64,000 nt of DNA from an uncultured Gemmatimonadales bacterium (GTDB taxonomy: Bacteria; Gemmatimonadota; Gemmatimonadetes; Palauibacterales; Palauibacteraceae), in the NCBI GenBank assembly GCA_963783385.1, contig CAWANJ010000006.1, positions 463,675-527,674 on the forward strand, given 5' to 3'. Positions 1 to 64,000 of this stretch are shown here, piece after piece. The notes beneath the pieces are model-generated. The model saw only the letters and a list, made by a program, of their open reading frames with translations. It ran no database searches and was not told where the DNA came from. The position numbers were made by a program, and so were the translations under genes. Numbering within the stretch: position 1 is the first letter of the stretch; every line of letters begins with the position of its first letter.

Positions 1-1109
<1,109 letters not shown>

Positions 1110-1275
1110 CAGCAGGTCAGGGCGCGGCTACGGCTCGGTTCGATGGGTGTCCTCGGCTCCGGATATCTCGCCCCGTCACGTCGGGGCTGCGGCGCGCCAA
1201 CATAACCCGGGGGCGCGAGCCGCGCACGGTCCGGGCCGCACCGACGGGAGGAGCGTCCAGGAAGCGGGTGGGCCC

Positions 1276-2088
1276 CTACAGGTCGCGCCGGCGGAGGATG
1301 AGGTAGGCAGCCACGAGGAAGGCTGCGAGCCACGCGAAGGCGAGGGCGACGACCGTCCCGGTCGGAAGGACCGCGGCCGCGGAGGGCGGCCCGCTCGGGC
1401 TGGCGTGGGCCAGGGTCGGGTAGTAGCGCGCCGGCCGGTGGAGGGCGCCGAACACGGCGCTGGGCAGGTAGCGGGGCACGACGTGCAGGATGCTGTCCAG
1501 CTTCGACAGGCCGTCGCCCACGATCTGTTCGAGGAGCAGGTACAGGAAGAACACGCCGATCGCCACGCCCGAGCGCCGCAGGGCGACGCCGATCAGGAAC
1601 GCGAGGCCGGCGTAGCCGGTCAGGTCGAGGAGCGAGCCGGCCATGAGGCGCGCGTCGTTCCAGCGAACCAGCGTCGCCGAACCGATCGACGTGTAGGGGA
1701 GCGCGAAAGCCCCTCCCACGACGACGGCCGTCACGAAGAACAGCAGCACGGTGGCCAGGAGGACCAGCGTCTTGGCGACGTAGAATTCGTCCCTGGACAG
1801 CCCCGCCACGAAATGCTGGCGAAGCGTGCCCCATCGGAACTCGTTCGTGACGGACAGGATCACGGTCACCGAGATGAAGAGCACCAGCACGGCGCTCGCC
1901 CCGGCCACGATTCGCGGCCAGCCCATGGGAAGCGACAGGGGCTGCGCATTCGGGTTCCGGGCCAGCACGTGGGCCGTCCCCCCGACGGCGATCGCGATGA
2001 GGCCCGCCAGGCCGACGAGCGCGATCCAGAACGCCCGGTCGTGACGCACCTTGATGGCCTCGTTGCGGACCAGCGTCCCGAGCCTCAC
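1276..2088 (-). CDS. ABC-2 type transporter permease
   Basis: About 6 hydrophobic segments, EFRWGTLR motif, overlaps the ATPase gene. Confidence 0.88.
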   Translation of the reverse strand: MRLGTLVRNEAIKVRHDRAFWIALVGLAGLIAIAVGGTAHVLARNPNAQPLSLPMGWPRIVAGASAVLVLFISVTVILSVTNEFRWGTLRQHFVAGLSRDEFYVAKTLVLLATVLLFFVTAVVVGGAFALPYTSIGSATLVRWNDARLMAGSLLDLTGYAGLAFLIGVALRRSGVAIGVFFLYLLLEQIVGDGLSKLDSILHVVPRYLPSAVFGALHRPARYYPTLAHASPSGPPSAAAVLPTGTVVALAFAWLAAFLVAAYLILRRRDL

Positions 2089-3032
2089 GGGGCTTCCTCC
2101 CCGGCCGCGTCTCCGGCCTGGCCGTCCCCAACCTCCTCCGCGGAGCGCGTGAGGCCGATGAAGGCCTCCTCCAGCGTGGAGCGATGCGGGGTCAGCACGG
2201 AGACGTAGATGCCGCGACCGGCCAGGTAGCGGTTCAGCGCGCCGGGATCGTCGCTCCTGAGCCGCACGATCACTCCGTCTCCCCGGACCTCGGCCGACTC
2301 CGCGTCCGGGTACTCCAGGGCGGCGGCCCGCAGCGCCTCGGAATCGCCCGCGACGATCCGCACGGCGACGCCGGAGGCGAGGAGGTCGTCCATGGCGGCC
2401 TGCCGCACGATGCGGCCGTGCCGGACGATGGCCGCGTGCGTGCAGCTGCGCTCGACCTCATGGAGCAGGTGACTGGAGAGGAAGATGGTCTTGCCTCCCG
2501 CCGCCAGCGACGCGAGCAGGTCGCGGACCTCCTGCATCCCCTCCGGATCGAGGCCGTTCATGGGCTCGTCCAGGACGACGAGCTCCGGGTCCCCGAGCAG
2601 GGCGGCGGCGATGGCCAGGCGTTGCTTCATGCCCAGCGAGTAGGCGCCGAACCGGTCCCGCCGCCGCTCGAACAGGCCGACGTTCCGGAGCGCCCGCTCG
2701 ATGGCCGGCCCCTCGACGCCCCGGAGGTTGGCGACGATGCGCAGGTTGTCGTGGCCGCTCAGGAAGGGATAGAAGCTGGGGATGTCGAGCGTGGCGCCGA
2801 TGCGCTGACGGGCGGCGTGCAGTCCGCGCCGACCCGTGAGCCCGAACATGCTCAGCTCGCCGGCGCTCGGCCTGATGAGCCCGAGCAGCATGGCGATCGT
2901 GGTGGTCTTGCCGCTGCCGTTCGGGCCCAGGAACCCGAACACCTGCCCCACCTCGACCTCGAGGCTGAGGTCGTCCACGGCGACCGTCTTGCCGAACCGC
3001 TTGGTCAGACCGCGCGTGGCGATGACGGGCAT
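2085..3032 (-). CDS. ABC transporter ATP-binding protein (BcrA-like)
   Basis: Walker A GPNGSGKT, signature YSLGMKQR, Walker B VVLDEP, SSH; start set at MPVIATRGL. Confidence 0.95.
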   Translation of the reverse strand: MPVIATRGLTKRFGKTVAVDDLSLEVEVGQVFGFLGPNGSGKTTTIAMLLGLIRPSAGELSMFGLTGRRGLHAARQRIGATLDIPSFYPFLSGHDNLRIVANLRGVEGPAIERALRNVGLFERRRDRFGAYSLGMKQRLAIAAALLGDPELVVLDEPMNGLDPEGMQEVRDLLASLAAGGKTIFLSSHLLHEVERSCTHAAIVRHGRIVRQAAMDDLLASGVAVRIVAGDSEALRAAALEYPDAESAEVRGDGVIVRLRSDDPGALNRYLAGRGIYVSVLTPHRSTLEEAFIGLTRSAEEVGDGQAGDAAGEEAP

Positions 3033-3196
3033 GGGGGCTCCGGGTGGGGGGCCGGCTCCGGGTTCGAACCGGCCCGAATCTACGCCGGGCGAACCCTCAC
3101 CGCACGCCGTCTTCGAGATCCATTCTCGCTCTCGATCACGGGCGATGGCCGGACCCCAGTCCGGGTGAGTCGCCGTGCTCCGGCTCCGTCGCCCGA

Positions 3197-3850
3197 CTAC
3201 CGGTACCAGCCCCCGATGGGCCACGCCACGGCGTCGCGCTGAAGCGCCGGATCGGCCGGCATCGCGAGGAGGAAGAAGGCGTCACGCTCGCGCCAGTCGG
3301 CAGGCTTGTCCGGAAACACCCCGTCGATGATGAACCGGCCTGGATCGTCGACGCCGATAGTGGCCGAGATGGCCCGGGCGGCCGGAAGGATGTCGTCCGG
3401 TCCGGCGAGGGCCTTCGCTCCGAAGAAGCTCGGAGGCGGTAGCAGACCCTTCCCGGACAGGTAGAGAGCCCCGGTCCCCTCCGTCCGGGTGGCGAAGACC
3501 GAGGACCGAAAGCGTCCGAGCACCTTCCCCGCCCGCAGTCGGAAGACGTAGAGGACGACCCGTACGGGCCGCCTGCACTCGCACCGCAGCACGAGCGCCC
3601 CATCCAGGAGTTCGTGGAGGGGGATCCCGCGGGCTCCGCTCTTCGCGAGCAGCATGTCCGCGCGCCGCGGGTCGAGCTCCATGCGGGTCACGACGGGCGG
3701 CGAAGGATCGGACCGGACCACACCGGCCCGGACCCGCGTGGGCGCGGGTGCCTCCCCTGTCCCTGTGCCGGGAGGCGCGGGAGGGGACACGGCGAGCGAC
3801 AGCGCCGCGATCAGCGGCGACAGGGCCGTGACCAGAAGCGCTCGTCCCAT
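3197..3850 (-). CDS. Secreted hypothetical protein; paralog of the C-terminal domain of the OmpA-family protein at 7154-9154
   Basis: Signal peptide MGRALLVTALSPLIAALSLA, Pro-rich linker, start overlaps upstream stop; motif similarity by eye. Confidence 0.7.
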   Translation of the reverse strand: MGRALLVTALSPLIAALSLAVSPPAPPGTGTGEAPAPTRVRAGVVRSDPSPPVVTRMELDPRRADMLLAKSGARGIPLHELLDGALVLRCECRRPVRVVLYVFRLRAGKVLGRFRSSVFATRTEGTGALYLSGKGLLPPPSFFGAKALAGPDDILPAARAISATIGVDDPGRFIIDGVFPDKPADWRERDAFFLLAMPADPALQRDAVAWPIGGWYR

Positions 3851-5139
3851 CACGACGCCCCTCCCTCCTGAGCCTTCTCGAGCTGCTTCATCCACTCGGG
3901 CTCAGGCGGGCCGGCGTTCACCTTCATGTCGTGCACGACGGTCTCGACCGTGAACGCGCCGGAGCTCATGGCGGAGCCGAGCGCCGCCTGGCCCTTCTCG
4001 AAGTCGGCTTTCCCATCGTGGGTCTCCATGGCCTGCTGCGACTGGCGCAGCATGGCCATCTGCTGACGGATCATCGGCTCCACCCGGGCCCGCTGCTCCG
4101 GGGGCATCTTGTCGAGCTGCTCCTGGAGCTGCTTCATCTGCTTCTCGAAGGCCTCGGACTGGGCGCTCCTCTGGGCCTGCGTAGGCTGACGACCGGCAGC
4201 CTCCTCGCCCTGCTGCCGGGCGGCGTCGATCTCGTGGCCGTGGGCGGCTTGGATCTGCTCCATGAGGCCTCCCACCTCGATCACGGTGTGGAACGGCCGG
4301 AGCATGCCATCCACCTCGCGGTAGTCGCCATAGCGGACCACCATGCGGATCTCGTGGTCTCCGTCGGAGTGGACGACCCCCGCGAACTCGTCCCGCAGGC
4401 TCACGTGGCGGTCGGTGTCGATGAGGAGCCTGGCCGAGGTGGGCGTGAAGTCTTCCATGCCTCCCTCGCCATTCGTGAGGTCGAGTCCCTCGAAGTCGCG
4501 GATCTCCAGGACCCAGGCCCGGTGGCCGTCCACCTCCTCCGTGCCGGTGACCGTGGCGCGCGCGGCCATGGCCCGCATGAGCTCCGGATCCGGGGTGGCC
4601 AGGGTCTGGCTGCTCTCGGCGAGCTGGCTCCCCAGCTTCCCCATTCCGCCCTGCAGGAGCTTTCCCTGGAGGCCGGCGGCCGGATTTCCCATCCCCCCCA
4701 TGCCGCCCTGGCCCCCTCCCCCGCCGCGGCTGGTGGCGGGGTTCCGGGAGGGGTCGATGCCCCTCTCCTGCATGAGCCGCCGGATGTACTCGGACTCCGG
4801 CACGGATACGAAGGCCTTGCGGCCGTCGACCGTGCGGTTCTCGTAGTAGAGCTTGGAGCGGGCGCCGTTCTGCTCCTCGTCGACCCAGTAGTTCCGGACG
4901 TGGTCGAGCTCGGCCTCCTGGCGCCGGATCATCGCCTCGACGATCTCGGACGCCGAAGGCGTCTGGGCGGCGGCCGGAGCGGGGCCCAGGACCGTCGACG
5001 CGAAGAGGCCGAAGACGCCCAGGAAGAGGGCGCGGGCCGGGAGTCGGGCCGAGAGACGACGCCGGCCGTCCGCAGCAGGGATCGAGTGTCGCAGCGGCAG
5101 CGGTTCGCGTGCTTTCGGGAAGGCCATTGAGTCCCCCAC
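3850..5139 (-). CDS. Secreted hypothetical protein, LolA-like/lipoprotein-sorting-like fold with Gln/Met-rich helical insert
   Basis: Signal peptide ending AAAQ; GTEEVDGHRAWVLE and YGDYREVDG segments; start uncertain (5139 or 5127). Confidence 0.65.
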   Translation of the reverse strand: MGDSMAFPKAREPLPLRHSIPAADGRRRLSARLPARALFLGVFGLFASTVLGPAPAAAQTPSASEIVEAMIRRQEAELDHVRNYWVDEEQNGARSKLYYENRTVDGRKAFVSVPESEYIRRLMQERGIDPSRNPATSRGGGGGQGGMGGMGNPAAGLQGKLLQGGMGKLGSQLAESSQTLATPDPELMRAMAARATVTGTEEVDGHRAWVLEIRDFEGLDLTNGEGGMEDFTPTSARLLIDTDRHVSLRDEFAGVVHSDGDHEIRMVVRYGDYREVDGMLRPFHTVIEVGGLMEQIQAAHGHEIDAARQQGEEAAGRQPTQAQRSAQSEAFEKQMKQLQEQLDKMPPEQRARVEPMIRQQMAMLRQSQQAMETHDGKADFEKGQAALGSAMSSGAFTVETVVHDMKVNAGPPEPEWMKQLEKAQEGGAS

Positions 5140-5592
5140 TCAGAAGTACTGGTTGAGGTCGCTGAGGTCCATCGGTTTGGCCCTCTCGACGGTCCACCGG
5201 TACTCATCCGGGTAGTAGAAGTGACTGGTCGACAGAAGGCGGCGATGGGAGTCGAACTTCTTCACGATGAATCGATACTGGCGCCTGACGCTGCAACTCG
5301 CGGTCAGGTTGTACGTCCAGGACTTCGTCTGCCCCGGCTGGATCCATACGGACAGTCCAAGCTTCTTCCACCAGCCACCGTGGATTCGCACCTGGCTGTC
5401 GCGGGAGATGGCGACCTGGCGCGAACCGCCGTCATGAACTCTAAACGTCACGACACAGCCCATGTCGGCCGTGGGCCGCGTGGAAACCTCGAACTGCACG
5501 TCGGGGGCGGCCCGGATCGGGCTGGGACCGCCGCCGCCCGGGAGCGGCAGCGCCAGGGCGGTGAGCGCCAGGGTGCTCGTCCATCGGATCAT
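5140..5592 (-). CDS. Small secreted beta-rich hypothetical protein (150 aa)
   Basis: AAGGAGG RBS before ATG 5592, signal peptide MIRWTSTLALTALALP, two Cys; the ORF track fuses it to the upstream gene only because of a frameshift. Confidence 0.72.
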   Translation of the reverse strand: MIRWTSTLALTALALPLPGGGGPSPIRAAPDVQFEVSTRPTADMGCVVTFRVHDGGSRQVAISRDSQVRIHGGWWKKLGLSVWIQPGQTKSWTYNLTASCSVRRQYRFIVKKFDSHRRLLSTSHFYYPDEYRWTVERAKPMDLSDLNQYF

Positions 5593-5648
5593 CACATCCT
5601 CCTTCGGTGCCTGAGGAACGGGTCGGACTTGCTCGAGCCGCGTAGCGC

Positions 5649-7035
5649 TCAGGAGCCCTTCGGAACGGCCTCGAACGTCACGTCGAAGCGCAGGTCTTCG
5701 ATGACCCGGCGGTGGTTTTCGGGACGGAGCTCGAGGCTCCACCCGGTGCCGGCGAGCTTGCCGCGAAGCGCCCCGCCGCCGGCCGCCCGGAGCTCCAGCG
5801 TCCCGCTCTCGAGGACGGCGACGCGGTGGACGGCTCCGTGCGCGGGGTCGACGACCAGATAGAGGACGGTCGCCGGGGCCGGGATCGGTCGATCCGGGCG
5901 CCGCGCTCGGCGGAACGGCTTCGATGGGCAAGGTGCCGCCGCTCGAGGCATCGGCCGGCAGGCCGACCACCAGGCACTCGGTCACCTTGCCGATGCTCCC
6001 CATGACGAGGCGCTTGCGGCCGTCCTCCCCGGGGCCGGCCGGGGCGAAGGCGCTCCCGGACGCGGTCATCGACATCGGCCCCGAGGTCTTCAGCTCGAAC
6101 GAGCCGCCCTCGCCGTCGAGTCCCTGCGTGCAGGCCCGCTCGGACCCGTACAGGCCCTGCTGCACCAGCTCGGAGCGTCGCTCCGAGAGACGGGGAAGCC
6201 CTTGGTATGCCTCCGCCGAGGGCGCCGAGCCGTCGGACGCGATCGAGTCCACGGTGATCGTCCGGGTCAGGTAGCCCCCGCCGTAGGGTGCGCTCGCGGC
6301 CGCGCCTCCGGTGACCACCAGGGAGTCCCACACCTCGGCCCGGAGCAGGAGACCGAGCTTCTCCAACCGGGGGCCCAGAGCGAGCGCCACGCGGCTGGTC
6401 ACCCCGGGCATCCACTCCGAGAGTGGCACGGCCTCGGGACTCTCGCGGGGCGTGGCCGCCACCGGCAGCCATGAGAAAGGCAGGTCGCCGGCGAAGTACA
6501 GGTCGGAGCGGCCGGTCGCGCGGAAGGGGACCGCCGCGCCGGACCCGTCCTCGCTCCTCCACCAGCTCTCCACCTGCACCACCGCGTGGCGGGTGGCGTG
6601 ACCCTCGATGGACGGGCCGGCGCCGGCGTCGGCGAGGTCGAAGCGGAGCGAGTCGAGGATGGCCTGGCCGGAGTCGGCGACGGGCGACCAGGTCCGGTAG
6701 CCGGCGGCGTTGTCGGGGGCGACTCGCCAGGCCTCCGCCAGGTAGGCGGGCCGACCCGCGAACGACACGGCCGTGGCCGGAGCGCCGCCCACGGCGGCCC
6801 CGTCGAGCAGCTGCGTCTCCCCGGTCGCCGTGCGCATCGCTCCCAGCTCGGGGCCTGTCACGCCCCACCACGTCTCCCGGCCGCCGCCCTGCTCGAGGTG
6901 CATCCGGTAGGCGAGGGCGCTCGCCTGCGAGGCGGGCGCCCGGGAGCAGGCCGTTCCGGCCCCCGTGAGGAGGATCGCCGCGGCCAGGACGCGGGCGACG
7001 GGGAGGCCGCGGTCCGCGAGCTTTCGCATTGTCAT
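5649..7035 (-). CDS. Hypothetical lipoprotein (frameshift near 5880)
   Basis: Lipobox-like GTAC; protein-like sequence continues in the 5649..5951 frame (TVLYLVVD...FDVTFEAVPKGS). Confidence 0.62.
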
Positions 7036-7153
7036 CTCAGCGGCTCCCGTTCAGGATGAAGGCGACCGGGAGAGGGAGCCCCGCGCGGAGCCGATCGCGC
7101 GCCGCGCCAGTCCCACGCGCCGGTTCTGCGGGCCACCTTCCGCACCGCCCACC

Positions 7154-9154
7154 TCACCGGCCTCCGTTCATGATGAAGGCCACCGGCAGAACGCGGCTGT
7201 GGGCGGCCTCCTCCTGGTTAACCGGGGTTACGACCAGGTACAGGACCGATTGCCGCCTCCAATCCACCTTGGCCCGGCCGAAGACGACACCCGTCGAGGC
7301 GATCGCGTGAGCGTCCGCCAAGTACCGGTCCCCCGGGACAAACTGGTCTCCCGGGACGAACTGGTCCCCCGGGATAAACTGGTCTCCCGGGACGAACTGG
7401 TCCCCCGGGACAAACTGGTCTCCCGGGACGCGGCTCGACCCCGGACGCAACGGAAACCACTTGGACGGCCACGCCTCGTGCATCCGCCCCCCGGTGATGA
7501 CGATGGCCACCACTCGAGCCCTGGTCTCGCGCTCCCCGGAGAGATCGATGACGAGGCCCTTCGCCAGGGTCTCGTGGACATCCAGGGCCCGCTCCCCGGA
7601 CGCGATCGCGTCTCGAGCGGTGGCGGTAAGACCAAGCCGGATCGTGGGCCACGGCGCCGAAGTGGGTCGACGCGGGCTCGAGAGAGGGTCGTACCGACCG
7701 GCACGGTCCGTCGGACCCGGTACCGGCATGGAGGTTGGGGCGGGGACCATCCGCGGTGGCGACTCGTGCGGAGCTCCCGCCGCCGTGTCCTCCGCGGCGG
7801 CCGAACCCGGGGCCTTCCCTCCCTGCCCCTCAAGCCGCACGAGCTCCACGCGCCGATTCTGCTGCCGGCCTTCCGGCGTGCCGTTGTCGGCCACGGGCTT
7901 CGTCTCGCCGAAGCCGGCGGTCTCTAGGCGGGAGGGGTCGATCTCGTCCTGCTCGGTGAGGTAGTCCCGCACCGCCCCGGCGCGGCGCTCGGAGAGGTCC
8001 TGGTTGTAGGCCTCGTCCCCCGTGCTGTCGGTGTGCCCTTCGATCGACAGTCGGAGGTCCGGGTGGTCGCGCAGCATGGCCGCGATCTCTTCGAGCGTCG
8101 GCGTCGACTCCGGCCGGATCCGAGCGCTGTTCACGGCGAACAGGATCCCGTGCGTCGCCACCCGGCCCTTCTCGGCGAGGACGTCGTAGAGGTCCCTCCC
8201 CCCGGCGGCGACGCGGATGGGCCCCAGGTACATGGGGTTCTTGTCGTCGGCGAAGTAGACGTTCTCCAGGTACAGCGAATTGCCCCGATGTAGCTCGGCG
8301 TTGGGCACGTTGGCGACGCGCTGCGAGCCGACGTAGACCTTGGCGTAGCGGTCGTCGACCATGATGCGGACGGGGACGATCTTCTGGCCCACGTCCGGGG
8401 TTTCGTTCAGGGACTGGACGCCTCCCTTGTCGTTCGACAGCACGCCGGTGCCCTGCACCACGGCCACCTGGAAGACGTTGCCCGGCAAGCGGTCGAACCG
8501 CTCGCCCGGCGAGGGAGGCGAGGGCGTGACGACCAGCCGCTGGTTCTCGTGCGTGAAGTAGGCGTCGAACTCGATCGTGAAACGGGCCGGAAGCGTGTCG
8601 CCGAGCGGCACCTCGATCGCCGATCCGCGGGGGCCCGTGTTCCTGAGGAGACGGCGGCCGCGCCACTCGACCAGCTCCCAGTTTCCCTTCCGGAAGGTCA
8701 GCCTTCGCGGAAAGTCGCCGACCTGGTCGTCGCTGTAGTCGTCGTAGAAGAGGACGTGGTCCCCGGGGACGAAGTCGTAGTTGGCCCACACGCCCGTGTT
8801 CGGAGCCGCGGTCTCGTCCCCGATGGCCGCGTCGGCGGCCTGGTCCGCTTCGGTGATCGGCTTGCCTTCGTCGTCGGTGAGGACGTTGCCCTGGTCGTCC
8901 GTGTAGACGACGTCCTGCCCGCTGTCCTCGGCCTGCTGGACACAGACCGGATCGTCGAACACGCACTTCACGGCGTTGCTGATGAGACGGTTGATCTGGT
9001 TCTCCGTCTCGTTCTCGAGCGCGTTCTTGGCGGCCCGCTTGAGGCGCTTGAAGATCTGGGCGTGCCCCGGCGCCGGAAGGGCGACCAGCGCCACGGCGCC
9101 GAGGAGCAGGGCGCGCGTGGCGAAGCGGGTGCGGGAGCGGGTCGGGCCTCGCAT
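7154..9154 (-). CDS. OmpA-family peptidoglycan-binding protein with extra C-terminal domain containing PGDQF repeats
   Basis: AGGAGG RBS, signal peptide ending GHA-Q; OmpA-like motifs IEGHTDSTG, YNQDLSERRA, NRRVE. Confidence 0.88.
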   Translation of the reverse strand: MRGPTRSRTRFATRALLLGAVALVALPAPGHAQIFKRLKRAAKNALENETENQINRLISNAVKCVFDDPVCVQQAEDSGQDVVYTDDQGNVLTDDEGKPITEADQAADAAIGDETAAPNTGVWANYDFVPGDHVLFYDDYSDDQVGDFPRRLTFRKGNWELVEWRGRRLLRNTGPRGSAIEVPLGDTLPARFTIEFDAYFTHENQRLVVTPSPPSPGERFDRLPGNVFQVAVVQGTGVLSNDKGGVQSLNETPDVGQKIVPVRIMVDDRYAKVYVGSQRVANVPNAELHRGNSLYLENVYFADDKNPMYLGPIRVAAGGRDLYDVLAEKGRVATHGILFAVNSARIRPESTPTLEEIAAMLRDHPDLRLSIEGHTDSTGDEAYNQDLSERRAGAVRDYLTEQDEIDPSRLETAGFGETKPVADNGTPEGRQQNRRVELVRLEGQGGKAPGSAAAEDTAAGAPHESPPRMVPAPTSMPVPGPTDRAGRYDPLSSPRRPTSAPWPTIRLGLTATARDAIASGERALDVHETLAKGLVIDLSGERETRARVVAIVITGGRMHEAWPSKWFPLRPGSSRVPGDQFVPGDQFVPGDQFIPGDQFVPGDQFVPGDRYLADAHAIASTGVVFGRAKVDWRRQSVLYLVVTPVNQEEAAHSRVLPVAFIMNGGR
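7322..7429 (-). repeat. Six tandem 18-bp coding repeats, (V/I)PGDQF x5 + VPGDRY, with a 36-bp higher-order period
   Basis: Units alternate GTCCCGGGAGACCAGTTT and (G/A)TCCCGGGGGACCAGTTC on the minus strand. Confidence 0.95.
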
Positions 9155-9229
9155 GGGATCCTCCTGCAGGGGACGGCTCGGCCGCGGCACGAGGGACGGG
9201 ACGAATCTCCCGTCCGCCCGCCCGGCCGA

Positions 9230-9263
9230 TCCCTAGAGCGGAAAACGGAGATCGGAGCCGCCA
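9230..9263 (-). promoter_or_regulatory. Putative ECF-sigma promoter TGGCGGCTCC-N13-CGCT-N3-GGGA (copy 1)
   Basis: tggcggctccgatctccgttttccgctctaggga about 76 bp upstream of the OmpA gene; same spacing as the copy at 13662-13695. Confidence 0.6.
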
Positions 9264-9297
9264 CGGCGCGGTCGGGGAGCGCCGCGCGGCCGTCGGC

Positions 9298-11943
9298 TCA
9301 GGGGCAGGTTCCGTCCACGGGCTTGCCGCGGCGGCAGGCCCGGAACTCGATGTGAATGTGGCCGGCCGCGTGCGCCTCCTGTCCGCCACTCGCGTCCCCG
9401 TAGGCCGGCGCGAACATGGGGGCGTCCACCACGCCATCCACCCGTTGCGGGGAGACCCTTGTGATGGAGATCGGCACCCGGTCGTTCCTTGGAGGCGTTC
9501 CGAGGATGTACTGCCGAACGGTCCCCATCGGGACCGCTCCGAAGACCGCGTGATCTGAGAGCCACAGCCCGCCCTCGGTCTCGCTGACACTGGAGATGCC
9601 GTGCGCGTCCTGCTGGTCCGCGTCCGGCATGAGCATGATGCGGAGGTTCGGGCTCGCCTCCCGGGGCGAACTGAGCCCGATGAAGGAGACGCGGCCGCCG
9701 GCGGAGTCCATGACCCCGAGCGGGCTCGCGGCGAGAGGCCCCGCGGGAACGCCCTGGAGGCCGGCGAGGGCGGACGTGCCCGAGTAGGTCCCGGAGATCT
9801 CCCCGCTCACCGTGGCGGTCCAGCCCGCGCAGCGACCGACCTGCACCGTCACCGAGGTCTCGAGCTCCGGGTGGCCCCGGACCGCGGCCTTCACCCTGTC
9901 CTGGCCGGGCGACGAGGGGGCCCGGTAGAGGCCGTCGCGATCGATGGGGCCCAGATCGGCGGTCCACGTAGCCTGGACGCGTCGTCCCAGGTACAGGGCG
10001 GAGAAGGCCTGCTGATCGCCGGGGTCCACGCAGGGGTTCGCGGGCTCGATGGCGACGAGCTCGGGCTCGAGCCGGGCGTAGCCCGATCGTTCAGGGGCCT
10101 CGGCCAGGTGACTGCGGTCGGCGGTGCTCGTGGCCTTCACGGTGATGGTCCCCTGGGGATCGCGCGGGACCTGGATCTTGACGACCTGGTCCGGGGCGGT
10201 TTGAGGGATCCCCACCAGGCGGCCGCCGCCCAGCACCTTCCAGCCGAGGCTCGGGTCGAGGGCGTGGTCCACGGTGACGTGGAGCGCCACGACCTGCCCG
10301 GCCCGGACCGGGGTGGACTCGGGGTCGAATGTGACCTCGATCCCGTGCACGACGAGGTCGCGCCTCAGGACCCTCTGCTGGTCCCCGAACTTGCCGCCCT
10401 TCGTCGCGATTCTCAGGACCGTGGTGCCCGTCCGGCGAGGACTGTAGCTGTGCGGCCCGGCGAACTGGACCGCCCGGCCAATGTAGTTGACGTCCAGCCA
10501 CCGGCCGGTCTCTCCGTCCGGGACCACGGTGTGGAACGTCTCCGGGGGAAAGTTGAACGCATCGGGGCCCCGGGTGGCCTCCTGGGCCAGCTGGCCCAGG
10601 AGATCGTTGATCACGAAGTCACGCAGCTGGTCCAGGAAGGCCGTGAACGCCTTCGAGGCGAATCGGCCCTCCCAGCTCCAGCTGATTCCGCCCATGGACT
10701 CCATTCCGGCCAGCTGGGACATGGACTCCAGGGCGAACGTGGACATCTTCCACGGCTCGCTCCGCGCGGTGATCCGGACCCGGTGCCATTCCCCCGGTCC
10801 CGGATCGTCCTCGTCGAACAATGTCTGCGACAGGTCGACCTCGAGATCGGACATCCGTCCGGGCAGCAGGTGTGAGGCGGCCAGCGCGGCCTGCTTGTAG
10901 GCCCACACCGCGCTCCCGATCGCGCCCGCCTCCTCGGCCACCGGCTCCGCCTTGAAGAACTTGGCCGTTCCCGCGGCCATGGCCATGGTGCTGCCCAGGA
11001 CGTCCAGCAGGTGGGCCGGCCGGCCGCTGGTCCCGAGGCGGGCCCACAGCGCCAGCTCCATGCGGTGTGAGAGCTCCGCCGGCGTCGGGTTGAAGTAGCT
11101 CTCGGCCGGACCGAAGGCCTCCGCCACGGGGTGGCCGGGGCCGGGGGAGAAGGAGGCCAGCAGGACGGGGCCGTGCCGCTCCGCTCCTCTGGCCAGGTCG
11201 CTCGTGTGCCGCTGAACCTCGGCCGTGAGCGCCCTGAGCTCCTCGGCCGTACCTCCACGCGCCAGCAAGGCATCGACGAAGGCGCCCGGGCCGGCGGTGT
11301 CACGCGCCCCTTCGAGGGCTCGGGCCCGCGCCAGCAACGAGCCGGGGCGTGATGGAGCGCCCACGGCGGCGAGCGCGGCGAGGAGCGGCACCAGGGGTGG
11401 GGCGAGCGTGTCGGGATCCGCGTTTCGAAGCCGCTGGGGGGTCGTCCCGAACAGCCGGACCTGCGCGTCCACGAACCCGGCCAGCGCGTCGAGCGTCGCC
11501 GCCGTGGCGCCGGGGGCCGGTCGGAGTGCGGCGAGCTCGAGAGAGCGTGGGGGACACACCAGGTCCCCGTCCGTGGGACGGATCTCGAGGGTCGCCGCGC
11601 CGAGCCCGCCGTCGGGTCGTCCCGGGACCTGCAGGACGAGCGTGCCGTCCGGCTTGCGGCCCACCAGGGCCACTCCCTCGGCCCCTTCGCCCGCAACCCG
11701 AACCCGCGCCCGAAGAGCCTCGAACCGGCCCCCGGTCACTCCGACCAGGGTCACGGTGTCGAGCGGCGTCGCCGAGCGCCGGGCGAGCGACCAGTCGTCG
11801 CATCGGAGCGGCGCCTCTGCCGGAGCCCGGCTCTGTGCATCGGCGGGCCCCGCCGCGTCCCCGCGCCCGTGGCAGCCTCCCAGGCCGACGAAGCCCAGCA
11901 GGAGCGCGGCCGGAAGGCCGAGACGCCGCGGACGTCCTCTCAC
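9298..11943 (-). CDS. Large hypothetical lipoprotein with Ig-like beta-rich domains
   Basis: Lipobox LGGC; Ig-like segments VQATWTADLGPIDRDGLYRAP and ITVKATS. Confidence 0.75.
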   Translation of the reverse strand: MRGRPRRLGLPAALLLGFVGLGGCHGRGDAAGPADAQSRAPAEAPLRCDDWSLARRSATPLDTVTLVGVTGGRFEALRARVRVAGEGAEGVALVGRKPDGTLVLQVPGRPDGGLGAATLEIRPTDGDLVCPPRSLELAALRPAPGATAATLDALAGFVDAQVRLFGTTPQRLRNADPDTLAPPLVPLLAALAAVGAPSRPGSLLARARALEGARDTAGPGAFVDALLARGGTAEELRALTAEVQRHTSDLARGAERHGPVLLASFSPGPGHPVAEAFGPAESYFNPTPAELSHRMELALWARLGTSGRPAHLLDVLGSTMAMAAGTAKFFKAEPVAEEAGAIGSAVWAYKQAALAASHLLPGRMSDLEVDLSQTLFDEDDPGPGEWHRVRITARSEPWKMSTFALESMSQLAGMESMGGISWSWEGRFASKAFTAFLDQLRDFVINDLLGQLAQEATRGPDAFNFPPETFHTVVPDGETGRWLDVNYIGRAVQFAGPHSYSPRRTGTTVLRIATKGGKFGDQQRVLRRDLVVHGIEVTFDPESTPVRAGQVVALHVTVDHALDPSLGWKVLGGGRLVGIPQTAPDQVVKIQVPRDPQGTITVKATSTADRSHLAEAPERSGYARLEPELVAIEPANPCVDPGDQQAFSALYLGRRVQATWTADLGPIDRDGLYRAPSSPGQDRVKAAVRGHPELETSVTVQVGRCAGWTATVSGEISGTYSGTSALAGLQGVPAGPLAASPLGVMDSAGGRVSFIGLSSPREASPNLRIMLMPDADQQDAHGISSVSETEGGLWLSDHAVFGAVPMGTVRQYILGTPPRNDRVPISITRVSPQRVDGVVDAPMFAPAYGDASGGQEAHAAGHIHIEFRACRRGKPVDGTCP

Positions 11944-13085
11944 CGCTCCGCTTCTCCGTGCGGCTGTGGCTCGCTCGCCTGGAAGCTCCGCACGAGGGCC
12001 TCGAGCATACCCCTCATGCCCTCGAACCGCGTCATCCAGCCCAGCGCGAACCGGAGCTGCGCGTCACCGTGGGCGAGGACGAGGGCCTCGAGCCCGACCT
12101 CCACGCTGGGCCCGGTCGTGGTCCAGCGGTGAAGCGGCTGGGCCAGCCGGGTTGCGTAGGTCACCGAGAAGCCGTGCGCCTCGCCGATCCGGACCTGCTC
12201 GTGGTCCTCGGTGACCTCCAGGGCGCGCCGAAGACCGTGGCCGACGTCGCGTGCCTGCTCGAAGGTCCAGGTGCCGGCCGGGGCCATGTCGAGCACCAGC
12301 GAGGCGCCGAGCGGTCCGCGAAGCTCCAGGAGCCGCTCACCCCCGGGCGGTTCCGCGGCGAGGATAGGGCTGGCCGACAGCACGTGGAAGGTCCCCGCTT
12401 CCTCTTCCCCCGGTGGGCCCTCCCGCCAGCTCGACGGCACGTCGAGGGAGAAGCCGAGGCGTGCGTCGACAATGCGCCGGACGTTCCGGGCGTCCTCGAC
12501 GGCGGCGCGCCGGCGCTCCTCCAGCCACGTCCGCGCTTCGCCGGCGACGCGCTCCGGGGAGGGGATGCGCTGGAAGGTGAACATGCGTCGCTGGTTGCGG
12601 CTACGGCTGCCGGTGTAGCGGTTGAAGGCGAGGTTCCCGAGCCCGGAACCCGCCGCCTTCACCTCCACGAAGGCCACCTTCTCGGGCGGGAGGGACCAGA
12701 GGACCTTCCCCTCCGGTCCTCGCACCGCCAGGAGTCGCCGGTCCGTGATGCCGTAGGCCGTGCGGTTCAGGCCCGCGCGCTCGACGACCAGGACCCCGAC
12801 CCCGAGGAGGGGGAGCGAGGCGAGGACGGCCACGGGAACGAGGAGGTGGGGATCGGCCAGCGGGCCGTCCGTCACGGAGGCCAGGAGTCCGTCGCCCAAA
12901 CCCGAGCCTCCCGCGGACGCGGACAGACCGTAGTAGGCGACGCCGGCCGCGACCACCACGGTCGCCGCCAGCCCGACCAGGCCGCGGCCGAACGCCCGGC
13001 CCGCCACGGGCCGGTCCGACCACGACACGCTCTCTCCGGCCTCGAGAGCAGGCTCGAGGGCCTGCCGCGCCTCGCGCTGTCTCAT
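11940..13085 (-). CDS. Membrane protein (2 TM + bPH-like domain + C-terminal soluble domain)
   Basis: LEAGESVSWSDRP, two TM helices, TAYGITDRRLL (PH-like); start overlaps upstream stop. Confidence 0.68.
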   Translation of the reverse strand: MRQREARQALEPALEAGESVSWSDRPVAGRAFGRGLVGLAATVVVAAGVAYYGLSASAGGSGLGDGLLASVTDGPLADPHLLVPVAVLASLPLLGVGVLVVERAGLNRTAYGITDRRLLAVRGPEGKVLWSLPPEKVAFVEVKAAGSGLGNLAFNRYTGSRSRNQRRMFTFQRIPSPERVAGEARTWLEERRRAAVEDARNVRRIVDARLGFSLDVPSSWREGPPGEEEAGTFHVLSASPILAAEPPGGERLLELRGPLGASLVLDMAPAGTWTFEQARDVGHGLRRALEVTEDHEQVRIGEAHGFSVTYATRLAQPLHRWTTTGPSVEVGLEALVLAHGDAQLRFALGWMTRFEGMRGMLEALVRSFQASEPQPHGEAER

Positions 13086-13583
13086 GGCGCGGCGTGCCCC
13101 ACGGTGGCCTTGATGGTCACGAGCTTGCCGATCGCGTTCACGCTCACCAGGCAGCTCTCCCGTCGGCCGTTCCGCACCCCGGTGAGGTGCCCGATGAACA
13201 GCGAGGCGTTCGCCGTGGTGTCGCTGCGCGCGATCTCGAACCCGGCGGCCCTCACCTCCGAGGCCAGGAACCGGTAGACCTCGGGTCCCGATCCGTCCTC
13301 GATCCGGGCCGTCACCATGAGCTGCCGGGTGCCGATCCCGGCGGCGCCGTGCAGCGTCAGAATGGGAGGTGATCCGGGCATCGTCCGGCATGCGAAGCTG
13401 CTCGGGCCATCCGTCGGGGTAGCCGTCCGCGCTCGAGTCGCGGGAGTTGCCGGGAGCCGAGCCATCCTCTGCGGCCGCGCCGGACGCCGACGCGGCGGAG
13501 CGCGGTGAGCCGCCGCCGCACGAGACCTGCGCCACGGCCACGCCGGCCACCAGGATTCCGGTGAAGCACTTCCGGAGCTGCAT
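13082..13583 (-). CDS. Small hypothetical lipoprotein (frameshift near 13365)
   Basis: MQLRKCFTGILVAGVAVAQVSCGG lipobox, YPDGWPEQLRMP; continues in the 13082..13714 frame. Confidence 0.6.
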
Positions 13584-13661
13584 ACCCACCCCTTCCCGAG
13601 ACTCGAGGACCGGTCCGCGCCCCGTCCCCCGGCGCGTGCCGTGGGCCGATGCGGCTTCCTG

Positions 13662-13695
13662 TCCCGAAAGCGTAGGAAGGCGGCTGGAGCCGCCA
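13662..13695 (-). promoter_or_regulatory. Putative ECF-sigma promoter TGGCGGCTCC-N13-CGCT-N3-GGGA (copy 2)
   Basis: tggcggctccagccgccttcctacgctttcggga about 79 bp upstream of ATG 13583, directly downstream of the kinase gene. Confidence 0.6.
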
Positions 13696-13753
13696 GGCAG
13701 GAGAGCCGGGCCATGCTGGTGGGCTGGCGCAGGCCCGGAGGGTCCGGCCCCGC

Positions 13754-16463
13754 TCAGCTCCCCCGGTCCGCCTCCGCGGCCGGAAGGGAGTCGAGCCGGG
13801 CCAGGGCGGCGCGGCAGGCACCGAGGTACTTCTCCTGGGGGGTGCCTTCGCGGTCGGCGAGATCCTCGGCGGCTCCCTCGAGGAGCGGGCGCGCTTCCTC
13901 GAGGCGGCCCTGTCCGGCCAGCGCCCGACCCAGCCGACACTCGGCCACGGCCGTGATCCAGTGGCCGTCCGGCAGCGCCTCGCGCAGGATCCGCGCGGCC
14001 TCCCGGGCCGAGCTCTCGGCGCCCGGGTAGTCGGACCGCCTCAGGCGAATGTCCGCCTGGGTGAGCAGGGGGAAGGCGACGAGCTGGTTCCCCGGCAGGA
14101 GCGTCCGGCGGTAGATCTCGCTGGCCCGACCCAGGAGCTGCTCCGCCTCGTCGTACTTCCCTTCACGCGAGAGGACGGCCGCCAGGTTCTGCATCCCGCT
14201 GGCGGTCTCGCGATGATCCTCGCCGAGCGTTCGCCGGCGGATGTCGAGGACGCGGCGCTGGAGGCTTTCCGCCCCGGCGAGCTCGCCGCGGGAGGCCAGC
14301 AGGAGCGCCAGGTTGTTCATGGCGGCCGTCGTGTTCGGATCCTCCGCGCCCAGACGCCGCTCCAGGATGTCGATGGCACGGCGAAAGTCCGCCTCGGACT
14401 CGTCCAGGCGCTGCTCCTGCTCGAGCTCGCCGGCCTCGGAGACCAGGGCAAAGCCGGTCTGCACGGCGTCCGGACCGAACACCTTCTCGTCGAGCTGCCT
14501 CGCTTCCTGGATGGCGGTCCGGGCGGCGTCCATCTCATCCAGCCCCCGGTAGGTGTCGGACAGGTTGGCCAGGGTGCCGGCCAGGTCTCCCTCCGGTACC
14601 GGGTCCGCGGCTCGCTCGAGGGCGACGGCGCGCTCCAGGTGGAGCCGAGAGCTGTCCAGCCGTCCGACGTCGTACTGGAAGCGTCCGAGCGACGCGTGGA
14701 AGGGCGCCAGCGCGGGGTCGTCCCGGGGGTGCGCCGAGCGGGCCTTCGCCACCGCCGCGTGGTAGAGGGCGTCGGCGGAGTCGGGCATGCCGCGCCACGC
14801 CGCCAGGGCTCCGAGCTGCAGCAGGACGCGCCCCAGCAAGTCTGGAGCCTCGCCGGGCGCCGTCCCCAGGGACCGCAGTGCCTCTTCGGCGGTCCGGGTG
14901 GACTGGTCGTACTGACCCAGGTCGCTGAGCGCCTGCGAGATGGCCAGGAGGAGCTCTCCGCGAACGACCGGCCGGTCCGCCAGCTCGGTGCGCAGCCGAC
15001 GGGCGCCTACGTCCAGGGCCTGGATCACCGTGAGGTTGGCTCCGTAGGCGGAGTCGTGAGGCGTGAACGGGTCGGCGCTCCGGAACAGGCCAGCGAGCAG
15101 CGACTGGACCTCTTCGGCCCGGGTGGCCTGGGCCCGCGCCACGTTGCGCTCGCGCTCCAGCGCCCGGGCGTGGTGCGCGAGGGTGTACACGTAGCCGCCC
15201 GCCGCGAGGATCACGAGCGCGGCCGTCGGAGCGAGCCACGGCTTGCGGCCCAGGAGCCGCCGGGCCCGGTAGGCCACGCTGTCGGAGCGTGCCGAGATCG
15301 GGAGACCCTCCCGGTAGCGCTCCAGGTCCTGGAGGAGGGCCTCGGCCGTGGCGTAGCGCCGCTCCGGCTCCTTGCGGATCGCCTTGAGGACGATGAGGTC
15401 CAGGTCGCCGGCGAGGCGCCGGGACAGGCTCCGAGCCTTCGTCCGCCGGTCCCGGGCGCCCTCCTCGGTGACCAGCTCGCTGGGGCGACGCGGTCTGGCC
15501 GTGAGGATCGCTTCCTCCATGCGGGCCGGCGACAGCGCTCTCACCTCGTAGGGGCGGCGGCCGGCCACGACCTCACACAGGAGCAGGCCGAGCTGGTAGA
15601 CGTCGGAGGCCGTGGTGATCGGCTCCCCCGACACCTGCTCCGGGCTGGCGTACTCCGGGGTGAGCGGACGGAGGAGCGTGCGGGTGCGGGGGTCGTCCGC
15701 GGCCGCGTCCAGGATCTTGGCGATCCCGAAGTCGAGCAGCTTCACGCGACCGCGGGCCGTGACCATGATGTTGGACGGCTTGAGGTCCCGGTGGACGACC
15801 AGGTTGGCGTGGGCGAACTGGACCGCCCGGCACACGTCCGCGAACAGGTCGAGGCGCTCCTCGAGGCCGGATCGGTCGCTCGTCGCAGTAGCGGGTGATG
15901 GGCGTGCCCTCGACCCGCTCGAGCACCAGGTAGGGGAGCCCGTCGTCCGTGGTGCCGCCTCCCAGGAAGCGGGCGATGTTGGGGTGGTTGAGCGACGAGA
16001 GGATCTGCCGCTCGGCCAGGAAGCGGCGGATCGTGTCCTCGGTGTCGATGCCGCGGCGGACGACCTTGACGGCCACCCGCTCGTCCCACTGACCGTCCAC
16101 CCGCTCGGCCGAGTAGACCGTCGCCATGCCGCCGCGGCCCAGGCGGTCCACCAGGCGGTAGGGGCCGACGCGCTCCCCGGTCCGATCCGGATACGGATCG
16201 GTGGCCTCCTCCGGCCGGGTGGATTCGAGGATCTCGTCCCAGGGCACGTCGCAGACGTCCTCGGCGGGACGCTCGAGGAAGGAGGAGGCGCTGCGGTGCG
16301 CCTCCAGGAGCGCCTCGACCGCCTCGCGGAGCGCGACGTCCTCTCCGCACACTTCCGCTACGAAGCGAGCGACCCGCGAGGGGTGCAGCTCGAGCGCCTC
16401 GACGAAGATCTCGTCGGCTTTGCGCCACCGGCCGCCGGCGTCGTTCGTGGTCTCCTCCAGCAC
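13754..16463 (-). CDS. Hanks-type Ser/Thr kinase with TM and C-terminal TPR repeats (frameshift near 15870)
   Basis: GRGGMATV, VAVK, HRDLKPSN, DFG, YASPE, DVYQLG; TM segment, then kinesin-light-chain-like TPRs. Confidence 0.92.
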
Positions 16464-16475
16464 GGAAGGGCGGGT

Positions 16476-17093
16476 CTATTCCCGGGCCCGGGCCTCGTCC
16501 TCGGGGTCCGGCTCCGCGGCCAGCGTCCTGTACAGGTGCGCCTTGGCGCGGGCCCAGTCGCGCTCGACGGTGCGCTCCGACACGTCGAGCGCGGCCGCCG
16601 TGTCGCGCACGCTCATCCCGCCGAAGAAGCGGCACTCGACCACCTGCTCCAGGCGGGGATCGTAGCGCGCCAGGTTGGTGAGCGCCTCGTCCAGGGCCAG
16701 GAGCTCCACCGTCCGGGGCTCCTTTCCGGACAGCTCGTCCCGGAGCGGGATGTGGATGGCCCCGCCCCCACGCTTCCTGGCCCCCCGGCTGCGCGCGTAG
16801 TCGATGAGCACCTGCCGGATCACTGTGGCTGCTACAGCGAAAAAGTGGGCCCGGTCCTGCCACGTGGCGGTGGCCTGGTTGACAAGGTGAAGGTAGGCCT
16901 CGTGGACGAGAGCGGTCGTGCTGAGCGTGTGGCCCTCGCGCTCGCTCCGTAGGCGTCGGTGGGCGATACCGCGGAGGTCGTCGTACACCAGGGGGACGAG
17001 CCGCTCGAAGGCGGAACGGTCTCCACTGGTACACTCGCCCAGCAGGCGCGTGACCTCGCCCGCAGGAGGATCCGGTCGCCGCTCGCTCTCCAC
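16476..17093 (-). CDS. ECF sigma factor, TIGR02999/ECF43-like (kinase-associated)
   Basis: EVTRLL, LVPLVYDDLR, HTLSTTALVHEAYL, VVECRFFGGMS, ERTVERDWARA. Confidence 0.93.
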   Translation of the reverse strand: MESERRPDPPAGEVTRLLGECTSGDRSAFERLVPLVYDDLRGIAHRRLRSEREGHTLSTTALVHEAYLHLVNQATATWQDRAHFFAVAATVIRQVLIDYARSRGARKRGGGAIHIPLRDELSGKEPRTVELLALDEALTNLARYDPRLEQVVECRFFGGMSVRDTAAALDVSERTVERDWARAKAHLYRTLAAEPDPEDEARARE

Positions 17094-17116
17094 GCGTGAC
17101 CCCGGCGTCTCCGCTC

Positions 17117-18854
17117 CTACCAGCCCTTCATCATGTCCTGGACCGCGAAGCTGGGCTCGATGTCGACCGGCACCTTCCGCAGCCGGTCGAGGGCGGCCTG
17201 GAGCTCGGGCGGAACCGTGCCGTATCGATCCAGGAACTGGCCGGCCCCGTCGTAGTCGCCCGTGGCCTCCAGCGTCAGGTAGCGGCCGGCCAGCGCCGAC
17301 ATGGCCCCGGGCATCTTCTGGAAGTCGACCGAGAACACCCCCTGCGCCGCGTCGTACACGATCCCTCCCCGCTCGCGCAGGAAGTTGAACTGGGTCATGC
17401 AGCCCTTGCCGTGCGCCTCGTTGGCGCCGAAGCGGACGCAGCGGACCAGGTCGGCCAGGTGGGAGATGTAGACCTGCCGCAGGAACTCCTGGTCGTAGAC
17501 GCCCTGCTGCACGAGCTCCGCCAGGTTGTGCGTCCCGACCGCGTCGGCCTTGGCCTCCTCGATGGCCGAGTAGCGGTCCTTGAGCGCCTTGTTCACGGTC
17601 AGGCCCTTCTGGCCGTGCACGTAGTCGGGCCCGAGGCCGTGCGAGAGCTCGTGCATGAGGATGCGGGTAAAGTACGGCTTGAAGACGATATCCGCCGCCT
17701 GCGCCGAGTCGAGCACCAGCCGGGCGATCGGCTTCAGCACTTTGTCGAACTTGGCCTGCGACACGTTCTGGAGGAGGACCTTCTTGGAGCCGTGCTCCTG
17801 CCGGACCTTCGGGTCGTTGGGGAGGTTGAAGGCCAGCGTCTTGATGCCCGGCCCGGCCTCCCCGGCCGAGTACACCTCGGTCACCACCGAGATGGGGGAG
17901 CTGAAGTCCCGGTCGAGGTTCTTGTACGCGTCCGGCTCGGGGAGATGCTCCTCGAGGTACTTCGAGGTGCGACACCAGGCCCGCGAGCTGGGCGCTGGCG
18001 GCCGAGTCCTTGACCCCGATGAAGGTCTCGAAGGACGTTTTGTAGCCGAACAGCTTGTCTTCGTAGACCTCGTACGGCCCGATGGTGGGGGCGATGGTGT
18101 TGCCCGTGAGCTCCACCCAGGCCACCTCGCTGTCGAAGTAGTCGTCGCTGGTGAACGATTCGGCCCGGAGCCGCAGGAACTTCTTCAGCGACGGATTCTG
18201 CGCCGCGTCCGAGGCCTCGCGCAGCAGCGTCGCGGCCCTGGCGAGGCGGTCGTGGTAGTACTTCGAGTAGGGCACCGCCTCCAGCCCGCCGTCGGGCGTC
18301 CTCCGGATGACCGTGTAGTAGGAGGTGAAGGCGGTGCTGTCGTCCGGGTGCTGGGCGAGCCACGCGTCGAACGCATCCCGGGTGAGGTCCTCCGGATAGA
18401 AGCCGGCTCCCTCGGGCTTGGGGGGCACGTCCAGGAAGGGCGCGTCGCTCAGCAGCCGATCCCAGGGGCCGTACATGATCTCGTAGTACTCCCGCGCCGC
18501 GTCCATGCCCGGACCGCTCGCATCGGCCAGCCGCCGGCCGTACGAGAGGTCACTTCGCCACACCTGGAGCCGGAAGATGCTGTCCAGGACGTCGGAGGCC
18601 TGCACCAGCTTCTTGAGCACCGTCTTCTGGCCGGCGTCGAGCTCGGCGCTGTCGAACGTCAGGGTGACGGTCGCGAACTGCTGGACGCGGGCCAGCAGGC
18701 TGTCGGCCGTGAGCCCCTGCGCCATCGCGATCTCGGGCGCTGACTCGCCGCCGCCCGAGCAGCCCGCGGCCACCAGGCCTCCCAGCCCGATGAGCCCGGC
18801 CAGGGCGAGGCGCGCCGCGCGAACGGTCGATGAACCATCACGGAGTTCAATCAC
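17117..18854 (-). CDS. Peptidase M49 (dipeptidyl-peptidase III-like) lipoprotein (frameshift near 17960)
   Basis: Lipobox AAGC; IGPYEVYED, AFNLPND, HELSHGLG, EEAKAD, EAHG. Confidence 0.88.
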
Positions 18855-18945
18855 GGGATTCTCCTTGGAGGCTTCGTGGCCACGTGGGACCAGCGCGCCG
18901 GGCTGACCCCGAAGCGGCAGCAGGTGGTTCAGCGGCGCCGATCGC

Positions 18946-19544
18946 TCATCGCATCAACAGCGACACGCGCACCAGGATCCAGACCGGCACGCGCTTTCCA
19001 TCCCGGTGTGCCGCCAGGTAGTGGAGGTGCAGTGCGGCGGCCCGCGCGGCCTGGTCGAATCGGGCGTTCTCCGAGGTCGTGTGCAGCACCACGTCCTTCA
19101 CCTCGCCCTGCGCGTCGAGCAGCACCCAGTAGTAGGTCGTCTCCGTGGGCGGCAGGTGGTACTTCTCGATGACGGGGACGAGCGTGTCCTGCATCAGGTC
19201 CCCGAGCCAGTCTCCGGGCACCAGGATCGGCCCCAGGTCGTAGGGCGTGTAGACGGGCCCCATGGCCCGGAGCTTCTTGACGTCCGTGATGGTGACGGGG
19301 CCCGAGGGCGGCTCGGGCTTCTTCTCGGCTTTCGGCTTCTCGGGGCTTCGGCTTCTCGGCCTTCGATTGCGCGAGAGGCCGCGGCGGCCGTTCCCGAGTC
19401 GGCCGCGACCGTGTCGCCCTCGGCAGCCTGCGCGGCGGCCGGCGCGGCGGGCGCCGTCTGGGCTCCGTGCTTGCCGAACAGGGTTGCGCAACCGGACGCC
19501 GACAGGGCCAGCACCGCGAGCGCGATGCCGAGCGCGCGCCTCAG
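18946..19544 (-). CDS. TonB C-terminal domain protein, probable lipoprotein (frameshift near 19350; start uncertain)
   Basis: WVLLDAQGEVKDV...TSENARFDQAARAA...DGKRVPVW; N-terminal LAVLALSASGC in another frame; Pro/Lys-rich linker. Confidence 0.68.
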
Positions 19545-19681
19545 CTTCGTGGCGTCGGATCCGATGCCGCCGCCTCCCTCTTGCCGCGCTCCTTGACGAC
19601 CGCCGTGACGAGGATGAGCAGAAACCCGCCCCATACCATCCCGAGGATCGTGATCATGGTCGCGATGGCCGTGGAGGACAT
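19541..19681 (-). CDS. MetS-family small subunit of NSS transporter
   Basis: AGGAGG RBS; MSSTAIATMITILGMVWGGFLLILVTAVVKE matches the MetS pattern (M...VWGG). Confidence 0.75.
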   Translation of the reverse strand: MSSTAIATMITILGMVWGGFLLILVTAVVKERGKREAAASDPTPRS

Positions 19682-19865
19682 CCCGCGCTTCCCCTCCTGT
19701 CGGTGTTCCGGTCCAGCCGCTGTTCCGGTCTCGCCGGCTCTCCACCCTAGGCCGCCGCCGAGTCTCCAATCTAGGTGCGGTGTCGGAACGGCGCACGGTC
19801 GGCGGCGTGTACGACCGACGCGGCGACCGGCCGGCCAGTCGCCGGCAACGAGCCGGGCTCGGGTC

Positions 19866-21242
<1,377 letters not shown>

Positions 21243-21379
21243 GCTTCTCGACGAGCTAGGGGGCTGGCCGCAGGGTCACGTTGCGAACGCGTCCCGCGAG
21301 TCGGTCGGCCGTTGAGACGGCGGTGAGGAGCTGGCGGGAGGCTGTCGCACTTCCCCGTCCCCGTCACCCCGATCCCGGG

Positions 21380-21403
21380 GGCTCTACTTGTACAAGTAGA
21401 GCC
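21380..21403. promoter_or_regulatory. Perfect 24-bp palindrome GGCTCTACTTGTACAAGTAGAGCC (operator-like)
   Basis: Exact inverted repeat between divergent tnaA and ORF 21457. Confidence 0.75.
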
Positions 21404-21456
21404 TCCAGAGAGGGCGGTGGGCGATAGTACACGTCGTGGTCCGACAAGGAGTTGAC

Positions 21457-21768
21457 ATGATCCGAGCCGATTCTCTCGCCGAGCTCGTCCGGCCGGGGCC
21501 CGACGAGCCCTTCTGCTTCGTACGCGGGCGCATGAAGCACGTGTGGCGCCGTGCGGACCGGGCTGCCGACGGTCGAGGTCGACCCGTCGACGGGACGGTC
21601 GGCTCCTCGCGGGCCCGACGATACTGGAGCAGCCTTCTGGGCGAAGTCCTGTGGACCGACGCGGTGCTTCGCCTGAGAGTTCGGGACTGTGACAGGGCCG
21701 CCGTCGTGATGACGGAGTCACGATACCGGGCCCTGGAGGCGGAAGCCAGCCGACGGGGGTCCCGATGA
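21457..21768 (+). CDS. Small protein with Phd/YefM antitoxin-like C-terminal half
   Basis: AAGGAG RBS; SSRARRYWSSLLGEV...AAVVMTESRYRAL resembles the Phd pattern. Confidence 0.55.
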   Translation: MIRADSLAELVRPGPDEPFCFVRGRMKHVWRRADRAADGRGRPVDGTVGSSRARRYWSSLLGEVLWTDAVLRLRVRDCDRAAVVMTESRYRALEAEASRRGSR

Positions 21769-21786
21769 CCATCGGCGGTTGTCCGC

Positions 21787-22401
21787 CTACCCCTCCCGGC
21801 CTCGGAGGCCCAGCTCATCCACGATCCCGCGCATCGCGCCGATGACGAAGGTGACGTGCTCGGTCCACTCCTCGCCCAGCTCTTGGGCGGCGGCGCGCAT
21901 CTCGTCCCGGTCCACGGCGGCGGCGAACGAGCTGTCCTTCATCTTCTTCTTCACCGAGCGAGGCTCCAGGTCCGTGATCCCGTGGGGACGCACCAGCGAG
22001 CAGGCGACGATGAAGCCGGTGAGCTCGTCCACGGCGCGCACGGCCCTGTCCATGCGCGTCTCGGCCGGCACGCCCGTGTAGTCGGCGTGGGCCAGGATGG
22101 CGTGCAGGATGTCCTCCGGGTAGCCCATCCCGCGCAGGATGCGGACGCCCTCGGACGGGTGCTCTCGATCCGGCGCATGCTCGTCGTTGGGCCAGCGCTC
22201 GTAGTCGAAATCGTGCAGGAGGCCGGCAAGGCCCCAGCGCTCCGGGTCCTCACCGAACTTCTCGGCGTAGGCGCGCATGGCGGCCTCGACGGCGAACATG
22301 TGCCGTCGCAGGTTCACGTTGTCGGTGTATTCTTCTACGAGGGCAAGGGCCTCGGCGCGCGATGGCAGGGGCTGGCCCCGTTCCGCTTCCGTGTCGGTCA
22401 A
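21787..22401 (-). CDS. HD-domain phosphohydrolase
   Basis: LRRHMFAVE, GLLHDFDYE, HAILAH, AVDELTG. Confidence 0.9.
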   Translation of the reverse strand: MTDTEAERGQPLPSRAEALALVEEYTDNVNLRRHMFAVEAAMRAYAEKFGEDPERWGLAGLLHDFDYERWPNDEHAPDREHPSEGVRILRGMGYPEDILHAILAHADYTGVPAETRMDRAVRAVDELTGFIVACSLVRPHGITDLEPRSVKKKMKDSSFAAAVDRDEMRAAAQELGEEWTEHVTFVIGAMRGIVDELGLRGREG

Positions 22402-23673
22402 GTCGGATCCTCCTCTTCTTCCTGCGGGTCCGGCCCGCGGCGCGCGAGCTCGGTCTGACCGGGTGTGCCGGACGCCCGGCCCGCCGGGCCCCCGCTCTCC
22501 TCCAGTAGCGCGGCGCGGGTGACGGCCCCCGGCCCGAAGCGCTCGGCCAGCCGGTCAACGGCGGCCGCCACGCGCTCGTCCCGGCGCTCGCCCTCCACGC
22601 TGAACAGGCTGAGCTGTCGTCCCTCCTCGGGGACGAGCGACGACAGGCTGACGCCCACCAGTCGGATCCTGCGCCCGGGCCGATCTGCCCTGGCGAAGAG
22701 GTCCCGGGCCACCGGCCAGATCCGCTCGGTGGTGTTCACGGCGCGGTCGAGCGACGCCTGACGCGTGACGGTCTCGAATTCTTCCCAGCGCAGCTTCACG
22801 GTCACGGTGGAGCCTGCCAGACCCCGGCCGCGGAGCGCAAGGGCGGTGCTCTCGCACAGCCCGAGGAGCGTTCTTCGCACGCGCTCCCGGTCGGAGAGGT
22901 CGTGGTCGAAGGTGATCTCTTTGCCCAGCGACTTCCGTTCCCGGTCCGGGCGGACCGGACGCTCGTCGAGGCCGCGGACGAGGTCGTGGAAGCGGCGACC
23001 TCGAGCCTCCCCGAAGGCTCCGATCAGCACGTCGAGTGGGAGCTCCGCCACGTCGCCCAGGGTCGCGACGCCCAGCCTCCGGAACCGCTCCAGCGCCCGG
23101 GGACCCGCGCCCCACAGCCGACTGGATCTCGAGCGAGCGCCAGGAAGGCGCGCTCTTCGCCGGCAGGGACCACCACCAGGCCGTCGGGTTTCTCCAGGTC
23201 GCTGGCGATCTTGGCCACGAACTTGGAGGCGGCGACGCCCACCGAGGCGGTGAGGTCCTCGGCTTCGTGGATCTCCCGCTTGATCCGCCGCGCGATCTCG
23301 GGGCCGGGTCCGAACAGCTGCCGGCTGCCGGTGACGTCCAGGAAGGCCTCGTCGATGCTGAGGGGCTCGATGAGGTCGGTATAGCGGCCCAGGATCTCGA
23401 ACACGGCCGCGGAGACCTCGGAGTATAGGTGGCGCCGGGGCCGCAAGTAGACTCGGCGTGAGGGCAGCGGCGCCACGCCTCGGAGATGGGCTGGGCCGAG
23501 TGGATCCCGAAGCGGCGCGCCTCGTAGCTCGCGGCCGCGACGACGCCCCGCCCACGCCCCTCCTGGGGATCCGAGCCGACCACGACCGGCTTGCCACGGA
23601 GCGACGGGTCCTGCCGTTGCTCGACGGAGGCGAAGAAGGCGTCCATGTCCACGTGCAGGACCGTGCGGCTCAT
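22398..23673 (-). CDS. dinB: DNA polymerase IV (two frameshifts, near 23450 and 23130)
   Basis: [49 protein letters not shown]. Confidence 0.9.
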
Positions 23674-24527
23674 CGCGCGTCCCTCTCGTCCACGATCCTC
23701 CGCGCCCGTCCCGGGAAGTCGCTGATCAGGCCGTCCACGCCCAGGCCGAGGAGGCGGCGCATGTCGCCGGGCTCGTTCACGGTCCACACGAACACGCCGA
23801 TGCCGTGCCGCCGGGCCCGCTGCACGAAGCGGCGCGTCACGATCCGGACCGGGCCGTGGCGCTCGGGGACCATGACGGCGTCCACCTCGGGTGGCTGGCC
23901 GGCCGGGAGCCAGCCGAGTCCGAGCTTCCCGAGGAGCACGTAGGTGCGGAGATCCTCCTCGGCCGCGCATCGCCAGCGGGCCCGGCGGGCGCCGCGGTCG
24001 ACGGCGGCGCGCGCGAACCCGCCGACCAGGATGCGGGCGGGGTTCACGGTGCCCTCGGCGAGGCAGCGATCCAGGGCCTCGGCGGCGCGATCCGTCTTCA
24101 CCTCGGCCACCACGGGCAGGGTCCCGGCCGCCTGCATCGCTTCCTCGAGGGTGGGGAAGCGGACGCCCTTCCCCCGGAAGGGGTGGGTGCGCCCGCGGTC
24201 GGGAGTGAACGCGTACCCCGCGTCCAGGGACCGCGCTTCCTCCAGGGTCATGTCCTCCATCGGCCCGGAACCATCGCTGACCCGGTCCACCGTGTCGTCG
24301 TGGAGCAGCACGAGACGGCCGTCGCGGGTCGCGTGGAGGTCGAATTCGACCGCGTCGGCGCCGACCGCGACGGCATGGCGGATGGCCGGAAGCGTGTTCT
24401 CGGGGGCGCATCCCGCCGCCCCGCGATGCCCGATGACGCGGACGCTGCCGGCAGGGGCGAAGGCGGTGCCGCCAGGGGCGGCGCCCTGCGGGAAGGGGCC
24501 GGATGCTGCGGATCCGCCGTGGACCAT
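23670..24527 (-). CDS. Glycerophosphodiester phosphodiesterase
   Basis: [32 protein letters not shown]. Confidence 0.93.
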
Positions 24528-24595
24528 GACCTGAGCATACCGATTTCTCGGCGTCGGGTGGAGTCCCGCGCGGGATCAGGGCGTATGTTCACCGT

Positions 24596-25735
24596 ATGCG
24601 TGTCCTGGTGTGCCCGACCGCGTTCAAGGGGAGTCTCGGTGCCGCGGAGGCGTGTGCCGCCATGGCACGCGGCGTCTCGGCGGAGCGTCCGGAATGGGCC
24701 CTCGAGCGGCTACCGCTGTCCGACGGAGGGCCCGGACTCCTGGATGCGCTGGGCGCCGCGGACGAACCCGGCGGCCGCATCGCATCGGTGCCGTCACGTG
24801 GAACGCTGGAGCGCGTAGAGGTTCCCGGCCCGCTGGGCGCCCCGGTCGGAGCTCGCATCCTGTGGCTGGAGCGAGAGGCGGTCCTCGAGTCGGCCGATTC
24901 CTGTGGCCTCGAGCGCCTGGGCGAGGAGCAGGCACCGCTGCGGGCGGACACCCGTGGCGTGGGGGCTCTGGTGCGCCACGCCCTCGACCGGGGAGCGACG
25001 GCGGTGCGGATCGGCCTGGGCGGCTCGGCCTCCACGGACGGCGGAACCGGGATGGCCCGCGCGTTCGGCTGGCGGTTCCTGGACGAGCATGGGGCGGAGC
25101 TTCCTGCCGGGCGGCGGCGGTCTGCGCCGGCTGGCGCGGATCGAGCCCGGTCTCCGGCCGGGGGCGACGGCGCGGCGGAGATCACGGCGCTGGCCGACGT
25201 GGACACGCCGCTCCTCGGCCTCCGCGGCGCGGCCCGCACCTTCGGCCCGCAGAAGGGAGCCAGCGCGGGCGAGGTGGAGCTCCTGGCCACGGGCCTCGAG
25301 CGGCTGGTGACCCGGCTCGGCTCCGACCTGGGAGGAGTGGGCGGGCAGAGGCGACTCGACGGGCCCGGCTCGGGAGCCGCGGGCGGCCTTGGCGCGGGGT
25401 GTGCCGTGTTCCTCGGGGCGAAGCTGGTGCCGGGCGCTGCCTGGGTGCTGGAGCGCACCCGCTTCGACGAGCGGCTGGCCCGGGCCGACCTGGTCGTGAC
25501 CGGGGAGGGCGCGTGGGACCGGAGCAGTGCGGCCGGCAAGATCACCTGGGAGGTGATACGCAGGGCCCGCGCCGCCGGCGTGGCGGTCCTCCTCCTGTGC
25601 GGCCGACTCGATTCGGAGCCACCGGAAGGCATCCCGGCCTTCAATGGGGCGGGCGCGTGGCTCGACGCGGCCGGGCTGGAGGGTCTGGCGGCCCGGGCCG
25701 CCGATTCCTTGCAGGACTCCGGCGACGCGCGGTAA
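24596..25735 (+). CDS. Glycerate kinase (GlxK/GarK family)
   Basis: PTAFKGSL, SDGGPG, GLGGSASTDGG, FGPQKGA, GAAGGLG, TGEG. Confidence 0.92.
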   Translation: MRVLVCPTAFKGSLGAAEACAAMARGVSAERPEWALERLPLSDGGPGLLDALGAADEPGGRIASVPSRGTLERVEVPGPLGAPVGARILWLEREAVLESADSCGLERLGEEQAPLRADTRGVGALVRHALDRGATAVRIGLGGSASTDGGTGMARAFGWRFLDEHGAELPAGRRRSAPAGADRARSPAGGDGAAEITALADVDTPLLGLRGAARTFGPQKGASAGEVELLATGLERLVTRLGSDLGGVGGQRRLDGPGSGAAGGLGAGCAVFLGAKLVPGAAWVLERTRFDERLARADLVVTGEGAWDRSSAAGKITWEVIRRARAAGVAVLLLCGRLDSEPPEGIPAFNGAGAWLDAAGLEGLAARAADSLQDSGDAR

Positions 25736-25805
25736 CCTTGACGCCTTCCTCGACCGTGGCACCGACCGTGAACCGCTCGGAAACGAGCCAGGAGCCGACG
25801 AACGA

Positions 25806-27165
25806 ATGAGCCAGGAGCCCACGCAGCACATCGCCGACCTCATGGACCGGCTCGTCTCCCTGTGCAAGCAGCGGGGCTTCGTGTTCCAGTCTTCGGAGAT
25901 CTACGGAGGGGATGGGCTCGGTGTACGACTACGGCCCGCTCGGCGTGGAGCTCAAGCGGAACCTGCGCGAGGCGTGGTGGCACGAGATGGTCACCTCGCG
26001 GGAGGACATCGAGGGCCTCGAGTCCGGCATCCTCATGCACCCGGCCGTATGGGAGGCCAGCGGGCACGTGGCCGGCTTCACCGACCCCCTTGTCGAGTGC
26101 CGGAACTGCCACCGGCGGTTCCGGTCCGACCACCTGGACGAGGAGCAGCCCGGCGCGGAGCCGGGGGGCTGGCAGTGTCCCGTGTGCGGGGTGACGGGCG
26201 ACTTCACCGAGCCCCGGCAGTTCAATCTCATGTTCAAGACGTTCATGGGCCCGGTGGATGACGAGGGCTCGGTCGCCTACCTGCGTCCCGAGACGGCCCA
26301 GGGGACGTACGTGAACTTCCGGAACGTCCAGGAGAGCGCCCGCCAGAAGATCCCGTTCGGGATCGCGCAGACGGGGCGCGCGTTCCGGAACGAGATCACG
26401 CCCGGCAACTTCATCTTCCGGACGCGCGAGTTCGAGCAGATGGAGATGCAGTTCTTCGTGAAGCCGGGCACGGACGACGACTGGCTCGCCACCTGGCGGG
26501 ACTGGCGCCTGGCCTGGCTGGAGGGTCTGGGCATCCGCGGCGACCGGCTTCGTCTCCACCAGCACGGTCCCGATGAGCTGGCGCACTATGCCAAGGAAGC
26601 CTGGGACATCCAGTACTTCTTCCCATTCGGGTGGCAGGAGTTCGAGGGCATTCACAACCGCACGGACTTCGACCTGTCGCGGCACCAGGAGCACTCGGGG
26701 AAGAAGCTCGAGTACTTCGACCCACAGACCCAGGAGCGCTACCTCCCCTACGTGATCGAGACGGCCATCGGGCTCGATCGGCTGTTCCTCGTGGTCCTCG
26801 CCGACGCGTACGCGGAGGAAGAGGTGGAGGGGGAGACCCGCACGGTGCTCCGCCTGGAACCGCGGCTGGCCCCGATCAAGGCGGCTATCTTCCCGCTCGT
26901 CAAGAAGGACGGCATGCCGGAGGTGGCGCACCGGATCACCGACGAGCTGCGCGGCCGCTTCCCGGTGTTCTACGACGAGTCCGGATCGATCGGTCGGCGC
27001 TACCGGCGGCAGGACGAGGCCGGGACCCCGTTCTGCATCACGGTGGATGGACAGACGCTCGAGGACGAGACCGTCACCGTGCGGGACCGGGACACGCTGG
27101 GGCAGGTCCGCGTTCCGATCGCGGGGCTCGCCGATCACCTGGCCGACGCGCTGGGCCCCTCCTAG
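25806..27165 (+). CDS. glyQS: Glycine--tRNA ligase, homodimeric type (frameshift in the G-run near 25910)
   Basis: KQRGFVFQSSEIYG, YDYGPLG, LRPETAQG, FRNEITP, REFEQ, SIGRRYRRQDE. Confidence 0.95.
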
Positions 27166-27168
27166 ATC

Positions 27169-28116
27169 GTGAGCCGCGGTCGCGCGTGGGCCGGATGGGC
27201 CGCCGGGACCGGGGCGGCGGCCGGCGCCTACTTATGGGCCATGGTGCATCGCAACCGCTCCCTGCGGCCGGCCCCCGTCCGTGACCTGGCCGGACGACCG
27301 TATCCCGAGCGCACCTTCGTATACGCGGACGGCGGACGCGTATCCCTCATCAATGTGGGGGAGGGCACGCCCGTCCTGCTCGTGCCCGGCGCGGACGGCA
27401 TCAAGGAAAGCTACCGGTACCAGGTCCCCGCCTTCTCCGAGCTCCACCGGGTCATCGACGCTGACCTGAGGGGCGAGTTCTCGCCGGAGGACACCTTCGA
27501 CCGGTTCGTGCGGGACCTCGTGGAGCTGACGGACGCTCTCGACACGGGCCCGGTCCACCTGGTGGGCCAGAGCCTGGGCGGAGCGGTCGCCATGCGGTTC
27601 GCCGCGCGGCACCCGGAGCGGGTGCGCGCCCTCGTCCTCGTCAACACCCTCTACCGGGTGAGCTACGAGCACGTCGGGCTCAACCGGGCGGCGCTGGTCC
27701 CGCTGGCCATGGCCACCACGCGCTACCTGCCCACCGCGCTGGCCCGCGCGGCCGCCAGGCTGTGGAGCCGCGAGGCGGTGTGGATCTTCGACGACTCGCC
27801 CGGCTCCGAGAACGTGGTCGACTACGCGCTGTGGACCGGGGCTCGCACCGTACGCCCCGGCGTGGGGCGGCATCGCGTGGACCTAATGCGGGGGCTGGAC
27901 CTGCGGCCCGAGCTCGCGGACATCCGAGCCCCCACCCTGGTCGTCAAGGGGCCGCGCGACGCCTACTGTCCGCCGGCCTGGTCGAAGGAGATCGCGGCGC
28001 TCGTACCCGACGCCACCTACGTCGAGATCCCGGGAACGGGCCACTGCTCGCACGTCTCCATGCCGGGGGCGTTCAACCGGCTGGTGCTGGACTGGCTGGA
28101 GGAGCACACCACATGA
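27169..28116 (+). CDS. Alpha/beta hydrolase
   Basis: GQSLGG nucleophile elbow, G-x-x-D and GH near the C-terminus. Confidence 0.9.
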   Translation: MSRGRAWAGWAAGTGAAAGAYLWAMVHRNRSLRPAPVRDLAGRPYPERTFVYADGGRVSLINVGEGTPVLLVPGADGIKESYRYQVPAFSELHRVIDADLRGEFSPEDTFDRFVRDLVELTDALDTGPVHLVGQSLGGAVAMRFAARHPERVRALVLVNTLYRVSYEHVGLNRAALVPLAMATTRYLPTALARAAARLWSREAVWIFDDSPGSENVVDYALWTGARTVRPGVGRHRVDLMRGLDLRPELADIRAPTLVVKGPRDAYCPPAWSKEIAALVPDATYVEIPGTGHCSHVSMPGAFNRLVLDWLEEHTT

Positions 28117-29567
28117 GCGATCAGACGCACTTCACCTCTCGCTACGGGACCATGCTGGCCATGCTCGGCATGGCGGTCGGGACGGGGAACATCTGGCGCT
28201 TCCCGCGGGTGGCCGCGTCCAACGGCGGCGGCAGCTTCCTGGTGGCGTGGGTCGTCTTCCTCTTCATCTGGTCCGTGCCCCTCATCCTGGTCGAGTTCTC
28301 GCTGGGCAAGCGGGCCCGCTCCGGCCCTATCGGGGCGTTCACGCGCATCTTCGGAAAGAAGCACGCCTGGATGGGCGCCTGGGTGGCGTTCACGGCCACG
28401 GCGATCATGTTCTACTACTCGGTGGTCATGGGCTGGACCCTGCGTTACCTGTGGGGCTCGATCACCAGCTCGATCCCGACCGCCACGCCCGAGGCGGCCC
28501 GGGGGTTCTGGCAATCGTACATCCACTCCGGGTGGCCGGCGGTCACGCACGCCATCTCCATGGCGCTGGGGGTCGCGGTGGTCATGAAGGGCGTCCAGGG
28601 GATCGAGCGCGCGGCCAAGGTGCTGATCCCGAGCCTGTTCGTCATGGTCATCATCCTGGCCATCCGGGCGGTGACCCTGCCGGGCGCCGATCGCGGGCTG
28701 GCCTTCCTGTTCACGCCCCACTGGTCGGACCTTTCGCATCCACGGGTGTGGCTGCAGGCCCTGACCCAGAACGCGTGGGACACGGGCGCGGGCTGGGGCC
28801 TGATCACCGCCTACGCGGTCTACCTTCGCCGCAGCGAGGACACGACCCTGAACGCCTTCCTGCTCGGGTTCGGGAACAACACGGTGTCGCTCCTGGCCGG
28901 CATCATGGTGCTGTGCACGGCCCTGGCCATCCTCCCCCAGGCGGCCCAGCAGATCGTGGGAGCGGGGAACGAGGGGCTCACCTTCATCTGGGTCCCGCAG
29001 CTGTTCCACCGGATGCCGGCCGGCGAGCCGTTCATGGTCCTGTTCTTCCTGGCCCTGTTCTTCGCCGCCTGGAGCAGCCTGATCTCGATGATCGAGCTCG
29101 CCGCGCGGGTGCTCATCGACGCGGGCTGGACGCGCGGTCGGGCCATCATCGTGGTCGGGGTGTTCGGCTTCCTGCTCGGGTTGCCCTCGGCGCTGTCGAT
29201 CAACGTGCTTCGGAACCAGGACTGGGTGTGGGGGGTCGGACTCCTGTTGTCGGGCTTCTTCTTCGCCGTCTCGGTGCTGCGCTTCGGCGTGGACCGTTTC
29301 CGGCGCGAGCTCGTGAACGACGAGGGGGCGGATCTGAGGATCGGTCGGTGGTGGAACGTGGTGATGTGGCTGGTGGCGGCCCAGGCCGTGGTGCTCATGG
29401 TCTGGTGGCTGGCGCAGGCCTTCAACCGTCACGACATTGGCGCCTCGCTGACGCTCCTCTCGACTTCCAACTCGGGCACCGTCCTGATACAGTGGGCGCT
29501 GGCGATCGGGGTCTTCCTGCTGCTGAATCGATGGCTGGGTCGCCGGTTCGAGTCGGCCGGAGACTAG
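28113..29567 (+). CDS. Sodium-dependent amino-acid transporter (NSS/SNF family)
   Basis: GMAVGTGNIWRFP, NGGGSF, FYYSV, GLTFI; ATGA overlap with the upstream gene. Confidence 0.93.
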   Translation: MSDQTHFTSRYGTMLAMLGMAVGTGNIWRFPRVAASNGGGSFLVAWVVFLFIWSVPLILVEFSLGKRARSGPIGAFTRIFGKKHAWMGAWVAFTATAIMFYYSVVMGWTLRYLWGSITSSIPTATPEAARGFWQSYIHSGWPAVTHAISMALGVAVVMKGVQGIERAAKVLIPSLFVMVIILAIRAVTLPGADRGLAFLFTPHWSDLSHPRVWLQALTQNAWDTGAGWGLITAYAVYLRRSEDTTLNAFLLGFGNNTVSLLAGIMVLCTALAILPQAAQQIVGAGNEGLTFIWVPQLFHRMPAGEPFMVLFFLALFFAAWSSLISMIELAARVLIDAGWTRGRAIIVVGVFGFLLGLPSALSINVLRNQDWVWGVGLLLSGFFFAVSVLRFGVDRFRRELVNDEGADLRIGRWWNVVMWLVAAQAVVLMVWWLAQAFNRHDIGASLTLLSTSNSGTVLIQWALAIGVFLLLNRWLGRRFESAGD

Positions 29568-29637
29568 CCGTTTCTCGCCGTCCCGCCCTTCCGGGTCGGA
29601 GCCGTTCCCACCGCCCCCTGCGTGGAGGCACGCGTCC

Positions 29638-31774
29638 ATGCTGAGCACCCGTCGCATCGCCGTCCCGCTCGTCGCCGCCCTGCTCGCCAGCGCGGCGGCG
29701 GGTGCCTGTGCCAGCGCCGGACCGTCCGGCTCCCCCTCCCGCGGGCCGCGTCCGCAGGTGCGGGGCGAGGAGGGCCCGGCGCGACCGCTGACGCCCGAGC
29801 AGCAGGCGGCCCGGCGCGTCTCCCGCATCGCCATCACACCGGATTCGGTCCGAGCTTCAGGTCGGTGACTCGGCGCGCGTCCGGGTCACGGCGCTGGACT
29901 CGGCCGGAAAGGCTGTGGAGGAGTGCGCCCCTGCGCGCGTTCGTGAGCGGCCGGTCGGCCGCCTACGACGACTCCTCGGGCTGGGTGCGGGGCCTCGAGG
30001 CCGGCACGGCCATCCTGTACGGCGTCGTCGCGGTGCCTCCCGCCCGCCCCGGCGCGGAGGGCCGGAGCATCCTGGGCCGGGCCACCATCCGGGTCGCGCC
30101 CCTCCCGGTCGTGCGGATCGAGCCCACGGACGTCCCGGACAGCCTGTACCAGGGCACGCGGACTCGCCTCGCGGCGGTCGCCTTCTCGCGGGTCGGCGAG
30201 CGCGAGGGCGCTCCGCTGACGTGGAGCTCTTCGGACACCGCCGTGCTGGCGGTCACCGAGCACGGGCTCGCCAGCGCGCTGTCTCCCGGCCAGGCTACCG
30301 TGACGGTTCGCTCGGGCGGTGTTGAGGCGAGGGGCGCCGTGCAGGTGGTGAAGAGCCCGGTGCGATCCCTCGTCGTGACGCCCGCGTCCGTGGACACGCT
30401 CACCGGGGACGTGGTGCACCTCGACGGCCACGGCTCGGGACGCCACCGGCCAGCCCGTCGTCGGGCGTGCCGGTCCGCTGGTCGGTGGCGGGACCGGACG
30501 GCGCCGCGGACGTGGGGGCCCACCTGGACGAGAGCGGGACGTTCGTGGCGGAGCGCCCGGGCCTGTACTCGGTCACGGCCGCGGCCGGAGACCGCACCGC
30601 GGTGGCCGAGATCTCGGTCGGGCACCGCCCCTTCCGGATCCCGATGAAGGCGGTCGGGCACGGTGTCGTGCACGGCCACTCCACCTCGGACCTGTGGGTG
30701 TTCCAGGGCGTGGACGGCCGGGACTACGCGTACACGGGCACACACGCCGCGGGGGCCGGGGGCGACGTCCTGTACGCGTGGGACGTCACCGACCCCGCCA
30801 GGCCCGTGACCACGGACTCGGTGGTGGTGGACGCGCGGGTCGTGAACGACATCAAGGTCAACGACACGCGCCAGATCGCGGTCCTCACCCGCGAGGGCGC
30901 GTCGGATCGGAAGAACGGGATCGTGCTCCTGGACATCCGGATCCCGGCGCACCCGAAAATCATCACGAGCTATACGCAGGACCTCACGGCCGGCGTGCAC
31001 AACACGTGGATATCGGGGAACCTCGTATACGCGGTCAACGACGGCACGCGGGCCATCCACATCATCGACATCTCCGACCCCCTGCATCCGAGGGAGGTCG
31101 GCCGCTGGGAGATCGACCGTCCCGGCAAGTACCTGCACGACATCACGGTCAAGGACGGCCTCGCCTACGTGAGCTACTGGGACGACGGGCTCATCATCCT
31201 GGACGTGGGCGCCGGGATCGCGGGCGGGACGCCGACGAAGCCGGTCGAGGTGAGCCAGCTCAAGTACCGCACCCACTGGGGCGCCGAGACGTACGGCAAC
31301 ACGCACCACGCCATCCGCTACAAGAATTACGTGTTCGTGAGCGACGAGATCTTCGGCTGCTCCGAGTGCGTGAACGGGCCGCGCGGCTACGTGCACGTCA
31401 TCGACGTGAGCGACATCCGCCACCCGAAGGAGGTGGCCTACTTCCGCGTGCCGGAGGCCGGCTCGCACAACCTGTGGGTGCAGGACGACCGGCTGTACAT
31501 CGCCTACTACCAGGGCGGACTCCGGGTGGTGGACATCTCCGGCGAGCTGCGCGGCGACCTGTACCGGCAGGGCCGGGAGATCGGCTGGTTCGACACGGCC
31601 TCGCCCGACGCGTTCGAGCCGAACGCCGCCATGGCCTGGGGACCGCAGCTGTTCCGGGGGCACATCTTCGTCTCCGACATGAACTCGGGGCTGTGGATCG
31701 TGAAGTTCGCGCGCGGCGACGCGACCACGGGCGCCAGCGCCTCCGGCGCCGGCGCGTCCGGCGGCGGCTCCTAG
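29638..31774 (+). CDS. Lipoprotein with Ig-like domains and LVIVD-repeat propeller (frameshifts near 29850 and 30430)
   Basis: Lipobox AGAC; LTWSSSDTAVLAV (Big_2-like); repeats IVLLDI, IHIIDIS, LIILDV, VHVIDVS, LRVVDIS. Confidence 0.8.
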
Positions 31775-31791
31775 AGGACCCCGCCCTCCCC

Positions 31792-32277
31792 GTGGCCGTC
31801 ACGCCGGCTGTCTTCCGCCACGTCCTCGGCCACCTGGCCGGAGGCGTGACCGTCGTCACCACGCGGGACGACGCCGGGCGTCATCACGGTCTCACGGCCA
31901 CGGCCGTGTGCTCGGTCTCCCTGGACCCCCCGCTCGTCCTCGCCTCCCTGGAGCGGGACGCCAACACGCACGCGATCATCGAGCGTTCGGGCGTGTTCGC
32001 CCTGAACTTCCTGGCCGACACCGAGCGCGAGGTGGCGGTCCGCTTCGCCACGACGCCCGACGACAAGTTCCAGGACCTGGCCGTGACCACGGCCCACACG
32101 GGCTCCCCCCTCATGGTGGGCGCGGTGGCGTGGTGCGACTGCGTGGTGGTGAAGAGCGTCGAGGCGGGCGACCACACGGTGTTCATCGGCCGCGTCGAGG
32201 CGGCCGAGGTACGGCGGCCCGAGGAGCCCCATCCCCTCGTCCACTACGCCGGGCGGTGGGCCACGCTGTGCGACTGA
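31792..32277 (+). CDS. Flavin reductase family protein
   Basis: FRHVLG, GVTVVTT, SVSLDPPLV, GDHTVFIG. Confidence 0.92.
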   Translation: MAVTPAVFRHVLGHLAGGVTVVTTRDDAGRHHGLTATAVCSVSLDPPLVLASLERDANTHAIIERSGVFALNFLADTEREVAVRFATTPDDKFQDLAVTTAHTGSPLMVGAVAWCDCVVVKSVEAGDHTVFIGRVEAAEVRRPEEPHPLVHYAGRWATLCD

Positions 32278-32978
32278 CGGCCTTCGAGGAGCGGGCCGAA
32301 CAGATGTGGGAGGAGATCCCCGGGCCTTTTCGGGAGGGGATCGACGCGCTCCTGGTGGACGACGAGATCGTCGCCCACCCCGACCTCCCGGGCGTCTACA
32401 CGCTGGGCGAGTGCGTCACCGACCACTGGCCGGACGGGTACTCGGGCCAGGGCGAGGTCCGCTCCAGGGTCCTCCTCCACCACGGCTCCTTCGCGGCCCT
32501 GGCCGGGGCCGGCGGGGACTTCGACTGGGACCGGGAGCTGTGGGAGACGATCCTGCACGAGGTCCTCCACCACCGCGAGTTCTCGGCCTCGGAGGAAGGG
32601 CTGGAGCGCTACGACGAGGCGGTGGACCAGAACTTCCGACGCCACGCGGGCCGTCCCTTCGACCCGGCCTTCTACCGCGACGTGCCCGCCTCGGAGGAGG
32701 GCACGGTGCGCCTCGAGTCGGAGATCTTCGTGGAAGCGACCGTCGCCCTCGAGGCCCGCGAGGTGGGGTTCGACTGGCGGGGCCGCCGGTATACGGTCGA
32801 GGTTCCCGCTTCGAGGGCGGTCCAGTACGTGCGGGTGAGGAACCTGGCGGGCGGTCGCCTGTGGGTCGTCGTGTGGCGCGAGCGACCCTGGTGGCGGAGG
32901 ATCCAGCCCGCGGGGACATTGGGCGTCGAGGAGATCGAGCGCCGCGCACAGGGGCGCAGCCCCCAGGGAGAGAGGTAG
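32268..32978 (+). CDS. Zincin-like metallopeptidase family protein
   Basis: ETILHEVLHH motif; YTLGEC. Confidence 0.75.
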   Translation: MRLTAFEERAEQMWEEIPGPFREGIDALLVDDEIVAHPDLPGVYTLGECVTDHWPDGYSGQGEVRSRVLLHHGSFAALAGAGGDFDWDRELWETILHEVLHHREFSASEEGLERYDEAVDQNFRRHAGRPFDPAFYRDVPASEEGTVRLESEIFVEATVALEAREVGFDWRGRRYTVEVPASRAVQYVRVRNLAGGRLWVVVWRERPWWRRIQPAGTLGVEEIERRAQGRSPQGER

Positions 32979-32982
32979 GTCC

Positions 32983-34266
32983 ATGCCGTTGTTCGGAGGC
33001 TTCAGCCTCGGCCGCTGGTTCGGGTTCGAGGTGCGCATCGACTACTCGTGGTTCCTCATCTTCTTCCTGGTGGTGTGGACCCTGAGCGTCCAGGTCTTCC
33101 CGCACGACCTGGGGGGCTATCCCGAGACCGTCTACTGGACGATGGGGGTGGTCGCGGCTCTCCTCCTGTTCCTGTCGGTGCTCCTGCACGAGCTGTCGCA
33201 CTCTGCCGTGGCCCGGAGGCGGGGGATCCACGTCGAGGGGATCACCCTGTTCATCTTCGGCGGGGTGGCCCAGACGAGCATGGAGGCCAGCCGGCCGGTG
33301 GACGAGTTCCTGCTCACGGCGGCGGGCCCCCTGGCCAGCGTGGTCCTGGCCGGGATCTTCTATGGGCTCGGCGTGGGGGCGGACTTCGCGGGCTGGGGCG
33401 GACCGGTGACCGAGATCGCCGGTTACCTGGCGTTTCTGAACCTGGCCCTGGCCATCTTCAACCTGGTGCCCGGCTTCCCGCTGGACGGGGGCCGCCTGCT
33501 GAGGTCGGCGGTGTGGCACTTCACCGGGAGCCTGCGCAAGGCCACCCGCCTGGCCACCACGGCGGGCCGCGGCTTCGGTTACCTGATGATCCTGGCGGGG
33601 CTGTGGTTCCTGTGGCAGGGCGCCCTGATCAACGGCATGTGGCTGGCCTTCATCGGCTGGTTCCTGGCCAACGCCGCCTCCAACAGCTGGCGCCAGTTCG
33701 TGTCCAGGCAGATCCTGGCGGACGTGCCCGTGGAGCGTGCGCTCCAGCCCCTGCCGCCCCCGGTCGAGGCGGACCGGGTCCTGGCCGACGTGGTCGACGA
33801 GCCCTTCCTGAGAGCCGGCGTCGGCGCCGTGCCCGTCCTCCGCGAGGGCCGGCTGGTGGGCGTGCTGTCGGTCGAGGACGTGGCCGAGGTGCCGCCCCCG
33901 GAGCGCGCGACCACCCGGGTGGCGGCGGTCATGACGCCCATCGAGGAGGTGTCGGCCGTGCCCCTCCACAGCAGCCTGGACGGCGTGCTCGGCCGGCTCC
34001 GGGCCGGCAATGGAACCCGCCTCCTGGTGCTCGACGGGGAGCGCCTCGTGGGGATCCTCACGCCCCACGACGTGGTCGGCTGGCTCGAGCGCGCCCGGCG
34101 CCTGGGGCTGGACCGGTCGGAGGCCGAGGGCGCGCGGGGGGAGCCCGGCGCCGGGCACGTGGAGCCATCGGCGCCGGGCGTGTCAGCCGGCGCTCCGACG
34201 GAGGTGGGCCCGGGGGGCGAGCCGGGATCTGCCGGCCAGGGCCACGACGAAGGGGGCTGGGCTTGA
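32983..34266 (+). CDS. Site-2 protease (M50) with CBS domains
   Basis: HELSH, AGP, FNLVPGFPLDGGR, two CBS repeats. Confidence 0.94.
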   Translation: MPLFGGFSLGRWFGFEVRIDYSWFLIFFLVVWTLSVQVFPHDLGGYPETVYWTMGVVAALLLFLSVLLHELSHSAVARRRGIHVEGITLFIFGGVAQTSMEASRPVDEFLLTAAGPLASVVLAGIFYGLGVGADFAGWGGPVTEIAGYLAFLNLALAIFNLVPGFPLDGGRLLRSAVWHFTGSLRKATRLATTAGRGFGYLMILAGLWFLWQGALINGMWLAFIGWFLANAASNSWRQFVSRQILADVPVERALQPLPPPVEADRVLADVVDEPFLRAGVGAVPVLREGRLVGVLSVEDVAEVPPPERATTRVAAVMTPIEEVSAVPLHSSLDGVLGRLRAGNGTRLLVLDGERLVGILTPHDVVGWLERARRLGLDRSEAEGARGEPGAGHVEPSAPGVSAGAPTEVGPGGEPGSAGQGHDEGGWA

Positions 34267-34898
34267 GCGCCCGCGCCGCCGAGATCGCCCGCCGGCTGGC
34301 CGACGAATACCCGGAGACCGACATCTCGCTCGACTGGTCCAACCCCCTCGAGCTGCTCGTGTCCACCATCCTCTCGGCCCAGTGCACGGACGAACGGGTG
34401 CGGGAGGTGACGAAGGACCTGTTCCGGGAGTACCGGACGCCCGAGGACTACGCCGACGCGGACCGGGGCGAGCTGGAGGAGGCCATCCGCTCCACCGGCT
34501 TCTTCCGGAACAAGGCGAAGCACATCCAGGAGACGGCGAAGAAGATCTGCGAGGAGCACGGCGGGAGGGTCCCGGACACCATGGAGGAGCTCCTCACCCT
34601 GCCCGGCGTGGCCCGGAAGACCGCCAACGTGGTGCTCTCGAACGCGTTCGGGAAGAACGAGGGGATCGTGGTCGACACGCACGTCAAACGGGTGAGCCGC
34701 CGGCTGGGGCTCGCCTCCTCCTCGAACCCGGAGAAGATCGAGCGCTCGCTCATGGAGGTCCTCCCGAAGAACCAGTGGAGGACGTTCGCCTGGCGGCTCA
34801 TCCTCCACGGCCGGAACGTGTGCCACGGCCGCAAGGACCCCGAATGCGACCGGTGCGTGCTCTCCGACCTGTGCCCGAGCGCGTTCAGCTTCGGGTGA
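34263..34898 (+). CDS. nth: Endonuclease III
   Basis: LSAQCTD, LPGVARKTANVV HhH, VDTHV, C-x7-C-x2-C-x5-C iron-sulfur motif. Confidence 0.95.
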   Translation: MSARAAEIARRLADEYPETDISLDWSNPLELLVSTILSAQCTDERVREVTKDLFREYRTPEDYADADRGELEEAIRSTGFFRNKAKHIQETAKKICEEHGGRVPDTMEELLTLPGVARKTANVVLSNAFGKNEGIVVDTHVKRVSRRLGLASSSNPEKIERSLMEVLPKNQWRTFAWRLILHGRNVCHGRKDPECDRCVLSDLCPSAFSFG

Positions 34899-34902
34899 GA
34901 TC

Positions 34903-36129
34903 GTGTCGGAGGCCGCAGGTCGTCTGAAGCGGCGGGCCCTCGATCTCGGCTTCGACGCCGTCGGGATCGCGCCCGCCGAACCGCCGGCGCACGCGGCCTG
35001 GTACCGGGAGTGGCTGGAGCGCGGCTGGCACGGGGCAATGGGTTATCTGGCCCGCGAGGATGCCGTGCGGCGCCGCGTGTCGCTCGAGGAGGCGCTGCCC
35101 GGCTGTCGTAGCGTGATCGTGGTCGCGCTGAGCTACGCCGCCGGCGAGGAAGGGCGCGTCCCGGATTCGACTCCGGAGACCGCGGGCTCGGACGGACCGG
35201 CGGGGCCCGCGCCCACGACCGTCTCCGCCCCGCCTTCCTTCGGCCCGCCCCCCGAGGCCTCCGACCCCCTCGCCCCGGTCATCGCTCGCTATGCCCGCGG
35301 GCCCGACTACCATGGTGTGTTCGAGGCGAAGCTCGCCGCGCTGGCCGGGGAGATCGAGGCGATCGAGCCGGCCGCCCGCGCCCTGCCCTACGTGGACTAC
35401 GGCCCGGTCCTGGAGCGCGACCACGCCCAGCGCGCCGGCCTGGGCTGGATCGGCAAGAACACCCTCCTCATCGACCCGGAGCTCGGCTCGTGGCTCCTGC
35501 TCGGCGAGCTCCTCACCACCCTCGAGCTGGAGCCCGACGAACCGTTCGCGGCCGACCGCTGCGGGACGTGCGCGCGCTGCATCGAGGCCTGCCCCACCGG
35601 CGCCATCCGGGGAGCGCGCCGGCTCGACGCCCGGCGCTGCATCTCCTACCTGACCATCGAGCTCCGGGGCCCCATTCCCGAGGATCTGCGGCCGGCGATC
35701 GGGAACCGCGTGTTCGGCTGCGATATCTGTCAGGAGGTGTGTCCCTGGAACCGGGAAATCCCGGAGGGCTCGTTTCCGGCCCGTGACGGGGTCGTTGGCG
35801 GAAGCCCGGACGACGCAGCGCCGGCGTCCGACCGGCCGCCGGCGAGCGGTCCGAGGCGGGCGCGCCCCGGCCGGCCCGTGCCGTTCGACTCGATGATCGC
35901 GTGGGCCGAGGAGCTGCTCGAGCTGGACGAGGGGGGCTTCCGGCGGCGCTACCGGCGGACGGCGCTCTACCGGGCCCGGCTCGAGGGCCTGCTCAGGAAC
36001 CTGTGCGTGGGGCTCGGGAACAGCGGCCGCCGGGAGGCCGTGCCCGTCCTGGAGCGCTGCCTGTCGGAGGGCCCGGAGCTGGCGGCCGAGCACGCGGCGT
36101 GGGCGCTGGAGCGGCTCAGGGCCCGGTAG
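34903..36129 (+). CDS. queG: tRNA epoxyqueuosine(34) reductase
   Basis: YARGPDYH, GLGWIGKN, CGTCARCIEACPT, CISYLTIE, GCDICQEVCPWN. Confidence 0.95.
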   Translation: MSEAAGRLKRRALDLGFDAVGIAPAEPPAHAAWYREWLERGWHGAMGYLAREDAVRRRVSLEEALPGCRSVIVVALSYAAGEEGRVPDSTPETAGSDGPAGPAPTTVSAPPSFGPPPEASDPLAPVIARYARGPDYHGVFEAKLAALAGEIEAIEPAARALPYVDYGPVLERDHAQRAGLGWIGKNTLLIDPELGSWLLLGELLTTLELEPDEPFAADRCGTCARCIEACPTGAIRGARRLDARRCISYLTIELRGPIPEDLRPAIGNRVFGCDICQEVCPWNREIPEGSFPARDGVVGGSPDDAAPASDRPPASGPRRARPGRPVPFDSMIAWAEELLELDEGGFRRRYRRTALYRARLEGLLRNLCVGLGNSGRREAVPVLERCLSEGPELAAEHAAWALERLRAR

Positions 36130-37585
36130 CGGCCGGGCGCCCGGCGCGACGGGCGGCCCGCATCGTCTGATTCCCCAGCGTCAGCGTCACGCCCGTGACC
36201 GCACCGGACCCGTCCCGCTGGAAGACCACCTGCACCCCGGCGACCACGCGGACCGTGAAACGGTCGCCGCCGAGCGGCAGGAGCAGGGCGTCGCCCCGGC
36301 CCGGGACGTGGATGTAGGGGTCGCCGCGGAAGCGGAAGACGCGCACGGTGCCGCCGGAGGACAGGTCGTAGTCTCCCATGAAGGGTTGGAGGGCGGCGCT
36401 GTCCAGGGTGACCGGGTCCGGCCAGCGGTACGCCGGGAGCTGGCTGGCGAAAGGACGCGGGTCGAGCGCCACGAGTCGGGGATCGGAGGATGGCTCGCCC
36501 CCGCGGGCTTCCGAGATGAGCTCGGCGATCCTCCAGGCGTCGACGCCGTGGATCTCGCGCCCGTGGTCGGTGTCCGCGCGGTGCACGATGACCAGGTCGA
36601 GGCCCGGGATCACCCACACGGCCTGGCTTCCGGTCCCGCGCCCCATGTCAATGCGCTGTCCAGAGAGCGTGGGATAGCGGTCCGCGGACAGGGCGCCGGG
36701 CGCGTAGGTCCACCACAGATAGGCGTAACCGCTCCCGTGGCCCAGGTCGGAGACCGGGGTGGTGCTGGTCCGGACCCAATCGGCGGGGATCACCTGGCGT
36801 CCGTCCCAGCGGCCCTCCTGCAGGTACAGCTGTCCGAAGCGCGCCAGGTCCCGGGCCGACATGCGGAAGGTCTGGGCGGGGTAGGTCGACCGGGTGGGCT
36901 CGTAGGCGCGGAAGCCGTCCGACGGGCTCCAGTCCTCCATGCCGATGGGCCGGGCGATGCGCCGCTCGAACGCGCGGTAGAGGTCCTCCCCCGTCTCCCG
37001 CTCGAAGATCACGCCCGCGACGTTGAAGTCCCAGTTGTTGTAGAACCAGAAGGTCCCGGGCGGGTGGCTACCGCGCTCGGGCCGCTCCTCGTCCTGGGAC
37101 TGCGGCGCGTAGGCGGCCGGGAGGTACACTCCGCTCCGGGCCGTCAGGAGGTCCCGTACGGTGGCCCGCCCCTCCGCGGCCGTGAGCTTTCCGCCGTCGT
37201 CGATGCCGAGGTCGGCGAGCGAGGCCTCGAGGTCGATCGCGCCCGCGGCCACCGCGGTCCCGTACAGCGCGCTCACCAGGCTCTTGCGGACCGAGTGCAG
37301 CTCCAGGTTCCGGTCGACCGCGCCGCAGGCGACGACCGCGTGCCCCCGGAACACGGCCATCACCGCGGCCGAGCCGACGCTGTCCGCATAGTCGCAGGCC
37401 CGGTCGAGGCCGGCTCCATCGAAGCCCGCCTCGGCCGGTTCGGCGTACTGGAGCCAGGGCCCGGTGCCGGCCTCGGCGGCCTTCGGCGCCCCGGCCGGCG
37501 GACCGCATGCGAGGAGAGTCGCCGAGACGACGGTGATCAGGGAAACGCGGGACGCGGCGGCGGTCGGACGCGGACGAGAGGACAT
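36116..37585 (-). CDS. Serine hydrolase (beta-lactamase class C-like) lipoprotein
   Basis: SVRK, YNN, LLAC lipobox. Confidence 0.9.
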   Translation of the reverse strand: MSSRPRPTAAASRVSLITVVSATLLACGPPAGAPKAAEAGTGPWLQYAEPAEAGFDGAGLDRACDYADSVGSAAVMAVFRGHAVVACGAVDRNLELHSVRKSLVSALYGTAVAAGAIDLEASLADLGIDDGGKLTAAEGRATVRDLLTARSGVYLPAAYAPQSQDEERPERGSHPPGTFWFYNNWDFNVAGVIFERETGEDLYRAFERRIARPIGMEDWSPSDGFRAYEPTRSTYPAQTFRMSARDLARFGQLYLQEGRWDGRQVIPADWVRTSTTPVSDLGHGSGYAYLWWTYAPGALSADRYPTLSGQRIDMGRGTGSQAVWVIPGLDLVIVHRADTDHGREIHGVDAWRIAELISEARGGEPSSDPRLVALDPRPFASQLPAYRWPDPVTLDSAALQPFMGDYDLSSGGTVRVFRFRGDPYIHVPGRGDALLLPLGGDRFTVRVVAGVQVVFQRDGSGAVTGVTLTLGNQTMRAARRAGRPAATGP

Positions 37586-37639
37586 GCCGGGCTCCGGGCT
37601 GGGGTCTTCCAGCCCAACGGGAATTCGCGGACCGGGGTT

Positions 37640-38761
37640 TCAGGGAGCCGGGTCGAACAGGTCGCGCAGCCGACCGAAAGCGCGCTGGACACGGGGCCCG
37701 TAGTCGGGGCCGATCGCGTTGGAGAGGAGCACGACCACCACGCCGCTGTCCAGGTCGGCGGCCGTGAAGGCGGCGGCGCCCTCACCCCAGCCGGAGATCT
37801 CCAGGATCCGGCGTCCGGAGGGATCCCGGTGGGCGCCCGGGAAGACCATGCGCTGCAGCGTGGTCGGACGGAGGAGGTCTCCCTCGAGGGTGGCGCGGTA
37901 GATGCCCAGGAGGTCGGCCGCGGTCGACAGGTAGGCCCCCGCGCCCCACTTGCACGTGTTGTCGACGGCGGGCGCGGGCCGAGGCGCGCCCCGCCCGGGG
38001 ACCGAATAGAACGCCGCCCGGCCGGGGATGTCGGTCGTCGGATCGTCGATCACCGTATGTACGGCTCCCGCGGGGCCCAGGACCCGTTCCCGGACCAGTA
38101 GCGGGAACGGCCGACCCGCCGCCGCCCCCAGCACGCGACTCAGTAGCACGTAGCCCCAGGAGGAGTAGCTCCGGGTGGTGCCCGGGGGATGGAGGAGCGG
38201 ATCGTCTTCGAAGATCGGGAGGGCGTCGGCGACAGTGGCGCAGTGGCGACGGGAGCTGGCCTCGGAGGCGTTCCGGTAGTGCCGGATTCCGGCCGTGTGG
38301 GCCAGGAGCTCGGCCGCCGTGATCGGCGCGCCCTTGTCCGGGAAGCCCGGGAGATAGCGGCGCACGGGGGCCGAGAGGTCCAGCTCTCCCTGCTCGACGA
38401 GCGCCGCCGCCGCGAGGGTGGTGATGCCCTTGCTCACGCTGTAGACGCGAAATCGGGTGGATGTCGGGTCCACGGGCGCCCCGGTGCGGAGATCCGCGAA
38501 GCCGAGCCCCGCCAGCCACACGGTTCTGCCATCCACCGACACGCCGACGGCGAGCCCCGCCCCATGTTCAGCGATCCCCTCCAGCGACCCCAGCGCGGAG
38601 TCGATGGCCGCGGCACGTTCCGGCGACCGGACGGCCGTCGTGACCGGGACCGAGTCGGCCGGGGGGGAGGGCCACCCGGGGGCCGCACGCGCGGCAACCC
38701 CGTGGGTGGCTCCGGCCAGGAGCAGCGCCGCCGCCCACGCGCCCGGGGAGCCGCCCGTCAC
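37640..38761 (-). CDS. Serine hydrolase (beta-lactamase-like), secreted
   Basis: SVSK, LLAHTAG, YSS. Confidence 0.88.
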   Translation of the reverse strand: MTGGSPGAWAAALLLAGATHGVAARAAPGWPSPPADSVPVTTAVRSPERAAAIDSALGSLEGIAEHGAGLAVGVSVDGRTVWLAGLGFADLRTGAPVDPTSTRFRVYSVSKGITTLAAAALVEQGELDLSAPVRRYLPGFPDKGAPITAAELLAHTAGIRHYRNASEASSRRHCATVADALPIFEDDPLLHPPGTTRSYSSWGYVLLSRVLGAAAGRPFPLLVRERVLGPAGAVHTVIDDPTTDIPGRAAFYSVPGRGAPRPAPAVDNTCKWGAGAYLSTAADLLGIYRATLEGDLLRPTTLQRMVFPGAHRDPSGRRILEISGWGEGAAAFTAADLDSGVVVVLLSNAIGPDYGPRVQRAFGRLRDLFDPAP

Positions 38762-39552
38762 AGCAGGACCACCAGCAGGCCGGCCGCGGCCAGCCCGAGC
38801 CCGGTCGCGGCGAGGACCCGGCCGTGCCGCGCCTCGAGCCGCAGCGGGAAGGGGCCCACCGCGCGGCGGACCGCCGCCGTCCACCACGCCGCCGCCGCGC
38901 CCGCGAGGAGCCACCACACGCCCGTGGCGAGGGCGCCCACCCCGGCGACGTACACCCAATAGCTCGGCGCGCGCGTCCCGGGAATGGGCGGGGCGCCGGG
39001 ATTCCGGGCGGCATCCAGGACGCCGCCGATCTGGGCCTGGGACCAGACGAGCACGGCCGGTGCCACGAGCAGGGCCGTGACCAGGGCGGCCGTGGAGGCG
39101 ACCAGCACGAGTCGCAGGAGCCGGCCCGGCGCGTCCTTGGCCCGGCCTGCGACCCGCCCACCCGTGGCGAGGCGGCCGAGCAAGAGGCCCGCGGCGACCA
39201 GCACGAACGCGGCCGGGAGCGCGGTGCCTCCGGCGACGAGAAGGGCTCCCACCAAGAGGAGCCCGAGCGCGGCCAACGCCGTCCAGGTCGCTGCGGGCCG
39301 GGATTTCGACCCCGCTCCGGCCGCCTCGATCAGGCTCTCCGGCGCTCCGAGTCGTTCGAGAACGCCGTCCATCTCCGCGGCGGTGACCGGGCCACGCGCG
39401 GGCCGGGCCGCGCCGAGCTCGGTGTCCACGTGCTCCCGAAGTCCGCGGAGGACCTCGGCCGCGTCCAGTCCCGGCTCGCCTGCCAGCGAGCGACGTGCGT
39501 CGCTCATGTACTCCTCCAGGCGGCGTCTCGCCCTCTCAGTCATCTCCAGCAT
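38758..39552 (-). CDS. HAAS-domain membrane protein
   Basis: N-terminal LREHVDTEL...LERLGAPE, then several TM helices; downstream of PadR. Confidence 0.75.
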   Translation of the reverse strand: MLEMTERARRRLEEYMSDARRSLAGEPGLDAAEVLRGLREHVDTELGAARPARGPVTAAEMDGVLERLGAPESLIEAAGAGSKSRPAATWTALAALGLLLVGALLVAGGTALPAAFVLVAAGLLLGRLATGGRVAGRAKDAPGRLLRLVLVASTAALVTALLVAPAVLVWSQAQIGGVLDAARNPGAPPIPGTRAPSYWVYVAGVGALATGVWWLLAGAAAAWWTAAVRRAVGPFPLRLEARHGRVLAATGLGLAAAGLLVVLL

Positions 39553-39892
39553 GGTCCTCGCTCCGGATCGCGTCGATGCCCTCGCCGATGGCGTCCCAGC
39601 GGTCGTTCATGTCCGCCAGGACGGAGGCCCCCCGGGGGGTGAGCCGGTAGTACTTGCGCGCGGGTCCCTCCGGCGATGGCTCCAGCGAGGTGGCGGCCAG
39701 CCCCTCTCGCTCCAGTCGCCCGAGGATCGGGTAGATCGTGCCCTCGCCGATCACCAGCCCCGGGACCCCGCGCAGCAGCTTCACGATCTCGTAGCCGTAG
39801 CGGGCCCGTCCCCGGATGGCGTTCATCACGCCCAGGTCCAGGAGCCCCTTTCGCGTCTGCGTAATCCAGTTCTCCACGAAATCGTCGGCCAT
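39536..39892 (-). CDS. PadR-family transcriptional regulator
   Basis: RKGLL, YGYEI, EGTIYPILGRLE, GPARKYYRLT. Confidence 0.95.
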   Translation of the reverse strand: MADDFVENWITQTRKGLLDLGVMNAIRGRARYGYEIVKLLRGVPGLVIGEGTIYPILGRLEREGLAATSLEPSPEGPARKYYRLTPRGASVLADMNDRWDAIGEGIDAIRSEDHAGDD

Positions 39893-39898
39893 GGATCC

Positions 39899-39927
39899 AC
39901 TATATGGCTATCCATGGTAGCTGTCAA
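39899..39927 (-). promoter_or_regulatory. Sigma70 promoter TTGACA-N17-TATAGT for padR (probably leaderless)
   Basis: Near-consensus hexamers, -10 ends 6 nt before ATG; TACCATG repeats flank the -35. Confidence 0.85.
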
Positions 39928-40041
39928 TACATGGTACCAGGAGGATGGGAGGAGGGTGCGCGGCAGGCGGCATGGAGAAGGCCGTGCACGCCGGCCGGAG
40001 GGCGCCGGCCGGAGGTTCAGCTCGGAGCGGGCCCCGGCGAG

Positions 40042-40281
40042 CTAGCTGGCCGGGGCCAGGATCTCCTTCACCTGGTCGACCGACAGGACGTGTCCCGCCG
40101 ACCGGACCTGGCCGTCCACCGCCAGGGCGGGCGTCACCATGACGCCCATCCGGGCCAGGTCGACGATTCCCTCGACCTTCTCGATCTCGGCGGCCACGCC
40201 CAGCTCCTCGACCGCCCGCCGGGCGTTGTCGGTGAGGGCCCTGCACTTGGCGCATCCGGTGCCCAGGATCTGGATCTTCAT
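40042..40281 (-). CDS. Small redox-active disulfide protein (thioredoxin family)
   Basis: MKIQILGTGCAKC, GVMVTPALAVDG. Confidence 0.92.
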   Translation of the reverse strand: MKIQILGTGCAKCRALTDNARRAVEELGVAAEIEKVEGIVDLARMGVMVTPALAVDGQVRSAGHVLSVDQVKEILAPAS

Positions 40282-40328
40282 GGTAGGGTTCCTTCTGGAT
40301 TGGAGGACCGTGCGGCTCCGTGGAAGCC

Positions 40329-41690
40329 TCACGCGATCGCCCCGTAGATCATCCCCGCCGTCGTGGCCATGACGACCACCAGCCCGAGGAAGGTGAGGGT
40401 CTTCTTCGTTCCGATCATGCTCCTGATCACCAGGAGGCTGGGCAGGGAGAGCGCCGGCCCGGCCAGGAGGAGGGTAAGCGCCGGTCCCCGGCCCATCCCG
40501 CTCCCGAGCAGGCCCTGGAGGATGGGCACCTCCGTCAGGGTCGCGAAATACATGAAGGCGCCGGCCACGGAGGCGAACAGGTTCGCTCCCAGGGAGTTGC
40601 CTCCGACAGCGCCCGCGATCCACGCGGACGGGATGAGGCCCTCGTGGCCCGGCCTTCCCAGCAGCAGGCCGGCCACCAGGATGCCGACGAGGAGAAGCGG
40701 GAAGATCTGCTTCGCGAATCCCCACGTCGCCGCGAACCACTCTCCGGCCTCTCCTCCGCTCGTGCTGGCGGCCAGCGACAGGCCCACGGTGGCGCCGGCG
40801 AACGGGACGAGGGGCTCGCCGGGGAAGGTCAGGGCGAGGCCGGCCGTGACGGCCGTGACCGCTCCGACCTCGAGCGCGCTCATCCCGATCCAGCGCACCA
40901 GCGCGAAGGCCAGGAGCAGGCCCGAAGCCGCCGTGAGCTTCCACTTGGCTGCGTACACGGCGTGCCACAGCCCCCCGGTCGCGTCGGGCGCGCCCCAGTT
41001 GGCGAACACCAGCACGCCCACCAGCGAGGCGAAGAAGAGCGCGGTCTGCCACAGGGGGCGGTCGGCCGGTCCGTCGGTGGAGACGACCGGCACCCGGTCC
41101 GCCCGCTCCCGCTCATCCCGGCGGAAGAGGACGTGCATCAGGAGCCCGATCACCAGCGCGAACACCACAGCGCCGGCGGCCCGCGCCACGCCGATCTCGG
41201 CCCCCAGTACGTTTGCGGTGAGGACGATGGCCAGCACGTTGATGGCCGGACCCGAGTACAGGAAGGCCGAGGCGGGGCCCAACCCCGCTCCGTTGGCGTA
41301 GATGCCGCCGAACAGCGGCAGCACCGTGCACGAGCACACCGCGAGCAGCGTTCCGGACACGGAGGCGACGCCGTAGGCCACCGGCTTCGGAGCCCGCGGT
41401 CCCAGGTAGGCGAGGACCGATTCCCGGCGCAGGAACACGGAGATGGCCCCGGCGATGAAGAAGGCGGGAACCAGGCACAGCAGCACGTGCGCCCGGGCGT
41501 ACCACCTCGTGAGCGCAAGCGCCTCCGTCACCGCGCCGTCGAACCGCGCCGTCCCCACCGGCAGCAGGTAGAAGGCCAGGAAGAGGGCGGCGATCCAGGC
41601 CAGCGGCTTCCACTCGCGGGCCCACGCCGTCGCCGCGCCTCCGGCGCGGCGCGACGCCCACCACTCCATCGTCCGGCCGGAGGCCATCAC
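40329..41690 (-). CDS. ArsP/DUF318-type permease
   Basis: AVCSCTVLPLF, GPAINVLA, YFATLTEVP, GPALSLP. Confidence 0.9.
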   Translation of the reverse strand: MMASGRTMEWWASRRAGGAATAWAREWKPLAWIAALFLAFYLLPVGTARFDGAVTEALALTRWYARAHVLLCLVPAFFIAGAISVFLRRESVLAYLGPRAPKPVAYGVASVSGTLLAVCSCTVLPLFGGIYANGAGLGPASAFLYSGPAINVLAIVLTANVLGAEIGVARAAGAVVFALVIGLLMHVLFRRDERERADRVPVVSTDGPADRPLWQTALFFASLVGVLVFANWGAPDATGGLWHAVYAAKWKLTAASGLLLAFALVRWIGMSALEVGAVTAVTAGLALTFPGEPLVPFAGATVGLSLAASTSGGEAGEWFAATWGFAKQIFPLLLVGILVAGLLLGRPGHEGLIPSAWIAGAVGGNSLGANLFASVAGAFMYFATLTEVPILQGLLGSGMGRGPALTLLLAGPALSLPSLLVIRSMIGTKKTLTFLGLVVVMATTAGMIYGAIA

Positions 41691-42067
41691 ACGGCCGCCG
41701 GCTGGTCCTCGAGCGCCTCGCTCGCGGCCTTTCCGGCTTCGCGGCCCGCGCGGATCTGGACGAGCACCGGCGTGGCTTCCGGCAGCGGCCGGTCCGCCAG
41801 GAGGGCGCGAAGGACGACGAGGACGGCCGCCAGATCAGGACCGGGGGTCCGGGGCAGCCGGTAGTTGACGATGAGCCCGTCCCGCTCGTCCACCAGCAGG
41901 CCCGCGTCCCGCAGATAGCGGAGGTGGCGGGAGGCCTTGGACTGGGTGATCCCCATGACGCGCTCCACCTCGCACACGCACAGGGGCCCGTGGCGGAAGA
42001 CGAGCCCCAGGATCGTAAGCCGCGTCTCGTCCGAGAGCGCCTTGAAGGTCTGCGCAAGAGAGTCCAC
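41687..42067 (-). CDS. ArsR/SmtB-family regulator
   Basis: FKALSDETRL, LCVCE, SKASRHL. Confidence 0.93.
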   Translation of the reverse strand: MDSLAQTFKALSDETRLTILGLVFRHGPLCVCEVERVMGITQSKASRHLRYLRDAGLLVDERDGLIVNYRLPRTPGPDLAAVLVVLRALLADRPLPEATPVLVQIRAGREAGKAASEALEDQPAAV

Positions 42068-42096
42068 GTGCGTCCTCCACTATAACTGGGTACCCG

Positions 42097-42125
42097 AGTA
42101 TACAGGTAGGCTTGGGATAAGGCAA
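42097..42125 (-). promoter_or_regulatory. Sigma70-like promoter TTGCCT-N17-TATACT of the arsR operon
   Basis: Hexamers with 17-bp spacer; imperfect palindrome TATAACTGGGTACCCGAGTATA overlaps the -10/+1 region. Confidence 0.7.
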
Positions 42126-42184
42126 GCGTCAGGCGTCCATACGGAGATCCTGCCGGCAATGAATTCGGGGGAGGAGGCCGGCTG

Positions 42185-42961
42185 CTAGCCGCCCCCGCTC
42201 ATCCGGCTCCGGATGAGACGGGCCGCCTCGCCTTCGCCCACCTGGATGTCCCAACCGAGCTCGCGGCGGCTGGTCTTGTCAATGTAGTGGAGGCCGGCGA
42301 GGAGTCCGGCGGGGCGCACCTCGACCACCCACACGCGACGATCCCGGGAGCCCGGCATCGTGGCTTCACCCCGCACCTCGACGTCGATCCATCCGGGTCC
42401 GTGAGCGGCGTCGTAGGTGACGATCCGGGCCCGGTAGCCGGGAACCAGCGGGAGGGCCTCGAGGACCAGCTGGGCCACGCTCTGGTCGAACCCGGGCTCG
42501 GCGAGCGTGGTGTCGACGGAGTGCGTTCCGGCCGTGTCGGTCCACGAACCGGTGACCCGCGTTCCCTCCCAGGTCACGTCCATCGTCGTCCCGCCGGCAC
42601 GCCCCACGTGTTTGAGGGGAGCCAGGCTGCGGGGCGCGACCCGAATGCTGTCCAGGGAGCGGCCGCCGCTCAGCTCCTCGACGACGAGGAGGGCGTCCCT
42701 GCCGCCGAGTCGGACGGGGGTCGTGACGCTCGTGTAGCGGCCCGCCGAGACGACCGTGTCCGGACGCAGGATCGAGAGCACCGAGGAGTCCGTGCGCGAG
42801 CCGAGGTCGAAGGCCAGGTCCCCGGGCCGGACCGTGTCCACCGGGAGGCCGCCGGTCTCCTGCGCGGCGGCCGGTGCTTCGGTCCGGATGAGCGCCAGGA
42901 ATGCGGCCAGAGCCAGGGCCCGGCCGGCCTGTCTGAGTCGGTTGCGGGTGGCTCCGGCCAT
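42185..42961 (-). CDS. Secreted hypothetical protein (DUF3108-like)
   Basis: Signal peptide ending AAAQ; LEALPLVPGY, VWVVEV, YIDK. Confidence 0.65.
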   Translation of the reverse strand: MAGATRNRLRQAGRALALAAFLALIRTEAPAAAQETGGLPVDTVRPGDLAFDLGSRTDSSVLSILRPDTVVSAGRYTSVTTPVRLGGRDALLVVEELSGGRSLDSIRVAPRSLAPLKHVGRAGGTTMDVTWEGTRVTGSWTDTAGTHSVDTTLAEPGFDQSVAQLVLEALPLVPGYRARIVTYDAAHGPGWIDVEVRGEATMPGSRDRRVWVVEVRPAGLLAGLHYIDKTSRRELGWDIQVGEGEAARLIRSRMSGGG

Positions 42962-43049
42962 CGGACCTCCGTCAGGACTCCTGCCAGGGTTCTCCCTCCA
43001 CCGGGGAACGCGTCGCGCTCGGGATCGGTTCCGCCAATGCCAGGCCGTG

Positions 43050-43976
43050 TTACACGCCGACGGCCAGGAGCCTGTCCACCTCCGCGAGGTCGTCATCGGT
43101 GAGTCGCCAACCGGCCGCCGCGGCGTTGGCCCGGACTTGCTCCGGCCGCGTGGCTCCGGCGATCACCGAGGCCACCGGCCGATGCGCGAGCAGCCACGAG
43201 AAGGCCAGCTCCAGGAGCGTGTGGCCGCGGTCCTCGGCGAACGCGATGAGCCGCTCGACCCTCGCCATGCTCTCCTCCGAGAGCAGGTCGGCGAAGCGGT
43301 CGCTCCCGGTGATCCGGGCGCCCTCGGGGGCGGCCCGACCCTTTCGGTACTTGCCGGTGAGGAGCCCGCTCTTCAACGGAAAGTAGGGGAGGAGGGCGAG
43401 GTCGAGCTCGGCGCACGCCCCGAGCACTCCCTCCTCGGGCTCCCGGTGCAGCAGGCTGAACTCGTTCTGGACCGAGACGAAACGCGCGGCGCCCGGTCCG
43501 ACGGCCTCCTCGGCCTCGCGGATCTGCGCGACCGAGAAGTTGGAGCAACCGATCTCGCGCACCTTTCCCTCGCGGACCAGGTCGTCCAGCGCCCCGAGCG
43601 TATCGCCAATGGGGACGTCGGGGTCGGGCTCGTGGAGCTGATACAGGTCGATGCGGTCCGTCCCCAGCCGCCGCAGGCTGGCCTCGGCCGCTTTCCTGAC
43701 GTAGGTGGGGGCCGCGCCGCCGCCCTCTCCCGCCACCTCGAACCCGAACTTGGTGGCGATGAACACGTCCTTCCTGCGGTCGCCCAGCGCCCGTCCCAGG
43801 AAAGTCTCGCTCTGCCCGGCGCCGTACACGTCGGCCGTGTCGAAGAAGTCGATACCCGCGTCCAGCGCCGCGCGCACCACCTCGGCCGACGCGTCCGCGT
43901 CGATGCGACGCCCGAAGTTGTTGCAGCCCAGTCCCACGGCCGACACTTTGAGCGAGCCGACCCGCCTTCTCTCCAC
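43050..43976 (-). CDS. Aldo/keto reductase
   Basis: GLGCNNFG, FFDTADVYG, ATKFG, IDLYQLH, IGCSN, YFPL. Confidence 0.95.
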   Translation of the reverse strand: MERRRVGSLKVSAVGLGCNNFGRRIDADASAEVVRAALDAGIDFFDTADVYGAGQSETFLGRALGDRRKDVFIATKFGFEVAGEGGGAAPTYVRKAAEASLRRLGTDRIDLYQLHEPDPDVPIGDTLGALDDLVREGKVREIGCSNFSVAQIREAEEAVGPGAARFVSVQNEFSLLHREPEEGVLGACAELDLALLPYFPLKSGLLTGKYRKGRAAPEGARITGSDRFADLLSEESMARVERLIAFAEDRGHTLLELAFSWLLAHRPVASVIAGATRPEQVRANAAAAGWRLTDDDLAEVDRLLAVGV

Positions 43977-44149
43977 GGTCCTTCCTCCTCGTCCGGATGC
44001 CGTCTCCCGCTGGCCGCAGGCCCGCGGGTCTCCCTCCCTCGCAGCGCAAGTCGCGCACCGCACGTCCGGCCGTTGAGCCAGCGATGAGGCGCGCCCGGAC
44101 CGTTCCGCACCGGTGGAAGCTGAGGTTTCGCCCGAGCAAGGAGGGGACG

Positions 44150-44383
44150 ATGGGACGGTGGGAAGGACTCCGGCGGAAGGGACTGGCGAGCATGCTCGCG
44201 CTGACAATGGGGCTGGGCAGCTTCCTGATCCTGCCCTCGCCGCGGCAGGCGCAGGCCGACCTGTGCGGCGCCAACGACGGCAAGCAGTGCGCGCACGCCT
44301 CCGTGTGCGTGGGCTTCTGGATCTTCAAGTCGTGCACGGAGACCTGGAAGTACTACCAGAGCGAGAAGCAGGTGGTCGCCTGA
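44150..44383 (+). CDS. Small secreted Cys-rich peptide precursor (77 aa)
   Basis: Strong AAGGAGG RBS; Sec signal with AQA cleavage site; mature DLCGANDGKQCAHASVCVGFWIFKSCTETWKYYQSEKQVVA. Confidence 0.8.
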   Translation: MGRWEGLRRKGLASMLALTMGLGSFLILPSPRQAQADLCGANDGKQCAHASVCVGFWIFKSCTETWKYYQSEKQVVA

Positions 44384-44388
44384 GGCGC

Positions 44389-44910
44389 GTGGCAGCGGTG
44401 CGGGGCGGGCCTCGGCCCGCCCCGCCCGGCCTCCCATGGCGTGGCGTGGCGGCCGCGGCCGGAGTGCTGCTGGCGGCCTGCGCGGTGGCGCGGGCCCTTC
44501 CGGCCCTCGCCGAGCGCCCGGTGCGCCTCCCCGTTGCGGCCCGCGGGCCGGACGGCCGTCCCACCCTCCTCTACCTGTTCCAGCGCGCGGACTGCATCCG
44601 GCACGCCGCCCTCCAGCGCCGCTGGTCCGGGCTACGGCGAGCGGGGCGCGCGGTGGTCCTGGGCGTTCCCCTGGACGAGCTCCCCGGGGGAGAGAGGGGG
44701 CCGCGGACGCCGAACCCGGGCTTCCCCGTCCGACCGGACCTTCGGAAGGAGGCCGAACGGCTGATGCTGGAGCTGGGCTACCAGACGACTCCGGTGACGG
44801 TGCTCCTCGACCGGCACGGCCGGCCGCGCCTGCTGCTACCGCCGCCCGCGGACGAAGCGGCCGCGGAGGCGGAAGAGCGCGTGGTGCGCGCCGCGCTGGC
44901 CTCGCCGTGA
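44389..44910 (+). CDS. Exported thioredoxin-fold (TlpA-like) protein with degenerate CxxH motif
   Basis: TLLYLFQRADCIRH, TTPVTVLLDRHG cis-Pro loop; N-terminal hydrophobic anchor; start uncertain. Confidence 0.62.
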   Translation: MAAVRGGPRPAPPGLPWRGVAAAAGVLLAACAVARALPALAERPVRLPVAARGPDGRPTLLYLFQRADCIRHAALQRRWSGLRRAGRAVVLGVPLDELPGGERGPRTPNPGFPVRPDLRKEAERLMLELGYQTTPVTVLLDRHGRPRLLLPPPADEAAAEAEERVVRAALASP

Positions 44911-45969
44911 GCCGCGCGGGCGCCCCGCCGATCGCCGCGGCCGCGCTGGCGGCGCTCGCCCTGGCGTGCGGCGGGGACCGGCCGGGCCACGGGACCGGAG
45001 GGGTCCCTCCGGTCCGGAGCCGCACGACGGTACAGCGGAGCTGGGAGGAGGTCTTCCAGGTAGGCGGCGGCGTGCAGGACACGCTGCTCCAGTCGCCCAC
45101 GGGGCTGGCCGCCGACCGGGACGGGGTCTACGTGGCCGACCCGTCGGCGGGTCGCGTGCTGCGCTTCGACCGCGCCGGGCAGCTGGTGTTCGCCGAGGGT
45201 CGCCCGGGAGGTGGCCCGGGGGAGTTTCGGTCGCTGAGGGACGTGGAGGTCGACGACCGGGGCCTCGCCTGGGTCCTGGATCGGGGCAACGCGCGCATCA
45301 CCATCCTGGGGCCGGACGGCCGCGTGGAAGGGCGCCTTCCCCTCGAAGGCCCGGCGCGCTCGGCCGATCAGCTCGTGCCCCTGCCCGGCGGCAGGGGAGC
45401 CGTGGTGGTCGCCTACGACCGCGAGAGTCCCTTCGCGCGACTGACAATGGACGGCCGGATCGCGGACCGGTTCGGCCCGCCCTGGAAGGACTACTCCTCG
45501 CTCGATCCGCTCGCCTCGCAGCTGGTGACGGCCGCGGGCGGGGGCCGATGGGTGGCGGCCTTCGGCATGGGGGACGGCTTCTTCGTGCGGGATGGAGGGA
45601 CGTGGAGGGGAGGCTCGGCACTCTTACGTCGAATCCCTGCCGTTCCCGGAAGTGGAGACCCGCGGCCGGCTGTCCGAGGACGGCACGGGGCGCGTGGAGG
45701 AGCGCATCGCCGAGGAAAGACCGGTGTTCGGCGCCCTGTCGGCCAGCGTGACCGGGGACCGGCTGGCCGTCCTGTTCGGCGGACGGAGCCCGGGGCGCGG
45801 GCGCTGGCTGGACGTCTACTCGCTGCCCGACGGGCGCTACCGCGGGTCCTACCTGCTCCCGACCTACTTCGAGCAGGTGGCCCTCGGCGGCGGCCTCCTG
45901 TACGGGCTCGCCGACGATCCCGCGCCGCGGCTGGCGGCCTACCGCCTGCCGGCGGATTCCCTACCCTGA
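44907..45969 (+). CDS. Six-bladed beta-propeller (NHL/TolB-like) lipoprotein (frameshift near 45610)
   Basis: Lipobox ALAC; VYVAD, GRPGGGPGEF, WVLDRGN, LDVYSLPDGRYRGS. Confidence 0.8.
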
Positions 45970-46017
45970 GCGGAGCGGACCGCGGGCCCGTCGCGCGGCC
46001 GCCGACCAGGAGGATGC

Positions 46018-46506
46018 ATGCTGGACTCGATCGCCCTGGCGCTGTCCGTGTTCGCCTTCGCCCTGCTGGGCGCCTTCGTGACCGACTGTGCGCGCCGCGA
46101 CCCGGGCCGGCTGCCGGGCGCGCGCCGCGTCCCCCCGCTCATCCGCGGCGGGCCCCTGCGCGTCCTGTGGGCGACGGCCCTGGCCGCCTCCTTCGTGGGC
46201 GGGCTGTATGGGCTCACCCTGCGAGAGCATCGGGACGTGCGCGAGGGGGAAGCGGCCGCCCCGGTGGGCTCGGAGGCGCACCGGATTCTCCGCCTTCCGT
46301 TCTACGTGCGCGAAGAGCGCGTGGCCACCGCCGTGGACGGGTCCTTCCTGCGCTCGAGTCGCTCCACACGGACGCAGCTTCCGTGGGCCTTCCTGGTCGT
46401 GGCCGCCCTGTACGCCTGGGGAGTCACGGCGGCCGACCGGGCGGACCCGGGTCCGGCGTCCGGGCCCCTCAATCCTCCCAGCGCCGGAACAGGAGGGCGG
46501 CGTTGA
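46018..46506 (+). CDS. Hypothetical membrane protein (about 3 TM)
   Basis: AGGAGG RBS; three hydrophobic segments. Confidence 0.6.
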   Translation: MLDSIALALSVFAFALLGAFVTDCARRDPGRLPGARRVPPLIRGGPLRVLWATALAASFVGGLYGLTLREHRDVREGEAAAPVGSEAHRILRLPFYVREERVATAVDGSFLRSSRSTRTQLPWAFLVVAALYAWGVTAADRADPGPASGPLNPPSAGTGGRR

Positions 46507-47731
46507 TGCCGCCGAATCCGAACGAGTTCGACAGCGCGTACTCGGCCTGGCGGGACTCGCCCGACCCCGTGATCAGTTGGAGTCCCTCGCACGAGTCGTC
46601 GGTCGTCTCGAGGTTGAGCGTGGGCGGGTACCAGTCGCGCTCCAGGGCCAGGGAGACGATGGCGGCCTCGATGGCCCCGGAGGCGCCCAGGGCGTGACCG
46701 TAGTATCCCTTGGTGCCGCTCGTCGGGATGCGAGAGGCGCGCTCGCCGTGCACCGAGCGGATGGCCAGCGCCTCGGTCGGGTCGTTGAGCAGGGTCGCGG
46801 AGCCGTGCGCGTTGATGTAGTCGACGACGGACGGGCTCACGCCGGCGTCCTCGAGGGCCAGCCGCATGGCCCGGGCCGCCTGGCGGCCGTCGGGCCGCGG
46901 CCGGGTCATGTGGAAGGCGTCGTTGGTCGTCCCGAATCCGCACAGCTCGGCGTGGATCCGGGCGCCCCGGTCCAGGGCATGCTCCATCTCCTCGAGCAGC
47001 AGGAGGGAGGCACCCTCGCCCATCACGAAGCCATCACGGTCCCGGTCGAAGGGCCGCGAGGCCGCCGACGGGTCGTCGTTCCGGGTCGACATGGCCCGCA
47101 GGATGGCGAACGCCCCGAACGACAGTGGCGCGAGGGGGGCCTCGGCTCCGCCGGCCAGGGCCACGTCCGCCCGGTCGTCGCGAATGAGCCGGAAGCCGCT
47201 CCCCACGCCGATGGCGCCGGACGCGCAGCTCATGGCGTTGGTGGCGTTGGGACCGGTGAAGCCGAGCTCGATCGCCACGTTGCAGCTCGCGGCCCCGCCG
47301 AACACGGTGAGGGCGAGCATCGGGTTCACGCCGCGCGTGCCCGCCCGCAGGTAGGCCTCGTGCTGGGCCTCGGCGAACTCCACGCCCCCCAGCGCGCTCC
47401 CCATCTGCACGGCCATCCGATCGGAGTCCTCCGTCTCGGGGTCGAGGCCCGCGTCTTCCACCGCCATGCGTGCGACGGCCACGGCCAGGGCGCTGTAACG
47501 ATCCAGCCGACGCAGCCGCCGGCGGTCGATCCACGTCTCCGGATCGAAGCCCGGGACCTCGGCCGCGATGCGCGTGCGGAACGGCTCCGGGTCGAAGCGG
47601 GTGATCGGACCCACCGCCGAGCGGCGGCGGTGGAGGCCTTCCCACAACCCCTCGGCGCCCTGGCCGATCGGCGTGACGCAGCCGATCCCGGTGACGACGA
47701 CCCGCCGGCCGTCCCGCTCAGGCCGGAGCAT
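46469..47731 (-). CDS. fabF: Beta-ketoacyl-ACP synthase II-like ketosynthase
   Basis: RVVVTGIG, MSCASG, SRPFD..RDGFVMGEG, YINAHG, GHALGA, NSFGFGG; may be a secondary-metabolism paralog. Confidence 0.85.
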   Translation of the reverse strand: MLRPERDGRRVVVTGIGCVTPIGQGAEGLWEGLHRRRSAVGPITRFDPEPFRTRIAAEVPGFDPETWIDRRRLRRLDRYSALAVAVARMAVEDAGLDPETEDSDRMAVQMGSALGGVEFAEAQHEAYLRAGTRGVNPMLALTVFGGAASCNVAIELGFTGPNATNAMSCASGAIGVGSGFRLIRDDRADVALAGGAEAPLAPLSFGAFAILRAMSTRNDDPSAASRPFDRDRDGFVMGEGASLLLLEEMEHALDRGARIHAELCGFGTTNDAFHMTRPRPDGRQAARAMRLALEDAGVSPSVVDYINAHGSATLLNDPTEALAIRSVHGERASRIPTSGTKGYYGHALGASGAIEAAIVSLALERDWYPPTLNLETTDDSCEGLQLITGSGESRQAEYALSNSFGFGGINAALLFRRWED

Positions 47732-48248
47732 GGGGCCCTCCCGGCGATCCCGTCGCGGACTTGCCGTCCCCGGGCTCCCGGCCCGAAGCAGCGAGCTCCC
47801 GCGCGGCCGCCGCGATGCCGGCCAGCGTCCGGTCGGCCACGACGTGGATGAAGTGCGGCCCGATGACCCGACGCGCCGCGAACCCCCCGACCACCGGCCA
47901 GGTGGGGCCCGTCCAGGCGTGGACGATCTCGATGCGCGTGCCCCACGGGGAGGGCTCCAGTCGCCACTCGACCTCCATTCCCTTCGTGATCCCCTCCACG
48001 TGTCGGTAGCGGATGCGGCCGGCGGACAGGTCGGAGGTCATCTCGGACACCCACCACACGGGGTAGGGGAGGGGACCGAAGCGGCGCATCGCGGCCATCT
48101 CGACGCGTCCCCGCCCGCGGCCGTCACGGCGGCGGAAGACGACGCGGCGGTAATGGGGCAGGAGCTCCGGCCAGGCCTCCACGTCGACGGCCAGCTCGAG
48201 GCAGACGCCGGGGGGCGCGGCGGCCACGACCTCGTTATGCGTGAGCAT
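47718..48248 (-). CDS. SRPBCC/polyketide cyclase-aromatase family protein
   Basis: DVEAWPELLPHYR, YRHVEGITKGMEVEWRL. Confidence 0.8.
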   Translation of the reverse strand: MLTHNEVVAAAPPGVCLELAVDVEAWPELLPHYRRVVFRRRDGRGRGRVEMAAMRRFGPLPYPVWWVSEMTSDLSAGRIRYRHVEGITKGMEVEWRLEPSPWGTRIEIVHAWTGPTWPVVGGFAARRVIGPHFIHVVADRTLAGIAAAARELAASGREPGDGKSATGSPGGPHAPA

Positions 48249-49602
48249 CGCGCCTTCCCAGCCCGCGCGGCCGTGGCTCGGGGCGGCCGCGCACGGGGTC
48301 GCCGGCCTGTCCGCGGTCACCGTGGAACAGGGCGCGCGCGAGCCGCCGCGGCTCCAGCATCTCCCCGGCCGGCAGGATGTCGCCGGTCACATCGACCAGC
48401 AGGTCCGCCAGGCCACGGCGACGAGCCAGGAGCCACGCCGCCGCGTCCATGAGGGTGGGCCGGCCGACCACGAAGTCGATGAGCCGTTGGACCCGGCGCG
48501 ACGGAGCCAGGAGACCCTCCACCTCCCGCGCGTACCGTCGATCCAGGGCCCGCTCGTCCGCTTCCGATCCCGCCCCGAGCGCGGCGCGCGCGTGGGCGGC
48601 GGCCAGCCGGCCGGTCGCCAGGGCCCGGTAGATGCCCTGTCCGGTGAACGGATCGAAGTACCCGGCGGCATCGCCCACCAGGAAGACGCCCGGGCCCGCG
48701 ACACGGCGCGGGACGACCTCGAACGGTCCCGTCACCTCGATGGCGCCCACTCTCCGCGCACCGGCGAGCCGCTTCGCCACGCCGTAGGCCCGCAGGCGGC
48801 TCTCCAGGAACGCCTCGCGGCCGGCGGCGACCGCAGGCGCCTTCGAGGCGGGCACCACGACCGTGGCGTTCCAGCGGCCGCCGCCCAGCGGCGCCAGCCC
48901 CGAGCAGCCCTCGGCCGAGACCCGCATCTCCCCGAGCGTCGTCCCCGAGGCGAGGGCCGGACCGTCCGCGTAGCGGGCCACCAGGGCGAGCTTCGGCCTT
49001 CGGCCGCGCCGCACCCCGCCCATCCGGCGGGCCACGGTCGAGCGGAGTCCGTCGGCGCCCGCGACCAGGCGCGCGGGAATGGTCGCCTCCCGGCCGTCGG
49101 ATCGGCGCACCAGGACCCCGGCCACGCGGCCCTCCCGCCAGTCGAGGTCCACGACCCGGATGCCCTCGCGGACGTCGGCGCCGGCGCGCGCCGCGGCCCG
49201 GAGGAGCGCGGCGTCGAGCTGTCGGCGGGGCAGGGCGAGGCCGCGCAGCGGGGCGCCGCTGGCGTCGCGCCCGAAACGCCCCTCGAACCGGGCGCCGCCG
49301 GGGGCCCGGAGCCTCCATCCGTCCAGGTGGGCCGCGGTCTCTTGCGTGAGCTCTTCGAGGACGCCGAGCTCCTCAAGCAGGGGGGTCGCCCCCGGACTGA
49401 GGCAGTCCCCGCACGGCTTGGAGCGGGGGAAGGACCGCTCGTCGAGGAGGACGACGCGCCGTCCCTCCCCCGCGAGCCGGGCCGCGAGGGAGCTGCCCGC
49501 CGGGCCGGCCCCGACGACCACCACGTCGGCCGGCCCGGCCGGCCCGCAACGCCCGCTCACGCCGTCGGGCGCGCGGTCACGCGCCGCTCCGGGTCCCGTC
49601 AT
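48235..49602 (-). CDS. FAD-dependent oxidoreductase (geranylgeranyl reductase/halogenase-like)
   Basis: VVGAGPAG, FPRSKPCG, GADG, GDAAGYFDPFTGQGI. Confidence 0.9.
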   Translation of the reverse strand: MTGPGAARDRAPDGVSGRCGPAGPADVVVVGAGPAGSSLAARLAGEGRRVVLLDERSFPRSKPCGDCLSPGATPLLEELGVLEELTQETAAHLDGWRLRAPGGARFEGRFGRDASGAPLRGLALPRRQLDAALLRAAARAGADVREGIRVVDLDWREGRVAGVLVRRSDGREATIPARLVAGADGLRSTVARRMGGVRRGRRPKLALVARYADGPALASGTTLGEMRVSAEGCSGLAPLGGGRWNATVVVPASKAPAVAAGREAFLESRLRAYGVAKRLAGARRVGAIEVTGPFEVVPRRVAGPGVFLVGDAAGYFDPFTGQGIYRALATGRLAAAHARAALGAGSEADERALDRRYAREVEGLLAPSRRVQRLIDFVVGRPTLMDAAAWLLARRRGLADLLVDVTGDILPAGEMLEPRRLARALFHGDRGQAGDPVRGRPEPRPRGLGRRDAHA

Positions 49603-50339
49603 GCCGCGAGCCCCGCGGCGAGGAGCCGCACCGGGCCGGCGCGCACGACCCGGCCCGGGACCCCGGAGGAGGCGAGCAGGGCCTCGACCTCGGCCGGCGT
49701 GAACGCGCGCCGCACCGAGACCGGACCGTCCACGCGCGGAAGGGGCTGCGATCGCCACAGCGTCGATGCCAGCATCCGCACGAGGCCCAGTGCGAGGCGA
49801 GAGCGGCGCAGGTCGGCGACCAGCCAGCGGCCGTTGGACACGCGGGCCAGCTCCGAGAGGAGCCGCGCCGCCTCGTCGCGCTCCAGGTGGTGGAGGGTCA
49901 GGGAGCTGAGGGCCAGGTCGAAGGCGCCATCCGAGAAGGGGAGCTCGGCGGCGGTGAGTCGCACGAAGTCGAACGCGCCGGGACGCGCGACGTCCCGCAG
50001 CCCGTCGCGTGCGATCCGGAGCGTCATGGGATGCAGGTCCCCCAGGACGCAGCGGGGGCGCCAGCCGGAGCCGTGCAGGCGCGCCTCGAGGAGGCGCGGA
50101 ATGTCCCCGGCGCCGGAGCCCACATCCAGGATGCGGAGCGGGCCGGGAGCGCGCCCCTCGAGGAGCCGCCGCACCCCCCACCACACCAGGTGGTGGCCCC
50201 CGAACAGTCGGTTGGAGACGGCGAGTGCCTCCAGGGCACGCCGGAGCCGGCCGGCGTCGCAGGCCGGGTCGTCCATGCGCTCCGGGAGACACCCGGGTGA
50301 GACCCGCTCCAGCGGCGACAGCATCGGTCCGGGTCTCAC
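49599..50339 (-). CDS. SAM-dependent methyltransferase
   Basis: ERMDDP, ILDVGSGAG, SLTLHH, DLRR, SVRRAFT. Confidence 0.88.
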   Translation of the reverse strand: MRPGPMLSPLERVSPGCLPERMDDPACDAGRLRRALEALAVSNRLFGGHHLVWWGVRRLLEGRAPGPLRILDVGSGAGDIPRLLEARLHGSGWRPRCVLGDLHPMTLRIARDGLRDVARPGAFDFVRLTAAELPFSDGAFDLALSSLTLHHLERDEAARLLSELARVSNGRWLVADLRRSRLALGLVRMLASTLWRSQPLPRVDGPVSVRRAFTPAEVEALLASSGVPGRVVRAGPVRLLAAGLAA

Positions 50340-50800
50340 CTCTCCCGGTCGAACGCCCCGGCCAGCCAGCGCGCCACGATCCCGAGCTGCTCCTCGTCCT
50401 CGGACCCGAACGCGGCCGGCTGGTCGCTGTCCAGGTCGAGCTGACCGTAGATCGTTCCGTCCCGCTCGCTACGGATGAGGACGACGAGCTCGCTGCGCGT
50501 CTCGATGCTGCAGGCCAGGTAGTTCTCGATCGCATGCACGTCCGCGACGTTGACGTCCCGCCCCTCCGCCACGGCCGTGCCGCACACGCCGGTGCCGACC
50601 GCGATCCGGTCGTGATCCGTGGGCCGTCCGATGTAGTCGTGAAGGACGAGGACATCGCCCTCGAGGAGGTAGATCCCCACCCAGTTGTATCGATCCTCGG
50701 ACGCCTCGATCTCGGCGACCGCCGCCCGCAGGATCTCGTCCAGCTCCGCGCCTTCCCGGCTCGCCTCCTCCAGGCGCCGGACCACGTCGCGACCGTTCAT
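50336..50800 (-). CDS. GAF-domain protein, free Met-R-sulfoxide reductase-like
   Basis: NWVGIY, GVCGTA, YLACS, SELVV, LDLDS. Confidence 0.85.
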   Translation of the reverse strand: MNGRDVVRRLEEASREGAELDEILRAAVAEIEASEDRYNWVGIYLLEGDVLVLHDYIGRPTDHDRIAVGTGVCGTAVAEGRDVNVADVHAIENYLACSIETRSELVVLIRSERDGTIYGQLDLDSDQPAAFGSEDEEQLGIVARWLAGAFDRER

Positions 50801-51258
50801 CAGAGGGCCTCCTCCCCGCTCGTCGCCTCGCTCCCGATCGTCACCGGATCCGGCGCCCGGCGGCCGTCGACGGCCGCCAGCCCTGGCCCCGCCAGGACGA
50901 GCGCCAGGAGGGCGGCGATCAGCACGGTGCTGAACTCGGCGCCTCCCGTGCCCGGTCCGATCACGTACCAGCCGACCTTAGCGTGCACCAGGAGGATCCC
51001 GAGCAGCATCTCCACCACGAACAGGAGCGCCACGGGCCGCACCAGGAAGCCGATGATGAGGGCCAGCCCCCCGAACGTCTCCAGCAGGGTCACGATCCAG
51101 GCGAACAGGACGGGGACCGGGAAGCCGAGCTGGCTCAGGAAGCCCGCCGCGGCGACGTGCCCTCCCATGAGCTTGGGAAGACCGTGCGTGACGTACACGA
51201 CCCCGGTTACGACCCGGAGGATCGCGAGGCCGAGCTCGCGGTTGGGTCCCCTGTCCAT
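50800..51258 (-). CDS. DoxX-family membrane protein
   Basis: LRVVTG..HGLPKL, ETFGG, GAEF, GPG. Confidence 0.9.
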   Translation of the reverse strand: MDRGPNRELGLAILRVVTGVVYVTHGLPKLMGGHVAAAGFLSQLGFPVPVLFAWIVTLLETFGGLALIIGFLVRPVALLFVVEMLLGILLVHAKVGWYVIGPGTGGAEFSTVLIAALLALVLAGPGLAAVDGRRAPDPVTIGSEATSGEEAL

Positions 51259-51306
51259 TGCCCTCCCTCGCTGGTTGCGGAGTCCGCCGTGAGCCCGGCG
51301 CTCCGG

Positions 51307-51876
51307 TCACACCTCGATGACGCGGCCCCCGCCCGTGCGGTTCCCCTCGGCCCCCGAATCGGAGCCGCCTGGCGCCGGGTCCCCCTCGGGGCGGCCCGAG
51401 CCCGGCTCCGGCGGCTGTCCCGCTCCGAAGTCCGGCGCGCCCGTCCCGAAGCTCCCGCCGCCCGCGCCGAAGCCGCCGGAGCCGGCGCCGAAGATCCGGA
51501 CGCTTCCGTTCCGCACGCCCGCCTCCAGCCGGCGGCGCAGGGAGCGCACGGCCAGGCGGCGCACCGGCCGGAGCAGGAGAGCGAGTCCGGTCAGATCGGT
51601 GAGGATCCCCGGCGTGACCAGGAGGAGGCCGGCGGCCAGCACGAGGAAGGCGTGCAGGATCTCCTCGCCCGGCACCCGCCCGGCGCGCAGCTCCGTCTGG
51701 ACGGCCGCCCAGCAGCGCGTCCCCTCCCGGCGCGCCAGCCAGGCTCCCGCGACGCCCGTGCCGACGACCAGGGCGAGCGTGGGGAGCAGCCCGACCCAGG
51801 CGCCGATCCGCAGCAGGAGCCACAGCTCGGCGAGCGGAACGAGGGTGAAGAGGAGGAAGAGGCGACCCAGCACCAC
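51307..51876 (-). CDS. fxsA: FxsA-family membrane protein
   Basis: LFTLVPLAEL, LLVTPGILTD. Confidence 0.88.
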   Translation of the reverse strand: MVLGRLFLLFTLVPLAELWLLLRIGAWVGLLPTLALVVGTGVAGAWLARREGTRCWAAVQTELRAGRVPGEEILHAFLVLAAGLLLVTPGILTDLTGLALLLRPVRRLAVRSLRRRLEAGVRNGSVRIFGAGSGGFGAGGGSFGTGAPDFGAGQPPEPGSGRPEGDPAPGGSDSGAEGNRTGGGRVIEV

Positions 51877-51881
51877 GTGCC

Positions 51882-52313
51882 TCAGTACCCCAGGGCGGCG
51901 CGAATCTTCGGGTCGATCCGGTCGGGCGTCCAGAACGGCTTCCACACCAGGTTGACGGTGGCCGCGTCCACACCCTCCACCGACCCGGCCTTCTGCTGCG
52001 CTCCCGAGAGGATCTGGCCGCCGGCCGGGCAGCCGGGGCTGGTCAGGGTCATGGTGACCCGGGCCGAGCCCTCCTCGAGCTCGATGTCGTAGACCAGGCC
52101 CAGGTCCACGATGTTGATGCCGAGCTCGGGGTCCTTGACCTCGCGCAGGGCGTCGAGCACGCGCTCGGCCAGGGGGTCGCCGACCCGGGGAGCTCCGGTG
52201 TGCCGCTCCGGTCCATCGCCTCTATCGTCGTGATCGCCCTGCGCGTGATCCGCGCCGGCCGCACCGGCCTCTCCCTCGGCCGCCATCCGCTGGCTGTCGG
52301 TATCGTCCGTCAT
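51882..52313 (-). CDS. DUF59/MIP18 Fe-S assembly protein (SufT-like)
   Basis: VKDPELGINIVDLGLVY, MTLTSPGCP, PFWTP. Confidence 0.92.
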   Translation of the reverse strand: MTDDTDSQRMAAEGEAGAAGADHAQGDHDDRGDGPERHTGAPRVGDPLAERVLDALREVKDPELGINIVDLGLVYDIELEEGSARVTMTLTSPGCPAGGQILSGAQQKAGSVEGVDAATVNLVWKPFWTPDRIDPKIRAALGY

Positions 52314-52450
52314 GCCGCCTCGCTGTGGATCCAGGGTGGCGCCCGACTCCCGGGCGTCGTTCAGCTCCACCTACCCCGCCACCCGTCGTGGGGTCGCGGT
52401 GGTCCGGCCGTCGCCGGGCGTCCGCCCCGGCGCGGGAGCCCGCTCGAGCG

Positions 52451-53680
52451 TCAGCCCGCGATGCCGGCCAGGTCCGCCTCCGGATCCGATAGCTCCTCCT
52501 CGATCTCCTCGAGGGACGGCCTCCGGCGGACGAGCTCGCGGCACTCGTCCATCGACTCGTTCTCGTTCACGAGCACCGCCGCGCACAGCCGCCCCTCGCG
52601 CCCGCAGAACACCAGGCTCCCCTTCGCCCCCAGCTCTCCGCGGACCACGATCCGGTCGGCCATGGAAGGTCGGCCGAACACGTTGAACGACAGGTCGAAC
52701 GCGTCCGAGAAGAAGTAGGAGACGTGGTCGTAGGGGAGCTTCGCGCCGGCCATGTTACGGCCCACCACTCGGCCGTGCGCGCGAGCGTGGTCCCAGTGCT
52801 CCGCGCGCATGGTGTCGCCGAACACGGGGTCCGGGTACCGGGCCACGTCGCCCGCCGCGTAGATGTAGCCATGGCTCGTCTCGCCGAACTTGTCGACCTC
52901 GATCCCGTCGTGGACGGCGAGTCCGGCCTCGGCGGCCAGCTCGGCGCTGGGCCCGATGCCCACGCCCACCACGGCCATGTCGCAGGGCACCTCGGTGCCG
53001 TCGTCGAGCGCCACCGCCTCCAGGCGGTCCCCGCCGCGGAAGCCGGTCACCCCGGCCTCGCAGCGGAAGGCGACGCCCCGGTCCTCGAAGTAGGCCTGAA
53101 CGAACGCGGACAGCGCTGGAGGCAGAACCCGGGGCCAGGGCCGTTCGCCGAGCTCGACGACCGTCGGCGAGATGTCGTAGGCGCGCAGGGAGGCCGCCAG
53201 CTCCATCCCGATGAAACCGCCGCCGACCAGGACCGCGGCCTCGGCCTTGCTCGCCGCCTTCCGGATGGCCTCGGCGTCCGCCACGCTGCGAAGCGTGAAC
53301 ACGCCGTCCAGCGACTCGCCCTCGACGCCCAGCCGGCGCGGACGCCCACCGGTCGCCAGGAGGATGCGCTCGGCCTCCCAGGTCGCGCCGTCCGAGTCGT
53401 GCACCTTCCGCTGACGGGCATCGAGGCCCGTGGCCCGGGTGCCCAGCGCGAGCTGGACGTCGGCCTGCTCGTACCACTCCTCCGGCTTGACGTGCAGGAG
53501 CTCCCGGGGTGCCTCGGGAGTCTGGAGGTATTCCTTGGACAGGGGCGGCCGATGATACGGCGGCTCCTCTTCCTCGCACAGCATCACGATGGTCCCGTCG
53601 CCGTCCTCGCGCCGGATGCCTTCCACGGCGGAGACGGCGGCGAGTCCACCGCCCACGATCAGGTAGTCACACGAAGCCAT
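52451..53680 (-). CDS. NAD(P)/FAD-dependent ferredoxin reductase-like oxidoreductase
   Basis: IVGGGLA, YHRPPLSK, LATG, GGGFIGME, AAGD, EHW. Confidence 0.92.
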   Translation of the reverse strand: MASCDYLIVGGGLAAVSAVEGIRREDGDGTIVMLCEEEEPPYHRPPLSKEYLQTPEAPRELLHVKPEEWYEQADVQLALGTRATGLDARQRKVHDSDGATWEAERILLATGGRPRRLGVEGESLDGVFTLRSVADAEAIRKAASKAEAAVLVGGGFIGMELAASLRAYDISPTVVELGERPWPRVLPPALSAFVQAYFEDRGVAFRCEAGVTGFRGGDRLEAVALDDGTEVPCDMAVVGVGIGPSAELAAEAGLAVHDGIEVDKFGETSHGYIYAAGDVARYPDPVFGDTMRAEHWDHARAHGRVVGRNMAGAKLPYDHVSYFFSDAFDLSFNVFGRPSMADRIVVRGELGAKGSLVFCGREGRLCAAVLVNENESMDECRELVRRRPSLEEIEEELSDPEADLAGIAG

Positions 53681-53844
53681 CGTCAGGTCGGATCTCTCCC
53701 GGAGGATCTCGGTGTCGGTGTGGTCGCGATCGACCACGGTCGCGCGCCGGCCGGCTCAGCGTCCACGTCGCCGCGCGTGAGTGGAGGACGCGCAGGAGCC
53801 GTGCCGGAGGGCGAGCCGCCAGCGGCGGCGCCCGAAGCCGCGCC

Positions 53845-54558
53845 TCAGGGGTTCACCGGCCGGACCTCGATCTCGCTCACCGTGCCGCGGTCGGAGAGGC
53901 GCACGGCCTCGACCACGGCCTCGGCCACGGTCTCGGGCCGGAGGATCCTGTCACGGTCGGGGTCGAAGCGGTCCTGCGTGTCGAAGAAGGCCGTGTCCAC
54001 CGAGCCCGGCAGCACGGTGAGGACGCGCACGCCCCGGGACCTCAGGTCCAGCATCATGGCCTTGGACAGGCCCACCAGGGCGTGCTTGGAGGCTACGTAG
54101 GCGGCGCCGCCCGCGAAGAAGTTCTTGCCCGCCAGCGAGGCGACGTTCACGATCACGCCATCCTCCCGCTCGAGCATCTCGGGCAGGAACGCGCGCGCGC
54201 ACAGGAACGGGCCCCGGACGTTCGTGGCCAGGACCTCGTCCAGGTCCCGGGCCGTGAGCTCGTCGATCGCCCCGAATCGCGCGATACCGGCGTTGTTCAC
54301 CAGGATGTCGGCGCCGCCCATCTCCTCGCGCACACGCCGCGCGAAGCGCTCCACGTCCTCCTCGACGGCCACGTCGGCCGGCATGGCCAGGACCTCGCTC
54401 CCCGACCCGGCCAGGCGCTCGGCCGCCCCCTCGAGCTCGTCCCGGGTGCGGGAGCAGATGGCCAGGCGACAGCCTTCCCGCCCCAGAGCGTGGGCGACGG
54501 CGAACCCGATCCCCCGACTGGCTCCGGTCACCACCGCGACCCTGTCGGTCAGCTCCAT
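53845..54558 (-). CDS. Short-chain dehydrogenase/reductase
   Basis: TGASRGIG, NNAG, YVASK. Confidence 0.95.
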   Translation of the reverse strand: MELTDRVAVVTGASRGIGFAVAHALGREGCRLAICSRTRDELEGAAERLAGSGSEVLAMPADVAVEEDVERFARRVREEMGGADILVNNAGIARFGAIDELTARDLDEVLATNVRGPFLCARAFLPEMLEREDGVIVNVASLAGKNFFAGGAAYVASKHALVGLSKAMMLDLRSRGVRVLTVLPGSVDTAFFDTQDRFDPDRDRILRPETVAEAVVEAVRLSDRGTVSEIEVRPVNP

Positions 54559-54568
54559 CGGCCTCTCC

Positions 54569-55111
54569 TCACGACGATGCGGGGGGTCGGGAGGTCGTGG
54601 TGTCTCCGGCCGTCGGTCGGGGGAAGGTCGAGCTGTGATCGTGGATGATTCTCCATTTCCCCGCGACGCGGCGAAGCACCAGGGTGAAGGGCCCCGTGGC
54701 CGTGACCGAGTCGCCCCGAAACAGCATCCAGCGTGAGGTGGCCAGCGCGTAGTCCGTGCCCAGCCGGCGGGCTTCGATGTCGTCGAAGCGGAGGCTGTCC
54801 CGCTCGGCGCCGGGCGCGAAGCGGGGGGCGTAGTGGTGCCGGATTTCGGCGTAGCCGCGCAGGAGTCCCTGGCTCCCCCAGTAGGTGGTGGTCGGCGAGT
54901 CCAGGTAGGCGTCCATGAAGGTCCCGAGGTCGCCGCGGTTCCACCCCGCCGCGGACGCCGCCAGCACGTGCGTGACTTCGACCGCCAGGGCCGTGTTGGA
55001 GATCTCGCGGCCCGTCGGATTCCCGGTGTGCTCGATCCTGCAGCCGGCGAGGATCGCCGCGATCAGGAGGAGAGCGGCGGAGACGGTCCGCGGCCGCGAG
55101 CGATACGCCAC
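54569..55111 (-). CDS. NTF2-like/DUF4440 lipoprotein
   Basis: LAGC lipobox, WNRGDL, WRIIHDHSS. Confidence 0.85.
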   Translation of the reverse strand: MAYRSRPRTVSAALLLIAAILAGCRIEHTGNPTGREISNTALAVEVTHVLAASAAGWNRGDLGTFMDAYLDSPTTTYWGSQGLLRGYAEIRHHYAPRFAPGAERDSLRFDDIEARRLGTDYALATSRWMLFRGDSVTATGPFTLVLRRVAGKWRIIHDHSSTFPRPTAGDTTTSRPPASS

Positions 55112-55173
55112 TCGCCTGCTCGTCCCCCGGTCGCCCCTGGAGCGCGGAGCGCGGGCCCGCCGGCGGCGCGCCC

Positions 55174-56040
55174 TCACGCGGCCACTCCGGTCAGGCAGCG
55201 GCGCAGAAGGTCGGACGAGCGCTCGACGACCTTCTCCAGCGCGTCGTTGGTGCCGGGGAACGGGTGACCCGAGCCGAAGGTGTGGCCGGCCCCCTCCACG
55301 GTCATGACCGCCGCTCGGGAGCCTCCCGCTTCCGCCAGGCGGGTCGCGTCGGAGAACGGCACGCTCTCGTCCTCCAGTCCGTGCACGATGAGCCACGGGA
55401 TGCGCAGCGTGCGAGCGGCCGCCACGACGTCGAGCCGCGCGCGGTTGGCGCGCAGGTCGTCCAGGACGTTTCGCCTCAGGGGCATCATCTGGCCCGTCCG
55501 GGCATTGGGGATCTCCACCACCTCTCCGGCGTCCCAGCGCTCGCCGTACATCTCCTCGTAGCGCTCCAGGCCGGCGATGGAGGACCAGGTGACCAGCCCC
55601 CGGACCTGCGAGCGCGTCGCGGCCTCCAGGATGCACGTCGCCCCGCCCCGGCTGTGCCCGAGGAGCCCGAAGCGGGCGGCGCCCGGCACCTCCACGTCCC
55701 CACAGCGTCCCGCCGCCAGACGATCGAGCACGGCCTCGAGGTCCTCGAGCTCGCGCGAGATCGTGTTCCGCGAGAAACCCTCCAGGTCCGTGAACGTCTC
55801 GAGGTCCGCTCCGACCCCGCATCCGGTGAAGTTGAAGCTGGCCGTGAGGCAGCTCGTGCGCCGGGCCAGCTCCTCGGCGACGTACGGGAAGAAGCCCCAG
55901 TCCTTGAACCCCTTGAAGCCGTGGCAAACGACCATGGCGGCCCCCGGGACCGCAGCGTCGGGGCGCCAGATGTCGCCGCGCACCACGTCCCCGGTCCGGA
56001 CCTCGAAGGAGAAGGGCAGGTGGACGACCTCGCTGCTCAT
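55174..56040 (-). CDS. Alpha/beta hydrolase
   Basis: HGFKGFKDWG, GHSRGG, HGLEDESV, GHTF. Confidence 0.9.
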   Translation of the reverse strand: MSSEVVHLPFSFEVRTGDVVRGDIWRPDAAVPGAAMVVCHGFKGFKDWGFFPYVAEELARRTSCLTASFNFTGCGVGADLETFTDLEGFSRNTISRELEDLEAVLDRLAAGRCGDVEVPGAARFGLLGHSRGGATCILEAATRSQVRGLVTWSSIAGLERYEEMYGERWDAGEVVEIPNARTGQMMPLRRNVLDDLRANRARLDVVAAARTLRIPWLIVHGLEDESVPFSDATRLAEAGGSRAAVMTVEGAGHTFGSGHPFPGTNDALEKVVERSSDLLRRCLTGVAA

Positions 56041-56648
56041 GGCGCCGGCGACTTTCCGCTCCCCCGGCGACGCACGGGAGTCCACTCGGCCTCCGGGGAG
56101 CCGGCCCGATGGTTGGCGGCGCGGGCCAGCATGAACAGGAGGTCGGAGAGGCGGTTCAGGTAGGGGAGCGTCTCGGACGCCGGGTCCCCGGCCGCACCGG
56201 GGCGCTGGCCGGCCAGGCGGACGGCGGCGCGCTCGGCGCGGCGGCAGACCGTGCGGGCCACGTGGAGCTGGGCCCCGGCCGCACAGCCGCCTGGAAGGAG
56301 AAAGGCGTCCAGCTCCGGGAGCTCGCCCGCGAGGCGGTCGATCCAGTCCTCGATCTCGGCGACCCGGCCCTCGGGGAGCCGCGGGACCGTCCCACGCTCT
56401 CGCTCGCGGTCGGGGTGGGCCGCCGCCAGCCCGGCGCCGACCGTGAGCAGGTCTCCCTGCACCCTCCGCAGCGCCTCGGCATCGGCGTCCAGCGCGCCCC
56501 GGTGGTCCAGGGCGAGGGCGAGGCCGAGCGAAGTGTTGAGCTCGTCGATCGTGCCGTACGCCTCGACCCGGGGGTCCGTCTTGGGGACGCGGGCTCCTCC
56601 CAGGAGGCCCGTTTCTCCCTCGTCACCACCTCGGGTATAGATCTTCAT
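56037..56648 (-). CDS. Cob(I)alamin adenosyltransferase, PduO-type
   Basis: MKIYTRGGDEGET, EAYGTIDELN, RTVCRRAER, YLNRLSDLLF. Confidence 0.93.
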   Translation of the reverse strand: MKIYTRGGDEGETGLLGGARVPKTDPRVEAYGTIDELNTSLGLALALDHRGALDADAEALRRVQGDLLTVGAGLAAAHPDRERERGTVPRLPEGRVAEIEDWIDRLAGELPELDAFLLPGGCAAGAQLHVARTVCRRAERAAVRLAGQRPGAAGDPASETLPYLNRLSDLLFMLARAANHRAGSPEAEWTPVRRRGSGKSPAP

Positions 56649-56960
56649 GCTTCTCCAGCGGGACGGATGCGGACGGGAGGCGGCGCTCCGGTGTGCTCCG
56701 GGGGCGCAATATAGGCGCGCTCCGGGGGAGCGGACAGCGGACGGGCACCGATAGGGTCCGCGCCGGCGCGGCGCCGGCGCCGCGCGCCGGGCCACCGGCG
56801 GTCTCCAGCGCAAAGCGTTTTTGTAAAGCGTTCGGCAGCGCCCGGCCCGCGATGGTAAAGCGATAGAGTAAAGCGACATGCATCAGAGGACCGTCACCTG
56901 TGCTCCGCCGGACACCTCCCCGCCGGCCCCCCGAGGGATCCGGCGCCTCGAGCCCGTGGC

Positions 56961-57239
56961 TCAGCCGGCCCGCTCGGCCTCCAGGAGGTGGGCCAGGCGG
57001 GCCGGGTCGGCGGCGAGCGCCTCGCCCCGTGCCTCCGCCTCCTCGCGCGAGGGAGCCGGGTCGAGCTCGACGAAGGCGCTCCCGTCACCCTCGAGCTCCA
57101 GGAAGGCCAGGGTCATCCGGTAGCCCGGGACGCCCGTCGCGCGCTTGGCGATGAGGTCCGCGTTCCAGCGTGAGCCCGCCGCGTCGAGGGCATCGGCCAC
57201 CCGGATCTCGATCTGGTCCCGTCTTCGATATCGCGCCAT
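56961..57239 (-). CDS. Small hypothetical protein
   Basis: MARYRRRDQIEIRV..., protein-like composition and GC3-rich codons. Confidence 0.55.
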   Translation of the reverse strand: MARYRRRDQIEIRVADALDAAGSRWNADLIAKRATGVPGYRMTLAFLELEGDGSAFVELDPAPSREEAEARGEALAADPARLAHLLEAERAG

Positions 57240-57350
57240 GCGTGTCCGCGTCAGGAGGTGGTCGGTCGAGCGTTCGTCCACCACGCTAGGAGTGGGCAGC
57301 GAAGCCAGCAAGACGCGGGCCCTTCGCGGATCGCACGCCCGCGCCTGCGG

Positions 57351-57379
57351 TTGACATCGCCCGGGCCCTCGGGTATTCT
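57351..57379 (+). promoter_or_regulatory. Sigma70 promoter TTGACA-N17-TATTCT for tRNA-fMet
   Basis: Near-consensus hexamers ending about 11 nt before the tRNA. Confidence 0.85.
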
Positions 57380-57390
57380 TCCAAGCTCGC

Positions 57391-57464
<74 letters not shown>

Positions 57465-57626
57465 CTGGAGCGAAGGACCGAACGACAACGGAGCGTGGGA
57501 ACGCAAATGAGCTTCCGTTTCGCGAGAGAATTCCGGAATCCGAACCCCGGGCGGCACACCTTGCGCGCCCGGGCGGGCGCTCGCGAGCGGGACGACTAGG
57601 ACGCGACAGCGACTTCCTGCTCTCCG

Positions 57627-57669
57627 GGCCCCGCTCGCGGCGAACGCCGGGCGGGGCCTTTGGTTTCTT
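57627..57669 (+). terminator. Putative intrinsic terminator after tRNA-fMet
   Basis: GGCCCCGC...GCGGGGCC stem followed by TTTGGTTTCTT. Confidence 0.6.
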
Positions 57670-57766
57670 GACAATTCGGTGGGTGACGCGTGGATGAGGG
57701 TGGTCGATCGGGCCCTCGGGGCGCCGCCGGGCCGCTCGCGGTCCGGTGCGGTCCATTGCAGCGCAT

Positions 57767-57838
57767 TCCGGGGTAGCTCAGCGGCAGAGCGGGTGGCTGT
57801 TAACCACTAGGTCAGGGGTTCGAATCCCCTCCCCGGAG
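57767..57838 (+). tRNA. tRNA-Asn (GTT)
   Basis: Cloverleaf, CTGTTAA loop, GTTCGAATC. Confidence 0.95.
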
Positions 57839-57874
57839 CTCGAGCGGGCGTCGACCGACCCCGATGACGGATGC

Positions 57875-57947
57875 GGCTGGGTAGCTCAGTTGGTAGAGCA
57901 CCGCACTGAAAATGCGGGTGTCGGCGGTTCGACTCCGTCCCCAGCCA
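57875..57947 (+). tRNA. tRNA-Phe (GAA)
   Basis: Cloverleaf, CTGAAAA loop. Confidence 0.95.
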
Positions 57948-57962
57948 TACCTGTACCGGTAC

Positions 57963-58035
57963 AGGGGCGTAGCTCAACTGGCAGAGCACCGGTCTCCAAA
58001 ACCGGCGGTTGGGGGTTCGAGTCCCTCCGCCCCTG
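57963..58035 (+). tRNA. tRNA-Trp (CCA)
   Basis: Cloverleaf, CTCCAAA loop. Confidence 0.95.
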
Positions 58036-58052
58036 CTCCGGCCGGCCGGCGT

Positions 58053-58124
<72 letters not shown>

Positions 58125-58161
58125 TGGGAGATGAGCAGGGACGAGGGAGGAGCCCGAGCAG

Positions 58162-58234
58162 GCGCCCGTAGCTCAGTTGGAAGAGCGTCGGCCTTCTAAG
58201 CCGAGGGTCGCAGGTTCGAGTCCTGCCGGGCGCA
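58162..58234 (+). tRNA. tRNA-Arg (TCT)
   Basis: Cloverleaf, CTTCTAA loop. Confidence 0.95.
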
Positions 58235-58344
58235 TCGGCGAAACAGGCGGCGCGAATCGCGCAACAGAGGACGCGGGAACCGGATGCGGCCGGCCCGGTA
58301 CCCAGTACTCCGGTCCGGGGCCGCGAAGTGGGGCGGGCGGCCGG

Positions 58345-58416
58345 GCCCCCATCGTCTAACGGCCAGGACGCCACTCTTTCAAGGTGGAGATAGGGGTTCG
58401 ATTCCCCTTGGGGGCG
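58345..58416 (+). tRNA. tRNA-Glu (TTC)
   Basis: GCCCCCA/TGGGGGC acceptor, CTTTCAA loop. Confidence 0.93.
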
Positions 58417-58462
58417 TGCCGGAAACCGGTCGGCGCCGCCGGACCAGGACAGCACCACGCAT

Positions 58463-58535
58463 GGGGCCGTAGCTCAGTTGGGAGAGCGCGTGAATGGCAT
58501 TCACGAGGTCAGGGGTTCGACTCCCCTCGGCTCCA
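58463..58535 (+). tRNA. tRNA-Ala (GGC)
   Basis: G3:U70 acceptor pair, ATGGCAT loop. Confidence 0.95.
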
Positions 58536-58715
58536 CTCCAGGCACGACGGACTTGCCAGGTCGGGTTGTGCAGAACCTGACAGAGACGAGGCGGGAGCGA
58601 GAGATCCGGTGCAGGTCAAGGAGCGTGAGGAGAGCGACCGAGGCGTGCTGAAACGCACGCCGCAGGGAGCACGACGAGCGCGACGATGAGATGCGCCGGA
58701 TACCGAAGCTCACGC

Positions 58716-58788
58716 GCGCCGCTAGCTCAATTGGCAGAGCAACGGACTCTTAATCCGTAGGTTCTAGGTTCGATTCCTAGGCGGCGCA
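58716..58788 (+). tRNA. tRNA-Lys (CTT)
   Basis: Cloverleaf, CTCTTAA loop. Confidence 0.95.
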
Positions 58789-58841
58789 TACGAACCACGC
58801 CCGGTCGGTGGCGGCCACGGCGGGGTAGAACGAAGATGCGG

Positions 58842-58916
58842 GTGCCCGTAGCTCAGTCTGGATAGAGCGTCGGCCTCCGGAGCCGAAGGCCGCAGGTTCG
58901 AATCCTGCCGGGCACA
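58842..58916 (+). tRNA. tRNA-Arg (CCG)
   Basis: Cloverleaf, CTCCGGA loop. Confidence 0.95.
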
Positions 58917-59040
58917 TGCTGGAGCTGTTTGAGAACGCCCTGTCGCCGAGGCGGCGGGGCGAACGTGTCGTGAGGGCGAGCGAACGTCGGCGGGAAAGCC
59001 GGCGCACGCGGCCGGGTAGGGCCCGGCGCACGCCCCGCGA

Positions 59041-59126
59041 GCTCGGGTGGCGGAATTGGCAGACGCGCAGGGTTCAGGACCCTGTGGGACTAAACTCCCG
59101 TGGGGGTTCGACTCCCCCCCCGAGCA
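59041..59126 (+). tRNA. tRNA-Leu (CAG)
   Basis: Long variable arm, TTCAGGA loop. Confidence 0.94.
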
Positions 59127-59191
59127 CTCCGGACCGGAGAGGACGCGGCGAGCGCCGCGGGCCCGACCTCCGGCCGACAGCAGGACAGCCT

Positions 59192-59277
59192 GCCCAGGTG
59201 GCGGAACAGGCAGACGCGCCAGCTTGAGGGGCTGGTGCCCGTCTTAGGGCGTGGAGGTTCGAATCCTCTCCTGGGCA
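59192..59277 (+). tRNA. tRNA-Leu (GAG)
   Basis: Long variable arm, TTGAGGG loop. Confidence 0.94.
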
Positions 59278-59305
59278 TGAACACCGAGCGTCACCCGCCC
59301 CACGC

Positions 59306-59379
59306 GCGCCCGTAGCTCAACTGGATAGAGCGCCTGACTACGGATCAGGAGGCTGGGAGTTCGAATCTTCCCGGGCGCA
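59306..59379 (+). tRNA. tRNA-Arg (ACG)
   Basis: Cloverleaf, CTACGGA loop. Confidence 0.95.
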
Positions 59380-59396
59380 TGAGTCACGAGCCACAT

Positions 59397-59426
59397 GAAG
59401 CCCCCGCCGCGGCGGGGGCTTCTTTC
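59397..59426 (+). terminator. Intrinsic terminator of the tRNA cluster
   Basis: GAAGCCCCCGCCGCGGCGGGGGCTTC inverted repeat followed by TTT. Confidence 0.8.
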
Positions 59427-59739
59427 ATCCGGGAAAGGACCGCGAGGGTCTGGGCTGCGCCGCCTCGGCCCAGGGTCACCCCCGGATTGCCCATCCAGCC
59501 TCTTGGGAGCACAATCTCCCCATGGTTCGGTTCGATCGCGATCGTCTCGCGGAGCTCTGCCGCGAGTTCGACGTCGAGCGGCTGAGAGTCTTCGGCTCGG
59601 CGGCCAGGGCAGAAGAGCGCGCCGGGCCGCGACGAGGGAGGAGCGCCGAGTCGAGCTTGTCCGCCCGCGCCGCGCGCGGCTAAGCTGTGAGATGCGGGTC
59701 CCACTCCGGGACCACCGCAGGTCGGCGCTGGGGAGGGTC

Positions 59740-60327
59740 ATGGCGCGCATGACGGAATCCGACCCGACTTCCAGCCCCCGGGGGGAGATCACGAAGCTGC
59801 TGGAGGCGTGGGGAAGCGGCGAGCGGGACGCTCTGGACCGCCTCATGCCGCTCGTCTACGATGATCTCCGGGCCATCGCCCATCAGCGCCTTCGCCTCGA
59901 GCGGCCGGACCACACGCTCAACACGACCGCCATCGTCCACGAGGCCTACCTCAAGCTGGTTGACCATGAGGCGGCCACGTGGAAAGACCGGGCCCATTTC
60001 TTCGCGGTCTCGGCGCGCGTCATCCGCAACCTCCTCGTCGACTACGCCCGCGAGCAGAAGGCCGCGAAGCGGGGGGGCGGCGCCGTCCTGCTCCCGCTCG
60101 ACACGCGGCTGACCGGTGAGGAGCCCAGGACGATCGAACTTCTCGCCCTGGATGAGGCGTTGACGAGCCTGGGGCGCAGGGACGCACGGCTGGAGCGCAT
60201 AGTCGAGTGCCGCTTCTTCGGCGGCATGAGCATGAAGGAGACGGCCGAGACGCTGGGCGTGTCGCTGAGCACGGCCGAGCGCGCCTGGCGGCGGGCGCGG
60301 GCCCACCTCTACCGGGCGCTGGCCTGA
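59740..60327 (+). CDS. ECF sigma factor, TIGR02999/ECF43-like (second copy)
   Basis: GGGAGG RBS; EITKLL, LMPLVYDDLR, HTLNTTAIVHEAYL, IVECRFFGGMS. Confidence 0.93.
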   Translation: MARMTESDPTSSPRGEITKLLEAWGSGERDALDRLMPLVYDDLRAIAHQRLRLERPDHTLNTTAIVHEAYLKLVDHEAATWKDRAHFFAVSARVIRNLLVDYAREQKAAKRGGGAVLLPLDTRLTGEEPRTIELLALDEALTSLGRRDARLERIVECRFFGGMSMKETAETLGVSLSTAERAWRRARAHLYRALA

Positions 60328-60362
60328 GGCGGCCCTCCCCACACCCGAAGACCGGAGCCGAG

Positions 60363-63017
60363 ATGCCGGACTCGCCGGGCGCGGACAGGTGGTACGAGGT
60401 CGACGACCTGTTCGACCGGGCGCTGGACCTGGAGCCGGACGAGCGTTCCGCCTTCCTGGACGAGCGCTGCACCGGCGACCCGGACCTCCGCCGCGCGGTC
60501 GAAGGGCTCCTGACCGCGGACTCGGAGGCCCGACGCTTCCTGGACGGCAGGGCCGAGGACCTGGCGCCCGAGGCCTTCGCCGCCGCCCTGACCGACGTCC
60601 GCCTGGCCGACCCGGCGGATGGGGGCGGGGACAGGGCCGGAGAGCGAATCGGCGCGTGGAGGCTCGTGCGCTTGCTCGGCCAGGGGGGCATGGCGTGGGT
60701 CTTTCTCGCCGAGCGCGTCCAGGGCGGCTTCGAGCAGACCGCCGCCCTGAAGCTCGTCCGACGCGGCCTCGGCGGCCAGGTCTTCGTGCGCCGCTTCGTG
60801 GCCGAGCGGCGCATTCTCTCCTCGCTGCATCATCCGGCCATTGCCCGGCTCATCGACGGCGGCACCACCGGCGACGGCCTACCCTACCTGGTGCTCGAGT
60901 ACATCGACGGCGTCCCGATCACCGACTACTGCGCCGCGCACGGGTGCACGGTCGCGGAGCGTCTGCGGCTGTTCGATCAGGCCGCGCGGGCCGTCCAGTA
61001 TGCCCACGCCAACCTGGTCATCCACCGGGACATCAAGCCGAGCAACATCCTGGTCACGGCCGACGGTCAGGTGAAGCTGCTCGATTTCGGCATCGCCCGG
61101 CTGCTGGACCCCGGCGCGGACCCGGAGGCGGCCAGCCTCACGCGCACCGGATTCCGCCCGCTGACCCCGGAGTACGCCAGCCCGGAGCAGGTGCGGGGAG
61201 AGACGATCACGACGGCATTGGACGTCTATCAGCTCGGCGTGCTGCTCTATCGGCTGCTTACGGGAGAGCGGCCGTATCGGGTGGCCGGTACCGGCGCCGC
61301 CGCGATCACCGAGGCGATCACCCGGACCCGTCCCGTCCCGCCCAGTCAGACGGTGCTGGACCGGGACGGGCGCGACGGGGACGGCCTCGAAGACACGCCC
61401 GAGCGCCTCAGCCGCCGCCTGCGCGGAGACCTGGACGTCATCGTCCTGAAGGCGCTCCGCAAGGACCCCGACCGGCGCTACGGATCCGCGGTCGAGATGG
61501 CCGAGGACGTGCGCCGCCACCTCGAGGGACGCCCGATCGTGGCCCGCCGCGAGTCGCGCGCATACCGGACCCGCAAGTTCCTGCAGCGCAACCGGTGGGT
61601 GGTGCCGGTCGTGGCCTTGATCGCGCTGCTGGTCGGCGCCTACATCCTCACCCTCGTCCGCCAGGGCCGGCGGCTGGAGGACGAGCGCAACGTCGCCCGG
61701 GACGTGCAGCATGCGTTCGTGAGCTTCTTCACGTCCCCGGACGCGCGTGATGGGTTCGGGCTCGGCGAGGGGCGGCGCGACCTCACCGTGCGTGAGGCGA
61801 TCCTGGAGGGAGCCGACCGGGTCCGCGAGGAGCTGGCCGACCGGCCGGCGGCCCGCGCGCAGCTGTTCGGCGCCATGGCGCGGGTCCTGGCCGACCTGGA
61901 CGAGGTCGACCCCGCGCGGGAGCTGGCCGAGGAGACGCTCGGTCTCGAGGAAGCGCTGTACGGGCCGCGGTCGCCGGCCGTCCACGAGACCCTGCTTCTG
62001 GTCGGGGACCTGACGCAGGACCGTGACTCCGCGCGGGCCATCCTGGAGCGCCGCCTGGAGCTGTCCAGGAGCCTGTACGGCGACCGCCACCCGGCCGTGG
62101 CCAACTCGCTCCAGCACCTGGGCCTCGTGGAGCTCCAGGACGGCAACGTGGAGGAGGGCGTCCGGATCCTGGAGCGCGCCGTCCGCCTGTACCGGGACGT
62201 CGACCCGGCGCGGCCCCGGGAGCTGGCGTGGACACTCGGCCGCCTCGGGGAGGGCTACCTGGGCCTGGGCCGCGCCGACACCGCTGTGGCCGTCGGTCTC
62301 GAGGCGTACGAGCTCATGAGGGACGAGGTGGGCGAGGGGCACTCCGCCACGGCCATCCAGGGCGTCAAGCTGGCCGCCGCACTCCGGGTAACGGGGGACG
62401 TCAGGGAGGCGCGCCGGCTGTACGAGGCGCATCTTCCCACCATGGACCGGGAGTTCGGTCCGGCCCACGCGACCACGATGGCCAACCGCAACAACTACGC
62501 GCTCCTGCTCCTGCAGATGGACGACTACCAGGCGGCGGAAGCGGTGCAGCGTCGGCTCCTGGAGGCCTCCCGCGAGCGGTATGGCGACGTGAGCGCGCCC
62601 GTGGCCGGCCTCCTCCAGAACCTGGCCGCCAACCTGAAGGAACAGGGCCGCCACCGGGAGGCGGAGGAGCTCTCGGAGGCCGCCTACCGGATGTTCTTGG
62701 GGACGCGGGGAGACACCCACTTCGAGACCGCCTTCCCGCTCCTGACCCTGGCCGAGATCCGCCTGGCGCGAGACGACTGGGCGGGAGCCGAGGCCGCCTC
62801 GCGGGAGGCGACGCGGATCCTCCGGGCTACGCTTCCGGAGGGCCACTACGTTACGGCCATTGCGGAATGCCGCGTGGGCCGTTCCCTGGCGGGTCAGGGG
62901 AAGCGCGAGGAAGCACGGCGGTGGCTGGAGTCGGCAGCCGCGATCCTCGAGCCCGCCCGGCAGGCGAACGCGGCCGACTACCGCGACGAGTGCCTGAAGG
63001 CGCTGGCGGCGCTGTAG
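60363..63017 (+). CDS. Hanks-type Ser/Thr kinase with TM and TPR repeats (second copy)
   Basis: GQGGMAWV, HRDIKPSN, DFG, YASPE, TM, TPRs; paralog of 13754-16463. Confidence 0.94.
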   Translation: MPDSPGADRWYEVDDLFDRALDLEPDERSAFLDERCTGDPDLRRAVEGLLTADSEARRFLDGRAEDLAPEAFAAALTDVRLADPADGGGDRAGERIGAWRLVRLLGQGGMAWVFLAERVQGGFEQTAALKLVRRGLGGQVFVRRFVAERRILSSLHHPAIARLIDGGTTGDGLPYLVLEYIDGVPITDYCAAHGCTVAERLRLFDQAARAVQYAHANLVIHRDIKPSNILVTADGQVKLLDFGIARLLDPGADPEAASLTRTGFRPLTPEYASPEQVRGETITTALDVYQLGVLLYRLLTGERPYRVAGTGAAAITEAITRTRPVPPSQTVLDRDGRDGDGLEDTPERLSRRLRGDLDVIVLKALRKDPDRRYGSAVEMAEDVRRHLEGRPIVARRESRAYRTRKFLQRNRWVVPVVALIALLVGAYILTLVRQGRRLEDERNVARDVQHAFVSFFTSPDARDGFGLGEGRRDLTVREAILEGADRVREELADRPAARAQLFGAMARVLADLDEVDPARELAEETLGLEEALYGPRSPAVHETLLLVGDLTQDRDSARAILERRLELSRSLYGDRHPAVANSLQHLGLVELQDGNVEEGVRILERAVRLYRDVDPARPRELAWTLGRLGEGYLGLGRADTAVAVGLEAYELMRDEVGEGHSATAIQGVKLAAALRVTGDVREARRLYEAHLPTMDREFGPAHATTMANRNNYALLLLQMDDYQAAEAVQRRLLEASRERYGDVSAPVAGLLQNLAANLKEQGRHREAEELSEAAYRMFLGTRGDTHFETAFPLLTLAEIRLARDDWAGAEAASREATRILRATLPEGHYVTAIAECRVGRSLAGQGKREEARRWLESAAAILEPARQANAADYRDECLKALAAL

Positions 63018-63075
63018 AAACGTCCGCAGCCACCCGCCCCCGCCCGCGCCACCCTTCCCAGAACCCGGACGGCCG

Positions 63076-64000
63076 CTACCGACCGAACGGCGCGCACGCC
63101 GCGTTCACGTCGAACTCGGCGTCGACCGGGAGCTGGGCGCCGGTCGCCCGATCGATCACGCTCAATCCGAGAATCCGACCGGCCAGGCGGCGGGAGCCGC
63201 GGTCCGTGGAAGCCTCGTGACGCCGGATCTCGAGGGTAGCCGGCCCCCGCCATCCGAGCGTGCCGCCGCCGACCACGTACAGGACCTGGTCGAGCGGGAA
63301 GCTGCCGGTCGCGCCCTCGGCGATCCCCGGGGACGAGATGACCATCAGCCCCAGCGAGGCCGTCTGCCCCGATGGGCCGGGGTGGAGGCTGAGCGAGGCG
63401 GGTCCAGCCGTCCCGAAGCAGCTAAGCTCGGCGCCGGCCGAGCCATCCAGGTCGCTTCCCTGGAACGAGAGATCCGACCTGCCCTTCACACGCACCGACA
63501 CCCAGCGCGCCTTGCCGGGGCCGAGCGTGGCCGTGGCGGCTTCGGAGGGTCGCGCGCCGGTGCCGCTCGCGTCCGATCCCTCGGTCGACGGGGGCGCTCC
63601 CGGCTCCTCCGGTTCGGCCGTCGAAGGCGTGGGCGCTGCGCCGCCGGCGCCCGACGCGTCCGGGGCGTCCGGCGGCCCGGGGTCATCCGGAGCGTCCGCC
63701 CCCGGCTGGGTCGGTTCCACCGGGCCACCACCGTTCCCCGAGACCGCCTGAGGTCCCGGAGATATCGAAGTCAGACAGTCCCGGGCACCGCTGTTCCGCA
63801 CCGGCTCACCCGGATCGCTCATGAGCAATCCGAACTCCACGCGGATCACCGCGTTCGGCAGGTAGTTCGCCGGAGGCTCCTTCCGCCCCAGGGCGATGTC
63901 CTTCGCGCGGCTGTTCTCCCCGACCACCTCCAGCGTCCCCAGGACGAAGCGCCCGGATACCACCTTCATCGTGAGCGACCCGGCCGTGCCCACGAACTCC
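63076..64000 (-). CDS. Hypothetical protein, probably secreted (5' end outside window); beta-rich domains joined by a Pro/Ala linker
   Basis: Open frame to the window edge, low-complexity PEP/PDA linker, beta-strand-rich C-terminal domain. Confidence 0.6.
   Translation of the reverse strand, partial: EFVGTAGSLTMKVVSGRFVLGTLEVVGENSRAKDIALGRKEPPANYLPNAVIRVEFGLLMSDPGEPVRNSGARDCLTSISPGPQAVSGNGGGPVEPTQPGADAPDDPGPPDAPDASGAGGAAPTPSTAEPEEPGAPPSTEGSDASGTGARPSEAATATLGPGKARWVSVRVKGRSDLSFQGSDLDGSAGAELSCFGTAGPASLSLHPGPSGQTASLGLMVISSPGIAEGATGSFPLDQVLYVVGGGTLGWRGPATLEIRRHEASTDRGSRRLAGRILGLSVIDRATGAQLPVDAEFDVNAACAPFGR

Follow-up and report, generated by a model that had tools for sequence, protein, structure and literature searches.

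Several described systems combine parts of the kinds encoded at the locus reported here. In NHLRC2 of animals and SOQ1 of the plant thylakoid lumen, a thioredoxin-like domain and an NHL propeller form one unit and meet at an interface that holds the redox motif, according to the accessible parts of the reports (PMC6107167; 10.1101/2021.03.16.435614). The small cysteine-bearing C-terminal domain of SOQ1 is described, in the available part of a further report, as having methionine sulfoxide reductase activity with electrons supplied by the thioredoxin-like domain (10.1101/2024.11.01.621559). According to the accessible text of the NHLRC2 study, the 7 bacterial genomes examined there showed no conservation of the neighbouring genes (PMC6107167). 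A second precedent is the class IIa bacteriocin pediocin PA-1, a small four-cysteine exported peptide encoded beside the putative thiol-disulfide oxidoreductase PedC, which partial sources describe as a dedicated accessory that improves the potency of the bacteriocin. Pediocin is cationic, its immunity protein is cytosolic and PedC carries a CxxC site. A third is the methylamine dehydrogenase cluster, in which mauA encodes a small cysteine-rich subunit, mauB a propeller subunit, mauD a thioredoxin-like protein and mauE a membrane protein. In that enzyme the small disulfide-rich subunit sits on the propeller subunit, the seven-bladed heavy subunit, and thioredoxin-like and small membrane proteins serve as helpers. 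Among bacterial NHL propellers exposed outside the cytoplasm is that of PknD (1rwi), and we know of no ligand for its NHL domain. In Bacteroidota, DUF5128 six-bladed propeller lipoproteins are often encoded next to small exported NVEALA proteins.

The locus lies in a window of 64,000 nt, the whole stretch of DNA that was analysed, on contig CAWANJ010000006.1 of an uncultured Gemmatimonadales bacterium (GCA_963783385.1). Its features, with the evidence for each in brackets, are as follows.

44137..44143, forward strand: AAGGAGG, Shine-Dalgarno-like, 6 nt before the peptide ATG at 44150 (sequence reading)
44150..44383, forward strand: gene for a 77-aa exported four-cysteine mini-protein (translation, orthologs, family alignment)
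44389..44910, forward strand: gene for a 173-aa thioredoxin-like protein, predicted to be membrane-anchored (translation, alignments, hhalign)
44907..45969, forward strand: gene for an NHL-repeat beta-propeller lipoprotein (Pfam NHL, PDB profile matches, orthologs)
45615, forward strand: extra T breaking the propeller frame (alignment to 3 same-genus genomes; metagenome contigs)
46018..46506, forward strand: gene for a 162-aa protein with three hydrophobic segments (translation, family alignment)

The four genes are co-oriented and tightly packed. The peptide reading frame ends 5 bp before the GTG of the thioredoxin-like gene (44389), the thioredoxin-like and propeller genes overlap in GTGA (44907-44910), and a 48-bp gap separates the propeller gene from the membrane-protein ATG (46018), which has AGGAGG 7 nt ahead of it. 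The AAGGAGG of the peptide gene stands likewise ahead of the orthologous ATG in 3 same-genus genomes. GC3 of all four reading frames was 0.88-0.92, which is of coding type, and GC of the window was 0.72. The initial annotation had described a compact co-oriented unit with these two gaps and the overlap, a strong ribosome-binding site before a 77-aa precursor, a thioredoxin-like frame with one active-site cysteine (DCIRH) and a protein with three membrane segments after the propeller; all of these were verified in the sequence or its translation. The promoter and terminator scan of 43900-46700 returned 0 sites of each kind, about as in shuffled sequences, and is uninformative for this phylum. 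The last 38 bp of the membrane-protein gene overlap the 3' end of a convergent ketoacyl-synthase gene.

The locus is best explained, with middling confidence, as a self-contained envelope module of Gemmatimonadota in which a complex of mini-protein and propeller is served by its own monothiol disulfide isomerase. The 77-aa precursor would be exported by the Sec route and cleaved after AQA. Its 41-aa product would fold into a mini-protein with two disulfides, the correct pairing, one of three possible, being aided by the thioredoxin-like protein. The folded mini-protein would then dock onto the NHL propeller, lying across one of its faces as a ligand or a small subunit, and the three-segment protein would use its conserved outward loop to keep the assembly at the membrane.

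The precursor begins with a hydrophobic Sec-type signal of residues 1-36 (44150-44257) that ends in A-Q-A. The mature part of 41 aa (44258-44380) has cysteines at C39, C47, C53 and C62 and contains CVGFWIFKSC; the signal end and the C-x7-C-x5-C-x8-C arrangement had been noted from the start and hold in the sequence. The family was found to comprise 109 representative clusters, with the four-cysteine pattern in 98. Conservation of the cysteine spacing had been set beforehand as a test by which the proposal could be refuted, and it withstood the test, the 7-5-8 spacing being kept in 70 of the 98 pattern-bearing peptides. In the alignment of 92 sequences the four cysteines are invariant, Y68 is nearly so, and the loops between the fixed cysteines are strongly variable across the family. 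Purifying selection acts on the peptide gene: two comparisons within the genus gave dN/dS values of 0.10 and 0.18 for the mature part. The peptide matched no Pfam or NCBIfam family, and the PDB sequence search with its profile revealed no likeness to solved chains (best E 0.055, an unrelated chain). In the ESM Atlas the best feature score for the peptide was 0.78 and all structure rows were below the bar. The peptide had also been proposed to be RiPP-like, which the data do not bear out: its leader is a Sec signal, and the flanks of the 8 annotated loci have neither a conserved modifying enzyme nor any other conserved partner, the sole enzyme-like partner in the cassette being the thioredoxin-like protein.

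The methylamine dehydrogenase cluster and the cassette are made of the same four kinds of parts, the cassette propeller differing in being built of NHL repeats. The MauD and MauE models gave no match in the cassette, and amine-oxidation genes were absent near it in the 8 annotated loci and in this genome. No tryptophan is invariant in the peptide alignments, which argues against a TTQ-type cofactor. A metal-binding or cofactor-bearing small subunit was set aside more generally, as no conserved Trp, His or extra Cys was seen in the family alignment.

The spread of the peptide is patchy, covering 6 of the 32 genera of the order and 26 of the 401 genomes of the phylum sample. Tandem peptide copies were observed at several loci (L107, L109, L110, L111 and L118). 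At L108 a peptide copy stands alone. The patchy spread, the tandem copies and the variable loops between fixed cysteines are features that would suit a Sec-dependent bacteriocin locus, with the mini-protein as a released antimicrobial, the thioredoxin-like protein as its folding accessory and the propeller and membrane protein conferring self-immunity through binding of the peptide. Pediocin and PedC, as far as the partial sources describe them, provide the precedent of a dedicated thiol-disulfide accessory for a four-cysteine bacteriocin, and at L088 a Peptidase_C39-like protein is encoded about 0.7 kb downstream. This C39-like neighbour is found in 1 of the 8 annotated loci only, and most mature peptides are neutral or anionic, the median net charge being -2 and 6 of 92 having at least +2. 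No sequence relation was found between pediocin PA-1/PedC and the cassette. Pediocin PA-1, in the same partial sources, comes from a Gram-positive host and has a double-glycine leader, an ABC exporter and no propeller, whereas the cassette peptide has a Sec signal. No conserved outer-membrane exporter was present in the flanks of the 8 annotated loci, and the Sec product of a diderm that has no outer-membrane exporter stays periplasmic. Taken over all the evidence, the bacteriocin explanation was judged unlikely.

The module reading assigns disulfide isomerisation to the thioredoxin-like protein. We infer the GTG at 44389 as its start because the residues after it are conserved in the same genus. 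At its N-terminus the protein has one hydrophobic segment; its single cysteine (D68-C69, in DCIRH) is conserved, as is T134-P135. Comparison by hhalign with 7 Redoxin-domain proteins of the same genome gave 95.9% probability (E 5.2e-9, 89 columns), with C69 placed on the first cysteine of WCxxC and the second cysteine opposite a gap. The family profile gave weak matches in the PDB, to 3lor (E 0.002) and the DsbE 3gl3 (E 0.08), and both alignments span the stretch with the invariant T-P. The feature lead in the Atlas was to TlpA/AhpC-TSA clusters (0.94-0.95). Thioredoxin-clan models of Pfam and NCBIfam, at E up to 1, were matched by 0 of the 22 members. These profile comparisons suggest a TlpA/Redoxin-like thioredoxin fold. 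One relative bears the JGI name peroxiredoxin; the peroxiredoxin motif has a Thr three residues before the Cys, and the name was rejected since the residue at that position is not the motif Thr.

Of 32 distinct relatives, all have the [DE]-C pair and none has CxxC. In PDI-type enzymes the lone first cysteine suffices for isomerase activity. A thioredoxin-like protein that keeps only the nucleophilic first cysteine of CxxC would thus be a disulfide isomerase or a covalent chaperone and not an oxidase or reductase, and recycling of the DsbD type would be unneeded. The disulfide role suggested for this protein at the outset fits the predicted fold and the conserved single cysteine.

The likeness to SOQ1 and NHLRC2 can be carried further than this fold. 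According to the accessible parts of the sources, those proteins share with the cassette a TlpA-type thioredoxin-like part, an NHL propeller (six-bladed in theirs) and a setting outside the cytoplasm-equivalent compartment, and in SOQ1 a third, small cysteine-bearing domain exchanges with the thioredoxin-like domain. The cassette likewise encodes parts of these three kinds, and the unit of thioredoxin-like domain and propeller and the electron flow to the small domain cited above (PMC6107167; 10.1101/2021.03.16.435614; 10.1101/2024.11.01.621559) would favour a split redox module with the thioredoxin-like protein and propeller as the enzyme and the mini-protein as its small redox-active partner. 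As proposed, the mini-protein would replace the C-terminal domain of SOQ1, with electrons going to envelope proteins or serving their repair. In the same sources, however, the domains of SOQ1 and NHLRC2 are fused in one chain, where the cassette parts are separate genes joined by the GTGA overlap; the motif is CC(I/V)NC (PMC6107167), against a single [DE]-C (DCIRH) in the cassette; and the third part is a beta-stranded nDsbD-like domain, against a 41-aa four-cysteine mini-protein of an unrelated family. With one cysteine and no dithiol in the thioredoxin-like protein, a classical dithiol-disulfide relay is impossible. No conserved DsbD/CcdA electron source was found nearby in the 8 annotated loci, the mini-protein resembles no solved chain, and the propeller is not close to NHLRC2, the NHLRC2 and SOQ1 chains being absent among the 46 PDB sequences matched by its profile at E up to 1. 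A split redox module of this kind is quite improbable.

The third gene had been described as one coding for a propeller lipoprotein. The lipobox (LALAC, residues 17-21) and the NHL repeats were confirmed; the single open frame was not, as it is interrupted in the window by T45615. Frame 0 from 44907 must shift to +1 near this position to reach the stop at 45969, the two halves cover family-profile positions 6-245 and 243-360, and the gene encodes 353 aa when the T is removed. The T is missing from 3 same-genus genomes, the orthologs in G001, G002 and G003 being in one frame, and 4 of 4 metagenome runs, all from different studies, also lack it in the contigs that cover the site. Its probable origin is a mistake in the assembly or a private mutation. 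Two stretches match Pfam NHL (PF01436), with 29.1 bits where the cut-off is 20 (E 8.7e-7). The propeller profile matched the NHL domain of Thin in the PDB (E 5e-34) and also TRIM71, TRIM2/3, Brat and the PknD sensor 1rwi (E 6.6e-6). The initial annotation had also drawn a likeness to the DUF5128/NVEALA pairs, which failed on both sides: the propeller scored 20.8 bits with PF17170, below the cut-off of 22.9, and none of the 92 family peptides matched NVEALA. A literature search, with most subscription journals outside its coverage, found no paper with the word NVEALA.

Binding of the mini-protein to the propeller was modelled. The complex gave ipSAE values of 0.87, 0.88 and 0.88 in three runs, and the best of 3 controls gave 0.01. 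The ipSAE is the model's own confidence and not a measurement; 116 of 157 solved complexes attain this mark, as do 2 of 215 mismatched pairs, a calibration that is only rough here, as own alignments were used. At least 95% of the contacts were common to the three runs. In the model the peptide extends over one face of the propeller and pairs with the strand at residues 260-269. The pLDDT was 91 for the propeller chain and 80 for the peptide partner, compared with a mean of 0.50 in the Atlas model of the peptide alone. The model thus supports the predicted binding of peptide and propeller and backs the partner role first suggested for the propeller, and it would equally suit an immunity protein of a bacteriocin locus. 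The predicted interface was no better conserved than the rest of the propeller, with a mean identity of 0.53 against 0.59 and 5 of 37 invariant residues against 63 of 281, which fits a co-evolving pair and adds no support.

The membrane protein has an Arg-rich loop after its first segment and a second loop of about 50 residues with L-R-x-P-F and Q-x-P-W. In the family alignment R92, P94, F95, Q120, P122 and W123 are invariant. Searches of Pfam with 11 members gave two single weak hits and no other match. Wherever the membrane-protein gene precedes that of the propeller (8 of 8 loci), the two are fused in frame with no stop between them, and four database proteins (P0060, P0064, P0066 and P0084) consist of the membrane protein, a signal-like segment and a four-cysteine domain. 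Both kinds of fusion contain an additional hydrophobic segment between the parts, as an outward topology would demand. The fusions tether the propeller, and possibly a second peptide, to the membrane protein, which suits a resident complex better than a bacteriocin. An envelope-resident complex, be it structural, sensing or protective, is more likely than a released antibiotic.

A resident complex could also serve envelope signalling, with the mini-protein as ligand of the propeller, perhaps gated by its disulfides, and with relay across the membrane by the three-segment protein or a nearby anti-sigma factor. NHL propellers serve as extracytoplasmic sensors, as in the matched PknD, and 2 of the 8 annotated loci (L088 and L104) have ECF sigma genes a few kb or less from the cassette. 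These sigma genes are parted from the cassette by unrelated genes, however, and the flanks of the other 6 loci have none; no conserved regulator stands beside the cassette in this genome, and the membrane protein has short loops, no Pfam family and no recognisable cytoplasmic output domain. The PknD propeller is fused to a kinase via one membrane helix, whereas that of the cassette is a lipoprotein or fused to the three-segment protein and is accompanied by a candidate peptide ligand. Signalling in this form was considered very unlikely. A related reading is that of a peptide-receptor pair in which the thioredoxin-like protein would set or read the disulfide state of the peptide, this state would govern the occupancy of the propeller, and the membrane partner would relay a redox or stress signal; it was judged distinctly unlikely.

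The envelope module recurs as a gene set. The identical order peptide, thioredoxin-like protein, propeller and membrane protein was found by tblastn in six genomes (G001, G002, G003, G005, G021 and G032). The peptide adjoined the propeller subfamily in 24 of 32 independent Gemmatimonadota loci, those left out of building the scanning profiles, with own profiles used; the scans of the collection used narrower alignments, the broad ones being too variable. For a distant peptide clade, the propeller subfamily was present in 3 of 4 metagenome loci. In the reverse search, starting from the propeller, a family peptide lay within 1.5 kb in 15 of 29 loci and none was found with this query in 14 of 29. 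Inspection by eye of these 14 loci for other cysteine-rich small reading frames gave none that was convincing, the GC3-based gene finder failing at loci of lower GC. The accompaniment of propeller and thioredoxin-like homologs by small cysteine-rich frames, on which the first proposal had been staked, was found, and on this test too the proposal was not refuted.

The gene order varies, with peptide-thioredoxin-membrane-propeller, thioredoxin-propeller-peptide-peptide and peptide-thioredoxin-propeller-peptide among the arrangements, and the flanking genes differ from genus to genus. The link between the genes is therefore functional, beyond inherited synteny. Three loci of one genus (L093, L099 and L101) have the peptide, thioredoxin-like and membrane-protein genes and no propeller, so the propeller is dispensable for some peptides. 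According to the run labels, the gene set occurs in sediment, salt-marsh and soil metagenomes. A literature search found no paper describing it, with most subscription journals outside the coverage. The expectation of a conserved module overlooked by standard annotation was borne out, as Pfam and NCBIfam have no matching family for the peptide, the thioredoxin-like protein or the membrane protein.

Three of the four proteins thus belong to families unnamed by the curated databases, though the set recurs throughout the phylum. Should the binding model hold, the cassette would provide, within the reach of the searches made, the first case of a bacterial NHL propeller whose protein partner is defined; with its 41 residues the partner could be made by synthesis, and the function of a widespread class of propellers could then be tested directly. 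The conserved thioredoxin-like protein with its one cysteine would make a natural disulfide isomerase, sufficient in itself and serving a single client, and a clean model for the choice of disulfide pairing outside the cytoplasm. The cassette would provide a bacterial counterpart, split into separate genes, with which to think about NHLRC2 and SOQ1. Should the peptide-receptor reading prove true, the peptide would become the first ligand to be named for an extracytoplasmic NHL sensor of bacteria, and the cassette would represent a new kind of envelope signalling.

Four co-oriented open reading frames (ORFs), here called the cassette, were located between an aldo/keto reductase gene and a ketoacyl-synthase gene.

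Features of the cassette and its flanks (window positions)
43050-43991, minus strand: aldo/keto reductase gene, divergent, 5' flank of the cassette
44150-44383, plus strand: peptide ORF (77 aa), preceded by AAGGAGG; hydrophobic N-terminus ending AQA
GTG start at 44389, plus strand: thioredoxin-like ORF (173 aa); one hydrophobic N-terminal segment, motif DCIRH
Start in a GTGA overlap with the thioredoxin-like stop, plus strand: propeller ORF; lipobox LALAC and NHL repeats
48 bases after the propeller ORF, plus strand: membrane-protein ORF (162 aa); three hydrophobic segments
46469-47731, minus strand: ketoacyl-synthase gene, convergent, 3' flank of the cassette

The mature peptide was 41 residues long and its four cysteines had 7-5-8 spacing; 5 bases separated its ORF from the thioredoxin-like GTG. 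The GC3 of all four ORFs was 0.88-0.92, at a window GC of 72%. The initial annotation was correct on the ORFs, gaps, signal, cysteines and motifs, but not on the propeller as one frame; no single open frame was present, and reading through the gene means moving out of frame 0 and into frame +1 near 45615. Alignment with three genomes of the same genus revealed an extra T at 45615. This base was also missing from the covering contig in 4 of 4 metagenome runs, each from a separate study, and one such contig showed just 5 further letter differences from the window across 1,646 bases. Because the base is missing in the relatives and in all four metagenome contigs, the frame break is private to the window's assembly. 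It is most simply explained as an assembly error, otherwise as a recent mutation, and the propeller gene is intact in the population.

The genes flanking the cassette vary between genera, and no recurrent flanking gene was found in 8 annotated loci. One of these loci (L088) encoded, ~0.7 kb downstream of the cassette, a 735-aa protein (9194-11398) whose Peptidase_C39-like domain is of a type that bacteriocin exporters bear. In the window, the 3' end of the ketoacyl-synthase gene shares 38 bp with the membrane-protein gene. Convergent with the cassette, a FabF-like ketoacyl synthase, a polyketide cyclase/SRPBCC protein, a FAD-binding monooxygenase-like protein and a methyltransferase are encoded in a row (46469-50324, minus strand), which may represent a small lipid or polyketide pathway. 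Three further adjoining genes on the minus strand (40045-42067) encode an ArsR-family regulator (41690-42067), an ArsP_1-type predicted permease (40332-41690) and a Thioredoxin_3 protein of 79 aa with CAKC (40045-40281).

Orthologs of the peptide (76-100% identity) were present in all three other genomes of the genus, and remoter relatives (35-38%) in five more genomes of the family. With an eight-sequence profile, 20 of 145 genomes from the order were positive for the peptide family; they belong to a single taxonomic family and to 6 of 32 genera. The peptide had no match among Pfam or NCBIfam models. The search of 1.84 billion representative proteins yielded 109 clusters at E <= 0.001; the four-cysteine pattern was seen in 98 and, among these, the 7-5-8 spacing in 70, so the cysteine spacing is conserved. 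In 92 aligned sequences the consensus was CG-x3-G-x2-C-x3-E-x-C-x8-CTT-x-Y-x-YY, with the cysteines invariant and Y68 nearly so. Two comparisons within the genus gave dN/dS values of 0.10 and 0.18 for the mature peptide. According to record titles the carriers are uncultured Gemmatimonadota, except for one short contig of 1887 bases labelled Nitrospira (L086); its peptide, thioredoxin-like and propeller genes may reflect a binning error or transfer. In the peptides of one genus (L029, L030) and in database relatives P0026-P0028 and P0098, a Gly-rich linker is present together with a C-terminal extension bearing two added cysteines (C-x-W-G-R-D-Y-x-G-W-x-P-R-x-C); tails of other members are long and acidic, or Gly-rich ending in F.

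The association of the four genes was analysed by tblastn with the window's proteins. The cassette order recurred in six other genomes, with one contig stopping early, and one genome showed peptide, thioredoxin-like and membrane-protein genes without the propeller. Three partner profiles were built from seven genomes and 40 peptide-selected loci were scanned, 32 of them independent of profile building. The propeller subfamily adjoined the peptide in 24 of the 32, in accordance with the predicted pairing of Cys-rich small ORFs with propeller homologs. Of the rest, two contigs ended directly after the thioredoxin-like gene, one locus held the peptide, thioredoxin-like and membrane-protein genes alone (three such loci in total), four had just weak NHL matches ~1 kb off and one peptide was solitary. 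A distant peptide clade had the set at 3 of 4 metagenome loci. Both the peptide and the thioredoxin-like family are single copy in the window's genome. Of 401 genomes sampled from the phylum, 47 had the propeller subfamily at E <= 1e-30. When 29 propeller-selected loci were searched with one peptide query, a family member lay no more than 1.5 kb away in 15, and the other 14 showed none. Among same-subfamily propellers without the peptide, those at L139, L140 and L145 adjoin pairs of mutually similar ~110-aa proteins with several hydrophobic segments. The window's genome also encodes on one strand (contig C2, ~75986-78534; L126, L170) another NHL lipoprotein of 395 aa, followed by two small membrane proteins and by a lipoprotein of 276 aa whose Redoxin domain is canonical; no four-Cys peptide was observed in this group, which may be distantly related to the cassette theme.

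Gene order differed between families: peptide-thioredoxin-membrane-propeller, peptide-peptide-thioredoxin-propeller, thioredoxin-propeller-peptide-peptide and peptide-thioredoxin-propeller-peptide. Such tandem peptide copies and the patchy distribution would suit a Sec-dependent bacteriocin with immunity partners, but the peptides are mostly neutral or anionic (median charge -2) and no conserved exporter was found in the flanks of the 8 annotated loci, which makes this explanation unlikely. The RiPP and antimicrobial labels initially proposed for the peptide are not supported.

The thioredoxin-like family is small, with 19 matches among 5.8 billion proteins in a word-limited search, and Pfam and NCBIfam recognised none of 22 members. 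When the family profile was compared with that of seven Redoxin-domain proteins from the window's genome, the probability was 95.9% and the lone cysteine fell on the first Cys of WCxxC. Weak PDB matches (3lor, 3gl3) spanned the conserved T-P loop, and the Atlas feature search gave TlpA/AhpC-TSA clusters as a lead only. Across the class, [DE]-C was present in 32 of 32 distinct relatives and CxxC in none. A single Cys is enough for isomerase activity in PDI-type enzymes. Among described systems, SOQ1 and NHLRC2 come closest; in both, a Trx-like domain functions as one unit with an NHL propeller (PMC6107167 for NHLRC2; 10.1101/2021.03.16.435614, 10.1101/2024.11.01.621559). The cassette differs from both in lacking the fusion, the CC(I/V)NC motif and sequence closeness; a split SOQ1-like redox relay is weakened by the single Cys and is considered quite improbable.

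The NHL repeats of the propeller exceeded the Pfam cut-off, and its profile matched the solved NHL domains of Thin (E 5e-34), the PknD sensor (6.6e-6), TRIM71 and Brat; the amidating lyase 3fvz matched only at E 0.047. The propeller had no invariant His or Cys, which makes a metal or redox site such as that of 3fvz unlikely. For the binding model, the mature peptide was paired with the intact propeller that a near-identical relative (G003, L022) encodes. The binding scores (ipSAE) were 0.87, 0.88 and 0.88, against 0.01 for the best of three controls; among reference cases, 116 of 157 solved complexes reached this score mark, as did 2 of 215 mismatched pairs, counts that are only a rough guide here because our own alignments were used. 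The runs shared at least 95% of contacts with a partner pLDDT of 80, while the Atlas model of the peptide alone had a mean pLDDT of 0.50. In the complex model, contacts spread across one face of the propeller (residues 65 to 338), with strand-like pairing between propeller 263-269 and peptide 46-53. The interface was no more conserved than the remainder (5 of 37 residues invariant versus 63 of 281), which is compatible with co-evolving pairs and adds no support for binding. A ligand-receptor signalling module was judged very improbable.

The membrane protein had no family match and no conserved residue suggestive of catalysis. In 8 of 8 loci with its gene ahead of that for the propeller, both share a single stop-free frame; the junction retains a hydrophobic, lipobox-like segment that would return the propeller outside after the third membrane segment. 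In four proteins of the representative search, the membrane protein is followed by a signal-like segment and then by a second-subtype four-Cys domain; one genome has a copy of this subtype at a contig end that may follow the cassette likewise. A predicted topology that places the conserved loop (L-R-x-P-F ... Q-x-P-W), the propeller and the peptides on the periplasmic side fits the Arg-rich loop after the first membrane segment and the extra fusion segments.

The recurrent gene set, the lone-Cys alignment and the binding model together support the original reading of a disulfide-peptide system with partners. In the proposed mechanism, the precursor would be exported by Sec and form a mini-protein with two disulfides, the one-cysteine thioredoxin-like protein would serve as a dedicated isomerase or covalent chaperone finding the correct pairing, the mini-protein would dock on the propeller, and the membrane protein would scaffold the complex. 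The mechanism as a whole is given about an even chance. The cassette would work somewhat like pediocin with PedC, to which it is not homologous. The methylamine dehydrogenase cluster, which has a similar four-part cast, is likewise not homologous. No published description of the four-gene set was found in the literature searched, and the cassette is a real, conserved and undescribed envelope module.
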